64,000 nucleotides of DNA from Bacillota bacterium (GTDB lineage: Bacteria > Bacillota > DTU025), in the NCBI GenBank assembly GCA_050951805.1, contig JBMNJT010000002.1:576001-640000 (forward strand). The letters are read 5' to 3'. The notes under the pieces were generated by a model. That model was given only the letters and a program-made list of their open reading frames with translations. It did not search any database and was not told the origin of the DNA. A program made the translations under genes and the position numbers. Positions 1 to 64,000 of this stretch are shown one piece after another (position 1 is the stretch's first letter; every line of letters begins with the position of its first letter).

Positions 1-429
1 GCCGCCTTTTCCATTCTGCAAAGCTTAGGACTAAGTGGAGAATATGGCGAGATGCAGAATCGCCTCCCCGGAGAAGTGATGATGATCGCCGCCATATCGG
101 ATGAAGCGTACCCAGATGGACGGATCTGGGGAGCCTTTGATGTAGAGGCAACAGTTCGCAATGTATCTGATGAAGATGCAAGCGATTTTAAGGTGTTGAT
201 AACAAAGGCAGTCTCGAATCCTGCTTATCTCGAGTCAGACACGGAGGTTGACACTAGCCTGGACAGGATCTCTTCTCTTGACCCGAAAGCAGATTACATC
301 CTGAGAATTCCGGGTCTGGAGATGAGTCTTCCGGAGAAGGATTACGAGGTGACTGTCGATATCATCGGCGGAGGGCGCCCACTCAAGCTCGGGGTGCGTA
401 TGGCTTTTCCGCCGGGTTCAGAAGACTGA
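1..429 (+). CDS. 3' part of a hypothetical protein, truncated by the window start
   Basis: The frame of ORF 52..429 has no stop back to base 1 (AAFSILQSLGLSGEYGEMQN...); beta-rich, possibly Ig-like C-terminus. Confidence 0.6.
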   Translation, partial: AAFSILQSLGLSGEYGEMQNRLPGEVMMIAAISDEAYPDGRIWGAFDVEATVRNVSDEDASDFKVLITKAVSNPAYLESDTEVDTSLDRISSLDPKADYILRIPGLEMSLPEKDYEVTVDIIGGGRPLKLGVRMAFPPGSED

Positions 430-1110
430 ATAGCCTTCGATCAGCACTCCAGTTTCAAACTAGCAAGATCCAGCTTTGCGGTAACGCGAGTTTCAATATG
501 GTGCAGGCGATAGACAGGGGGCACCTGGAAAGGCGGACGCATTTTCCGACGTGATCTGCGCCACTACTTCAGACTGAAAAAGGTCGCCCGCTCAAGTAAG
601 GTGAGGCAGCAATCTTGTTCGAGCGGGCGCGTTCTACTGCGTGGACCTTCCAATCCAGAGCTCATCACATCAATGACGGCCACGTGTTAAGATGGCTGCG
701 GCTACCTATGCTGATGCAATCTGCGCCAGACTGTTTTACGGTCCACATGCAGAAAGACGAAGCTGCTAGGCTGGGCCACAACATGACCATCCTGGGGTAT
801 CTGCCTCAGACTTCGGGTGCGCCACCTCTTATTGACCACGAGACATCCATTGTTGCCTTGGAATCTGGTGTAGGCATGGCGATCAGTTCGGTTGAGCGCG
901 ACACCAATTAGGAAAATTCATTTGTGGCCCGACAATGGCATTGTTGCTTAGAAGAAGCTCTGTGAAGGCCTATGGCGCAGGGCATTTCATTGAAGGGCTT
1001 TTGCAGGGTGCGTGTTTTTCTATCCATGAAGGCAGAAGTGAATCGATGCAGAGGCAAGAAGCGTTGCGATTGTAGGGACGTGTGGTTACGCCGTCGAATA
1101 GTCAATGAGA

Positions 1111-1224
1111 TTGCTTGTCCGAGCCCACAGGCCTTGGGCTCAGGCCTGAAACGGAGCTGCGGCATGTGGGCCGATAGGGCGTATCTGGAAACGGGTGTGC
1201 TTCCCGATTTGGAAAGGAGAGCAA
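1111..1224 (+). ncRNA. Moco/Tuco riboswitch aptamer (MOCO RNA motif)
   Basis: P1 TTGCT..TCC / GGA..AGCAA; TCCGAG 5' core; P2 CCCACA/TGTGGG; TAGGGCGTATCTG-GAAA-CGGGTGTGCTT hairpin with GNRA loop; 3' core CTTCCCGATTTGGAAAGGAG; lies upstream of genes with molybdopterin-binding domains. Confidence 0.85.
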
Positions 1225-1237
1225 ACACCGGATTCTC

Positions 1238-1280
1238 GGGCCGGGGTCTGCCACCTTTCTGTGGCGCCCGGCCCATTCTG
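1238..1280 (+). terminator. Hairpin after the aptamer, probable riboswitch expression platform
   Basis: GGGCCGGG..GCCAC-CTTTCT-GTGGC..CCCGGCCC stem; U-tract is weak (ATTCTG). Confidence 0.5.
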
Positions 1281-1373
1281 TCATAAACTATCGACATTTG
1301 CCTGCTGCAGTTCCAGGAGACTTTTGGGGCATTGCAAGGCCGCTACAGAACGGCTGTAAGCGGAGGTGGGAAG

Positions 1374-2681
1374 GTGGAGGAATACAAAGGACGGCAAGGT
1401 GAGCGCAGAGAATATGGGAGCCGTAGGGAGAGACAGATCGCACTCATCGTATTCGCCGCCATCTGCATTATAGCTATGGCATTCATTTTCTTGTGGCCTC
1501 GGTTTGGTAGCCGAAGCTATGTCTTTGCCGTCGTCGGTGACAACCAGGGGCGGAACGAAGTCTGGAATGTCGTGATGGACGGGGTAAACTCCGACCGTCC
1601 TGATTTTGTGCTTCATTGTGGCGACATGGTTGCATCGGGCACAAGGGCTCAATACGGTGATTTCTTGCTCGGTGCGGAGAAGCTCAAAATGCCTTTTTAC
1701 GTTGTGCCTGGAAATCACGATGTTCGCGGAGAAGGACGAGAGTGCTTTGCTCAGCTCGTCAACGATCCGCCGTACTACTCGTTCGAACATGAAGGGTACA
1801 GGTTCATAGGCTTAGATGCCTCCGAGGGGAGCATCGACATGGAGCAGACGGAGTGGCTCAGGAACGAGCTGTCCAAGGATGGCCACAAATTCGTCTTCAT
1901 GCATGTGCCGCTGTATGACCCTCGTCCTGGAGGAGATCACTGCTTCCTCGATTCCGAGCAGGCGTTCGAGCTGGAGAAGCTGTTCAGAGAGAGCGGTGTT
2001 TTGGCCGTGTTCAGTGGGCATGTCCACATGTTCAGCCATGAAGAGCGCGATGGGGTCCAGTATGTGACAACAGGCGGCGCGGGAGCTCTCTTATACGCCC
2101 CGGAAGAAGAGGGCGGATTCTACCACTATGTCTTGGTCAAGGTTGACGGTGACCAGGTGGACATAGAAGCCAAGAAAGTGGAAGTGGAGTTTGAAGAGCC
2201 TTCTTTGACGTTGGTAGGCCCCGCTGGGGAGATCGAGTTGAGCCTCGGCGAGCTGGCGCTGATGGAAACCTTGGAGGTTGAGGCCGCTTTCGAGAACAAA
2301 TTCGAGAACCTTGGTGGGAAGGGCCTTTACGTGGGGGTTCCTGTAAGCCGTCTCGTCGAAATGGTCGGGGGGATGGTTCCAGGACAGACCCTCGTGGTGA
2401 CATGTGCTGATGGATATGCTCAGGATTATGCATACGAGAATCTCTACCCTTCTGAGCTGTGGGCAGAGATACAGGGCCCGATGATTTTGGCTTACGAAAA
2501 GGACGGCGCCACTTCGCCAAAGTGGCCGGAGTCTCCGAGGCTTGTTATGGCGTCTCCGGACGGGGTATATAGCAATGAGGACTGTGCAGACACATCCATG
2601 CCCGGGCAGGGGTGGAATGTGTATGAGTCTGCCGGCGCCAGATGGGCGCGGAGTGTAAGACGTGTTGAGGTCAAGGATTAG
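1374..2681 (+). CDS. Membrane-anchored calcineurin-like metallophosphoesterase fused to a C-terminal molybdopterin-binding (sulfite oxidase fold)-like domain
   Basis: GGAGG RBS before GTG 1374; N-terminal TM helix; motifs GDNQ, GDMV, GNHD, HVP, GHVH; C-terminal YVGVPVSRLV..CADGY..MILAYEKDG..PRLV..WARSVRRVEV. Confidence 0.85.
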   Translation: MEEYKGRQGERREYGSRRERQIALIVFAAICIIAMAFIFLWPRFGSRSYVFAVVGDNQGRNEVWNVVMDGVNSDRPDFVLHCGDMVASGTRAQYGDFLLGAEKLKMPFYVVPGNHDVRGEGRECFAQLVNDPPYYSFEHEGYRFIGLDASEGSIDMEQTEWLRNELSKDGHKFVFMHVPLYDPRPGGDHCFLDSEQAFELEKLFRESGVLAVFSGHVHMFSHEERDGVQYVTTGGAGALLYAPEEEGGFYHYVLVKVDGDQVDIEAKKVEVEFEEPSLTLVGPAGEIELSLGELALMETLEVEAAFENKFENLGGKGLYVGVPVSRLVEMVGGMVPGQTLVVTCADGYAQDYAYENLYPSELWAEIQGPMILAYEKDGATSPKWPESPRLVMASPDGVYSNEDCADTSMPGQGWNVYESAGARWARSVRRVEVKD

Positions 2682-2727
2682 CCTTCGTTTGCGTGTGTTG
2701 GTAACCGAAAATGGAGGAGGTTATTGT

Positions 2728-3723
2728 ATGAGGAAGAACCGTCTAGCGTTGGTCGTGTTTCTCGCTTTTGTGGTCGGGTTTATGGCGATGCCCGTGTTCT
2801 GGATGCCTGCACAGGCCCAGAACAACTGGAAGGTCGAAGTAGTATCGGGACAGAGAAGCGTCACTTTGACAGAGACCGATTTTGGCAGGATGAAACCTGT
2901 GTCGGCTAAAGCTGCTTTCCTTAGAACTACAGGGCGAATAGAGGGGCCTGCGCTTTACAAAGGCGTACCGATGGAAGAAATACTCAAGAAGGTTGGAGGC
3001 ATCGATCAAGGCCAAGCCATTCGCGTCACATCTCGTGACGGGTACGCGATGACTTACAGCTATGCTCAGGTTTGCGGAGGAATTCTCACATATGACAATC
3101 AGCAGAGGGCTTTGCGCATCGGCGGAGTTGCCATGTATTTGGCCTATGAGTCGGATCGGGACTCCGCTGACAAACTCCCGAGAATAGTCTTTATGGACAA
3201 GGAGAAAACCGCGATCACTGACGGACATTTCTGGGCGAAATCGGTGGCCAAGATAGAAGTCGTTCCCGGGGTGGACGATTGGATGATTAAGCTTAATGGA
3301 ATAGAGAAGACGTATTTTGACCGAGCCACTTTCGAGAGCACCGTCAATTGTCCTAGCACTCCTCATCCGGGCGTCAAGTGGGAAACAACTGAAAAAGACG
3401 GTAGCAATTCGACGTACGAGGGACTTCCGCTCTGGATCTGGGTGGCCATGATGGACGGAGGGGACTTGCCTGCCGGGCATTACCGCTTCAATGATTCTCT
3501 TGCACGCAAGGGTTACAGAGTTGTAGTGGTTTCAGCGGACGGTTTCTCTGCAGAACTCGATTCGGGCCTGATGGCGAGAAACGATCGAATAATACTCGCC
3601 TACAAGAAAAACGGTCAGTATCTGTCGAAGAACGATGGCCCGCTGCGGCTTGTCGGAGAAGATCTGCCTTCGAAGAAACACCAAGTGAAGCAGGTAGTTG
3701 AAATCAGGTTAGAGGGCATATAG
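2728..3723 (+). CDS. Secreted protein with two tandem molybdopterin-binding oxidoreductase-like domains
   Basis: GGAGGAGG RBS; signal peptide ending PAQA; repeat 1 YKGVPM..SRDGY..LAYE..WAKSVAKIEV; repeat 2 YEGLPL..SADGF..ILAYKKNG..GPLRLV..VKQVVEIRL. Confidence 0.85.
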   Translation: MRKNRLALVVFLAFVVGFMAMPVFWMPAQAQNNWKVEVVSGQRSVTLTETDFGRMKPVSAKAAFLRTTGRIEGPALYKGVPMEEILKKVGGIDQGQAIRVTSRDGYAMTYSYAQVCGGILTYDNQQRALRIGGVAMYLAYESDRDSADKLPRIVFMDKEKTAITDGHFWAKSVAKIEVVPGVDDWMIKLNGIEKTYFDRATFESTVNCPSTPHPGVKWETTEKDGSNSTYEGLPLWIWVAMMDGGDLPAGHYRFNDSLARKGYRVVVVSADGFSAELDSGLMARNDRIILAYKKNGQYLSKNDGPLRLVGEDLPSKKHQVKQVVEIRLEGI

Positions 3724-3796
3724 CGCAGAGTACTTTGTTGATCTGCAATATTGGTAACCGTTCGGCAGGGCAGTATTGTGTGGAGGGCTGGCATGG

Positions 3797-4852
3797 ATGA
3801 ATCCAGGACGAATGCGGAAAGCCTACTATTTCAGTACGCGAGATCTCGTCCTTATTGCGGCTATTAGCGCCGCTGGGGGCGTCCTCAGCACTTACGTTGG
3901 TTATCTGGGAAACCTCATGAACAAGGCTTTTGGCGTGCCCTTTGGTGCCGGTCAATGGATGGCAGGACTCCATGTATTCTGGTTCGTGTTTGCCAGGGCG
4001 ATTGTGGGGCGAACGGGAGCGGCATCCCTTACTGGGATCCTTAAAGGGATAGTCGAGATGTTTGCCGGCAGCACCCACGGATTTCCAATTGTAATTGTGT
4101 CAGCTGTTGAGGGAATTCTTGTCGATGTCGTGTTGTTGCCTTCGGGAAGTAACCCTTCCCTTGGGGCAATGTGCCTCGCTGGCGGGATTTCGTCTGCTTC
4201 CAACGTGCTCATATTCCAGGCCCTGTACTTTTCGGGGGTATCAATGGGCTATATGGGGCTGATAACCGCTTTTGCCTTCGCATCGGGGGCAGCGTTCGGG
4301 GGATATTTCACTGCAGGCGTGCTTGATGCTGTATCATCCGCCCACATACTTAAGGTCGATGAAGAGCGAAGGAGCGTCCATCGACCGCCAGTTGTCCGCA
4401 TGGGCGTTGCCATTGCGCTAGTGCTGGTTTTGGCCGGCGGAGCAGTGTACTACTATGCATGCGTCTTCGAACCTTTCTGGAATGGGCCTACATGCCGTGT
4501 CGAGGGCACGGTGGCTCAAGCTTACAATTACAGACCTATTGATTTTGAAGATGACAATGTCACGGTCGTCGCTGAGCTCAAGGGTGCAGTCACCCACGTA
4601 CCTCCCACGGATTACACAGGAGTTCCCTTGGCTGCGATTCTTGAACGCGCAGGCGTGGGCGAGTCGGCCACAGAGATTCAGGTTGTTGCTTCTGATGGGT
4701 ATTACGCCGTGTTCGACCTCGATGATGTTATGCGCCGTCAAGATGTTATTTTGGCGCAGGATGACGAAACGCTCAGGTTGATTGCCACAGGGTACGAGGG
4801 GGCCTATTGGGTCAGGATGGTATCCAGGATCGTGGTGTGCGAGGATGATTGA
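3797..4852 (+). CDS. ECF transporter S component (YkoE-like) fused to an extracytoplasmic molybdopterin-binding-like domain
   Basis: STRDLVLIAAISA start, about 6 TM helices, RTGAASLTGILKGIVE; extra TM, then YTGVPLAAILERAG..ASDGY..LRLI..GAYWVRMVSRI. Confidence 0.85.
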   Translation: MNPGRMRKAYYFSTRDLVLIAAISAAGGVLSTYVGYLGNLMNKAFGVPFGAGQWMAGLHVFWFVFARAIVGRTGAASLTGILKGIVEMFAGSTHGFPIVIVSAVEGILVDVVLLPSGSNPSLGAMCLAGGISSASNVLIFQALYFSGVSMGYMGLITAFAFASGAAFGGYFTAGVLDAVSSAHILKVDEERRSVHRPPVVRMGVAIALVLVLAGGAVYYYACVFEPFWNGPTCRVEGTVAQAYNYRPIDFEDDNVTVVAELKGAVTHVPPTDYTGVPLAAILERAGVGESATEIQVVASDGYYAVFDLDDVMRRQDVILAQDDETLRLIATGYEGAYWVRMVSRIVVCEDD

Positions 4853-6320
4853 CATTTCCGGCCTTAGAGTGCGGTATTATGGCTCCTCCGAACTCGCTCT
4901 AAGAGATATTGACCTCATAGTTGAACCTGGCGAGAGCGTCATTGTGACTGGCCCTAGCGGCTGTGGCAAGTCTACATTGGCGCTCTGCTTGGCAGGATTT
5001 GTTCCTCATGCCATTGGAGCTGAAGTAGCAGGCAGCATAAGGGTTTGCGGCATTAATCAGCGAGAAGCCAGCGTTTACCGGATTGCACAGCATGTGGGCC
5101 TTGTGCAGCAAGACCCTGAAGGGCAGTTCTGCACCATGTGCGTGGAGGATGAGGTTGCATTTGGGCCTGAGAATCTCCGTTGCTCGCCTTATGAGGTCGA
5201 AAGCCGCCTTGACAGGGCGTTGGCAACGACAGGAGTATCTCATCTTCGGGGGCGCAAGTTGACTGAGCTTTCTGGAGGAGAGAAGCAGAAAGTTGCCCTC
5301 GCTGCAGTGCTGGCCATGGAACCTGATCTCGTGATTTTGGATGAACCTACAGCCTATCTTGATCCGCGTGCCACCCGTGAGCTTATCGAGCTTGTGTCGA
5401 GGATGCGGGATGCGGATAGTAGGTTGACACTCTTGATACTGGAACATAAACCATGGCGTTTTGGCCATGCACTGGAACGGGTGATCCATCTTGACAGGGG
5501 TTCTCTCATGTACGATGGGCCTATCGGCGGTGCCGCTTTCGAAGAGGAGATCCTGGATCAGCTTCCACACAGCCACAGATCGCTTCACGGCTTTGGCGAG
5601 CCTTTGCTCAGAGTGCAGAACCTCTGGCAAGCCTATGGCGAGAGAACTGTGCTTCGCGATGTAGATTTGGAGGTTTGCAGAGGTGAGATTGTGGGACTGA
5701 TGGGCGACAATGGAAGCGGCAAGACGACTTTGCTCCATACAATTATGGGATTCTTACGGCCCTCGTCAGGCAGAGTACTGCTTGAAGGGGATGATATCAC
5801 CAACAAGCCGGTATCAGCCCGGGCCAGAAAAATCGGAATGATATTTCAGAATCCAAACCACCAGCTGTTTACGGACCGTGTGTGGAGGGAGGTGGTCATA
5901 GGTCCCTTATGTCAAGGTGACACTGAAGAAGAGTGCCGTCCTCGCGCAGATGCGCTCCTTGACTCATTCGGACTCTCTAGTTACCGCGATTCCCATCCGC
6001 TACTACTGAGCTACGGCCAGAAGCGCCGACTCAACCTCGCGTCAACCATGGCATCCAACCCAAGTCTCCTGTTGCTCGATGAACCCTTTGCCGGGCAGGA
6101 TGTATCGCGAGCCCGCGATCTCATGTGCATTCTGGATGAGCTTGCTTCAGAGGGTGTTGGAGTTTTGATCATAGGCCATGATCCCGATATCATGACCAGG
6201 TGTTGCGACAGGATCCTTTTCATGCGTGATGGAGAGATTCAGATAGACGCTCCTTCTTACGAGGCTGTAGCTGAGCTTGAAAGGAGGGGCGAACATGATT
6301 ACCTTCCCGGCAGATTCTGA
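4845..6320 (+). CDS. ECF transporter duplicated ATPase (A-A' fusion)
   Basis: Two Walker A motifs (GPSGCGKS, GDNGSGKT), QDPEGQF/QNPNHQLF Q-helices, LSGGEKQ/LSYGQKR, LDEP; start overlaps the upstream stop. Confidence 0.95.
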   Translation: MIDISGLRVRYYGSSELALRDIDLIVEPGESVIVTGPSGCGKSTLALCLAGFVPHAIGAEVAGSIRVCGINQREASVYRIAQHVGLVQQDPEGQFCTMCVEDEVAFGPENLRCSPYEVESRLDRALATTGVSHLRGRKLTELSGGEKQKVALAAVLAMEPDLVILDEPTAYLDPRATRELIELVSRMRDADSRLTLLILEHKPWRFGHALERVIHLDRGSLMYDGPIGGAAFEEEILDQLPHSHRSLHGFGEPLLRVQNLWQAYGERTVLRDVDLEVCRGEIVGLMGDNGSGKTTLLHTIMGFLRPSSGRVLLEGDDITNKPVSARARKIGMIFQNPNHQLFTDRVWREVVIGPLCQGDTEEECRPRADALLDSFGLSSYRDSHPLLLSYGQKRRLNLASTMASNPSLLLLDEPFAGQDVSRARDLMCILDELASEGVGVLIIGHDPDIMTRCCDRILFMRDGEIQIDAPSYEAVAELERRGEHDYLPGRF

Positions 6321-7026
6321 CGGCTCAACTGCTGTCAGCAAACTGAACCCCATCACTAAACTGATCGTATTAGTATCGGCTTGTACAGTAGCTTTGCGGC
6401 TTAAGGAGCCTTTGCATGCCCTGATTTGTTTTGGCCTTATTCTCATTGGGCATCTTCTCACTAAGGTGAGACCGGCCATCTTGTGGCAGCGGACGAGAGG
6501 CATATTCATGTTTGGCATCATCCTTTTCGCTAGCCAGATCGCTTTGGTATGTGATGTGCCTTGGCAAACTCGGATTGCCAACGGAGCTTTGATGTCTTTG
6601 CGCTTTCTCAATGTGGTCCTGGCAAGCCATCTCTTTGTAAGTGTCACTAGCTCGGAGGATTTTGCCTACGCTCTCATGCAGGCCGGTCTCCCATACAGAT
6701 ACGGATTCGCCCTCCTTGCCACAATGCGTTTCGTTCCATACTTCAAAACGCAGGCAAATACGGTACTTCAGGCGCAGATGGCGCGGGGGATGGAAGTGGA
6801 TCGCCCCACGCCGAAAGGGATATTCCTCATGGCCAAGCACACCTTCGTTCCAGTCATTGTGACTGCCCTGAGCAAGGTTGATTCCCTCGCCATATCTATG
6901 GAAGGCAGATGTTTTGGCCTTTACTCTGACCGAACTTACCGTCGGAGAATCCCTTTTCACTGGTTGGATGGGGTTGTTATATGTGCAAGCATTGCAGGCA
7001 TAGTTGCGTCTTTCTATCTTATCTGA
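6295..7026 (+). CDS. ecfT: ECF transporter transmembrane T component
   Basis: LNPITKL, MRFVP, AQMARG and MEGRCF Arg motifs; AGGAGG RBS. Confidence 0.92.
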   Translation: MITFPADSDGSTAVSKLNPITKLIVLVSACTVALRLKEPLHALICFGLILIGHLLTKVRPAILWQRTRGIFMFGIILFASQIALVCDVPWQTRIANGALMSLRFLNVVLASHLFVSVTSSEDFAYALMQAGLPYRYGFALLATMRFVPYFKTQANTVLQAQMARGMEVDRPTPKGIFLMAKHTFVPVIVTALSKVDSLAISMEGRCFGLYSDRTYRRRIPFHWLDGVVICASIAGIVASFYLI

Positions 7027-7131
7027 GCGGAGCGAAGATCTCTTTGCGCATTGAACCTCCGTGGCATGAATGCTAACATTATGGTGCTGAACGAACGAGC
7101 CAGTTCACGGGCTGCGGAGGGCATATGAGCG

Positions 7132-7818
7132 ATGAAATATGAATTGATTCTGTTTGATGCTGATGGAACGCTATTCGATTACGACAAGGCGGAACGGTAT
7201 GCACTTGAGCAAACTTGTCGCCAACATGGACTAGGATACGATCAACCTTTGCTGGAACGATACAGGGCTATCAATTCGTCGCTCTGGAGGCAGCTTGAGG
7301 AGGGCATGATCACTTCCTCAAAGATCAGGGTGGAGAGGTTCAGGAGGCTTCTTTCTGAAATCGGATCAGATGCAGAGTGTGACTGGGAGCAATTCGCCCA
7401 GCATTACCTCTTGCATCTCGCCGGGGGTGCCTGGCTCATAGACGGGGCAGAGGAGATCTGCCGCTACCTTGCTCCCTATTACAAGCTGGCTATATTGACC
7501 AATGGAATCAAGGAAGTCCAGATATCGAGGTTTCAGGCTTCTTCGCTCACACCATACATCGACAAGCTCATCATCTCGGAGGAGGTGGGGTACAGCAAAC
7601 CCCGTCCCGAGATCTTTGAATATGCAATGAAGACCCTGGGACAGGAGTGTCGAAGCACAACGATGATAGTCGGCGATTCGCTCACTTCGGACATGCGTGG
7701 GGGCAAGGACTTTGGCATCGCAACATGCTGGTACAATCCACATGGCATTGAAAATGGCACGGGCTTAGAGGTTGACTACGAGATACGCCGGCTGGATCAA
7801 TTGAAGGACATCTTGTGA
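7132..7818 (+). CDS. HAD hydrolase, YjjG/YfnB-type pyrimidine 5'-nucleotidase
   Basis: FDADGTLFD, LTNG, KP, GDSLTSD, WYNP motifs. Confidence 0.88.
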   Translation: MKYELILFDADGTLFDYDKAERYALEQTCRQHGLGYDQPLLERYRAINSSLWRQLEEGMITSSKIRVERFRRLLSEIGSDAECDWEQFAQHYLLHLAGGAWLIDGAEEICRYLAPYYKLAILTNGIKEVQISRFQASSLTPYIDKLIISEEVGYSKPRPEIFEYAMKTLGQECRSTTMIVGDSLTSDMRGGKDFGIATCWYNPHGIENGTGLEVDYEIRRLDQLKDIL

Positions 7819-7888
7819 TTGGATGCCCGAGTTAGCTCGGCTCCATGGAGGCCCTTCTCTTTTGCTATATCGATGGCTTTGCGGAGTT

Positions 7889-8881
7889 CTAGCTTCGCAG
7901 GGCCTGAATGGCATTTTGAGCCCAACTGGGATTGGCCAGAAGGGCCCTTCCCACGCCGACAAGGTCTGCTTTGCCTTGACGGACTAACGAGTCGGCGGCT
8001 TCTGGAGTTGTTATGCCACCCGTTACCATCACCGGAACGTCCACTGCGCCTTTTATTGCCTCAGAGAGCGGCGCAAAGTAGCCCTCGCCTGTGTATCCCG
8101 GCAAGCTGGCGCCACCGAGGCCACCTGAGACGTCGATAGCGTCGACTCCCGCTGCTACCAGTTTTTGTGCGGCCCAACATGTGTCATCGATTGTGAGCCC
8201 GCCAGGAACGCCATCGTCAGCCCCCAGCCTGTAGAATATGGCTGCGTCAGGTCCGACTGCCGAACAGACCGCCGTCACGACTTCGAGAGGAAAACGGAGA
8301 CGGCCCTCTCGACTCCCCCCATACTCATCCGATCGAATGTTGGTGATGGGAGAAAGAAACTGGTTTAGTAGGTAGCCATGTGCCCCATGGAGTTCGACCA
8401 TGTCGAATCCGGCGGCAACTGCGCGTTTGGCGCCTTGCACAAATGCTTTCACAAGATGCGGTATGAAGCTGCGCTTGATTTCACATGGAACCTCGTGTTC
8501 GGGCGAAAGCGGGACGACCGAAGGACCCAAAGGCCTTTGCCCTATTGTGCTGCTGCGGGTGGCGGCGCCGGCATGGGTGATCTGAATGCCAATTGCGGCG
8601 CCGCAGGCGTGAACGCGCCGAGTTAGCTCGCTGAGGGGGCCTACATGGTCATCACAGTCTATCCCGAGCTGCCTTTCTCGGTATTTGCCCGACTTGAGCA
8701 CGTACGTATGCTCTACGATGATCAGTCCTACCCCGCGATCCGCGCGCTCTTCATAGTATCTGAACGTAGCTTCAGTTGCCATGCCTTCAAGAGTTGCAGT
8801 GTTGCTTGCCATTGGCGGCATGACTATGCGGTTTTTCAAGCTCATATTCTTTACACAAAGCGGCGACAGAAGATCTGACAA
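7889..8881 (-). CDS. NADH:flavin oxidoreductase (Old Yellow Enzyme family)
   Basis: KNRIVMPPM, ELHGAHGYLLNQFLSP, NIRSDEYGGS, VGRALLANP; GGAGG RBS before TTG 8881. Confidence 0.93.
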   Translation of the reverse strand: MSDLLSPLCVKNMSLKNRIVMPPMASNTATLEGMATEATFRYYEERADRGVGLIIVEHTYVLKSGKYRERQLGIDCDDHVGPLSELTRRVHACGAAIGIQITHAGAATRSSTIGQRPLGPSVVPLSPEHEVPCEIKRSFIPHLVKAFVQGAKRAVAAGFDMVELHGAHGYLLNQFLSPITNIRSDEYGGSREGRLRFPLEVVTAVCSAVGPDAAIFYRLGADDGVPGGLTIDDTCWAAQKLVAAGVDAIDVSGGLGGASLPGYTGEGYFAPLSEAIKGAVDVPVMVTGGITTPEAADSLVRQGKADLVGVGRALLANPSWAQNAIQALRS

Positions 8882-9251
8882 TGTTAGTGGAGCCTCCCGT
8901 ATTGATATTGTTGATGCTGCCTTCACGCGACGAATTCGATTGTCTTAACGTACACGAGCTGGGCAAGCCTTCGCCCCGAAATCCGAAGCTAAGCCGAGGC
9001 TTGCTTCGGATTTGCGTCATTGTTAGCCCGGTCATCCGTGCGTCAGTCGAAAAGAACCTCACCAGGAATTACTCTGCTGCCAATTAGCCATCGGATTCGA
9101 TCCGAAATCTAACGGTAGGAGAGTAGAACATGAGTCGGCCCAACCAAGCTTTGAATGTTGTCCACAAGCCAGCATCCAGCCGCAGAGGCTCTTAAGGCGT
9201 ACAGACGGGCTCAGCTGAGCCGAGGTCATAGCATAGTCTAAGGACGCGTTG

Positions 9252-10100
9252 TCAGTCGCGTCGCTTAGGCTGTTCACCGCGGACACCGTAGGGAAGCGGT
9301 ATATACCCCACTGATGGCCTTTTCCGGGAAGCAGCTTGCGGGTAAAGCTCCATGAGATCGTATATCTCCCTAGGCATGTCTGTGCGTACCGAAAGGCCCA
9401 TCTGTTTGAGCTCTTCACATGTAATTGGATAGTCATGAGTCCAGCGCCCAGTAGAAAGCTGATCCGTAATTTCTGCAGCCTTTTCGGGCGGCATCTTGTC
9501 CGCCAAGATCTTCATAATGAGGCCATGGACTTGCTTCAATGCTTTCTCGGATACATCCGCGAGTATTAGGGTTTGGTCATCTAACTCGGCAACCGGCTTT
9601 CTGGCCACAGCGGAAAGTATCGATGCTGCGGGATATGAGCCTATTTGAGGGTCAACCGGGCCAAGCACGGCATTGGGATCCATAACTATTTCGTCGGCAG
9701 CCAGGGCGATAAGTGTGCCGCCTGACATGGCGTAGTGAGGGACGAATACTGTAACTTTGGCCGGATGATTCTTTATGGCATGGGCAATCTGCTCCGTGGC
9801 CAGGACGAGTCCTCCCGGAGTATGGAGGACAATATCGATGGGAACGTTCGGGTCAGTCAGCCTTATCGCCCGCAGAACCTGTTCCGAGTCCTCAATATCG
9901 ATATGGCGGCCGAAGGTCATCCCGAATAGGTTTGTCGATTCTTGCCTATGTATCAGCGTGATGACTCGGGATCGTCTTCCCTTCTCGAAATTCCGTATGA
10001 CACGATATCTATGAGAATCTCGTGTCTGTCGAGAAAGCAATGGCACGAAACTCCACACGATGATAAGAAGCCAGAAGATGTCCAGAATAGTGATGCGCAT
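9252..10100 (-). CDS. ClpP/crotonase-class membrane-anchored serine protease (SDH family)
   Basis: HTPGGLVLA, PHYAMSGGTLIALAADEI, LGPVDPQ, WTHDYP. Confidence 0.9.
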   Translation of the reverse strand: MRITILDIFWLLIIVWSFVPLLSRQTRDSHRYRVIRNFEKGRRSRVITLIHRQESTNLFGMTFGRHIDIEDSEQVLRAIRLTDPNVPIDIVLHTPGGLVLATEQIAHAIKNHPAKVTVFVPHYAMSGGTLIALAADEIVMDPNAVLGPVDPQIGSYPAASILSAVARKPVAELDDQTLILADVSEKALKQVHGLIMKILADKMPPEKAAEITDQLSTGRWTHDYPITCEELKQMGLSVRTDMPREIYDLMELYPQAASRKRPSVGYIPLPYGVRGEQPKRRD

Positions 10101-10532
10101 GTGCTCCCCTCCCGATCATTTGTTATTCTATGTTTCCGCATATCGATTATAGCCTTATTATCCTTCCAATTCCATAAGGCTAGTAGTAATCTGCTGATGA
10201 TGGTTGTGCGCATGGGCGTTTTCCCAGGGCTAGGCGGAAGAGCGGAGGGATGCTCATGATGGCACTTCGCCAGAGATGACACATGGCGTTAGCTAGAGTG
10301 AAGATTTGGCAATGGCCGTGGCGAAACAGGGAAGGCCTCGAACTGCTAGTTTTCGGGCGAACCAAAGGCTGTACTGGCCACTTGCATGTTGCGTAGCCAA
10401 GGCCCTGCGCAGTGCGGCAGGACATCGAGCTTGTCCATGTTCTTCACTCAGTTGTTGCTCCGTCGGCAAGTTGAGGGCGCGATCGGATTGCGTCGCGTTC
10501 TCCATGAAAATCGGGACCGGCATGGGCTATCG

Positions 10533-11609
10533 CTAACTCCACATGCCGGCCTGTGCTACGAGGCTGAGAGAATCATAGGGGATGGCACCCAGACGCCATA
10601 TCGCTATTTTGTTAATGCCTAGTCTGGAAAGGGTATCCAATTTGACAGCCAAAGACATGAGATCTTCATACCAAACCCGATGCAACCTGCCTGAAGCGTC
10701 GTGGTAGACAAATCCCAAAGTCCCATCATGCTGGTCGCGCTCGATCAAGGCGCCGGTCTCTCTTGATATCCGCTCCGCTGCTTCTACTCTCAGATAAGCT
10801 GCGCCCTCGTCATCGGTCCAATCGAGTCCGTAGATGCCAAGCGCGACAGTGAGTTTGCCGGTCCCGATCTTGTCTATAGCGGCCTTCACATTCTCTTCCA
10901 GCCATGACACGGGAGTCGGTGGGCCTTCGACGGAGTCCGCCCCTTTCTCGTAGCCTTCCATTATCATTAAGTCGGCATATTGAGCCATGCAGGCTAAGTC
11001 AAGCCCATGGTCGCGCCAATCGTGCGGGAATACTATTGCAATGGTGTAGTAGGGGCTGAGTCTAGTGAACCTGGAACGCATTTCGCATGCTAGCTTGGGC
11101 AGCATGGCCCAATGATCTGCATCGATTTGCTGGAAGTCGATGCAAACCCCGTCGAGGCAACAGGTGGTGACAGCTTCCACAATCGATGCTGCAAGATGTG
11201 AACGGCTATCGTCTGCCAGCAGGGTTGCGGTAACCGCCTCCCTAGAATAGGTGGCATCCGACTGGTTGGTGACTCCGGCCAACACGCGTGTGCGCCTTGC
11301 CCGAAGGATTTGGAGTGCGCGATCCAGGGCGGCCGCCCTCACTGTCCCATCTGGTTGTATGCGGATGAAAGTGTATATGATTTCATTGAAAGGTTCCGGA
11401 GACGCGAGAGCGTCTGCGATCCCTTCCGCAACCGCGTAATCGGGCACAAACCCGATCAGCCTGTGCTTTCGGGGGATGTGAAGCACTTGCCCGGGACGCA
11501 CGTCGTACGGCTCTTCTATGGAGTTAGCTTGTGCTATCGCTCGATAGTCATGGCGGAATCTCTGCGCTATGAGCCATAGAGTATCTCCGCTTTGGACTGT
11601 ATAATGCAT
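10533..11609 (-). CDS. LysM + glycoside hydrolase family 18 protein (YaaH/YdhD-like, spore associated)
   Basis: YTVQSGDTLWLIA LysM; DGVCIDFQ; YGLDW; HRVWYED; IAIWRLG. Confidence 0.85.
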   Translation of the reverse strand: MHYTVQSGDTLWLIAQRFRHDYRAIAQANSIEEPYDVRPGQVLHIPRKHRLIGFVPDYAVAEGIADALASPEPFNEIIYTFIRIQPDGTVRAAALDRALQILRARRTRVLAGVTNQSDATYSREAVTATLLADDSRSHLAASIVEAVTTCCLDGVCIDFQQIDADHWAMLPKLACEMRSRFTRLSPYYTIAIVFPHDWRDHGLDLACMAQYADLMIMEGYEKGADSVEGPPTPVSWLEENVKAAIDKIGTGKLTVALGIYGLDWTDDEGAAYLRVEAAERISRETGALIERDQHDGTLGFVYHDASGRLHRVWYEDLMSLAVKLDTLSRLGINKIAIWRLGAIPYDSLSLVAQAGMWS

Positions 11610-11649
11610 TCATGCCGCCTCCTGCGAGCGGTGATGACCTGAACACTAC

Positions 11650-11678
11650 AAGCTATGCAAAAGGTCATAAAAAAGTTC
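11650..11678 (-). promoter_or_regulatory. Possible sigma-K/sigma-E type sporulation promoter
   Basis: Minus strand AAC-N17-CATAGCTT upstream of the GGAGG RBS of the LysM-GH18 gene. Confidence 0.3.
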
Positions 11679-11715
11679 CCGCTCATGGAGACGGCATGCT
11701 TAGTATATTTGCGCG

Positions 11716-12267
11716 CTATGAGAATTTGGTTGTTTTCTTTGTCGTCCCGTATCTATCCGTGACGGCTCCAGTTCTGAGCAGCGCCTCAGATACAAGCAAT
11801 GCGAGGGCGCCTCCTGCCAGCGCCGTGAAGAGCTGCGGGGAGCCCATGGCTTTCGCGGCTGCTTCAGGCAATGACAGAAGGTGTTTGGCGCTTAATGAGA
11901 TGAAGAGAAACTTGATCACAGAAGCGACCGCGATACCTAGAATGCGGATGGACAGACTCTTGCCTTTGCCTGTTTCGTCTATGAGGCCGAAGATGATGCA
12001 CAAAGATGCATTTCCCAGCTGGATAACGGGGACCAGGGGCCCTGCCGCCATTATCCCTACCATCCATGCGACAAGTGGCGTTGCAAGGCCTATAACGGCT
12101 CCGCTCCACATGCCAACGAGGATGACTGAGAGGAATAGAAACATATTGACTACGGGTCCGGTAAATGCTTGAGGCAACTTGAAGACTACTTGAAACGCGA
12201 GGGTCATAGCCAACAGAATTGCTGTTCGAGTTATCCAGTTGACTGGCTTGCCTGACATCAGCACCAC
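11716..12267 (-). CDS. Solitary ECF transporter S component, substrate unknown
   Basis: ITRTAILLA, TGPVVN, GLATP, PVIQLGN, PQLFTALAGG; about 6 TM, 183 aa. Confidence 0.8.
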   Translation of the reverse strand: MVLMSGKPVNWITRTAILLAMTLAFQVVFKLPQAFTGPVVNMFLFLSVILVGMWSGAVIGLATPLVAWMVGIMAAGPLVPVIQLGNASLCIIFGLIDETGKGKSLSIRILGIAVASVIKFLFISLSAKHLLSLPEAAAKAMGSPQLFTALAGGALALLVSEALLRTGAVTDRYGTTKKTTKFS

Positions 12268-12279
12268 GCTCCTATGCCT

Positions 12280-13020
12280 TTAGTATCCGTAAATGAGCAG
12301 CATGCCTGCGAGTATTCCGATCACTATTCCGAAGGTTCCAGAGTGTCCATCAGCGAATTCCTGAGCGTCAGGTATGAGCTCGTCAGCGGTGATGAACACC
12401 ATGGCGCCTCCAGCAAAAGCCAGAGAGACGGCGAGCATGCCATTGGAGATGTTTCCGATAGCAGCGCCTACAAATGCCCCTAACGCCATTGGCAGACCTG
12501 CGAGGGCGCCATATAGTGTGCTTTGCTTTCTGCCAACGCCTCCTGCACACATGGGTGCAGCCATGGCCATGCCTTCCGGGATGTTGTGAATGGCAATGGT
12601 GAGAGCCACTGAAAGGCCAAGCGAGTTGCCATGAGCGTAACCCGCTCCAATAGCCAACCCCTCCGGCAGATTGTGCATGGCAATTCCGATCCCCGTGAGA
12701 AGCCCTGCTTTGAGAAACCGATTCTGCTTACAGTCTTCTGAGACGAAGTGGAAATGGGGTATCAGAAGATCCATGATTCCTGTGGCCCCGACGCCGAGCA
12801 AAAAACCGCCTACTGTCTGCGCAACCCCGCCTATTTCTATGGCTTCGGGCATAAGGTCGAGGAAGACTATTGACAGCATTACTCCGGCGGCTATCCCCAT
12901 GAGCGTCGAGAGAGTGCGCCGCTTGGGAGTCCCCGATGCTGCTGTCAGAAAAGCGCCGAACCCTGTGCCGAGGACGCCCGCTGCAAGCCCTAGAAGTGTT
13001 GCATTCCAGATGTGCTGCAA
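12280..13020 (-). CDS. ZIP family metal transporter (ZupT/GufA)
   Basis: AAGVML, HNLPEGLA, HNIPEGMA, AGGAM..DELIP; GGAGGTG RBS before TTG 13020. Confidence 0.92.
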   Translation of the reverse strand: MQHIWNATLLGLAAGVLGTGFGAFLTAASGTPKRRTLSTLMGIAAGVMLSIVFLDLMPEAIEIGGVAQTVGGFLLGVGATGIMDLLIPHFHFVSEDCKQNRFLKAGLLTGIGIAMHNLPEGLAIGAGYAHGNSLGLSVALTIAIHNIPEGMAMAAPMCAGGVGRKQSTLYGALAGLPMALGAFVGAAIGNISNGMLAVSLAFAGGAMVFITADELIPDAQEFADGHSGTFGIVIGILAGMLLIYGY

Positions 13021-13150
13021 TTTAGCACCTCCTGCTCTTAGCATATTCTACGTCCATGCACCTCCCATGTCAAAACCGAATGTACAGGAGATTAGGGCAC
13101 ATGATGGACGAGATCGCTGTATGGTATAATTGCGCGGAGAGGGTGGTCGG

Positions 13151-13918
13151 ATGATTCTCGCAATTGATGTGGGCAATACCAATACTGTGCTAGGTGTATT
13201 CGATGGCGAAGAACTCCTTGCAGACTACAGAGTATCCACAGACAGGCAAAGGACTGCTGATGAATGGGGCATGCTTTTGCTGGAATTGCTTGACCATGCG
13301 AAAATCGATGGGGCTGCGATTTCCGGAGTGATTATCTCGTCAGTCGTTCCTCCGATAATCACGGAACTTGCGAAGATGTCGCGCAGGTACTTTCGGTGCG
13401 ATCCCGAAGTTGTAGGGCCGGGGATGAAGACGGGAATTTCCATAAGATACGAAAATCCGAAAGAAGTGGGGGCCGACAGGATCGTAAATGCCGTTGCCGG
13501 GTACGAGCTGTACGGCGGTCCTCTAATTATTGTAGATTTCGGCACCGCCACCACTTTTTGTGCTATTGGTCAAACAGGCGATTACCTTGGCGGCGCTATC
13601 GCCCCCGGGATTATGATATCAGCTGAAGCTTTGTATATGAGGGCGGCCCGTCTTCCTAGGGTGGAATTGACGAAGCCGCAGTCTGTTATAGGCAAGAACA
13701 CGGTTTCAAGCATGCAGGCCGGAATCCTATACGGCTTCGTGGGCCAGGTTGATGAGATCGTCCGAAGAATAAAGCAGGAGCTTGGGGGCGATCCGAAAGT
13801 GATTGCCACTGGAGGGCTTGCGGAAGTGATATCTCTTGAGTCAGATCATATCGATGAGGTCAATCAAAACTTGACGCTAATAGGGCTGCGCATTTTATGG
13901 GAGAGGAATCATTCTTAG
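13151..13918 (+). CDS. coaX: Type III pantothenate kinase
   Basis: [34 protein letters not shown]. Confidence 0.97.
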
Positions 13919-13933
13919 GCTCAGCGGGGTGAT

Positions 13934-15259
13934 ATGTTGAATACCAGTTTCAGCCTTGAGGGTGCAAACAACAGCTCGTTGCATTCCGGATCAGGCGACA
14001 ATATGGAAAGGGCGGTGTTGGTGGGCTTGGAGACCGCCGCTCCTTCTGCGTGGAACATAGACGACTCCATAGGAGAGCTGGCACATTTGACTGAAACTGC
14101 TGGGGCAGCCGTGGTCGCCACAGTCATCCAGAAGAAGGGCAAACCTGATCCCGCTTATTACGTGGGAGAGGGCAAAGCTCGGGAGATCGAGATGGTTCGG
14201 TCGGCGACAGAGGCCAACCTCGTCATCTTCGACGACGAACTGACTCCTGCGCAACAGCGAAATCTGGAGGAGATCATAGAAGGGCGAATAATCGACAGGA
14301 CTGAGCTGATCCTCGATATTTTCGCTCAGCGTGCTGCGACATCTGAAGGTAAACTCCAGGTTGAGTTGGCGCAACTCAATTACATGCTTCCAAGGTTGGC
14401 TGGCCGAGGGACAGAGATGTCGCGGCTTGGGGGCGGTATCGGTACCCGGGGGCCTGGAGAGACCAAACTTGAGGCGGACCGCAGGACGATCAGAAACCGT
14501 ATATCCAGCATCACCCGCGAGCTTGAGACGGTCAGGCAGCGCCGCACGGTGCAGCGGCAAAAGAGGCGTGATGCCGATCTCCCGCTTGTTGCGTTGGTGG
14601 GCTACACCAATGCAGGCAAGTCAAGTTTGCTCAACACCCTTACCGGGGCTGAAGTCCTTGTAGAGGACAAGCTCTTTGCCACCCTCGATCCAACGACTCG
14701 TCGATACACGCTCCCTGACGGGCAGGCGCTCTTGCTCACGGATACCGTTGGTTTTATACAGAAACTGCCTCATCATTTGATAATGGCGTTCCGGGCCACG
14801 ATGGAAGAGGTCGTGGATGCTGATATGCTGTTGCACGTGGTCGACGCTTCTCACCCGCAGGCAGTGGAGCATTGCGAAGCCGTCTTTGATGTATTGCGCG
14901 AGATCGATGCCGCGGACCATCCGGTCATCACTGTGCTCAACAAATCAGATTTGCCCGAATCGGGCCCGATGATAGAGAGGCTGCATCATGCCTACCCGAA
15001 AAGTGTTGCCGTTTCCGCAGTAACAGGCGACGGGCTCGATGATCTTGCTGAGATGATATCGGAGGAGTTATCCAGCTGGAGGGTGAGGATCGAGGAGCTC
15101 GTGCCCTACGGTGATCCCGTGCTAGGACTGATCAGAGCAAGGGGCAGGGTAATCTCTGAAGTGTATCGCGAGGACGGCGTTGCCATCGTGGCAGAAGTAG
15201 ATCGCATGGTCGCAGGACAGGTAAGAAAGGCGAGATCCAATGGCTCTAAGCGCCAGTGA
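13934..15259 (+). CDS. hflX: Ribosome-splitting GTPase HflX
   Basis: [41 protein letters not shown]; start could be about 14003. Confidence 0.97.
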
Positions 15260-16277
15260 CTCCTCTTTTCGGCGGGAGCCCGATTCCGTTCTTGCCGATG
15301 GTTTTGCCATCGGCGGCGTGCGCGTGATGAATCCGCTTGTGCTTGCGCCAATGGCTGGCGTGAGCGATGCCCCCTTCCGGCGGATATGCAAAGAGATGGG
15401 CTGTGCCCTTGTCTATACGGAGATGATCAGCGGCATGGCCCTGGTATATCGAAATCGGCGCACCCTGGACATGCTGCATGTCTCGGAAGACGAGCACCCC
15501 ATTGCCATACAGCTCTTCGGGTCGGATCCGCGTGTAATGGCCAGCGCAGCTCGGATTGTGATGGATGCCGGAGCAGACGTGATCGACATCAACATGGGAT
15601 GTCCTGTGCCTAAGATCGTGAACAACGGTGAGGGTTCGGCGTTGATGCGGGATCCTGAGAGAGCGTGGGCTATTGTTGCAGCTGTGCGGCAGGCGGTTGA
15701 CGTTCCTGTTACAGTCAAGATCCGCAAGGGATGGGATGACTCCAGCGTGAACGCTGTCGAGTTTGCCAAGGGTTGCGTGGATGCTGGGGCGGACGGGGTC
15801 GCCGTTCATGGCCGGACGCGTGAACAGGGCTACAGTGGCGATGCTGACTGGAACATAATCGCTCAAGTCGCTCATGCGGTGGATGTGCCAGTGATCGGCA
15901 ATGGGGACGTAATCAGCGCCGAGAATTCTTTCGAAATGCTGGAGAGCACGGGGTGCGCCGGGGTTATGATCGGCCGTGGGGCACTGGGTAACCCTTGGAT
16001 CTTCCGAGATTGTCTGCATTATCTGGCTACAGGCATGCATCTTCCTCAGCCTCAGCCCCGCGATAGGATTTCTATGGCATTACGCCATCTCGATGACGCT
16101 GTCGATCTCAATGGGGAAAAGGTAGCCGTGCGCGAGATGCGAAAACACATGGCTTGGTATATTAAGGGGCTTCGGGGTGCAGCCCGTATCCGCGAGGCAA
16201 TAAATGCTTCGGAGGACGCTGAAGCATTGCGTAGTATTATGCGTGCTTACTTGAGACAACTTGAGGACGGCGTTTGA
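15240..16277 (+). CDS. dusB: tRNA-dihydrouridine synthase
   Basis: [36 protein letters not shown]. Confidence 0.96.
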
Positions 16278-16471
16278 AGCAGTCTCGTGGGCAATTGACT
16301 GTTGCGGAGGGAATGTCGCCTTTGACCGCCTCATGCCTGGGCGGTGTTTTGTTTTGCGTCTGTGCAAGGAAACACCCGAAAAACACTTGTTTGCAGGTGC
16401 GTCCTCTGGTAAAATCGGTGTGTGCACACAGATGTGAACATTCCTACGTCTGTCTTCTGCGGGGGGTGGGC

Positions 16472-17014
16472 TTGACGAATCTCATACGCATTGGCGACAA
16501 GGTTGTTGACAGGGACAGGATTGACAGGGCCCTCGATAAGCTGTTTGATATGCGACAGAACGGAGCGTCCCAGGCTGAAGTGGCTGCAGCCTTAGGAACA
16601 GATAGATCATTCGTGTCGCGCCTTGAGAATCTCGGCGAGATTCGAAAGGGCGAACGAGTTGCGGTCATCGGCTTTCCAATCGGGAACAAAGAAGAGATAG
16701 AACAACTGGCGAAGAAAGCCGGGGTTGACTACGTTTGGCTCATGAATGACGAGGAACGTTGGGCTTACGTAGAAGACAGGTCCGGAATAGAGCTGCTCAA
16801 TGATGTGATTCGCGAGATATCAGATTTTAACCAGTATGATCAGGTGATTTTTCTTGGCTCAGATTTCCGGGTCCGTCTCATCGAGGCGATTCTAGGTGAG
16901 AAGGTAACATCAGTAGTGATCGGAAAGTCCCCAATCAAGGAGGATGTCAACATAGATGTGGCGGAAATGATCTCCATCATTAAGGCTGTGCGGGGAGGCG
17001 CTGAAAAGGCATGA
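16472..17014 (+). CDS. HTH (XRE-like) domain protein, putative transcriptional regulator
   Basis: GASQAEVAAALGTDRSFVSRLE helix-turn-helix, then GEIRKG..IGFP; TTG start after a G-rich RBS; overlaps the next gene by ATGA. Confidence 0.75.
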   Translation: MTNLIRIGDKVVDRDRIDRALDKLFDMRQNGASQAEVAAALGTDRSFVSRLENLGEIRKGERVAVIGFPIGNKEEIEQLAKKAGVDYVWLMNDEERWAYVEDRSGIELLNDVIREISDFNQYDQVIFLGSDFRVRLIEAILGEKVTSVVIGKSPIKEDVNIDVAEMISIIKAVRGGAEKA

Positions 17015-17931
17015 AGCACGTTGTCAGTGTTAGCATAGGCTCATCCGATCGTAACCATTCAGCCACTGTTAACTTGCTCGGAGAGGATATCCTTGTGGAG
17101 CGAATCGGGACCGACGGAGATATGAATAGAGCGGTCGAGCTCATCAGCGAACTCGACGGAAAAGTTGATGCTTTCGGAATGGGCGGCATCGATCTTTACA
17201 TGGCGGGGGTCGGCAAGAGATACGTCTTTCGGGATGCAAAAAGGATTTCCCAGGCAGCAAAGAAGACGCCGCTTGTGGACGGCACAATCCTCAAGAGCAG
17301 TTTGGAGTATAACGCAGTGAAGTATGCTGCCGAGGTTGAAAAGCTACCCATGGCCGGCAAGAATGTATTCGTGGTGTGTGTTATCGATCGGATAGGCATG
17401 GGTCGGGCCTTTGAAGAGCTCGGGTGCAACATGGTGTACGGAGACTTGATGTTCAGCACCGGCATGCATATTCCGCTCTATTCACTTAATTCCATATATA
17501 AGTTGGCGCCTATATTCATGCCAATAATGACTCAACTCCCGTTTAGTTGGCTCTATCCAACGGGCAAGGAACAGAATGCCAGTTGCAAGCGGCCAAAGGA
17601 CAAGAAACCAAAGTTTCAGAAATACTACAATGACGCTCATGTCATTGCAGGCGACTTCCATTACATATACAAGTATCTGCCTGAGGATATCAGCGGAAAG
17701 ATAGTCGTTACGAATACGGTGACTTCGAAGGACGTTGATGAGCTAGGGCGGCGAGGAGCTAGCGCTCTGGTGACCACGACTCCAGAGATCAATGGGCGCT
17801 CATTCGGGGTCAACGTTATCGAGGCAATACTCGTTGCGTTGATCGGTAAACCTGTCGAGGATATTAGTGACGAGGATTTTACGGCGATGTTACAATGTCT
17901 CGAGATAAAGCCTCGTATTGTGAGGTATTGA
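17011..17931 (+). CDS. Conserved protein of unknown function (family often auto-labelled 'quinate 5-dehydrogenase')
   Basis: VVSVSIGSSDR, ERIGTDGD, DAFGMGGID, LYPTG, IAGDFHYI, GRSFG.NVIEA. Confidence 0.75.
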   Translation: MKHVVSVSIGSSDRNHSATVNLLGEDILVERIGTDGDMNRAVELISELDGKVDAFGMGGIDLYMAGVGKRYVFRDAKRISQAAKKTPLVDGTILKSSLEYNAVKYAAEVEKLPMAGKNVFVVCVIDRIGMGRAFEELGCNMVYGDLMFSTGMHIPLYSLNSIYKLAPIFMPIMTQLPFSWLYPTGKEQNASCKRPKDKKPKFQKYYNDAHVIAGDFHYIYKYLPEDISGKIVVTNTVTSKDVDELGRRGASALVTTTPEINGRSFGVNVIEAILVALIGKPVEDISDEDFTAMLQCLEIKPRIVRY

Positions 17932-17998
17932 TGAGGGCGAGATGGCAGTTTTGCCATTAGATGTGCGAACCTATACATGTGTGGCAGACCCTGGCTTC

Positions 17999-18027
17999 TT
18001 GACAACCTGGGGTCTGCTTGCCATAAT
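17999..18027 (+). promoter_or_regulatory. Sigma-A promoter of greA-lysS-nagB
   Basis: TTGACA-N17-CATAAT. Confidence 0.7.
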
Positions 18028-18178
18028 ATTGGCGTGACTTTTGGCGGGAGCGCCATCTTTTTTTACTGCAGCGATTTATGGATCTTTCGGGTTTGAATCT
18101 GTCCGACGGGGCGCGAATACAATGGTTATCATCCTAGATGGTGGCTAGGAATTGACGTTTGAGGGGAGCTTGGTATAG

Positions 18179-18655
18179 ATGTCTGACAAGGAAGTGATCC
18201 TCACTCCCGAAGGCCTCCATAACCTCGAAAAAGAGCTCGAGTATCTCAGGACGACAAAGCGTAGGGATATAGCGGCCCGGATCAAGCAGGCCATAGAGTT
18301 CGGAGATATCAGCGACAACTCTGAGTACGAAGATGCCAAAAACGAGCAGGCTTTTGTGGAGGGGCGCATTGCTCAGCTGGAAAAGATGCTGAGGAATGCC
18401 AAGATAATCGAAGGACCTGATGGAGATGGCGACGCGGTTTCTGTGGGTTCCACCGTAGTCTTGAAGGATTTGAACCATGGTGATGTAGAACAGTATACGA
18501 TAGTCGGTTCAGCCGAGGCAAATCCTAGCAGAAATCGTATTTCCAACGAGTCGCCTGTTGGTCGTGCAGTGCTAGGAAAGACTGTAGGCAGTATTGTGGA
18601 GGTAAATGTCCCGGTGGGAACAATCAGATACGAAGTAGTTCAGATTGCAAGGTGA
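18179..18655 (+). CDS. greA: Transcription elongation factor GreA
   Basis: GDISDNSEYEDAK, ISNESPVGRA. Confidence 0.98.
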   Translation: MSDKEVILTPEGLHNLEKELEYLRTTKRRDIAARIKQAIEFGDISDNSEYEDAKNEQAFVEGRIAQLEKMLRNAKIIEGPDGDGDAVSVGSTVVLKDLNHGDVEQYTIVGSAEANPSRNRISNESPVGRAVLGKTVGSIVEVNVPVGTIRYEVVQIAR

Positions 18656-20149
18656 GTGAAGATAATGGACGAACTTGGAGGACAATTTGAAGGCGCTGAA
18701 CTAGGGAATGAACTTGCCCATAGGAAAGCGAAGGTTGAGGAGTGGCGCTCACGCGGGATTGACCCGTATGGCTCCAAGTTTGTCAGGACGCATTGCGCTG
18801 CTGAGATTGTCGAGGACTTTTCAGAGCTGGAGGGCGAAGAGGTATCGATCGCTGGGCGGATTATGGCCTTGAGGGGCCATGGAAAGGCTTCATTCCTTGA
18901 TATTGTCGATGCATCCGGTCGCATACAGCTTTATGCCAAGCACGATGCTTTAGGGGATGAGCTGTACGAGTTGCTTGGAATGATGGACATCGGCGACATC
19001 ATTGGAGTTACAGGGACTGTGTTCCGTACCAGACGCGGGGAGATCAGTGTAGCCATATCTTCGTTCCGCATACTTTCTAAGGCGCTACGGCCGTTGCCTG
19101 AAAAATGGCATGGGCTTCGCGATGTGGATACCCGTTATCGCCAGCGTTATCTTGACCTCATGGTCAATCCGGAAGTGCAGAGGACTTTTGTTTTGCGGAC
19201 TAAGATAATATCGGCGATCCGCGAATACCTCGATTCCAGAGGCTTCCTAGAGGTTGAGACACCGTGCATGCATGCGATCGCCGGCGGTGCAGCAGCTCGA
19301 CCGTTCATTACGCATCATAACGCGCTTGATATGGAATTATACTTACGTATTGCTACGGAGCTGCATCTGAAGCGTTTGATAGTAGGCGGGTTTGAAAAGG
19401 TGTACGAGCTTGGCCGGATATTCCGGAATGAGGGCATCTCCACAAAGCATAATCCGGAATTCACGTCGATCGAAGTATATGAAGCTTATGCAGATTACTA
19501 CGATATGATGGATCTTACAGAGGGTCTTGTGGCGTATGTGGCCGAGACAGTGTTGGGCACTACGGAAGTGGAGTATCAAGGAGATAAGATCGATTTTGCG
19601 CCCCCTTGGACACGGATTACCATGGCTGAGGCAGTCCTAAAGGAGACAGGCGTCGATTTCCTCAACATCGAACAGACGGAGGCGGTAGCGGCCTCCAGGA
19701 AGTTAGGGCTGAAAGTGTCTGATGATGCTACTTGCGGCTTCTGCATGAGTGAAGCGTATGAGGAGTTCGTAGAGAGCCGTCTGGTGCAACCCACTATAGT
19801 CATGGATTATCCGATAGAAGTGTCGCCGCTTGCCAAAAGACGGGCTGACAACCCCAATCTCACCTACAGATTTGAAGTGGTATGTGCCGGACGCGAATTG
19901 GCTAATGCCTTCACAGAACTGAACGATCCAGAGGATCAGCTGCAGCGGTTCAGCGCTCAAGTTGCCCAGCGCGAGAAGGGCGATGATGAAGCGCACATGA
20001 TGGATGAGGATTTCGTGACGGCACTCGAGTATGGGATGCCTCCTACGGGGGGGATGGGGCTTGGGGTTGACAGGCTTGTAATGCTCCTCACCGATTCGCC
20101 ATCCATACGAGATGTGATACTCTTCCCGTTGATGCGTCCGAAAGAATAA
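18656..20149 (+). CDS. lysS: Lysine--tRNA ligase, class II
   Basis: [34 protein letters not shown]. Confidence 0.98.
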
Positions 20150-20166
20150 GGTGGAGGCGAAGCGTC

Positions 20167-20898
20167 TTGCAGGTGCTTGTATATTCTGATTATGATGAGA
20201 TGAGCGCGGCGGCCGCGAGAATGATAGCGTCTAAGATCGGCGAGCTCCCCAAGCCGGTGCTGGGGCTTGCAACTGGGTCCACGCCAATCGGCATGTATGC
20301 TGAGCTGGTGCGGCTTCATAATGAGGAAGGTCTGGACTTTTCCAACGTCACCACGTTCAACCTTGACGAATATTGCGGAGTCGACGCTGAGGATCCCAGA
20401 AGCTATCATTGGTTCATGAAAGAGCATCTTTTCTCCCATGTGAACTTGGATCCTGAAAAAGCGCATGTGCCCGCGGGAAACAGTGCAGATCCTGACGGCG
20501 AATGCGCAAGGTATGAAAGGCTGATCAAAGAGGCCGGAGGCATTGACTTGCAGGTTTTGGGGATCGGAATGAATGGGCATATCGGGTTCAACGAACCTGG
20601 CTCGGATCCGAACTCGAGGACCCGCGTGGTGCGGCTGGCTGAGCAGACAATAGAGGTTAACAGAGCCAAGGGCGGACTGAATGCCTTGCCAGGTTATGCG
20701 ATATCCATGGGTATCGGAACAATAATGGAAGCGCGCCAGATATTGCTTCTGGCAAATGGCGCAGGCAAGGCGGAGATTATTCGGCGTGCGCTTACCGGGC
20801 CGGTTACGCCCGATGTGCCGGCTTCCCTGCTCCAGACGCATCCTAACGTTGTGTGTATGCTTGACAAGCCGGCAGCGTCATTGCTAGATCTTTCTTGA
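20167..20898 (+). CDS. nagB: Glucosamine-6-phosphate deaminase
   Basis: LGLATGSTP, FNLDEY, GIGMNGHIGFNEP. Confidence 0.97.
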   Translation: MQVLVYSDYDEMSAAAARMIASKIGELPKPVLGLATGSTPIGMYAELVRLHNEEGLDFSNVTTFNLDEYCGVDAEDPRSYHWFMKEHLFSHVNLDPEKAHVPAGNSADPDGECARYERLIKEAGGIDLQVLGIGMNGHIGFNEPGSDPNSRTRVVRLAEQTIEVNRAKGGLNALPGYAISMGIGTIMEARQILLLANGAGKAEIIRRALTGPVTPDVPASLLQTHPNVVCMLDKPAASLLDLS

Positions 20899-20945
20899 CG
20901 CAGGTATGTGTGTATGGTAGGATTATAAGCGCAGCAAGTTTGGAT

Positions 20946-21021
20946 GGGCCCGTAGCTCAGCTGGGAGAGCGCTAGAATCGCACTCTAGAGGTCGCGCGTT
21001 CGATCCGCGTCGGGTCCACCA
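20946..21021 (+). tRNA. tRNA-Ala(CGC)
   Basis: Cloverleaf, anticodon loop AT-CGC-AC, G3:U70 pair, encoded CCA. Confidence 0.95.
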
Positions 21022-21046
21022 GTTTAATATGTGGGTTTCCACTTAT

Positions 21047-21078
21047 CCGGTCGTGGCATTCACGACCGGGCTTTTTTT
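21047..21078 (+). terminator. Intrinsic terminator after tRNA-Ala
   Basis: CCGGTCGTG-GCATT-CACGACCGG followed by a T7 run. Confidence 0.85.
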
Positions 21079-21302
21079 ATGCTCGCATCTGACCGTTATT
21101 CGGTGGCGTGCATCCTGACGAAACCATGTATTTTCAAGGTTGGACAAGACTTGGTGCTGCTATAGCCGTTGGTTTTGCCGGTGTCGTCCTTTGACCCGGC
21201 AAGCGTCGAGTGTACGAAGTAGCCACGGAAGTATGGGTTGTGTACTGATGTGACATCGTATAAAATGGAACAGGTATAATCCTTTGGAAGGAGGGCTCAC
21301 GG

Positions 21303-21470
21303 TTGGCGTACGAGATCAACGATAACTGCATTGCTTGCGGTGCATGCAAAGAGGAATGTCCTACGGAGGCCATCAGCGAGGGCGATATTTACGCAATAGA
21401 CCCAGAGAAGTGCATTGACTGCGGTACATGCAACGAGGTGTGCCCTGTAGGAGCGCCGAATCCAGCTTGA
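21303..21470 (+). CDS. 2[4Fe-4S] ferredoxin, 55 aa (not in the ORF track)
   Basis: AAGGAGG RBS, TTG start; MAYEINDNCIACGACKEECP...KCIDCGTCNEVCPVGAPNPA with two CxxCxxCxxxCP motifs. Confidence 0.97.
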   Translation: MAYEINDNCIACGACKEECPTEAISEGDIYAIDPEKCIDCGTCNEVCPVGAPNPA

Positions 21471-21743
21471 GGAAAAGGCTATATTGAATTGGCAATCCGG
21501 TTGTGGACTTCTCGATGTACCATGTACGTTGGGGGGTCCATGATTCATATTATGACAATCCACGGGCAGAAACAGATGAAAACCCGACCAGGCTGCTTCC
21601 TCAGTGGTATTCTCTGAAGTCTGCGGATGTGGGTTTGCCGTCATCAGCCGCGCCCTCAAACCCCGCGGGGGCGGCGCGTGTTGTGCGCGCATTAGCAGTG
21701 TAGTAGAATAAATGATGGATTTCGGTGGTTGGAGGGGTGTAGT

Positions 21744-22640
21744 ATGGCAATCGGGGAGCTTGTGAATTCTGTCGATAGATCTAAGTTGGAGTTTGTTGAG
21801 AAGCTCCGGGGCGGAGTGATCATGGATGTCACCACGCCAGAGCAGGCTAAGATTGCTGAAGACGCCGGGGCCGTTGCAGTCATGGCTCTTGAGAGGGTGC
21901 CTGCGGATATTCGCGCTCAGGGCGGCGTAGCGAGAATGGCCGATCCGGCCCTGATAGAGCAGATCATGGATTCAGTTTCCATCCCTGTAATGGCGAAGGT
22001 GCGGATAGGGCATTTTGTGGAGGCTCAGATACTAGAAGCGATAGGCGTACATTGCATAGATGAGAGCGAAGTCCTGACTCCGGCTGATGAGAGATATCAT
22101 GTTGACAAGCACGCTTTCACGACACCTTTCGTGTGCGGTTGCCGCAATCTCGGCGAGGCGCTCCGCAGGATAGGTGAAGGCGCTTCAATGATGCGGACAA
22201 AAGGCGAGGCAGGAACAGGAGACATAGTAGAGGCGGTCCGCCACATAAGGGCGGTTAATGAGGATATTCGGCGGCTCAAGAATATGCCTTGCGAAGAGAT
22301 AATGGCCATGGCCAAAGAGATTGGAGCCCCATACGAGCTGCTTTGCCAAGTGGCCCGGGATGGCAAGCTCCCAGTCGTGAATTTCGCCGCCGGTGGCGTG
22401 GCAACTCCTGCAGATGCCGCTCTAATGATGCAATTGGGAGCCGACGGCGTTTTTGTGGGTTCAGGCATCTTCAAGTCGGATGATCCGGCTGCCAGGGCCA
22501 GGGCAATCGTTGGCGCAGTTGCAAACTATAGGGATGCCAAAGCGCTTGCCGAGGTTTCGAAAGGCCTTGGAGAAGCCATGAAGGGGATAGATGTCTCGTC
22601 CATGGCCGATGAGGAAAAGCTGCAGGGTAGAGGCTGGTAG
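21744..22640 (+). CDS. pdxS: Pyridoxal 5'-phosphate synthase lyase subunit
   Basis: [41 protein letters not shown]-terminal RGW. Confidence 0.98.
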
Positions 22641-22733
22641 CGCTGTCTATAGCATGTAGATTCGTCTGGCTTTGGACCTGGCCCGGGCTTTCGTAAGCCG
22701 AAGGCCAGATTTTGCGAAGGCGGGGATAAATGC

Positions 22734-23993
22734 ATGTACGATAATATAAGGCGCGAGGATCCCGAAGTAGCAGATGCGATAAGCAACGAAATTCGAAGGC
22801 AGAATGAGAAGATAGAGCTGATCGCATCCGAGAACTTTGTCAGTGAAGCGGTTCTCGAGGCGTTGGGTTCGCCGCTTACCAACAAGTACGCAGAGGGTTA
22901 CCCGGGTCGAAGATATTACGGCGGGTGTGAGCACGTAGATGTTGTCGAGTCTCTTGCTATTGAGCGCGCGAAGCGGCTCTTTGGAGCGGAACATGCGAAT
23001 GTTCAGCCACACTCCGGTGCGCAGGCAAATATGGCCGTCTATTTTGCGGCTCTAGAACCCGGCGATACTGTCCTTGGGATGAACTTGACCCATGGCGGTC
23101 ATTTAACCCATGGAATGCACCTGAATATTTCCGGAAAGTATTTCCAGTTCATTCCTTATGGCGTCAGGGAAGACACGCAAATTATCGACTATGACGCCAT
23201 GGAAAACCTTGCCATAGAGCATCGCCCCAAGATGATTGTGGCAGGCGCCAGCGCATACCCGAGGATTATCGACTTTGAGCGCATAAGCGAGATTGCCCAC
23301 AGTGTAGATGCACTTCTAATGGTTGATATGGCACATATTGCCGGATTGGTTGCGGCTGGTCTTCATCCCAATCCGGTTGAATACGCGGATTTTGTGACCA
23401 CCACGACCCATAAGACTCTTCGCGGGCCTCGCGGGGGAATGATATTGTGCAAGTCGGAATGGGCTAGGAAGATCGATTCTGCAGTTTTCCCAGGTACGCA
23501 GGGCGGTCCGCTCATGCACGTCATAGCGGCGAAAGCCGTGGCTTTCGCGGAAGCTTTGCAGCCCGAGTTTGCTCAGTATCAACGTGGTATAATTATGAAT
23601 GCGCAGGCTCTCGCGGACGCGCTGATGGAACGTGGATGGCGCCTGGTTTCAGGCGGAACTGACAACCATCTAATCCTGATGGACCTCCGCGGGACGGGAA
23701 TTACAGGAAGAGTCGCCGAGGAAGCCCTCGATGAGGTGGGCATTACGGTTAACAAGAATACAGTTCCGTTCGACCCTGAAAAACCCATGGTGACCAGCGG
23801 TGTTCGAATCGGAACCCCTGCTGTTACGACTCGGGGCATGAAGGAGCCTGAGATGCGGGAGATCGCCTCACTGATCGATAAGACGCTGAGAAATCTTGGC
23901 TCAGAGGGAGCTATGGACGAAGTCAGGCAAGGTGTGAATGACATCATATCTAGGTTCCCACTGTATTCCCAAATCAGAGCCGAGTTGAGCTGA
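22734..23993 (+). CDS. glyA: Serine hydroxymethyltransferase
   Basis: [28 protein letters not shown]. Confidence 0.98.
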
Positions 23994-24146
23994 TATACAG
24001 GTTTTTTGTTGTTGAATTTGCTCGCGAATCACTTGTGCCGCGGGTACCCGCGGCATGATTCATACGAACTATACAAGCTGTGTACGAGTTACCCCGGCCA
24101 GCTATGTATGGATGAACGATAAACACAGGATAGGGGGAGGAAGGTT

Positions 24147-24722
24147 ATGGCTAAGCTCCTAGAGATTCGCTGGCATGGACGTGCTGGTCAGGGGGCGAAG
24201 ACGGCTGCACTTGTACTGGCTGAGGCAGCTATCTCCACAGGCAAATACGCCCAGGCGTTCCCTGAATATGGCCCAGAGAGAATGGGCGCGCCCATGAAAG
24301 CTTATAACAGAATCAGCGATGAACCAATCACAGTCCACCACCATGTGGAAGAGCCAGATATCGTCATAGTTCTGGATCCGACTTTGCTCACAGTTGGCAA
24401 TGTCAAGGCCGGAGTCCCTGACGATGGAATCTACCTCGTCAACACACCGCTGTCGCCCAGCGAGATGCGCGCAAGACTGGGGCTTGAAGGCAGCAAGGCG
24501 AAGGTATACACCCTCGACGCGACCCAGGTGTCTATGGACACCATTGGCCGCAATATCCCGAACACTCCAATGATCGGTGCCCTTATTGCGGCAACGGGGC
24601 TTTTGGAGCTCGATGAGCTGCTTGAGGATACTCGGAGAAAACTCTCCAAGAAGTTGCGCCCCGAGGTGGTTGACAAGAATATGGAGGCTATTAAGCGGGC
24701 CTATCGGGAGGTGGCTTCTTAA
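24147..24722 (+). CDS. porC: Pyruvate/2-oxoacid:ferredoxin oxidoreductase gamma subunit
   Basis: EIRWHGRAGQG, FPEYGPERMGAP, PNTPMIGA. Confidence 0.92.
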   Translation: MAKLLEIRWHGRAGQGAKTAALVLAEAAISTGKYAQAFPEYGPERMGAPMKAYNRISDEPITVHHHVEEPDIVIVLDPTLLTVGNVKAGVPDDGIYLVNTPLSPSEMRARLGLEGSKAKVYTLDATQVSMDTIGRNIPNTPMIGALIAATGLLELDELLEDTRRKLSKKLRPEVVDKNMEAIKRAYREVAS

Positions 24723-25027
24723 TGTCAGTTCCTAAGGATGCCGGCTGGAAGGACGTGCCGAAGGCCGGAAGGATTCTAGAACCGGGATGTGCCGATAAGT
24801 ATGAAACAGGCGGATGGAGAACTTACCGCCCTGTTCATATAGAAGAAAACTGCATCAATTGCTTGTTCTGTTGGATTTACTGCCCTGATCAGGCCATCCT
24901 TGTAGAGGACGGGAAGTTCAAGGGCATAGACTACGCTTACTGCAAAGGCTGCGGCATATGCGCAAAGGAATGCCCAGGTAAGCGTGGCAACAAGGCACTC
25001 AAGATGGTCTTGGATGAAGAGGCCTAG
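24722..25027 (+). CDS. porD: Pyruvate/2-oxoacid:ferredoxin oxidoreductase delta subunit
   Basis: TGGWRTYRP, CINCLFCWIYCPD, CKGCGICAKECP. Confidence 0.92.
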   Translation: MSVPKDAGWKDVPKAGRILEPGCADKYETGGWRTYRPVHIEENCINCLFCWIYCPDQAILVEDGKFKGIDYAYCKGCGICAKECPGKRGNKALKMVLDEEA

Positions 25028-25053
25028 ACGAAGTAAGGAAGGAGGAGCAATTC

Positions 25054-26235
25054 ATGAGCATAAGGGTTGGAAAAACCGGAAATGAGGCAGTCGCAGAGGC
25101 GATGCGCCAGATCAACCCGGACGTAGTCGCAGCGTACCCGATTACGCCGCAGACAGAGATAGTACAGATCTTCTCCAGCTTCGTCGCTAATGGCAAGGTG
25201 GATACCGAGTTCGTGACGGTAGAGAGTGAGCACTCCGCGATGAGCGCTACTGTTGGAGCCTCTGCAGCCGGCGCGCGAGCAATGACTGCTACATCGGCAA
25301 ATGGTCTTGCGTTCATGTGGGAGGTTGTATATATCGCGGCCGCTATGAGGCTGCCGATAGTAATGCCGGTCGTGAATAGGGCGCTTTCGGGGCCGCTGAA
25401 TATCCACTGCGACCATAGCGACACGATGGGGGCCAGGGATTCTGGATGGATCCAGATTTTCTCCGAAAATGCGCAGGAAGCGTATGATAACGCCATTCAG
25501 GCGCTTAGGATCGCGGAGAATTCCAATGTGCTGCTGCCGGTCATGGTGACGATGGATGGTTTCATTATCAGCCATGCCATGGAAGTAATGGAGATCCTCG
25601 AAGATGAGAAGGTTCGGGAGTTCATTGGAGAATACGTTCCCGAGAACCCTCTCCTCGACGTGGACAACCCAGTGACTATTGGACCCATAGATCTGCAGGA
25701 TTGGAATTTCGAGCATAAGAGACAGCAGGCTGAGGCTATGCGCAACGCGAAACCCGTGATTTTAGAGGTTGCTAAGGATTACGCGAAGCTGACTGGTCGC
25801 GAGTATGGCCTGTTTGAAGAATACAGGATGGAAGATGCCGAGGTAGCTGTGGTGGTTCTTGGATCTACTGCGGGTACTGCCAAGGCTGTCGTGGATGAGC
25901 TGAGGGCCGACGGGGTTCGTGCCGGCTTGCTCAAGATAAGGGTATTCCGGCCATTCCCGGCAGAAGAGATAGCTGAAGCGTTGAAAGACGTGAAGGCCGT
26001 GGCTGTGATGGACAGATCGGATTCGTTCAATGCCGTGGGCGGCCCGGTCTTTGGCGATGTGCGCTCTGCTCTGTATGACGTCGAGAACGGTCCGAGGATC
26101 GTTGACTATATCTACGGGATCGGCGGCCGCGATGTGACTCCTGATCACATCCGAACGGTCTATGCCGACCTAGCAAAGATCGCCGACACCGGGCAGGTTG
26201 AGAATCTCCTCACCTACCTTGGGGTCAGAGAGTAG
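25054..26235 (+). CDS. porA: Pyruvate/2-oxoacid:ferredoxin oxidoreductase alpha subunit
   Basis: AYPITPQT, ESEHSAMS, NRALSGPLNIHCDH. Confidence 0.95.
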   Translation: MSIRVGKTGNEAVAEAMRQINPDVVAAYPITPQTEIVQIFSSFVANGKVDTEFVTVESEHSAMSATVGASAAGARAMTATSANGLAFMWEVVYIAAAMRLPIVMPVVNRALSGPLNIHCDHSDTMGARDSGWIQIFSENAQEAYDNAIQALRIAENSNVLLPVMVTMDGFIISHAMEVMEILEDEKVREFIGEYVPENPLLDVDNPVTIGPIDLQDWNFEHKRQQAEAMRNAKPVILEVAKDYAKLTGREYGLFEEYRMEDAEVAVVVLGSTAGTAKAVVDELRADGVRAGLLKIRVFRPFPAEEIAEALKDVKAVAVMDRSDSFNAVGGPVFGDVRSALYDVENGPRIVDYIYGIGGRDVTPDHIRTVYADLAKIADTGQVENLLTYLGVRE

Positions 26236-26246
26236 GGGGTGCGCAC

Positions 26247-27173
26247 ATGGCGACTTTGAAGGAACTGTCTAAGAAGGAGGTCCTGATCTCATCAGGCCAC
26301 CGTGCCTGTGCGGGTTGCGGATTTCCGGTCATTATAAAACAGGCGCTCCTGGCGGCGGAGAATCCGGTGGTTGTGTCGTGCGCAACAGGATGCATGGAAG
26401 TATGCACAACCATCTACCCATACACGGCGTGGAAGGTTCCATTCATCCACAACGCGTTTGAGAATTCTGCTTCGACCCTTAGCGGCGTAGAGGCAGCATA
26501 TAGGTCACTGTCTCGCCAGGGAAAGATCGACAAGAAGATCGACTTCATAGCCTTTGGCGGCGACGGAGGAACGTACGACATCGGTTTCCAGGCGCTTTCC
26601 GGAGCTATGGAACGTGGGCACAACATGCTATACATCTGCTACGACAATCAGGCATACATGAATACAGGGATTCAGCGGTCGAGCGCGACTCCGAGGGGTG
26701 CTAACACCACTACTAGCCCTGCGGGAACCGAGTCGTACGGGAAGAAGCAGTATCGCAAGGATCTCAGTGCAATTATGGTTGCTCATGAGATTCCCTACGT
26801 CGCGCAGGCTTCCCCAAGCAATTGGAATGACTTGGTCAGCAAGGTAAAGAAGGCCCTGGCCGTCGAGGGCCCTGCCTTCATGAACATCATCCAGCCATGT
26901 GTTCTCGGATGGAAGTATCCTTCCGATCAGAGCATGGAACTGGCCAGGTTGGCTGTGGATACCTGTTTCTGGCCGTTGTATGAGGTGGAAGACGGAGAAT
27001 ACAGGCTCACCTACAAGCCAAAAGAAAAGAAGCCTGTGGAAGATTGGCTTAAGAGGCAGGATAGATTCAGACACCTCTTCAAGCCGGAAAACGCCGAGAT
27101 CGTCAAGGAGATCCAGGAGGATGTGGACGAACGTTGGGCCAAGCTCCTGGCCAAGTGCGGCGAGGAGGCGTAA
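26247..27173 (+). CDS. porB: Pyruvate/2-oxoacid:ferredoxin oxidoreductase beta subunit
   Basis: GHRACAGCG, GGDGGTYDIG..N TPP-binding motif, YMNTGIQRS. Confidence 0.95.
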   Translation: MATLKELSKKEVLISSGHRACAGCGFPVIIKQALLAAENPVVVSCATGCMEVCTTIYPYTAWKVPFIHNAFENSASTLSGVEAAYRSLSRQGKIDKKIDFIAFGGDGGTYDIGFQALSGAMERGHNMLYICYDNQAYMNTGIQRSSATPRGANTTTSPAGTESYGKKQYRKDLSAIMVAHEIPYVAQASPSNWNDLVSKVKKALAVEGPAFMNIIQPCVLGWKYPSDQSMELARLAVDTCFWPLYEVEDGEYRLTYKPKEKKPVEDWLKRQDRFRHLFKPENAEIVKEIQEDVDERWAKLLAKCGEEA

Positions 27174-27887
27174 CAGCCTGACAGTCCATACAGCTTAATA
27201 GGCTGTTGTTTTCACTAACGAGCGTGAAGCCAGCTGGTCGTCTCAATGTCGGGGCGCCTGGCTGGCTTTATGAATGTGCTGAGAGTCTGCGCCGTGCCGC
27301 AGGCATTGGCGCAGTTAAGGGGAGCACCGCCTTAGACGTGCAAATATCGTTGCAATGCAGCGTTTCGTAGGCTCGCGATTGAGGCATGCCCTGGGCGAAC
27401 CTTGTGATAGCGAGTTTACATGTTAAGCAACAGCTCAAAGCGGCTATCTTGTTCTCAGCCCAAAACCCTTGTTTCGTCAGGAATTGAGCACACCTCATTT
27501 TACGAAGCATGCTGGAGTATTGCGTCATGGTGGGTGGGAATGATTGCCAGTACACTGCGATTGCGACTTATCAGGAGAGCAGTATGAGGGGGCAATTCTC
27601 TGTTTAGGTGCGGAAAGGATCTCCGCACCCGAGGTTGAAGGTATTCGAATTTGATACGCTAAGTGAAGGCGAAGGTGCGGCATGTAATCAGGGTATGCGA
27701 GCTTTTCGATGTGGTCAACGGAGACAAGATCCTAATCGGCATGGTTGGGCTTGCGTCGGGCATTGTCATGCCATAGGGCCTGGATTCCGTACGAAGACCC
27801 TCTTCCGTAATTCTTCCGTCAAGGTGATGTCCCCCTTGTTCAGGGGTGACATTATCTCAGACGCGTACACATTTTCGTTGGCCTCCC

Positions 27888-27916
27888 TTGACTTTGCAGG
27901 ATTGTGGATATATCAT
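27888..27916 (+). promoter_or_regulatory. Sigma-A promoter of the serS leader
   Basis: TTGACT-N17-TATCAT just upstream of the T-box. Confidence 0.7.
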
Positions 27917-27957
27917 ATAAGGAAGTTGCAGGATACCGTTTCTCCTGCATATACAGC

Positions 27958-28304
27958 AAACGCGATGAGAGGGAATAGTATCCCGCAGTCTTCTTTGCAG
28001 AGAGCCGGGGGCGCCTTCAGACCATTTGAGCGGAAGCTACGCTCAGATGTTTCCGAGTCTGTGGGGGCTGGTGGGAACCGGTAAGAGGCAGTGGGGGAAT
28101 CCACCCTGGAGCGGCCGGCCGAACAAGAGTAAGCCGTGACGGGATCGCCCGTTATAGCGGACACGAGAGGGTTTGCCTGAGATCAAGCGCCCAGCGCCTA
28201 AGGGCGTGTTTGCCGTGCTTGTCCAGGCGACCAATCGGGGTGGCAACGCGGGAAGTTTGTCCCGCCCCCGGCGGCGAAAGCTGCGAGGGGGCGGGATTTT
28301 TTGT
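27958..28304 (+). promoter_or_regulatory. Serine T-box riboswitch
   Basis: GA motif GCGATGA, AGTA, AGAGAG bulge, GGTGGGAA distal loop, specifier GAA-TCC (Ser) at 28100-28102, T-box AATCGGGGTGGCAACGCG, terminator TCCCGCCCCC..GGGGGCGGGA-TTTTTT. Confidence 0.93.
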
Positions 28305-28341
28305 AGGCGGGATGGGCAATAGATGAAGGGGGAGTCTTAGT

Positions 28342-29619
28342 ATGCTGGACCTGAAATTCGTAAGGTCAAACCCGGAGTTAGTAAGGGATTCGCTGCGGAA
28401 GCGGGGAGAGAGCACTGAAATACTCGATACTCTCTTGGCTTGCGATGAGCGGCGTCGGGCTATACTGGTTGAAGCTGAGGAACTAAAGCGCCAAAGAAAC
28501 GAAGCATCTGCTGAGGTCGGGCGCATGAAGCAGACGGGTGAGGATGCATCCAGCATAGTAAGTGAGATGAGAATGGTCTCTGAGCGCATCCGAGGTTTGG
28601 ATCAGGAATTATCTGAAGTGGAGATGCGCCTAGCCGAGATGCTGCTTGGAATCCCGAACATTCCCCATGAATCTGTTCCGGTAGGCCGTGATGAGAGCGA
28701 AAACGTGGTCGTGCGGAAATGGGGAGAGCCGACGGCCTTCGATTTCGAGGCCAAAGCCCATTGGGATATCGGTACTGACCTGGATATTCTCGATTTCGAA
28801 CGGGCATCGAAGATTACCGGGTCGAGGTTCGTCATATACAAGGGTGCCGGCTCCAAGCTGGTAAGGGCTCTAATCAACTTCATGCTGGACTTGCATACAC
28901 AAGAACATGGCTATACTGAAGTCTTTCCACCGTTCCTCATTAACCGGGATTCAGCGGTTGGGACTGGCCAGTTGCCCAAGTTTGCAGAGGACATGTTCAA
29001 ATGTGAAGGCCTTGACTACTACCTAGCGCCCACGGCGGAGGTTCCTGTGACGAACATGTACCGCGGAGAGATCTTGCCCGGCGATTTGTTGCCGATAAAG
29101 CATTGCGCTTACACTGCGTGTTTCCGTTCAGAAGCAGGCTCTGCGGGCCGCGACACGAGGGGACTCATACGCCAGCATCAGTTCGACAAGGTGGAACTGG
29201 TCAAATTCGTTCATCCTGATACCTCTTATGACGAGCTCGAGAGGCTTGTAAATGACGCTGAAAGCATTCTGCAGTTGTTGAATTTGCCATATCAGGTCAC
29301 AATGATGTGCACCGGAGATGTGGGTTTTTCTGCAGCCAAGAAGTACGATCTCGAAGTATGGATGCCAAGCTATGATAGGTATGTTGAGATCTCGTCATGT
29401 AGCAATTTCGAGGCATTCCAGGCTCGCAGGGCAGATATCAGGTTCAGGCCTGCGCCTGGCGAACGCGCCGAATTCGTCCATACATTGAACGGCTCTGGCC
29501 TCGCAGTAGGAAGGACGATCGCCGCTATGTTGGAAAACTGGCAGCAACCGGATGGCTCTGTGACGATTCCGCCTCGGCTCAGAGGGTACATGGGCAAAAT
29601 GGAGGCAATCACAGGGTAA
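28342..29619 (+). CDS. serS: Serine--tRNA ligase
   Basis: [45 protein letters not shown]. Confidence 0.98.
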
Positions 29620-29639
29620 ACGGCTTGGTTGCACTGGGG

Positions 29640-30677
29640 TTACTGGAGGCGTTCGACTATACTTATGTCGTTTGAATCGCGCTGGATTGAGATAGTCTTG
29701 CCTTTGCTTTGGCCTGAGACTATCTGAACGTCGTAGATCTCCTTGGTGACCCCCACAACGGTGGCCAATGAACCGTCGCTTAGCCTTACTACAGTGCCAA
29801 GCGGGTAGGCGGCCACCACTTCGACGAAGCACTTGATTACCGTCGGGTTATAGCTTTTGCCTGCATCGCGCGTCAATTCTGCCAGGGCTTGGTGTGGCAT
29901 CATCGCTTCCCTGTAGGGCCTGTCAGAGGTCATGGCTTCGTACGAATCGGCGACGGCGACGACTTTTGCAAGGTCCAGGGTGTCAGCGTCTAGAAGTCCG
30001 CGGGGATAGCCCGAGCCATCGTACCTTTCATGATGTTGGAAAGCCACATGAGCGGGGATGAGTGGCATGTGCTTGCGCAACACTTGGAATCCGTCCCAAG
30101 GGTGCCTATGGATGACCTCCATTTCGTCAGCGTTAAGTGGCTCAGGTTTTGCCAGTATCTCTTTGGGTGTAAACAGCTTTCCCACATCGTGGAGCATTGC
30201 GCCGGATCCAAGGTCCACCAATTCGTATCTGTTCATGCCCATGTGGGCGCCGCAAAGGATCGACAGGACGCAGACATCGACTGAGTGTCCATATGTGTAA
30301 TCGTCGAAGGCCTTGATATCGGCCATGCTGTAGACTACGTTTGGATTGCTAAGCACTTGGTCGACGATGTCTTCGACGGTTTCACGCACGATGGCAAAGT
30401 CGATACGGTTTGAAGCGATGACAGATTCGGTGACAGCTTTCAGCGTCTCTCTGGCGTGCACGAGGGTCTCCTGCTTTACGGGACCTACAAGATTCTCGAT
30501 GGGTTCGTCAGGATAGCTCTTTACATAGAGAGCTGAAAAACGGAATTCCTTCAGTCTTTTTATGTAAGTCTCTTTCAGTGTAGTGTTGGCAGTGAGCAGA
30601 AGCTGGCCATGCGGGCCCCATATGTGCCTGGCTAGGATCATTCCGGGCTTGGCTTCATCTATGGAAATGTAGCGCAT
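29640..30677 (-). CDS. HD-GYP cyclic-dinucleotide phosphodiesterase
   Basis: YTYGHS, LHDVGK, HHERYDGSGYP, AMTSDRPYR. Confidence 0.93.
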   Translation of the reverse strand: MRYISIDEAKPGMILARHIWGPHGQLLLTANTTLKETYIKRLKEFRFSALYVKSYPDEPIENLVGPVKQETLVHARETLKAVTESVIASNRIDFAIVRETVEDIVDQVLSNPNVVYSMADIKAFDDYTYGHSVDVCVLSILCGAHMGMNRYELVDLGSGAMLHDVGKLFTPKEILAKPEPLNADEMEVIHRHPWDGFQVLRKHMPLIPAHVAFQHHERYDGSGYPRGLLDADTLDLAKVVAVADSYEAMTSDRPYREAMMPHQALAELTRDAGKSYNPTVIKCFVEVVAAYPLGTVVRLSDGSLATVVGVTKEIYDVQIVSGQSKGKTISIQRDSNDISIVERLQ

Positions 30678-30917
30678 TGCTATCCCCCGTTGTCAATTGC
30701 ATTTTATCGATTTCGGCTGCTATGCTATTGCTCGTCGTGATCTATCAATACTTTCCACAAAGAGCTGCAACATCCTGCTGCAGCAATTGGGCTTAGCGTC
30801 TGGAGAACGCGTGGCTTCTTGCTGGTGCTTCGGCCTCCCATTCTTGGGCAAACCCGGAGGCGGACAGTGTCTTGACTGGGCGTCGACATGGGTGATATAC
30901 TATGGAGGCACTTGATG

Positions 30918-31006
30918 GGAGGGGTGTCCGAGCGGTTTATGGAGCCGGTCTTGAAAACCGGTGTCTCAGAAATGGGCCGTGGGTTCGAATCCCACCCCCT
31001 CCGCCA
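30918..31006 (+). tRNA. tRNA-Ser(TGA)
   Basis: Long variable arm, anticodon loop CT-TGA-AA, GCCA end; upstream TTGACT-N18-TATACT. Confidence 0.95.
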
Positions 31007-31059
31007 TAATTCGCAAATCGCGATGGATAGTTGTTTTTGACTCATGTATCAGCCTGTGC

Positions 31060-31150
31060 GGAGAGATACCCAAGTGGCTGAAGGGGATGGTTTGCTAAAC
31101 CATTAGTAGGGGAAACCCTAGCGGGGGTTCGAATCCCCCTCTCTCCGCCA
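31060..31150 (+). tRNA. tRNA-Ser(GCT)
   Basis: Long variable arm, anticodon loop TT-GCT-AA, GCCA end. Confidence 0.95.
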
Positions 31151-31228
31151 GTTTTATTCTTATGGAGGCATGACCGGCTCGGAATAGGAGGTCATGCCCC
31201 TTTTCTTTGGACGCTGGGGGGGCGAGAC

Positions 31229-31987
31229 ATGGGCAAAAAGAATCATCTTCCAAAGCAATACCACACAAAGATCTGGCGGGCCATCTACGAATTCGGACTG
31301 ATTGAGCCGGATGATCGAATCCTTGTGGGCCTTTCAGGCGGCAAGGATAGCTTGTTCCTTACATATGCTTTGAAGATAATTCAGTCTTACTCCGCCATTC
31401 CCTTCACATTTGAGGCCGCCACGGTAGATATAGGTTTCTCCGACTTGTTTGACACCGCACGCATTGAGGAACAATGCGCATCGTTGGGTGTGGGCTGCCA
31501 TATCATCGGTACCCATATTGCCGACATAATAGAGGAACGCCGGGAGGACGAGAATCCATGTGCAGTATGTTCTTATTTTCGCAGGGCCGCTCTCAATCGC
31601 TACGCGTCGGAACATGGCTTCAATAAGGTGGCATTGGCTCATCATCAAGACGATGCGATGGAGACGTTTCTGATGAACATCCTCTACTCTGGGCGCGTGT
31701 ATGCCCTTCCATGGAAAACATACCTGTCCCGCACAGGGATAACCGTCATACGGCCTATGATGTATCTTTCCGAAAAGGATGTAGTCAAAGGGTTTAAGCG
31801 TACCGGACTCGAAGTTGTCGAGGCTTTCTGTCCGTATTCCGGGAACACGACACGTGCCAAGGTAAAACAGCTCATCCTCGATCTTGCGAAGGAAAATCGA
31901 AAAGTCCGTCCGAATTTGGCGGCAGCTATGCGCGATGGCGATGATGTGGAACTTTGGCCGCCAATTGTGCGTCATAACAGGAGCTAG
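31229..31987 (+). CDS. ttcA: TtcA-family tRNA thiolation PP-loop ATPase
   Basis: SGGKDS, PCAVCSYFRR, HHQDD, IRPM, CP. Confidence 0.85.
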   Translation: MGKKNHLPKQYHTKIWRAIYEFGLIEPDDRILVGLSGGKDSLFLTYALKIIQSYSAIPFTFEAATVDIGFSDLFDTARIEEQCASLGVGCHIIGTHIADIIEERREDENPCAVCSYFRRAALNRYASEHGFNKVALAHHQDDAMETFLMNILYSGRVYALPWKTYLSRTGITVIRPMMYLSEKDVVKGFKRTGLEVVEAFCPYSGNTTRAKVKQLILDLAKENRKVRPNLAAAMRDGDDVELWPPIVRHNRS

Positions 31988-31992
31988 CTTTG

Positions 31993-32022
31993 TTGACACG
32001 GGTTTTCTGAGATGCCTATAAT
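31993..32022 (+). promoter_or_regulatory. Sigma-A promoter of the LolA-like/RND operon
   Basis: TTGACA-N18-TATAAT. Confidence 0.6.
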
Positions 32023-32089
32023 AAGTGTGGTCGTCTATTTGCAGGGATGGGGGGCAGTATCGTGGAAGATGTTGTGCCTAGGGGGAAGT

Positions 32090-32803
32090 GTGAAGAAGCG
32101 GTGCGCTTTATGGGGTAGGCTTATTATGGTTTGCCTGCTCGGCGTCGCGCTTATTATGTGCAATATGGCGTCGGCCAATGCTGCTCCTTCAGGCGAAGAG
32201 ATCGCTGCAAAAGTGACAGAGAAGATCAAGGGAGTTGCCGCGCTTCAAGCGGATATCGCGTCAGAGTTTTCTGACCCTTCCAGTAAGTCTCCCACAAGAA
32301 TGACGATCCGAGTATCGGGCGACAAGGGCAGCGGCATCACTCGGATGGAGATCACCCAGCATCCAGTCTTCGAAGGGCAGATCATCATTGTTGACGTGAA
32401 GAAGGATTTGACGACCGTATACATGCCCGTCACAGGGCAGGCATACCGGGGCAAATCGGCTACTATGGCCACCCAGTTGGGGTTCGATGTAGGCGCCTTC
32501 GATCTTGAAAAGCTTCTCTCATTGGATCTGTCAGCCATGGTAAAGTGCAGCTACCTGCGTCAGGAAAAGGTGGACAGGCTTCCACACTATGTGTTGGAGA
32601 CGAGGGTGGTACAGAGCCCTCAAGAATATCAAATTGTCTGGGTTGACTGCGAGACATACACGATCAAAAGGGTAGAGGCTTACAATTCTCAGGGGAAAAG
32701 GGTTGCAACGATAATCATCAATAACCTCAAACTCGACACAAAAATTGATTCGAACAAGCTCCGGGAACTCCCCAAGGGAACCCGGATTACTGAAATAAAG
32801 TAG
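32090..32803 (+). CDS. Secreted LolA-like / outer membrane lipoprotein-sorting fold protein
   Basis: Signal peptide ending ANA; RMEITQHP.FEGQIIIVD, VYMP, IVWVD.ETY..KRVEAYN..GK pattern typical of the LolA superfamily. Confidence 0.7.
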   Translation: MKKRCALWGRLIMVCLLGVALIMCNMASANAAPSGEEIAAKVTEKIKGVAALQADIASEFSDPSSKSPTRMTIRVSGDKGSGITRMEITQHPVFEGQIIIVDVKKDLTTVYMPVTGQAYRGKSATMATQLGFDVGAFDLEKLLSLDLSAMVKCSYLRQEKVDRLPHYVLETRVVQSPQEYQIVWVDCETYTIKRVEAYNSQGKRVATIIINNLKLDTKIDSNKLRELPKGTRITEIK

Positions 32804-32831
32804 CGATCCGGGTCCTATGGGGGGTAGTCTA

Positions 32832-35800
32832 GTGAATATCGTAGAACGTTCAGTCAATCGACCAGTAACGGTGGGTATCCTAGTAGCGGCATGCATTCTA
32901 TTTGGCGTTCTCTCTCTGGACAGGATCGGTCTCGATCTTCTGCCCGACATAAATCTCCCGATGGCCGCGGTAGTTACGGTTTACCCCAATGCTGATCCTG
33001 AGACCGTTGAAAGCCTGGTGACCGCTCCAATCGAGCGGGCTTTAAGGTCTGTAAGGAACATAAAGGATGTTACATCCACTAGCATGGAGAACGTATCATT
33101 TTGCTTCTGCGAGTTTAACTGGGGGAGCGATCTTGGCGCCGCCCAGGAAGACATGCGGGTCAAGATTGATACGATGAAGCATGAATTGCCTGAAGGAACG
33201 CAGAGTCCCATCGTTACTCTGCTCGATCCGTCTCAGATCCCCATGATGATGGTAACTGTTGGCATGCCGGGTGATGTGGGCGATGTCACCCAAGCTACTA
33301 GAGAAGTGGTCAAGCCTGCCGTAGAGCGTGTTGGCGGGGTTGCCGGAGTCTCTATAAGCGGTGGGGCTGACCGGGTGATAAGCGTTGAATACGACCATGA
33401 GAAATTGGTGGAAAGTGGGCTCAGCCCGCTTCTGCTGCAGCAACTCATAACATATCAGAACTTGTCAATCCCGGCCGGCGTGGTAATAGACGATGGGGTA
33501 CGCTATCAGACCAGGGTGGGGGCTAAGTTTACATCTGCCGATGATATTGCCGATCTCGCCATTGGACTGAAAAAGCCAACTGAAAGCCCTGATGGTCTCG
33601 GAGGGTTCTTGGGTCTGTCTTTCTTCATGCCAACCTTCCTCACGGTCGGCGATGTCGCCAAAGTTGAGGAAACGTTTGAAAAGGCTGAAGGATATACGCG
33701 TGTGAATGGAAAGCCTGCTGTCATAATGATGATCTACAAGCAGTCGGGCGAGAATACGGTGACAGTGGCCAGGCAGGTGAGGGAGGCATTAGCCCAGCTC
33801 GGGCAGGAGCATCGGGCCATCGAGATAGGCTATGTGTTCGACCAGTCCACGTTTATTACGAGCTCTATAGACAGCCTTGCTGAAAACGCCGGTCTTGGGG
33901 CGGTTCTCGCTATCGCGATTTTGTTTCTGTTTTTGCGACACTTCGGGAGCACGCTCTTGGTAGCGATCTCCATTCCGCTTTCGATGATATTCGCGTTCGT
34001 GATGATGTACGCCTTTGATCTCACGGTAAACCTCCTCACCTTGGGTGGACTGGCTCTGGGTGTTGGAATGTTAGTGGATAACTCCATCGTTGTGTTGGAG
34101 AATATCTTTCGGCGGCAAGAACTGGGAGAGTCGCCGCGCGAGGCCGCGATTCAAGGCACAGCAGAGGTTTCGAGAGCTATTACGGCTTCTACTTTGACCA
34201 CGATTGCGGTCTTTCTTCCTGTTGTGTTCATCCAGAGCATGGCAGGGCACATTTTCAGAGATCTCGCCATGACGGTGACCTTTTCTTTGTTGGCGTCGCT
34301 CATAGTAGCCCTTACGGTCTTGCCATTGATGGCAAGTTCGTTCGTGCGCGTGTCCGATTCCTATATTGAACGCGCGAAACGGGATAGGAAGCGCAAGGAG
34401 TCTTTGGGTGGAATATACGATCGCATGCTCGATTGGGCGCTTGCGAAGAGATGGTGGGTGTTGGGCGCTATTGGGATCGCTCTCGTTGTGGCGCTCTTCG
34501 CTTTTCCCAGGCTTGGGACCGAATTCTTAGGGTCAATGGATATGGGAAGAGTCGATGTCGGACTTCATCTTCCTCCAGGGACTCCGGTAGAGGTTACTAA
34601 CGAGGTCTCGCTAAGAGTCGAGAACGAATTGATGAAGATTCCGGGGATCGAGAATGTCACTGCTGAAGTGGGTTCTTCCGGCAGCGGGGATTTTGTGGCC
34701 ATGGCTAGCGGCGGCAGCGCTAACCAAGCGTCGGTGGCGGTAAAGCTCTTACGTGAAGGAGAAACGATGACCTCGGTTGCAGAGGCTGGGGCCGAGATTA
34801 GGAAGATCCTCAGCGACATCAAATTGGACTACCCTGATCTCGAGTATTCAGTGGACACTTCGGGATATGGCGCTTTGACGGGTGGCAGTTCAGATTACCT
34901 GAGCAATAGTATAACGTTGGAGATAGCCGGGACAGATCCAAAGGAGATCTCGGATTACGCGGCCAGAATCGCCGAAAGATTGCGTAAAGAACCCGGATTC
35001 GTTGAGGTTGCTTCGTCGACAAAGGAAACCCAGCCTGTTATCTTGCTCGATGTAAACCGTACGAGGGCGCTCATGGGAGGGCTTACCGTGGGCCAGGTTG
35101 GGCTCGGGGTTCGCACCGGGATGTTCGGATCTACGGTGACATACGTGGAGCGAAATGGGGAGCTCATTCCCGTAATTGTGAGGCCGGCATCTGACGGAGT
35201 GCCTGATCTTGACAGTATTTTGAACATGCCGATTACGTCTTCGTTGAGCTCAGCAAGTTTGCTTGAGGGCGCGAGCGGGCTGGGAAGCAACGTTTCAGCA
35301 GCAGCCCGAACCAGTTCGAGTGCTATATCAACAATGCTGGCGCCATCCAACGAGGTTCTGGTGGGCAAGGTTGTGACGCCTGAGATAATTGATGGCCCGA
35401 TGACGATAAGCAGGCGCAATGGAAGGCGTTATGCCCTTGTGCAAATCGCGTTTGAAGGAATGAAGCTATCACAGGCGGGAAGCTTGGCTCTGTCTGCAGC
35501 CCACGAAGTGGAGGCGCCGGACGGCTGTTCTGTTGAACTTGCGGGCGTGAGCCGTGTCATAAACGAGGCATTCTCCGATTTGGGCCTCGCAGGCTGGCTC
35601 GCAGTGGTCCTTGTTTACATGGTGATGGCTATACAATATGAGTCTCTGCTTTATCCCTTGATAGTCATGTTTACGATGCCTTTGGCGGGTATAGGGGCCA
35701 TTGGATTCCTTGTCCTCACGGGCCAGAGCATCAGTATAACCTCGATCATTGGGCTGATAGTACTTGCTGGCATAGTGGTGAACAACGGCATTGTGTTGGT

Positions 35801-36101
35801 TGACTTCATCAACCAGCTCAAAGCGGAGGGAATGGCGACACGCGAAGCGGTTCGCGAGGCGGGCAGGGCGCGTCTGAGGCCGATCCTCATGACGGCGCTC
35901 ACCACGATCCTCGGCCTTGTGCCGCTGGCCATCGGTCATGGGGCAGGTTCTGAGCTTCAGCAGCCGATGGCCATAACGGTGATTGGCGGCCTTACAACCG
36001 CCACATTTCTGACGCTATTTGTGATCCCGATCGTTTACGAGCTAATGGATGAGCTTGCCCAGAGGCTGAGCCGCAAAGGGGGCACGGTAATTGAAGGATA
36101 G
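32832..36101 (+). CDS. RND transporter permease (AcrB/SwrC-like)
   Basis: RPVTV, LDLLPD, GMLVDNSIVVLENI, GIVVNNGIVLVD, RLRPILMT, PMAITVIGGL. Confidence 0.95.
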   Translation: MNIVERSVNRPVTVGILVAACILFGVLSLDRIGLDLLPDINLPMAAVVTVYPNADPETVESLVTAPIERALRSVRNIKDVTSTSMENVSFCFCEFNWGSDLGAAQEDMRVKIDTMKHELPEGTQSPIVTLLDPSQIPMMMVTVGMPGDVGDVTQATREVVKPAVERVGGVAGVSISGGADRVISVEYDHEKLVESGLSPLLLQQLITYQNLSIPAGVVIDDGVRYQTRVGAKFTSADDIADLAIGLKKPTESPDGLGGFLGLSFFMPTFLTVGDVAKVEETFEKAEGYTRVNGKPAVIMMIYKQSGENTVTVARQVREALAQLGQEHRAIEIGYVFDQSTFITSSIDSLAENAGLGAVLAIAILFLFLRHFGSTLLVAISIPLSMIFAFVMMYAFDLTVNLLTLGGLALGVGMLVDNSIVVLENIFRRQELGESPREAAIQGTAEVSRAITASTLTTIAVFLPVVFIQSMAGHIFRDLAMTVTFSLLASLIVALTVLPLMASSFVRVSDSYIERAKRDRKRKESLGGIYDRMLDWALAKRWWVLGAIGIALVVALFAFPRLGTEFLGSMDMGRVDVGLHLPPGTPVEVTNEVSLRVENELMKIPGIENVTAEVGSSGSGDFVAMASGGSANQASVAVKLLREGETMTSVAEAGAEIRKILSDIKLDYPDLEYSVDTSGYGALTGGSSDYLSNSITLEIAGTDPKEISDYAARIAERLRKEPGFVEVASSTKETQPVILLDVNRTRALMGGLTVGQVGLGVRTGMFGSTVTYVERNGELIPVIVRPASDGVPDLDSILNMPITSSLSSASLLEGASGLGSNVSAAARTSSSAISTMLAPSNEVLVGKVVTPEIIDGPMTISRRNGRRYALVQIAFEGMKLSQAGSLALSAAHEVEAPDGCSVELAGVSRVINEAFSDLGLAGWLAVVLVYMVMAIQYESLLYPLIVMFTMPLAGIGAIGFLVLTGQSISITSIIGLIVLAGIVVNNGIVLVDFINQLKAEGMATREAVREAGRARLRPILMTALTTILGLVPLAIGHGAGSELQQPMAITVIGGLTTATFLTLFVIPIVYELMDELAQRLSRKGGTVIEG

Positions 36102-37146
36102 CAAGAAGTGGACCGTCGCTGCGCTGCTTGTTACTGTATTTTTGTTTAGCTCTTCGGTGGCGAACGCGGCTTCAATCACTGTTGTAGAGGGGACCCCTGT
36201 TTTCTTCGGGGGGTTGTCAGTTATGCATTCTGAAGACGGCCCGCTCAATCTCGAGCTAAACTGGCTTGGAATTGCGTCCGACCTCGATTGGGAAGGCGCT
36301 ACACTGCGAATAGGCGGGGCTATCTGTCCGAGTTCGCCTGCATTTAGTGAAGGATCGGCCGCCTACACCTTTGGCGTGGGAGCCGAGATGGCTAGGGTTT
36401 TCAGCCTTATGGCTGCAGCCGAAGGCTCGGTTATGGCATATCTTCAGGATTGTGGGGATGGGCCAGTGATGGCGTTGGTCGGCCAGGCAACGGGGTCCAC
36501 GGCTCGAATAGGATTGAGAACGAATTTCGGCGTGGTGCCCAGCGGATTTGACGAGCAGCCCGCTCGTCTAATCGGGCAGAGTGACTGGAGTGATGAGCCT
36601 GGAAGGGATCTGACAGGTAGGGGCTGGATAGACGTGGTTGGAGCCCTTCAAAGCTCGCGAACGAGAGCTGACTCCTGGAAAATTGGATATATGAGGGAGC
36701 TTGGCGAATCCGATTGGCGAACAGATATCGGGTACATTGCGAGATACAGCCCGGAGGATCTTGGCGTTGCGATAAAATTCTACTCCGGTCTGGCTTTTGG
36801 CGAACCTCGAGTGATGCTCCTGTCGAAGCTGACATTGAGGGCCGACGTGACGGACAGTTCAGGGGCGGAGATCGACCTTGTTGTACAGGGCGGGGGAGGC
36901 TCCGAATATGCTTGGGTTTCCGGGACGGGTTGGCTTTCGCTTGGCGACCGGGCTGATCTGAAACTGAGGATTTGCGCTCCGATCATGAGTGAGCATGAGT
37001 ACGACGGGCCAGAGCTTTTTGAGCCGATAGACTGGGCGGCTTTCGCTGTAGGCTTGGATTTTAACGAGGGCATCATCTCCAGTGTGACCGCGAGATACGA
37101 TCTGCGAACCAAGGCGATCGGCCTGGAGCTTGCATCGAGATTCTGA
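36091..37146 (+). CDS. Putative outer-membrane beta-barrel protein
   Basis: Signal peptide ending ANA; alternating amphipathic strands; C-terminal IGLELASRF with terminal Phe; overlaps the RND stop. Confidence 0.6.
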   Translation: MKDSKKWTVAALLVTVFLFSSSVANAASITVVEGTPVFFGGLSVMHSEDGPLNLELNWLGIASDLDWEGATLRIGGAICPSSPAFSEGSAAYTFGVGAEMARVFSLMAAAEGSVMAYLQDCGDGPVMALVGQATGSTARIGLRTNFGVVPSGFDEQPARLIGQSDWSDEPGRDLTGRGWIDVVGALQSSRTRADSWKIGYMRELGESDWRTDIGYIARYSPEDLGVAIKFYSGLAFGEPRVMLLSKLTLRADVTDSSGAEIDLVVQGGGGSEYAWVSGTGWLSLGDRADLKLRICAPIMSEHEYDGPELFEPIDWAAFAVGLDFNEGIISSVTARYDLRTKAIGLELASRF

Positions 37147-37337
37147 GCTAGAGGCTGACAAGGCTGGCAATCAATGGGATGCCTGGCTTGCCAGTGGGCA
37201 GCTCGATTCCGTTTCATCTTGGCGATGCAAAATCATGGCCGCCGAATTACAAACGTGTAGTGTGGCCCTGGGACCGGCGAGGCAGAGTTGCTCTTCGGGG
37301 TCCCGGGGTCAAGAATTACAGACGGGGGATTCTAAGC

Positions 37338-38900
37338 ATGACGGAGAGATCAGAAAGCGACGACGTAGCCATTAGTTTAGATATATCATGTTGCGGGGGA
37401 CCTGCCGTAGATGACCTGGCATGGGATAGCGGCAATAGGAACGGGTGTGATAGGGGCGCAGTGAGCGAAGTTGGGTCATGCGAGATGAAGGATGATTCGG
37501 TTCAGGAATCGGGGGGCGCATCCCAGGGGATATTTTCCGGAGTCGACTTAGACGAGATGATGTCGCATCCATCTGCTATGCGCAAATCGATCTTGGCCCT
37601 TGCGTGGCCCGTAGTGACCGAGCTTGTTCTGCAGACGGTTACCCAGATGGCGGACATGATCATGGTTGGCAGGCTGGGTTCCCAATGCGTTGCCGCTGTA
37701 GGTCTTTCAAATCAGCCGTTTAACATAATTCAGGGGTGTTTTATGGGCATCGGAGTCGGCACTACGGCCCTAGTGGCGCGGTTTATGGGAGCGGGAGACG
37801 AGGGCCGCGCTGACCGCGTTACCGCTCAATCGTTGGCTATCGGGAGCATTCTTGCAGCGGTCTTTGCCGTGTTCGGCTACTATTTCACTCCCAACTTTGT
37901 TCGCTTTATGAAGGCAGGCCCTGATGTGGTCCCTTATGCCGAAAGCTACATGCGCGTTCTCATGCCGGGGCTATTCATGCTTGTCATAAATATGATAGCT
38001 TCATCTGCCCTTCGAGGCGCCGGTGATACGCGGTACCCCATGAGGGTCAATATTGTCCTCAATCTTGCCAATATTGTGGGGAATTACATACTCATATACG
38101 GGAAGTTCGGCGCCCCTGCTCTTGGCGTCACAGGTGCAGCTTTGTCTACTACAATCGCACGAACGATCGGAACTGCAATGCTTCTTTGGCATCTGTTTTC
38201 GGGAAAAGGCAGAATCTCTGTGCGCACTCAGGGTGAGCGTTTTCGGTTCGACCCGGTGCTTATCCGCAGGGTCTTTGCCGTGGGTTTGCCGGCCTCCCTT
38301 GAACGTGTCAGCTTGAGTCTGGGAATATCCTTCTATGTCAGGATAGTCTCTGCTCTGGGCACTGCGGCCTACGCAGCGCACGCGATTGCTATTAATGCCG
38401 AGGGGATCTCTTACATGCCCGGTTTTGCCTTTGCGGTGGCAGCCACCACAATGGTTGGCCAGGCGCTTGGGGCGGATAGGCCCGATGTGGCTGAACGGGC
38501 AGGCATCGAGTCATGGAAGATGAGCGCGACTATAATGGGTCTCATGGGCGTGGTCCTATTCTGCTTTCCCGACGCCCTGATGAGGCTGTACGGGGACGAC
38601 CTGGAAATCATCAGTATGGGCGCAGAGGTCCTGCGTATCATGGCCGTAGCTCAAGTGCCAATGGCCACTTCCTATGTCTTTGTGGGCGCCCTTCGCGGGG
38701 CTGGAGATACGAGAGCTGTTCTGATTTTCACTATGGCGTGCGTTTGGGGAGTGCGTTTCTGCCTCGCATGGCTGTTTGTGAATGTATTTGGCTGGGGCCT
38801 TGCAGGCGCTTGGTATGCAATGGCTATTGACTGGGTGGCTCGGGGCACAATAGCCGCTCTGCGCTTTAGGAGCGGCCATTGGAAACAGATGCGCATTTGA
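37338..38900 (+). CDS. MATE family efflux transporter
   Basis: LAWPVV, DMIMVGRLG, LRGAGDT twice, GVTGAALST; start uncertain (37338-37485). Confidence 0.93.
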   Translation: MTERSESDDVAISLDISCCGGPAVDDLAWDSGNRNGCDRGAVSEVGSCEMKDDSVQESGGASQGIFSGVDLDEMMSHPSAMRKSILALAWPVVTELVLQTVTQMADMIMVGRLGSQCVAAVGLSNQPFNIIQGCFMGIGVGTTALVARFMGAGDEGRADRVTAQSLAIGSILAAVFAVFGYYFTPNFVRFMKAGPDVVPYAESYMRVLMPGLFMLVINMIASSALRGAGDTRYPMRVNIVLNLANIVGNYILIYGKFGAPALGVTGAALSTTIARTIGTAMLLWHLFSGKGRISVRTQGERFRFDPVLIRRVFAVGLPASLERVSLSLGISFYVRIVSALGTAAYAAHAIAINAEGISYMPGFAFAVAATTMVGQALGADRPDVAERAGIESWKMSATIMGLMGVVLFCFPDALMRLYGDDLEIISMGAEVLRIMAVAQVPMATSYVFVGALRGAGDTRAVLIFTMACVWGVRFCLAWLFVNVFGWGLAGAWYAMAIDWVARGTIAALRFRSGHWKQMRI

Positions 38901-38929
38901 TCGATGATTTGAGAGATGGGGCGGTCAAT

Positions 38930-39349
38930 GTGAGGGTTAATTCTAAAGCGGCAACGAGGTATACCGTCTTGCTTCTCGTGATAATAGGAATTCTCATAGC
39001 AGCGCTGGTGTTCTCCAATGAAATGACTGATTTGCAGCTAATCGAGGGATGGCAGTTGGCGGCCCTTGAAGGCATGGTTTATCTTACAGCCTGCTATAAC
39101 TGGGATCGCAAGGCCGACGTTTTGGCTGTCTTCATCCGAGCGCTCGCCATGATGGCGGCTAGGGCAGGGCTTGCAGCAATCGTTGCCTTCGGGATCGGGC
39201 GATGGTGGGCTCTTGGATCTTACACGGAGGCATTTGCTCAAGCCATTCACGCTTCTCAGCCCGCTGTGACAGCGCAGATTGCGTATATAGTTCTTCTCTT
39301 TGCCTGGCCGTTCAGAGTCATGCGCAAGCCAGACTGGAACATCTGGTAG
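38930..39349 (+). CDS. Small hypothetical membrane protein (about 4 TM)
   Basis: Hydrophobic helices; directly follows the MATE gene. Confidence 0.6.
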   Translation: MRVNSKAATRYTVLLLVIIGILIAALVFSNEMTDLQLIEGWQLAALEGMVYLTACYNWDRKADVLAVFIRALAMMAARAGLAAIVAFGIGRWWALGSYTEAFAQAIHASQPAVTAQIAYIVLLFAWPFRVMRKPDWNIW

Positions 39350-39933
39350 CATGTGGTCTGTGTTTCTGATTACTGGCGATCATGGCGTGTGATGAATGGC
39401 GGGCTTTGGCTCATCTGGATCCGCTGCAAGGCTGGGTGGGGATGATGGGGGAGATGGGACCAGGTTGCGCAAACGCGTCGCTTGGGGTAACCGTTGAATA
39501 CGACGTTGACGTGATCTCATGGCGCGTGTGGGCTTAGGGCTTTTGGGGCGATGCGTGTCACAGCTGCCTCCTGACAAGTTTGATCTGTTTTTTGGGGATT
39601 GCTTCACTCTAGTCAATATCTTCTGTCATCTACACTGATATCATTTTCCCGATAGTCTTCAGGTGTACGCTCCTTGCCTTGCTTGCCTAAAAGTGCAGGA
39701 AGGCAAAGGTATCCTTGCTAATTATCGATATAATGGAATACAAAACGAGATATGAGAAGATGTGAAGAACATGGAAGGGGAAAAGGCTATGTGTGACGAA
39801 TAGAAGGATAAGTTGAGCGGAGTAGACTCTATTTTTGCACACTTTGGAGGTGGTAAGGGCTGATTATGCCATGATTTATTTCCAATAGGAATCAAGTGAC
39901 GGAACTTAAACATTTGACGAGGGGGGAACACAT

Positions 39934-42900
39934 GTGTCGAGATCCTCTATTTGGAGGCGCGGCGCAATTGTTGCGATCATCGCAGTCATGCTCGCAGGTT
40001 TTGCTGCAAGCGCAGCGCCGAACCTGCCGGCTATCCCCAAAACCCCTATGGGTTCAGAAGAGTTCGTACCCGTCAGTAGGGGATACAGAGAGCCAGAATA
40101 TATCGACGGCGAGATTATCGTGCAGCTCAAACCGATGCTTACAGTATCCAGCGCGGTTGGTATGGAAGCTGCTGTTGAAGGATTTCACCTGCTCAATGTC
40201 GAGCTTGGGGCCGAGATAGTAGAATCGATGAGCGTTGGCCACGATGCTGAGCTGTTCCTGGTGCGAATTCCAGCCAGCATGAGCGTGGATGAGGCTGTTT
40301 TGACATATCAATCGAAGAAGTTTGTCGAACACGCCGAGCCAAACTATCTCTGGTACCCAGAGGCTCCGGTTTTCCCGAATGACCCTCACTTTGTGCGAAC
40401 CTGGGGTATGCACAACATAGGACAGGATTTTTCTCCTGGCCTGTTTTGGGAGAAGGGCATTCCCGGAGCCGACATCGGCGCGCCTGAAGCGTGGGGCGTG
40501 CGCACCGACGCATCTTCAGTTATAGTGGCCGTCATTGACACGGGTATAGATATCAATCACCCGGACCTTGTGAACAACATCTGGGTCAATGAGGTCGAAC
40601 TTGACGGAGTGGATGGAGTCGATGATGATGGCAATGGCTACATCGACGACATCTACGGATGGGACTTTGCCAACAACGATAACAGTGTATTTGATGATGC
40701 GGTAGCTGATCGCCATGGGACACACTGTGCAGGCACGATCGGCGCTAAGGGCAACAACGGTCGTGGGGTTGCCGGTGTGGCCTGGGATGCTCAGATCATG
40801 TCGTGCAAGTTCATTCACGGTCAGAGCGGATCAACGTGGAATGCGATCAAGGCGATTGAGTATGCTTCGATGATGGGTGCCAGGATCGCAAGCAATTCTT
40901 GGGGCGGTGGTGGGAAGAGCGAGTTCTTGGAGAAAGCTATTGCAGATTCAGGCATGTTGTTCGTCGCTGCTGCAGGAAATGCGGGCGTGGACAACGACAT
41001 CATTCCACATTACCCATCTTCTTACGATCTGCCAAATGTTATCGCTGTGGCTGCATCTGACTGGAACGATAACCTAGCTAGTTTCTCCTGCTATGGCGCA
41101 GAGAGTGTAGACTTGGCAGCTCCTGGCTATTGGATTCTCTCTGCATATGCGGGCAGCACTGGATATGTATGGATGGGCGGCACGTCCATGGCCACTCCGC
41201 ATGTAAGCGGCGCGGCTGCGTTAGTAGCAGCGGAGTATCCAGAGATGCCGCTGTATCCCGGAGCGGAGGGGTGGAGCGAGGGTCAACTCACAGTCAAGGA
41301 TGTCCTGCTCTTGTCGGTAGACAGGGGCCCAGCTTTTGCAGGCCGGATGACTTCTGGAGGCAGGCTGAACGTGGGCAACGCCATCAAAATGGCATTCCCC
41401 GCCGTGATCGAGTCCGCGGCGGCGGATGTCACGTTCGGGTCAGGTCCGCTGGCGGTCAACTTCTCGGCTCAGGTCGAGAATTCAGTCGCAGTGGCCCAGT
41501 GCTGGTGGTCGTTTGGCGACGGCTCGGCTCCTGTGTACTCCTACGACGCGTCACATACCTACACCGAGGAAGGCGTTTATCTGGCATGGTTTAATGTTCG
41601 GAGTCATGCCGGCATAGAGTCGAAATGGCCGGTGCAGGTTGTTGTGGCGAATCCAGGAACCATTGTGTACATCGATGACGATGGAGGGTTCCCTTTTGAG
41701 AACTTCTTCTTGGCTGCGTGTGAGACAGCTGGGCTTGACTGTGTGGTCGTCGACTCCAGGTATCCGCTGGGCCTTCCCGACGACTTCAATGATAGGTTGT
41801 TGGTGTGGAATACTGCTTTCTCATGGAGCGATACGCTCCTACCGGATCAAGAAGAATTCTTGGCCAGATTCCTGGACAATGGCGGCAGGCTTCTGATGAT
41901 ATCTCCCGATTATTTGTATGACATGGGAGACCTGACGCCCTTTGCCGAGCAGTATCTGCACGTATGGGACTATGCAGACAACATTCCGATGGGACAGTGG
42001 GACGGCATTGCCGGAGATCCGATCACCGACGGCATGTCGATTACGGGAGAACTAGGCATGGAGCTTGAGGATGCCCTCTGGCCCGATCTCAACGCTAGGC
42101 CCATTTTCGAGGGCGAGTTTGTGAGTTACACGCTATGGCCTGCGCTAAGATACGCTGATGAAACCTACCGGGTGGTATTCACCACTGTGCCGTGGGAAGA
42201 GCTCCCCATGGTCTATGAGGATGAAGAGGGCAACGTGGTTAACCCTGATCCCAACAACTCGGCGTACTTTCTCACCAAGGTCTACGACTACCTGATGCGT
42301 GAGATAAACACCCCGCCCACAATCGACAAGGTCGAGGCAAGCACCTACTTTGCGGAAGTGGGCGAAAAGATAGCGTTCACGGCCAAAGCTCATGACGTCG
42401 ATGGGGATGCCCTCATGTACAGCTGGGAGTTTTACAGCATTGAGGATCCCATGAGGGGCCAGACAATCCAGGTAGCTTTCGATGAACCCGGCGTGTACGA
42501 AGGCATTCTGATGGTGGAGGATGACCGGGGCGAATCGACAAGGTTGCCCATCGTCGTTGTGGTTGTCAATCCAGGTGCGGTGCTGTTCGTAGATGACGAC
42601 GATTCAGATGGTGACACCGAGAGCTATTTCTTCGACGCTTTCGACACCATCGAACAGGAATACTTGGCAATCACTCCCGACCTCGCAATAGGGGAGAGCG
42701 GCGCGAAGGCCGGGCTTGAGCGTTTCAATGTGGTATGGAACTGCGGCGAACTCGGTGGCCTGAACGAACTGGAACAGATGGCGGTTGCTGATTTCCTCGA
42801 TAAGGGCGGCTCGCTGTTCCTCGCTGGTCAGGAAGTCATGTTCGAGTTGGCGTACGGATCTTCGAACGGCATGAAGTTCGCCCGGGATTATCTGCACGTG

Positions 42901-50329: not shown

Positions 50330-52069
50330 TTGATGGACTATGCAGCGGTTTATGAGAGCTGGCGCACGTCGAGCTGTGTCGATGAGGCGACGAAGGTAGA
50401 ACTTGCAGGCATAGAAAACGACGTCGCCGAAATCGAGGAGAGATTTGGGCGGGAACTTGGCTTTGGAACCGGAGGCATGCGGGGTAAGCTGGGCGCTGGC
50501 ACGAGCATGATCAACAGGTATACGGTTCGTCGTGTCACTCAAGCCTATGCTTCATACCTTCGCGAATGCGTGGAAGGGTCGAGCGAAGCCGGAGTCGTGA
50601 TCGCTTATGATTCTAGGAGGATGTCAAGGGAGTTAGCTGAAGAGGCCGCACGGGTGCTTGCCGCGGCCGGCATCAGGGCAATGGTGTTTGACGGGATTAG
50701 GCCTACTCCGTTGCTTTCCTATGCAGTTCGCGAAATGGATGCAGCAGGCGGGATCATGATAACAGCAAGCCACAACCCTCCGGAGTACAACGGTTACAAG
50801 ATCTATGGTTCTGATGGGGTGCAGTTGCTTCCTGAGGAGGCTAGCCAGATCGCAGCCAGGGTTTCCGGCATAGATGATTATCTTTGCTTTGCTGCTAAAC
50901 CTGTGGCTCAGGTAGAGGGTATAGACGGTGAAATGGATGAGCGGTATGTCAGCCGTGTCACAGAGCTCATCGAAGAGCTTGTGGGGGATATGGTTTCCAG
51001 GCGCGACCGTGAAGGACTTGGTGTTGTATACAGCCCTCTTCATGGCACAGGCTACTTGCTCGTTCCACGGGCCTTGTCAGACTTGGGTTTTGCGGGGTTG
51101 AACGTGGTACGCGAACAATCTGTGCCCGACGGCGACTTTCCAACAGTGAAGTTGCCGAATCCGGAAGATCCGTCGGCTTTTGAATTGTCCATTGACCGCG
51201 CCATGTCGATGGATGTCCGGAACCGCCCTGCGATTATCATCGCAACTGACCCGGATTGCGACCGCGTGGGTGTGGCAGTATGGGATGGCGAGGGATATCG
51301 GGTTCTTTCAGGGAACCAGGTCGGTGTCTTGCTTGCGGATTTCCTCATTGAAAGCGCCAAGATGAGAGGCATTGAACTCGGCGAATGCGCCATAGTGAAG
51401 ACGATAGTCACTACTGAGATGGTGCGGGCGCTTGCAGACGGAGAGGGTGTGCATGTGATTGACACCCTTACTGGGTTTAAGTATATTGGAGCGCACATAG
51501 ATGAACTTGAAGCGAAAGGGCGCCATTTTCTGCTCGGGCTTGAGGAGAGTTGCGGGTATCTTGCCGGCGGCTTCGTTCGTGACAAGGACGGAGTTATCGC
51601 ATCGGCCCTGGTTGCATCCGTAGCTGCGTGGCACATGGCCCATGGCCGTACGCTGTTGGACCGCTTGAACGAGCTCTACGGGACTCATGGATACTATTAT
51701 GAACGCCTTGTTTCGGTTCCTATTGCTGGAGATGGGGGCGGAGTAGAGGCCTTGGATGCTTTGCGGCAGGAGATGCCCGACTACATCGCTGGATTCCCTG
51801 TTGTTGAGGTTCACGATTATCTCACTGGTTGGACGAAGAAACGTGGGGCGGGCATCAGGGTTCCGATCGACCTTCCTAGAGAAAACTGCATACAGCTTGT
51901 GCTTTCGCGGGGCAGCAAGATCACGCTGAGGCCGTCAGGCACCGAGCCCAAGCTCAAATTGTACGTGGCGGTTCGTGCTGGATCGCAGCTGAAGGCTGAG
52001 GCGAAAGCTGACGCTATCGTGACGACTGCTATGAGGCTCCTTCCGATATCGCAGGAGGGCTATGATTGA
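50330..52069 (+). CDS. Phosphoglucomutase/phosphomannomutase
   Basis: FGTGGMRG, ITASHNP, TDPDCDR, LEESCG, RPSGTEPK. Confidence 0.95.
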   Translation: MMDYAAVYESWRTSSCVDEATKVELAGIENDVAEIEERFGRELGFGTGGMRGKLGAGTSMINRYTVRRVTQAYASYLRECVEGSSEAGVVIAYDSRRMSRELAEEAARVLAAAGIRAMVFDGIRPTPLLSYAVREMDAAGGIMITASHNPPEYNGYKIYGSDGVQLLPEEASQIAARVSGIDDYLCFAAKPVAQVEGIDGEMDERYVSRVTELIEELVGDMVSRRDREGLGVVYSPLHGTGYLLVPRALSDLGFAGLNVVREQSVPDGDFPTVKLPNPEDPSAFELSIDRAMSMDVRNRPAIIIATDPDCDRVGVAVWDGEGYRVLSGNQVGVLLADFLIESAKMRGIELGECAIVKTIVTTEMVRALADGEGVHVIDTLTGFKYIGAHIDELEAKGRHFLLGLEESCGYLAGGFVRDKDGVIASALVASVAAWHMAHGRTLLDRLNELYGTHGYYYERLVSVPIAGDGGGVEALDALRQEMPDYIAGFPVVEVHDYLTGWTKKRGAGIRVPIDLPRENCIQLVLSRGSKITLRPSGTEPKLKLYVAVRAGSQLKAEAKADAIVTTAMRLLPISQEGYD

Positions 52070-52123
52070 GGGAGGGACCAGACTCGGCTTCCTGAGGCAT
52101 TCGGAAAGAAATATAAATGAAAC

Positions 52124-52154
52124 CACAAGGGGGCGGCATATGCCGCCCCCTGTG
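52124..52154 (-). terminator. Terminator hairpin between convergent genes
   Basis: CACAAGGGGGCGGCA-TA-TGCCGCCCCCTGTG; T-rich tail on the minus strand. Confidence 0.75.
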
Positions 52155-52181
52155 AACTACGTTGACTGTGTGTATGTTAGA

Positions 52182-52961
52182 TTACCAGCTTATCACCGAA
52201 TAGCTGAACGTGGAGCCGTCGGGATTATCGGCCGTGAACTCCACAAGGCCTAGACCCTTCTTGTATACCCTGGTCTCTGTGTAGGTGCCTTCATACAGCT
52301 CGGCTGTGTACTGAACCTTAACATAGTCCAGTTTGTCGTCGTCCTTGCCGACTTCGATGATCTCTGCCTCAACCTCGGTCCAATCAGGGGTCTCATACGT
52401 CCACTTTGTGCCCTTCTTGATGGGGGTCTTTAGAACCTGCAACCTCGTGAACTTGTGTGGAAGCGCCAGCTCCCCATCGATGATATCTTCGTAGACCGAA
52501 TCCTTAGTGAACTCGTACCTCAGTTCCAATGTGGTCGAACCAGCTGTGGCAGCAGTGTCCTCTTCGTCGTCCCACCAGCTGCCCCAACCCCAATCATCCT
52601 CGTCGTCATCCTCTTCGTCGTCCCAGCTCCAGCTCCAGTCGTCCTCTTCCTCTTCCTCTTCTTCCTCTTCGAGGTCGAAGGCGCTCCAGACATCGTCCAC
52701 ATCATCATCGTCTTCTTCTTCGATTCCTTCTATTTCGCCGGTGATGGTAAAGGTGACTTCTTTAGTGGATGAGTCCTCATAAATGTCATCCAAAGTCATC
52801 CTGTGGACATATCCGTCGGTGCCTTCATACTCCCATGAGTATCCTTCTTCATCGGGGAAGTAGGACATGAGCTTCTTTTGCCCGCCCCCACCACAACCTG
52901 CTAGCGTTACTGCGAAAATGAGGGCTATGGCAGTAGCCGCTGCAATCCTCCTGAATCTCAT
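52182..52961 (-). CDS. Lipoprotein with an acidic, Trp-rich low-complexity insertion
   Basis: Lipobox VTLAGC; YFP..GYSWEY start and YKKGLGLV end; central D/E/W tract. Confidence 0.85.
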   Translation of the reverse strand: MRFRRIAAATAIALIFAVTLAGCGGGGQKKLMSYFPDEEGYSWEYEGTDGYVHRMTLDDIYEDSSTKEVTFTITGEIEGIEEEDDDDVDDVWSAFDLEEEEEEEEEDDWSWSWDDEEDDDEDDWGWGSWWDDEEDTAATAGSTTLELRYEFTKDSVYEDIIDGELALPHKFTRLQVLKTPIKKGTKWTYETPDWTEVEAEIIEVGKDDDKLDYVKVQYTAELYEGTYTETRVYKKGLGLVEFTADNPDGSTFSYSVISW

Positions 52962-53589
52962 ACACCTATCAGCTCCTCGTATATTTGCTCAAGCCGCCCA
53001 GATAGGCCAGCTGGCGGCCTGGAAACCAACGTCCATCTTCCAGGTTTTGATTTAACGCAGCGCCGTCATAGGAAGGATCACGAATTTTCACTCTAATCAG
53101 TCATTCGTGTCTCTATGTCTACCAGGCGGACGGGAGTTGCCCTGGACAGATGGAAGTTGGGCATAAGTACCCTTCAATATATATAAATACCACGGACCGG
53201 GACTTTTGTCCACCGCCGCCCGGCAGATGGGCTAACCACATTATATTACATATCCGGCATTTCTGGTAGACCTGCCCTGCTTTTCAGAAGGATGGGAGCA
53301 GCATGGACGGTCTACGCTGGCGCATTCGAGATTGCGCCCTTTTTCGTATCCAGACAGTATGCTCCTTCAGCGTTCGACAGGACCTTCGGCAAGGTTCGTG
53401 ATTTTCGTCGCTGCCGGTATCGCCTGGGAACGAGAACCTCCGTAAAATACCTCCTACTCTTGAAGACAGGTCGAAATCATGGGAATTTCGCTCTGGGCCC
53501 GCAGATAGAAACTTACATGGTTCGAGAGGGCATGGCTATAGGATATGTGGTGAAAATGACATGGCAAAGCGCTTGTTGCAGGGGGTGCG

Positions 53590-55209
53590 ATGATGCTCAG
53601 GGGAAAAGTTCTCCTTGCGGAATGTCTCGCGGCAGCGCTGATTTTGTGTGCGGCAGGAGTGATCTGCCACTTAGGGCCCGGAAAGACGGGCGTCTTTGAG
53701 ACGCAGTTGGATTCATGTTGGCGTCAATTTGGACAGGCAACTGTTGCTGCTTCCTCGGGATCTGGAACGTTGTCGACTGAAGGATGGGGCTTTGAGACAT
53801 ATGTGGGGTATGGGGATCTGCTCAGCGTGTCCACGAAAGCCGGATGGGAAAATGAGGCTTCGGGCCTTTTTGAGATTGCCGGATGGTCGAGCTATTCAGA
53901 TGTAGTTGCGATTGTTCGTCGCGAGGATCTTGGAGATGAGCGCATTACGTGGCTGGTTTCCGAGCCTGACGGCTGGTTTTCGGGGACTGTATGGTTTGTG
54001 GATGGGCCTGGAAGATACTCCGTGAGCGTTGCGACGCGGCCGCCTAAAAAGGCATCATACATAGTTGTTTGCAGTTTCTGCGTGCACAACACTTCGGACG
54101 AGATTCCGCTCGCCCCTATTGAGTATGTGGGGTACGGCCACGATGTGACGATCGATTCTCCGAGGCAGGAATCGAACGTCGTGACTGATCTTCTTAATGT
54201 GCGGGGTTGGTCGCGGTATCCACGGGTCAGGGCGACGGTCGAGAACATGGAGACTGGCGAGATCCGGACTTACTACACCCAAACCGCGCAGGATGGAACC
54301 TTCGAGTTCCCCGTTCCCCTCGATGTTGGGTATGGCCCTTGTGAGGTCATACTGTCTTCCTGTCAGATCGATGCGGAGACATGGCGAGGGGCTGCCGCAT
54401 ACCGCTTGATATCCGAAGAGCCTCCTCTATACGTGACTCAACCCGCATACCAACGAGGGTCGATACTGGCGACTGAAAGGTTCAAAGTCCGGGGAATAGC
54501 GCGTGGCGCCGAGAGTGTGATTCTGGAGACCGTGTCCTACGAAGGAGATGCGGTCTTGCGGCGCCAGGAGGCTCAGGTGGCCGAGGACTGCTGGGAGGCA
54601 TGGGTAGACTTGCCTGAAGGTGAAGATCTCTTCAGGTTGCGCATAGGGCGTCGTTTGAGCGGGTCAGAGGGCGAGAATTGCGAAGTGAACCGTTCATACA
54701 CAGTGGCTCGGGTGAAGCCGCGGGATGATCCGGCGCCGACAGAGTTGTGGATGACGCAATCTGTGAGTATGGCTATAAGGGAGCTTGCGGAGTCAATTGT
54801 GGACGGCGTTAACGATACCTACGAGCGTGTGCGAGCTGTCCACGACTGGGTTGCCGGGAACATCGTGTACGACGTGGCGGGAGCCCGGAATGGCCGGCCG
54901 GGCTCTGGGGATGCCATCACCACGCTTCGCAGGCGCGAAGCTGTGTGCCTTGGATATTCGAACCTTACGGCGGCATTGTTGCGGGCTGCAGGTTACCGTG
55001 TGTGGGTTGTGATAGGCAGTGCCGACAATGGGGTGTCCGTGTTGCGACACGCTTGGAATGAGGTTGAGGTGGACGGAAGGATTCTATCGATCGATGCAAC
55101 ATGGGACGCCGGCTGCATAGAGAGGGGAGTCTTTGTGAGGCGGCTGAGTGGGGCATTGTTTGATCCGTCGCCTGAGCTCCTGGCTTTCAGCCATTTCGCC
55201 GAAATCTAG
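53590..55209 (+). CDS. Exported transglutaminase-like domain protein with Ig-like repeats
   Basis: N-terminal hydrophobic helix; AVHDWVAGNIVYD, AVCLGYS, HAWNEV, IDATW (Cys-His-Asp triad). Confidence 0.88.
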   Translation: MMLRGKVLLAECLAAALILCAAGVICHLGPGKTGVFETQLDSCWRQFGQATVAASSGSGTLSTEGWGFETYVGYGDLLSVSTKAGWENEASGLFEIAGWSSYSDVVAIVRREDLGDERITWLVSEPDGWFSGTVWFVDGPGRYSVSVATRPPKKASYIVVCSFCVHNTSDEIPLAPIEYVGYGHDVTIDSPRQESNVVTDLLNVRGWSRYPRVRATVENMETGEIRTYYTQTAQDGTFEFPVPLDVGYGPCEVILSSCQIDAETWRGAAAYRLISEEPPLYVTQPAYQRGSILATERFKVRGIARGAESVILETVSYEGDAVLRRQEAQVAEDCWEAWVDLPEGEDLFRLRIGRRLSGSEGENCEVNRSYTVARVKPRDDPAPTELWMTQSVSMAIRELAESIVDGVNDTYERVRAVHDWVAGNIVYDVAGARNGRPGSGDAITTLRRREAVCLGYSNLTAALLRAAGYRVWVVIGSADNGVSVLRHAWNEVEVDGRILSIDATWDAGCIERGVFVRRLSGALFDPSPELLAFSHFAEI

Positions 55210-55844
55210 TGCCACTGGCACAGTGCTTGGATGGAGAATGCACGGATTGTTGCTCGGAGCGAAAAAAGGATGTAATCAACTTGTAGCTTCAATTGTTATT
55301 TGGAAAGTAAATGCCCGACAGCCAAAGATACAAGCGCAGTGTATGCACGGGGGTTTGGTAGTAGGCGCTGAGCAGTATAAATATGCCTGATAGTGCATGA
55401 ACAGCATGGGCTCCGTGGGAGGATGCGACATGACGGGTAGAAAAGCTACGGGAACAGTTTTGGCGTTGCCCTGCATCGCGTCACCATGCTTGCAGCGGTA
55501 GCTCATGGCGCGATTGCTGTGAAGGAGGATGGCGAAAAGGCAATATCATCTTCGGGCGAGATTGGCTATGCCATCATACGGAGCAAAGATGGTTCAAATG
55601 CCCATGCTGTTATGGCCACCGCATCGTTTTGACTGGCAAGCCGCTTGTAGAAAGGGGATAAGACACGCAGCGACAGCAGTGCCATCATCCTTTGTCCCCT
55701 ACGGCTGGGTGCAACAGCTTCATTATGTGGCAACGAGTGGGATTTCCCGTCAGTCATGAGGAGTGAAGAATCTAGGGCAGCCATATGGTTGCCCTGTTGC
55801 ACCCATACTGATTTGGACAAGGTTTTCGCGGGGAGTGTAGTGCA

Positions 55845-57212
55845 TTGAAGTCTGCTTCTGTGCGGGATCTTCTCTTTCCCACGACTATAGCGTGGAAAAC
55901 ATATGTCATTGTCATCGCTGCGTCACTGGTTCCAGCGCTGCTTGCTGTTGCCTTGGGTGGGCGAGAACTGGCGCAAGCTCGGCCTGAGGGATACGAGCGG
56001 GAGCTATCCTCCGTATGCAGACTGCTAGATGCCGAGCTTGAATCGCGCCATGGATCCTTTGCGCATCTTCTGGAGACCGAAGGCGCTCTCGCGGCGCCTA
56101 GGGAAAAGCAGATTCAACTGCTAAACGCGGAATTGCAGCCAATAGTTGACATGATATCTGTGGCCTATCCCGACGTTGAGTTTGGCTATTATTCCAAGGA
56201 CCTTCGGGCCGAGCTTGCCATACATCCCATGACCGATGCTGTAAATATATACAAAGAAGTGCTACCTGAGGAATTCAACATATATCGGACCGGCAGACCT
56301 GAGGTGCTGCGTCCATTGGTATCTGAGGCCCAAAGGGGTCATGGCGGCATGGCAGTGCAGACATGTCCGCTATACGATGGGGACGAGCTTGTTGGCCATG
56401 TGTGGGCGAAAATGCCGGTTCGAATAGAGCATAAGAGGCTATATACCGCAGGCAGCCTTGTGGGACTTGCGGCCGTAACCGCTGCCGTTCTCTTGGTTTC
56501 ATCATGGTACATCATGCGCGGGCTGGGGCACTGGGAGGAGCGATACGCGCTCAGCCGTGGTGCAATGGCTAATCGCGAGGCTGCGGCTATTGTTCACGAG
56601 ATGCGCAACCCAATAACCGTCTCCAAAGGCCTCGTCCAACTTGTATTGACTCAAGAGACTGACATGAGAAAGAGGATGTGGCTTTCGAATATCGTCCGCC
56701 AATTGGATCACATGAATAACATAGCTTCCGATTATCTTCAATATGCCCGGCCCAGGCCGCCCCGAGTATCCGATGTTTCTGTGCAAGAGCTTGTAGAGGA
56801 TCTTGTGGAGAATGTTGCGCCATATGTCGAAGAATCGGGCGCGATCATGGAAGTATCGTCTGACTGCGATGATCTCAAGGTGCGATGCGATCGGGATCAG
56901 GTAGGCCAGGTATTGCTCAACCTGGTGAAAAATGCAGTGGAAGCCGGATTGGGCGAGCCTGGGCTGAGGGTTGCCATTCGCTGGCGCCGGGAGGGAGGAA
57001 CCGTCATTATCGAAGTGGCCGATAATGGCCCAGGGATTCCCCAGGAGAACCTTTCCCGCATATTCGACCCATTCTTCACTCTAAAGCCGAAAGGCACAGG
57101 CCTTGGCCTTGCGATATCGAGGACCCTTATTGAGCAGCAGGGGGGATCCCTTGCTGCCCATAGTTCTCAGGCAGGAGGCGCCGTTTTCTCCGTAAAGTTG
57201 CCGCGGGCGTGA
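55845..57212 (+). CDS. Membrane sensor histidine kinase (orphan in this window)
   Basis: Two TM helices; HEMRNP, NLVKNA, DNGPG, FDPFFT, GTGLGL. Confidence 0.93.
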   Translation: MKSASVRDLLFPTTIAWKTYVIVIAASLVPALLAVALGGRELAQARPEGYERELSSVCRLLDAELESRHGSFAHLLETEGALAAPREKQIQLLNAELQPIVDMISVAYPDVEFGYYSKDLRAELAIHPMTDAVNIYKEVLPEEFNIYRTGRPEVLRPLVSEAQRGHGGMAVQTCPLYDGDELVGHVWAKMPVRIEHKRLYTAGSLVGLAAVTAAVLLVSSWYIMRGLGHWEERYALSRGAMANREAAAIVHEMRNPITVSKGLVQLVLTQETDMRKRMWLSNIVRQLDHMNNIASDYLQYARPRPPRVSDVSVQELVEDLVENVAPYVEESGAIMEVSSDCDDLKVRCDRDQVGQVLLNLVKNAVEAGLGEPGLRVAIRWRREGGTVIIEVADNGPGIPQENLSRIFDPFFTLKPKGTGLGLAISRTLIEQQGGSLAAHSSQAGGAVFSVKLPRA

Positions 57213-57297
57213 TCCCGGGAAGATTTGCTTGCTTCCCGGCAGGCAGAAAAGTGCAGTACGCCTTGTGTATCTTCAGCTGAACAACGGAGAAAGGAAA

Positions 57298-57322
57298 GAG
57301 TCCCGGAAGTATCCCGGGACTC
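57298..57322 (-). terminator. Terminator of the zinc-ribbon gene
   Basis: GAGTCCCGG..CCGGGACTC hairpin with TTTCCTTT on the minus strand. Confidence 0.65.
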
Positions 57323-57373
57323 TCCATGCCTACGTCGAATGCTTCATATTCCTAAACGAGCTTTTCGAGTTGC

Positions 57374-57664
57374 CTACCTATTCCTCATCGACTTCTGCGC
57401 AGCGAAGCACTCGCTGCAGTATACCGGCTTGTCGCCGCTTGGCTGGAATGGAACGTAGGCTGGCTTTCCACAGGCGGAGCAGACGGCCTCATACATCTGG
57501 CGGTTACCAGAACCACTAGAGGCCCTGCGGGCTCTCCTGCAATCCGGGCACCTCGACGGCTCGTTCTGAAATCCGTGCTGATCGTAAAATTCCTGCTCTC
57601 CCGCGGTGAACACAAAATCCTGTCCACAGTCTCTACAATTGAGGATCTTGTCTTCGTATGCCAA
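57374..57664 (-). CDS. Zinc-ribbon (CxxC-x17-CxxC) domain protein
   Basis: DKILNCRDCGQDFVFTAGEQEFY..NEPSRCPDCR; CSACG..VPFQP..PVYCSECF. Confidence 0.92.
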   Translation of the reverse strand: MAYEDKILNCRDCGQDFVFTAGEQEFYDQHGFQNEPSRCPDCRRARRASSGSGNRQMYEAVCSACGKPAYVPFQPSGDKPVYCSECFAAQKSMRNR

Positions 57665-58133
57665 CTTGATCATCCCCGATTCGTTGGATAGTCTCTTGAT
57701 CAAGTCGACAGGCATTAGAATGCGTGCGCTTGAACAACAGCCATATATATCTTAAAGCCTTTCCGGCGAACTTGCAATATGCTGCCAACAAAAGTATTGT
57801 CTGACGCTTCGTGCCCACGTGAGTGTCAAACCCACTTTTGCCTGGTAGAGCTGGGGGTTGTCCGAGAACCTCGGGAAATTGCGGCGAAAAGAAACTTCCC
57901 GCTCGATACCTTATGTATGGGCATTGTTCACTCTTAACCATAGATTTGCTGCCTGATCTGAGCTTCTGTAGGAAATAATGTACCGCAGCTTTGACCGATT
58001 TTCCAGGTCTTGTGCGCCGATTATTGCCTTTGTCGAAGATGCCCGTTCGCCGGGAGGGAATGCGGAGGTAGTGTTGATTTACCCTCATCGGTATGGTAAC
58101 ATATGTGGCGAGCAAAGGATGCTTCATAGAACT

Positions 58134-58592
58134 ATGAAACAAGAATTGCTTGATGTCAAGTTTATGAGCGAGGCCATGGCCCAGGCGCATGAGGCGTCGT
58201 TGGCTGGCGAGGTGCCGGTCGGCGCGGTAGTGGTTATGGGCGATGAGGTTATCGCGCGCGCACACAACCGGAAGGAATCGGATAAGGATCCAACGGCGCA
58301 CGCAGAGATACTTGCGATCCGGGAGGCTGCCACCCGCATCGGATCATGGCGGCTTTCGGGGGCAACCATTTACGTGACGCTGGAGCCATGTCCCATGTGT
58401 GCGGGTGCCATAGTTCAGGCGAGGCTTGATAGATTGGTTTATGGAGCGGCTGATCCCAAGACAGGGGCGGCCGGTACTATATTCGACTTGCCACGCGACA
58501 TGAGGCTCAACCACTGGGTGAGTGTGACAGGCGGGGTCATGGCGGAAGAAGCCGGCGCGTTGCTTGAGAAGTTCTTTTCAAATAAGCGTTGA
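58134..58592 (+). CDS. tadA: tRNA adenosine(34) deaminase
   Basis: EVPVGAV, PTAHAEI, TLEPCPMC. Confidence 0.97.
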   Translation: MKQELLDVKFMSEAMAQAHEASLAGEVPVGAVVVMGDEVIARAHNRKESDKDPTAHAEILAIREAATRIGSWRLSGATIYVTLEPCPMCAGAIVQARLDRLVYGAADPKTGAAGTIFDLPRDMRLNHWVSVTGGVMAEEAGALLEKFFSNKR

Positions 58593-58611
58593 TATTTTTC
58601 ATATAGCTTGC

Positions 58612-58702
58612 GGAGAGATGGCTGAGCTGGTCGAAAGCGCTCGCCTCGAAAGCGAGTAGGCGGGGAACCGCCTCGTGGGTTCGAATCCCACTCTCTCCGC
58701 CA
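58612..58702 (+). tRNA. tRNA-Ser(CGA)
   Basis: Long variable arm, anticodon loop CT-CGA-AA, GCCA end. Confidence 0.95.
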
Positions 58703-58740
58703 TAGATTCTGAGGCCTATTTCTGGGGCTTTCCATATTGC

Positions 58741-58831
58741 GGAGAGGTGGCTGAGTTGGTCTAAGGCGCTCGCCTGGAGAGCGAGTAGGCGGGGAACCGC
58801 CTCGTGGGTTCGAATCCCACCCTCTCCGCCA
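58741..58831 (+). tRNA. tRNA-Ser(GGA)
   Basis: Long variable arm, anticodon loop CT-GGA-GA, GCCA end. Confidence 0.93.
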
Positions 58832-58851
58832 TTTTTGTTCATATTGACTTT

Positions 58852-59120
58852 GGCCGTGCTAGACGGGGAGGTAGCGGTGCCCTGTACCCGAAAACCGCTA
58901 TAGCGGGGTTGACTTCCCACCCTAGGCCTGCCTTCTTTGGGGCCTGCCCGACGCAAGTGGTGTTGAGGGCTGGGTCCTGCGCAACGAGGCTCTGTGAACC
59001 CCGTCAGGACCGGGAGGTAGCAGCGGTAAGCAGATACCCTCGTGTGCCGCGGGAGCGCCTGGTCGGAGCTGGCTACGTCGGTACCGCCTGGGGAAGCTTG
59101 TCGAAGGTGGGTGCACGGCC
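58852..59120 (+). ncRNA. ffs: Large bacterial SRP RNA with Alu domain
   Basis: GCCGTGCTAGACGGGGAGGTAGCGGTGCCCTGTA 5' Alu; GTCAGGACCGGGAGGTAGCAGC helix 8; closing GCACGGCC; located between tadA and dnaX. Confidence 0.95.
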
Positions 59121-59267
59121 TCTACATCGTCAGGATGGTCCGGCTGGGCCATCCTTTTTTGATGTGGAGGACAAAGAGAGACCTGGAGCGAATACTACTT
59201 GAGGCATGTTTTGCTGAGCCTGCTTTCTAGGGCTTGCAAAGGCAAATCGGATTTTGGGGGGCTACCG

Positions 59268-64000: not shown

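What the first reader, a model, noticed from the sequence alone, without database searches (positions are those of the whole stretch)
1111..7026. Moco/Tuco-riboswitch operon resembling an importer or salvage system for intact molybdenum/tungsten cofactor
Seen: a MOCO RNA motif leads five same-strand, tightly coupled genes: phosphoesterase + MPT-like domain, secreted twin MPT-like protein, ECF S + MPT-like domain, ECF A-A', and ECF T. Four exported copies of the sulfite-oxidase/MsrP-type molybdopterin-binding fold are present. Established: Moco RNAs usually precede molybdate/tungstate ABC transporters, moa/moe genes or Mo/W enzymes; ECF systems import vitamins and cofactors, and their riboswitch typically reports the substrate. 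Inference: the operon captures molybdopterin/tungstopterin (or a dinucleotide form) from the environment. I know of no characterised Moco-specific ECF transporter.
Basis: partly seen in the sequence, partly recalled or inferred. Interest (0 to 1): 0.9.

Follow-up and report, generated by a model that had tools for sequence, protein, structure and literature searches.

The report
Candidate tungsten/molybdenum cofactor uptake operon
A riboswitch that senses the tungsten/molybdenum pterin cofactor controls a vitamin-type importer carrying four outward-facing pterin-binding domains and a surface phosphoesterase, in a bacterium that has a tungsten enzyme but no detected genes to make its cofactor, so it probably takes the cofactor up ready-made, a route not described for prokaryotes.

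Summary
A P3-less ("Tuco-type") Moco RNA (RF01055, 55.4 bits, window 1104-1235) leads five coupled genes: an anchored metallophosphoesterase with a Cys-less SUOX-like domain, a Sec-exported twin SUOX-like protein, a YkoE-type ECF S component with a seventh helix and an outward SUOX-like domain, a fused ECF A-A' and an ECF T.

The exported domains fold most like PruR, a known periplasmic pterin-binding protein.

In the host genome (97% complete) I found no MoaA C-domain, MoaC, MoaE, MoeA, DMSO-reductase-family enzyme or Tup/Mod-type binding protein. It keeps one tungsten-type AOR and a MobB-like plus kinase-like gene pair. Its second Moco RNA controls a cofactor-independent aldehyde dehydrogenase.

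In a 401-genome phylum sample, 31 genomes have AOR but lack MoaC and MoeA. 23 of these carry Moco RNAs, and in 22 the RNA-led gene string holds SUOX-like exported proteins or YkoE-type S components.

The module also occurs in cofactor prototrophs: 18 of 24 carriers have MoaC.

Best reading, about 0.6: a salvage importer for the W/Mo pyranopterin cofactor or a near derivative. The cargo is unproven. I found no publication describing it. Unchecked notes of this scan describe the same kind of system in at least 21 other genomes.

The parts
1104..1235 (+). Moco RNA motif (RF01055), the P3-less variant that Regulski et al. 2008 link to the tungsten cofactor
   Evidence: Scores 55.4 bits against a gathering score of 36. 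The alignment shows the P3 positions of the model deleted. The subtype meaning comes from passages of PMC2408646.
1238..1274 (+). GC-rich hairpin directly after the aptamer, a possible expression platform. Its loop holds CCUUUC, complementary to the aptamer's GGAAAGG. No U-tract follows.
   Evidence: RNA fold of 1200-1300: -36.1 kcal/mol, z -2.53. The terminator scan did not flag it. Its role is inferred, not shown.
1374..2681 (+). P1: N-terminal membrane anchor, calcineurin-type metallophosphoesterase, and a C-terminal Cys-less SUOX/PruR-like domain
   Evidence: PF00149 at 65.5 bits on residues 51-219. The GD, GNHD and GHVH motifs are readable. The C-domain matches the P2 N-domain at E 1e-14. 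GGAGG lies 7 nt before GTG 1374. The closest solved relatives are GpdQ and Rv0805 phosphodiesterases, weakly at E 6e-5 to 4e-4.
2728..3723 (+). P2: Sec-type signal peptide (ending AQA, no twin arginine) followed by two PruR-like, SUOX-fold domains
   Evidence: AF2 model with pLDDT 90.3. Foldseek matches PruR chains at E 1.5e-5 and TM 0.66-0.70. PF00174 at 32 bits. The family has 715 cluster representatives at E<=1e-3.
3812..4852 (+). ECF S component of the YkoE type, fused through a seventh TM helix to an outward SUOX/PruR-like domain
   Evidence: PF09819 at 59.8 bits and PF00174 at 33.6 bits. The profile hits YkoE 5edl at E 4.9e-15. The model has 6+1 helices and a beta domain at residues 228-344, with TM 0.82 to 5edl. 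436 homologues at E<=1e-3.
4845..6320 (+). Fused ECF A-A' ATPase
   Evidence: ABC_tran at 207 bits in two stretches. TIGR04520 at 325.5 bits against a cut-off of 315.
6295..7026 (+). ECF T component
   Evidence: CbiQ PF02361 at 58.8 bits against a cut-off of 25.
7132..7818 (+). YjjG-type HAD nucleotidase, 105 nt after T. Membership of the operon is doubtful.
   Evidence: TIGR02254 at 208.5 bits against a cut-off of 159.9. Among the 20 related loci it stands after T only in the same-genus genome. No terminator-like site was found between T and it.

Best explanation
The operon is a dedicated (group I) ECF importer for the tungsten/molybdenum pyranopterin cofactor or a very close derivative, taken from the surroundings.

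Proposed steps:
1. When the intracellular cofactor is scarce, the P3-less Moco RNA lets the operon be expressed.
2. The anchored phosphoesterase P1 trims released cofactor outside the cell. It would cleave the dinucleotide pyrophosphate of MGD/MCD forms, the terminal phosphate, or both.
3. The four Cys-less PruR-like domains, on P1, on secreted P2 and on the S component, bind the pterin part and pass it to the YkoE-type S component.
4. The A-A'/T module drives import.
5. Inside the cell, a MobB-like P-loop protein and an APH-type kinase would re-phosphorylate the cofactor and hand it to the apo-enzyme. These are encoded elsewhere in this genome but inside the operon in other lineages.

Shown here: the RNA, the gene set, the folds, the outward topology, the missing biosynthesis genes and the conservation across genomes.

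Inferred: the OFF logic of the switch, the ligand, the phosphoesterase substrate, the hand-over between domains and every intracellular step.
For: (1) Regulation.
- A Tuco-type Moco RNA leads the operon.
- The same arrangement, no more than 5 kb upstream on the same strand, holds in 15 of 24 carrier genomes.
- 10 of 10 displayed alignments are P3-less.

(2) Need.
- The genome (97.08% complete) gives 0 hits for MoaC, the MoaA C-domain, MoaE, MoeA_N, PF00384 and the TupA-type PF12849.
- Its only PF00994 protein is CinA. Its PF13531 hits are PhnS-like, PotD and MalE.
- It nevertheless has a full-length AOR.
- Tungstate alone would therefore be useless to it.

(3) Generality.
- In the 401-genome sample, 39 genomes are AOR+ MoaC- and 31 of them also lack MoeA.
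- Five checked genomes from five families, one of them closed, also lack MoaE and the MoaA C-domain.
- 23 of the 31 have Moco RNAs.
- The first gene after such an RNA is a PF00174-like exported protein or a YkoE-type S component in 18 of the 23. It is weakly so in 1 more.
- Such genes lie further down the string in 3 more.

(4) Fold.
- P2's best solved matches are PruR pterin-binding proteins.
- The pterin-stacking Tyr aligns: DGY against NDY in 7kom. Asp is conserved in 30 of 30 sequences and Tyr in 28 of 30.
- Signals are Sec or lipoprotein type, so the proteins are exported without cofactor (read directly).

(5) Module conservation.
- A phosphoesterase, multi-domain SUOX-like protein(s) and S-A-A'-T recur together. 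12 of 20 loci have P1-P2-S, and 3 more have a giant repeat protein with a 26-27%-identical phosphoesterase.
- In split-form operons the phosphoesterase is replaced by an unrelated PF01663 nucleotide pyrophosphatase (2 of 2 tested).
- MobB+FeS (3 of 3 tested) and APH-like kinases (2 of 2 tested) follow T.
- This genome keeps a MobB-like/APH-like pair.

(6) Coherent regulon.
- The genome's only other Moco RNA precedes an NAD-type aldehyde dehydrogenase (PF00171, E 1e-144).
- That arrangement is conserved in the same genus.
- It fits a cofactor-sparing substitute for the tungsten AOR.

(7) Association with AOR.
- S-fusion carriers: 23 of 244 AOR+ genomes against 1 of 157 AOR- genomes.
- P2-family hits: 16 of 39 AOR+ MoaC-, 29 of 205 AOR+ MoaC+, 3 of 73 AOR- MoaC+ and 1 of 84 AOR- MoaC-.
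Against: - No binding or transport data exist; the cargo is inferred.
- 18 of 24 carriers have MoaC and 21 of 24 have MoeA. Most owners can make the cofactor, and MoaC is as frequent among carriers (75%) as in the sample (69%).
- 8 of the 31 AOR+ MoaC- MoeA- genomes show no Moco RNA, and neither the S-fusion nor the A1 query found the system in them. One, G260, has a Peripla_BP_2 ABC system behind its Moco RNA instead.
- PruR's pocket is described as too short for Moco and binds small pterins (PMC11194511 passages). The closest solved relative is therefore not a Moco binder.
- The free cofactor is notoriously labile (recalled).
- The expression platform is not a canonical terminator.
- Genomes in the sample are related, so the counts overstate independence.
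- Absence calls rest on Pfam models in draft genomes.
Confidence: 0.6

Rival explanations
1. The system imports an incomplete pterin species, such as cPMP, metal-free or dephospho-molybdopterin, or a breakdown product. Unrecognised enzymes then finish the cofactor; candidates are the MobB-FeS protein and the APH-like kinase. The metal would be acquired separately.
For: - APH-type kinases and MobB-like proteins sit in or near the operons.
- Surface phosphoesterases of two unrelated families suggest the imported form is dephosphorylated.
- PruR-type pockets fit small pterins.
Against: - The host shows no MoaE, MoeA or Tup/Mod/Wtp-type binding protein. Sulfuration and metal insertion would therefore need wholly unknown enzymes and an unknown metal route.
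- This overlaps with the main reading and differs only in the cargo.
Confidence: 0.17
2. It is an ECF-type importer for tungstate or molybdate, with the SUOX-like domains acting as oxyanion or metal binders.
For: - Moco RNAs commonly control modABC/tupABC (passages of PMC2408646).
- ECF systems for metals exist (Cbi/Nik; recalled).
- Most carriers can make MPT.
- The C-domain of P2 has a conserved His with a nearby Cys in 25 of 30 sequences.
Against: - In the host, in G360 and in G351 there is no MoaC or MoeA, yet the operon, the RNA and AOR are kept. In G351 there is also no MoaE or MoaA C-domain.
- The same holds for split-form operons in many other MoaC-/MoeA- genomes.
- The S component is of the YkoE vitamin type, not CbiM/NikM.
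- The fold and the conserved Tyr match a pterin pocket.
- Phosphoesterases have no role in oxyanion uptake.
Confidence: 0.07
3. The exported PruR-like domains are sensors or redox proteins for non-Moco pterins, as in PruR-DcpA signalling. The ECF module would import an unrelated vitamin such as thiamine/HMP, like YkoE.
For: - The closest solved relatives are PruR (pterin signalling) and YkoE (thiamine).
- JGI names the S-fusion homologues 'thiamin/HMP transport permease'.
Against: - No TPP riboswitch and no DcpA-type gene is present; the leader is RF01055.
- The binding domain is covalently fused to the S component in every one of the best 120 homologues listed, all 283-439 aa and E<=6e-91. 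71 of them carry precomputed PF00174.
- The association is with AOR and with MobB.
- PruR's PW motif is not conserved (alignment, read directly).
Confidence: 0.06
4. The missing moa/moe genes are artefacts of draft or binned genomes, and the operon is only an accessory of ordinary cofactor metabolism with no role in auxotrophy.
For: - Five AOR+ MoaC- genomes that do have MoeA are 79-92% complete. Their MoaC is probably just unassembled.
- The host assembly has 8 contigs and 2.7% contamination.
Against: - Four separate families of genes are missing together in a 97%-complete genome.
- They are also missing in the same-genus genome, in a closed 1-contig genome (G101, 99%) and in a 2-contig genome (G112, 98%).
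- The same searches hit 11 of 14 control genomes.
Confidence: 0.05

Closest known systems
YkoEDC, the dedicated (group I) ECF importer for thiamine/HMP of Bacillus subtilis (S component YkoE, PDB 5EDL; PMC5037267, search listing and abstract only)
   Same: - The S component is homologous: profile E 4.9e-15, TM 0.82 over 187 columns.
- It has its own A, A' and T genes in one operon.
- It is controlled by a riboswitch for the end-product cofactor. That YkoEDC is under a TPP riboswitch is recalled.
   Different: - The leader is a Moco/Tuco RNA, not a TPP RNA.
- The S component carries a seventh helix and an outward pterin-binding-type domain.
- Two further exported proteins carry three more such domains and a phosphoesterase.
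- A and A' are fused.
- ECF vitamin importers are usually described as working without extracytoplasmic binding proteins (recalled).
PruR, the periplasmic pterin-binding protein of Agrobacterium and other Proteobacteria (PDB 7KOU, 7KOS, 7RKB, 7KOM, 7KP2; PMC11194511, passages read)
   Same: - It is a small, secreted, Cys-less degenerate SUOX fold.
- It is the best structural match of P2, at E 1.5e-5 and TM 0.66-0.70.
- The Tyr that stacks on the pterin aligns.
   Different: - PruR stands alone beside a DcpA-type c-di-GMP enzyme and acts in signalling with folate-branch pterins.
- Here the domains are tandem, fused to a phosphoesterase and to a transporter subunit, and controlled by a Moco RNA.
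- PruR's PW motif is not kept.
- Sequence similarity is marginal, at E 0.0017.
SUOX-family molybdoenzymes (sulfite dehydrogenase SorA/SorT, SoxC, YedY/MsrP)
   Same: The Moco-binding fold is shared. PF00174 reaches its cut-off on two domains. Foldseek matches 2ca4, 2xts and 1xdy.
   Different: - Three of the four domains have no Cys in the loop that carries the Mo ligand (read directly).
- Pfam reports no dimerisation or haem domain.
- Export uses Sec or lipoprotein signals instead of Tat.
- The host cannot make the cofactor such an enzyme would need.
Known Moco-riboswitch regulons: moaABCDE, modABC, tupABC and Mo/W enzymes (Regulski et al. 2008, PMC2408646, passages; Sun et al. 2013, PMC3766115, passages)
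   Same: The RNA family is the same. The P3-less subtype is the one associated with tungsten-cofactor genes.
   Different: - The controlled genes are an ECF importer with pterin-binding domains.
- In Sun et al. the 'coenzyme uptake' categories list B12, thiamin, riboflavin, queuosine and folate transporters but none for Moco.
- The supplementary gene lists of both papers could not be seen.
Extracellular relays for cobamide scavenging in Bacteroides (PMC13616437, search listing and abstract only) and dietary Moco uptake by C. elegans (recalled)
   Same: The logic is shared: an auxotroph for an expensive cofactor uses several surface binding proteins, under control of that cofactor's riboswitch, to capture it from neighbours.
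   Different: - The proteins, the transporter class (TonB/BtuCD against ECF), the cofactor and the envelope type all differ.
- No prokaryotic counterpart for Moco/Tuco turned up in my searches.

Membership tests
Moco RNA motif (Rfam RF01055) | Covariance-model score at or above the curated gathering score, over the full model | tested here: met
   55.4 bits against 36, model positions 1-135 of 135.
Moco RNA motif, 'Tuco' subtype | The P3 stem is absent | tested here: met
   The P3 positions of the model are deleted in the alignment. The same is seen in 10 of 10 displayed operon-linked homologues.
Moco RNA motif (riboswitch function) | Ligand-dependent control through an expression platform | tested here: inconclusive
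   A stable hairpin lies at 1238-1274, but it has no U-tract and the terminator scan did not flag it. Ligand binding cannot be tested here.
ECF transporter, group I (dedicated module) | S, T and two A domains are encoded together | tested here: met
   PF09819, PF02361 and a double ABC_tran with TIGR04520 lie in one gene string. The order S-A-A'-T is kept in 18 of 20 related loci; the other two are cut by contig ends.
YkoE-type S component (PF09819) | Sequence and fold homology to YkoE | tested here: met
   PF09819 at 59.8 bits against a cut-off of 25.2. 5edl at E 4.9e-15 and TM 0.82, rmsd 2.4 A.
YkoEDC thiamine/HMP importer | TPP-riboswitch control and a thiamine-related context | tested here: not met
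   No TPP RNA is present in the window or in 14 related loci; the leader is RF01055.
SUOX-family molybdoenzyme (PF00174) | Moco-binding fold | tested here: met
   PF00174 at 32 and 33.6 bits against a cut-off of 24. Foldseek matches SorA, SoxC and YedY.
SUOX-family molybdoenzyme (PF00174) | Conserved Cys that ligates Mo | tested here: not met
   P1c, P2n and P3c have no Cys in the stretch before the Y-x-G-V-P motif. In P2c a Cys lies 7 residues before a conserved His and recurs in 25 of 30 sequences at two alternative positions. Whether it is equivalent to the ligand Cys is not established.
SUOX-family molybdoenzyme (exported members) | Tat signal for export of the cofactor-loaded enzyme (the rule itself is recalled) | tested here: not met
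   P2 begins MRKNRLALVV...AQA with no twin arginine. Homologues show lipobox signals.
PruR pterin-binding proteins | Secreted, Cys-less, truncated SUOX fold of about 150 aa | tested here: met
   Best Foldseek hits are 7kou, 7kos, 7rkb, 7kom and 7kp2, with TM 0.66-0.70 normalised to the target.
PruR pterin-binding proteins | Pterin-stacking Tyr and Trp, the H-bonding Asn, and the PW motif in place of Cys | tested here: inconclusive
   The Tyr aligns, and Asp stands at the Asn position, conserved in 28 of 30 and 30 of 30 sequences. A Trp is conserved later, in 25 of 30, but its equivalence was not checked in 3D. The PW motif is absent.
PruR pterin-binding proteins | Operon partner is a DcpA-type GGDEF/EAL or kinase sensor | tested here: not met
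   The neighbours are a phosphoesterase and ECF genes.
Calcineurin-like metallophosphoesterase (PF00149) | Domain match and metal-binding motifs | tested here: met
   65.4 bits against a cut-off of 21.5. GD..., GDMV, GNHD, MH and GHVH are readable. The substrate cannot be tested here.

The most novel reading that the evidence does not exclude
Prokaryotes possess a dedicated salvage pathway for the ready-made tungsten/molybdenum pyranopterin cofactor.

The proposed pathway:
- Surface phosphoesterases trim released MGD/MCD/MPT forms.
- Arrays of Cys-less PruR-like domains capture the metal-bearing pterin.
- A YkoE-type ECF transporter imports it.
- An APH-type kinase and a MobB-FeS protein re-activate it and deliver it to apo-enzymes.

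This would underlie a widespread and so far unrecognised cofactor auxotrophy. 31 of 401 sampled genomes of this phylum have AOR but lack MoaC and MoeA. It would make tungsten-cofactor cross-feeding a structuring interaction in anaerobic digesters.
Probability: 0.45. Interest if true: 0.92.

Novelty: new variant of a known kind. Interest (0 to 1): 0.85.

Why it matters
The Mo/W pyranopterin cofactor is treated as one that every user must make for itself, because the free molecule is very labile. No bacterial or archaeal transporter for it turned up in the papers I could search.

A riboswitch-controlled importer would have several consequences:
- It would overturn that assumption for anaerobes.
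- It would explain how genomes with tungsten enzymes but no moa/moe genes can function.
- It would add a cofactor to the list of shared 'public goods' in methanogenic communities. The stretch is found in DNA runs labelled anaerobic digester, bioreactor or sludge metagenome from 12 studies.
- It would show ECF transporters using tethered extracytoplasmic binding domains.
- It would give a second function, after PruR signalling, to the Cys-less SUOX fold.
- It would offer a practical handle, in the form of binding proteins, for stabilising and purifying the cofactor.

The hypothesis is directly testable with ordinary expression and binding assays.

Tried and rejected
An alignment query would have reached further. 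I used the genome search instead.
- I tested whether MoaC loss is enriched among S-fusion carriers. It is not (18 of 24 against 278 of 401), so I dropped 'marker of auxotrophy' as a general claim.
- The HAD nucleotidase after T is not conserved beyond the genus and was dropped as a core part.
- The terminator scan found nothing behind the aptamer, so I make no claim about transcription termination.
- The greedy ORF map lost the PF00174-like gene of G210 (L125) to a longer antisense ORF. That locus was counted instead.
- RNA-library contigs from 4 runs of 3 studies lie on the operon. In X15 one 5.7-kb contig spans 800-6306. Contigs cannot show transcription, strand or level, and DNA can be present in such libraries, so I use this only as a weak hint and not as evidence.
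- Parts of the stretch without contig cover in X16-X18 mean nothing.
- I did not run complex prediction or the protein-atlas search.
- I did not check MobA, MoaD or MoeB in the host.
- I did not inspect the models in 3D, so pocket geometry and the position of the Cys/His of P2c are unknown.
The supplementary gene tables of Regulski 2008 and Sun 2013 may list this gene context.
- The claim that the system is not in print rests (full-text searches of the held library only) and on passages read.

Full report
**Observation**

The whole-window Rfam scan finds the Moco RNA motif RF01055 at 1104-1235 (+). It scores 55.4 bits against a gathering score of 36. The genome (2.75 Mb, 8 contigs, 97.08% complete) holds only two such RNAs.

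The alignment shows that the model positions forming stem P3 are deleted. Regulski et al. 2008 associate the P3-less variant with tungsten-cofactor genes (PMC2408646, passages).

A stable hairpin at 1238-1274 follows the aptamer. It has no U-tract and was not flagged as a terminator. The expression platform is therefore unresolved.

Five same-strand genes follow. Starts were refined from homologue alignments and from the Shine-Dalgarno sequence before GTG 1374.
- P1, 1374-2681: a basic N-terminus and one hydrophobic helix, then a calcineurin-type metallophosphoesterase with its motifs readable, then a 165-aa C-terminal domain. Pfam does not name that domain, but it matches the first domain of P2 at E 1e-14.
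- P2, 2728-3723: a Sec-type signal peptide and two domains.
- S-fusion, 3812-4852: PF09819 and PF00174.
- A-A', 4845-6320: a fused double ATPase.
- T, 6295-7026.

**What the parts are**

An AlphaFold2 model of P2 built on 30 homologues has pLDDT 90.3.
- Its best matches among solved structures are the PruR pterin-binding proteins (7kou, 7kos, 7rkb with neopterin, 7kom, 7kp2), at E 1.5e-5 to 2.5e-4 and TM 0.66-0.70 relative to the target.
- Sulfite dehydrogenases, SoxC and YedY come next.

PruR is described as a secreted, Cys-less, truncated SUOX fold. It holds a pterin between a Tyr and a Trp (PMC11194511, passages).
- The P2 family profile aligns its invariant D-G-Y with the N-D-Y of 7kom.
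- The Asp is present in 30 of 30 sequences and the Tyr in 28 of 30.
- Three of the four domains have no Cys where SUOX enzymes carry the Mo ligand.
- The second domain of P2 has a conserved His with a nearby Cys in 25 of 30 sequences. I could not place these residues in 3D.

The S-fusion model (pLDDT 88.6) has six helices that superpose on the thiamine S component YkoE (5edl; TM 0.82; profile E 4.9e-15). A seventh helix and a beta domain follow. The odd helix count and the basic linker before helix 7 put the domain outside the cell. This rests on the usual in-in topology of S components, which is recalled.

**Distribution of the parts**

The S-fusion is a large family.
- 436 proteins reach E<=1e-3 among 8000 candidates scored.
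- The best 120 are all at E<=6e-91.
- Sources name them ECF S component, thiamin/HMP permease or even 'sulfite oxidase'.
- They come from Bacillota and from archaeal MAGs.

P2 has 715 cluster representatives at E<=1e-3 and 153 at E<=1e-30. Many are giant proteins with up to 9 repeats.

In 20 related loci:
- P1-P2-S (then A-A'-T where the contig allows) is kept in 12. Two of them have the order P2-P1.
- Three more have a 1119-1179-aa repeat protein, a 26-27%-identical phosphoesterase and S-A-A'-T.
- The other five have subsets of these genes.

**The host cannot make the cofactor**

- Searches of the host genome gave 0 matches for MoaC, the MoaA C-domain, MoaE, MoeA_N and the PF00384 molybdopterin oxidoreductases. 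Each of these models hit 11 of 14 control genomes.
- The only PF00994 protein is CinA.
- There is no PF12849 protein, and the four PF13531 hits are PhnS-like (two), PotD and MalE.
- There is one full-length aldehyde:ferredoxin oxidoreductase next to an iron alcohol dehydrogenase.
- The other Moco RNA, which does have a P3, precedes an NAD-type aldehyde dehydrogenase. That arrangement is kept in the same-genus genome.
- This is the pattern known for B12 riboswitches and B12-independent isozymes (a category listed in PMC3766115). When the cofactor is short, both the importer and a cofactor-free substitute are turned on. The OFF logic is inferred.

**Sample of 401 genomes of the phylum**

Twenty-four genomes carry a strong S-fusion match, with best E<=1e-40.
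- 23 of the 24 have AOR, 23 have Moco RNAs, 18 have MoaC and 21 have MoeA.
- MoaC is found in 278 of 401 genomes and AOR in 244 of 401.

| Class | Genomes | With S-fusion |
|---|---|---|
| AOR+ MoaC+ | 205 | 17 |
| AOR+ MoaC- | 39 | 6 |
| AOR- MoaC+ | 73 | 1 |
| AOR- MoaC- | 84 | 0 |

The module therefore goes with AOR, not specifically with loss of biosynthesis.

Of the 39 AOR+ MoaC- genomes, 31 also lack MoeA. The 8 that have MoeA are 79-93% complete and probably just lack an assembled moaC. Five of the 31, from five families and including a closed genome, also lack MoaE and the MoaA C-domain.

23 of the 31 have Moco RNAs. Behind those RNAs:
- The first gene is a PF00174-like exported protein or lipoprotein, or a YkoE-type S component, in 18.
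- It is weakly so in 1 (G112, below Pfam's cut-off).
- Such genes lie further down the string in 3 (G351, G226, G359).
- One (G260) has a Peripla_BP_2 ABC system instead.

Eight of the 31 show neither an RNA nor the module with my queries.

The P2-family profile hits 16 of 39 AOR+ MoaC-, 29 of 205 AOR+ MoaC+, 3 of 73 AOR- MoaC+ and 1 of 84 AOR- MoaC- genomes. It misses several divergent lipoproteins that Pfam does find.

These genomes are related, so these are counts and not statistics.

**Split-form operons add meaning**

In the other auxotroph lineages the same functions come as separate genes. The order is:
1. Moco RNA
2. PF00174-like lipoprotein
3. S component of 185-217 aa
4. often a 495-666-aa PF01663 nucleotide pyrophosphatase/phosphodiesterase
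5. a small PF00174-like protein
6. A, A' and T
7. a MobB plus Fe-S-motif protein
8. an APH/RIO-type kinase

Pfam was run on 10 of these proteins. It confirmed PF01663 in 2 of 2, MobB in 3 of 3, APH in 2 of 2 and PF00174 in 1 of 1. One kinase-position protein gave only a weak ABC1 match, and one neighbour was DUF2254.

Two unrelated phosphoesterase families occupy the same place in the system. A phosphoester cleavage outside the cell is therefore probably part of the mechanism.

The MobB-like protein ties the operon to molybdopterin handling inside the cell.

The host keeps a MobB-like gene (91 bits) followed by an APH-like gene at G000:C3:122189-123892. The APH-like gene scores 22.5 bits, just under the cut-off. 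The pair is 35% and 24-29% identical to the operon-borne ones.

Outside phosphatase, importer and inside kinase is the usual shape of vitamin salvage (recalled).

**Mechanism and rivals**

- **Best reading (0.6):** import of the W/Mo pyranopterin cofactor or a near derivative by the steps above.
- **Incomplete pterin as cargo (0.17):** this needs unknown sulfuration and metal-insertion enzymes and an unknown metal route in the host.
- **Tungstate or molybdate uptake (0.07):** this is pointless in genomes without MPT synthesis and MoeA. It does not fit a YkoE-type S component, a pterin-type pocket or phosphoesterases.
- **PruR-like signalling with an unrelated vitamin importer (0.06):** this does not fit the covalent fusion, the Moco leader or the MobB link.
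- **Assembly artefact (0.05):** this does not fit the joint absence of four gene families in several high-quality genomes.

**Against my reading**

- Nothing is known about binding.
- Most carriers are prototrophs.
- A quarter of the candidate auxotrophs show no module.
- PruR's pocket is described as too short for Moco.
- The free cofactor is labile (recalled).

**Comparison with what is known, and novelty**

The system works like a riboswitch-controlled group I ECF vitamin importer, and its S component is a YkoE homologue. It fails the YkoEDC test of TPP control. Its exported domains are PruR-like in fold but fail PruR's operon context and PW motif. They fail the SUOX-enzyme tests of the Cys ligand and the Tat signal.

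Full-text searches found no paper linking Moco riboswitches or molybdopterin with ECF transport or salvage in prokaryotes. The regulon survey of Sun et al. lists no Moco transporter. Supplements could not be seen.

Notes of this scan (AI, unchecked) describe the same kind of operon in at least 21 other genomes with the same reading. They are not independent evidence. I reached the points above from my own calls, except the Sec-versus-Tat argument, which came from a note on this window and which I then checked on the sequences.

I class it as a new variant of a known kind (an ECF importer) with a new cargo class and new tethered binding domains. I score interest at 0.85, because it would make prokaryotic uptake of this cofactor directly testable.

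The stretch occurs in DNA runs labelled anaerobic digester, bioreactor or sludge metagenome from 12 studies, and contigs of RNA libraries lie on it. That is context only.

Noticed in passing
G000:C2:544683-544826 (31 kb before the window; L004 1684-1827) and L004:1946-3487: The genome's only other Moco RNA has a P3 stem and scores 62.3 bits. It precedes a 513-aa NAD-type aldehyde dehydrogenase (PF00171, E 1e-144). This looks like a cofactor-sparing substitute for the tungsten AOR. The arrangement is conserved in the same-genus genome (84% identity), and ALDH fragments follow the RNA in G334.
   Followed up: partly
G000:C3:122189-123892 (L139 5189-6892): A MobB-like gene (PF03205, 91 bits) is followed by an APH-like kinase gene. 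The genome otherwise lacks MoaA, MoaC, MoaE and MoeA. The same pair follows the ECF T gene in split-form operons of other lineages. Here it lies between chemotaxis receptor genes and a CheX-like gene.
   Followed up: partly
Window 3340-3380 (P2 residues about 205-215); alignment A1: The second domain of P2 has a His conserved in 27 of 30 sequences, with a Cys within 14 alignment columns before it in 25 of 30. The Cys sits at two alternative positions (C-x6-H or C-H). These could be contacts to the metal or the dithiolene. They were not placed in 3D.
   Followed up: partly
L074/L133 (G226) and L086/L134 (G359): In two AOR+ MoaC- MoeA- genomes the first gene after the Moco RNA is a small FMN_bind-domain protein (PF04205). 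A 515-aa protein follows, then PF00174-like or S-component genes. This hints at a redox step at the cell surface.
   Followed up: no
L111 (G351:C10:28000-45600): A 17-kb Moco-RNA-led string holds several parts in order. First come surface proteins with Fn3_assoc, CHB_HEX_C_1, Big_2 and Cu_amine_oxidN1 domains joined to PF00174-like domains. A MotA/ExbB-like protein follows, then an 1179-aa repeat protein and a purple-acid-phosphatase-type phosphoesterase. The string ends with the S-fusion, A-A', T and an APH-like gene.
   Followed up: partly
L138 (G260:C115) 599-4050: Behind the Moco RNA of one AOR+ MoaC- MoeA- genome (81% complete) lie a Peripla_BP_2 binding protein, a 353-aa protein and an ABC ATPase. 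This may be a different transporter class for the same job.
   Followed up: no
G351:C11:110186-110580; G152:C4:344634-344986; G397:C57:56-347; G397:C21:9624-10024; G397:C21:17436-17805: Pairs of Moco RNAs stand in tandem, 100-150 nt apart on one strand. G397 holds 14 Moco RNAs in all.
   Followed up: no
Window 7132-7818 (+) and 7889-8926 (-): A YjjG-type HAD pyrimidine nucleotidase lies 105 nt after the T gene and is conserved there only within the genus. Beyond it, a 345-aa ORF on the other strand was not examined.
   Followed up: partly
(phylum sample): 31 of 401 sampled genomes, from 17 families, have AOR but show neither MoaC nor MoeA. Dependence on an outside supply of the tungsten/molybdenum cofactor may be common in this phylum.
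   Followed up: partly
Window 62917-64000, 58854-59118, and the tRNAs at 20946, 30918, 31060, 49249, 49346, 58612 and 58741: The window also holds the 5' part of a 16S rRNA gene cut by the window end, a large-type SRP RNA and seven tRNA genes. These are ordinary.
   Followed up: no
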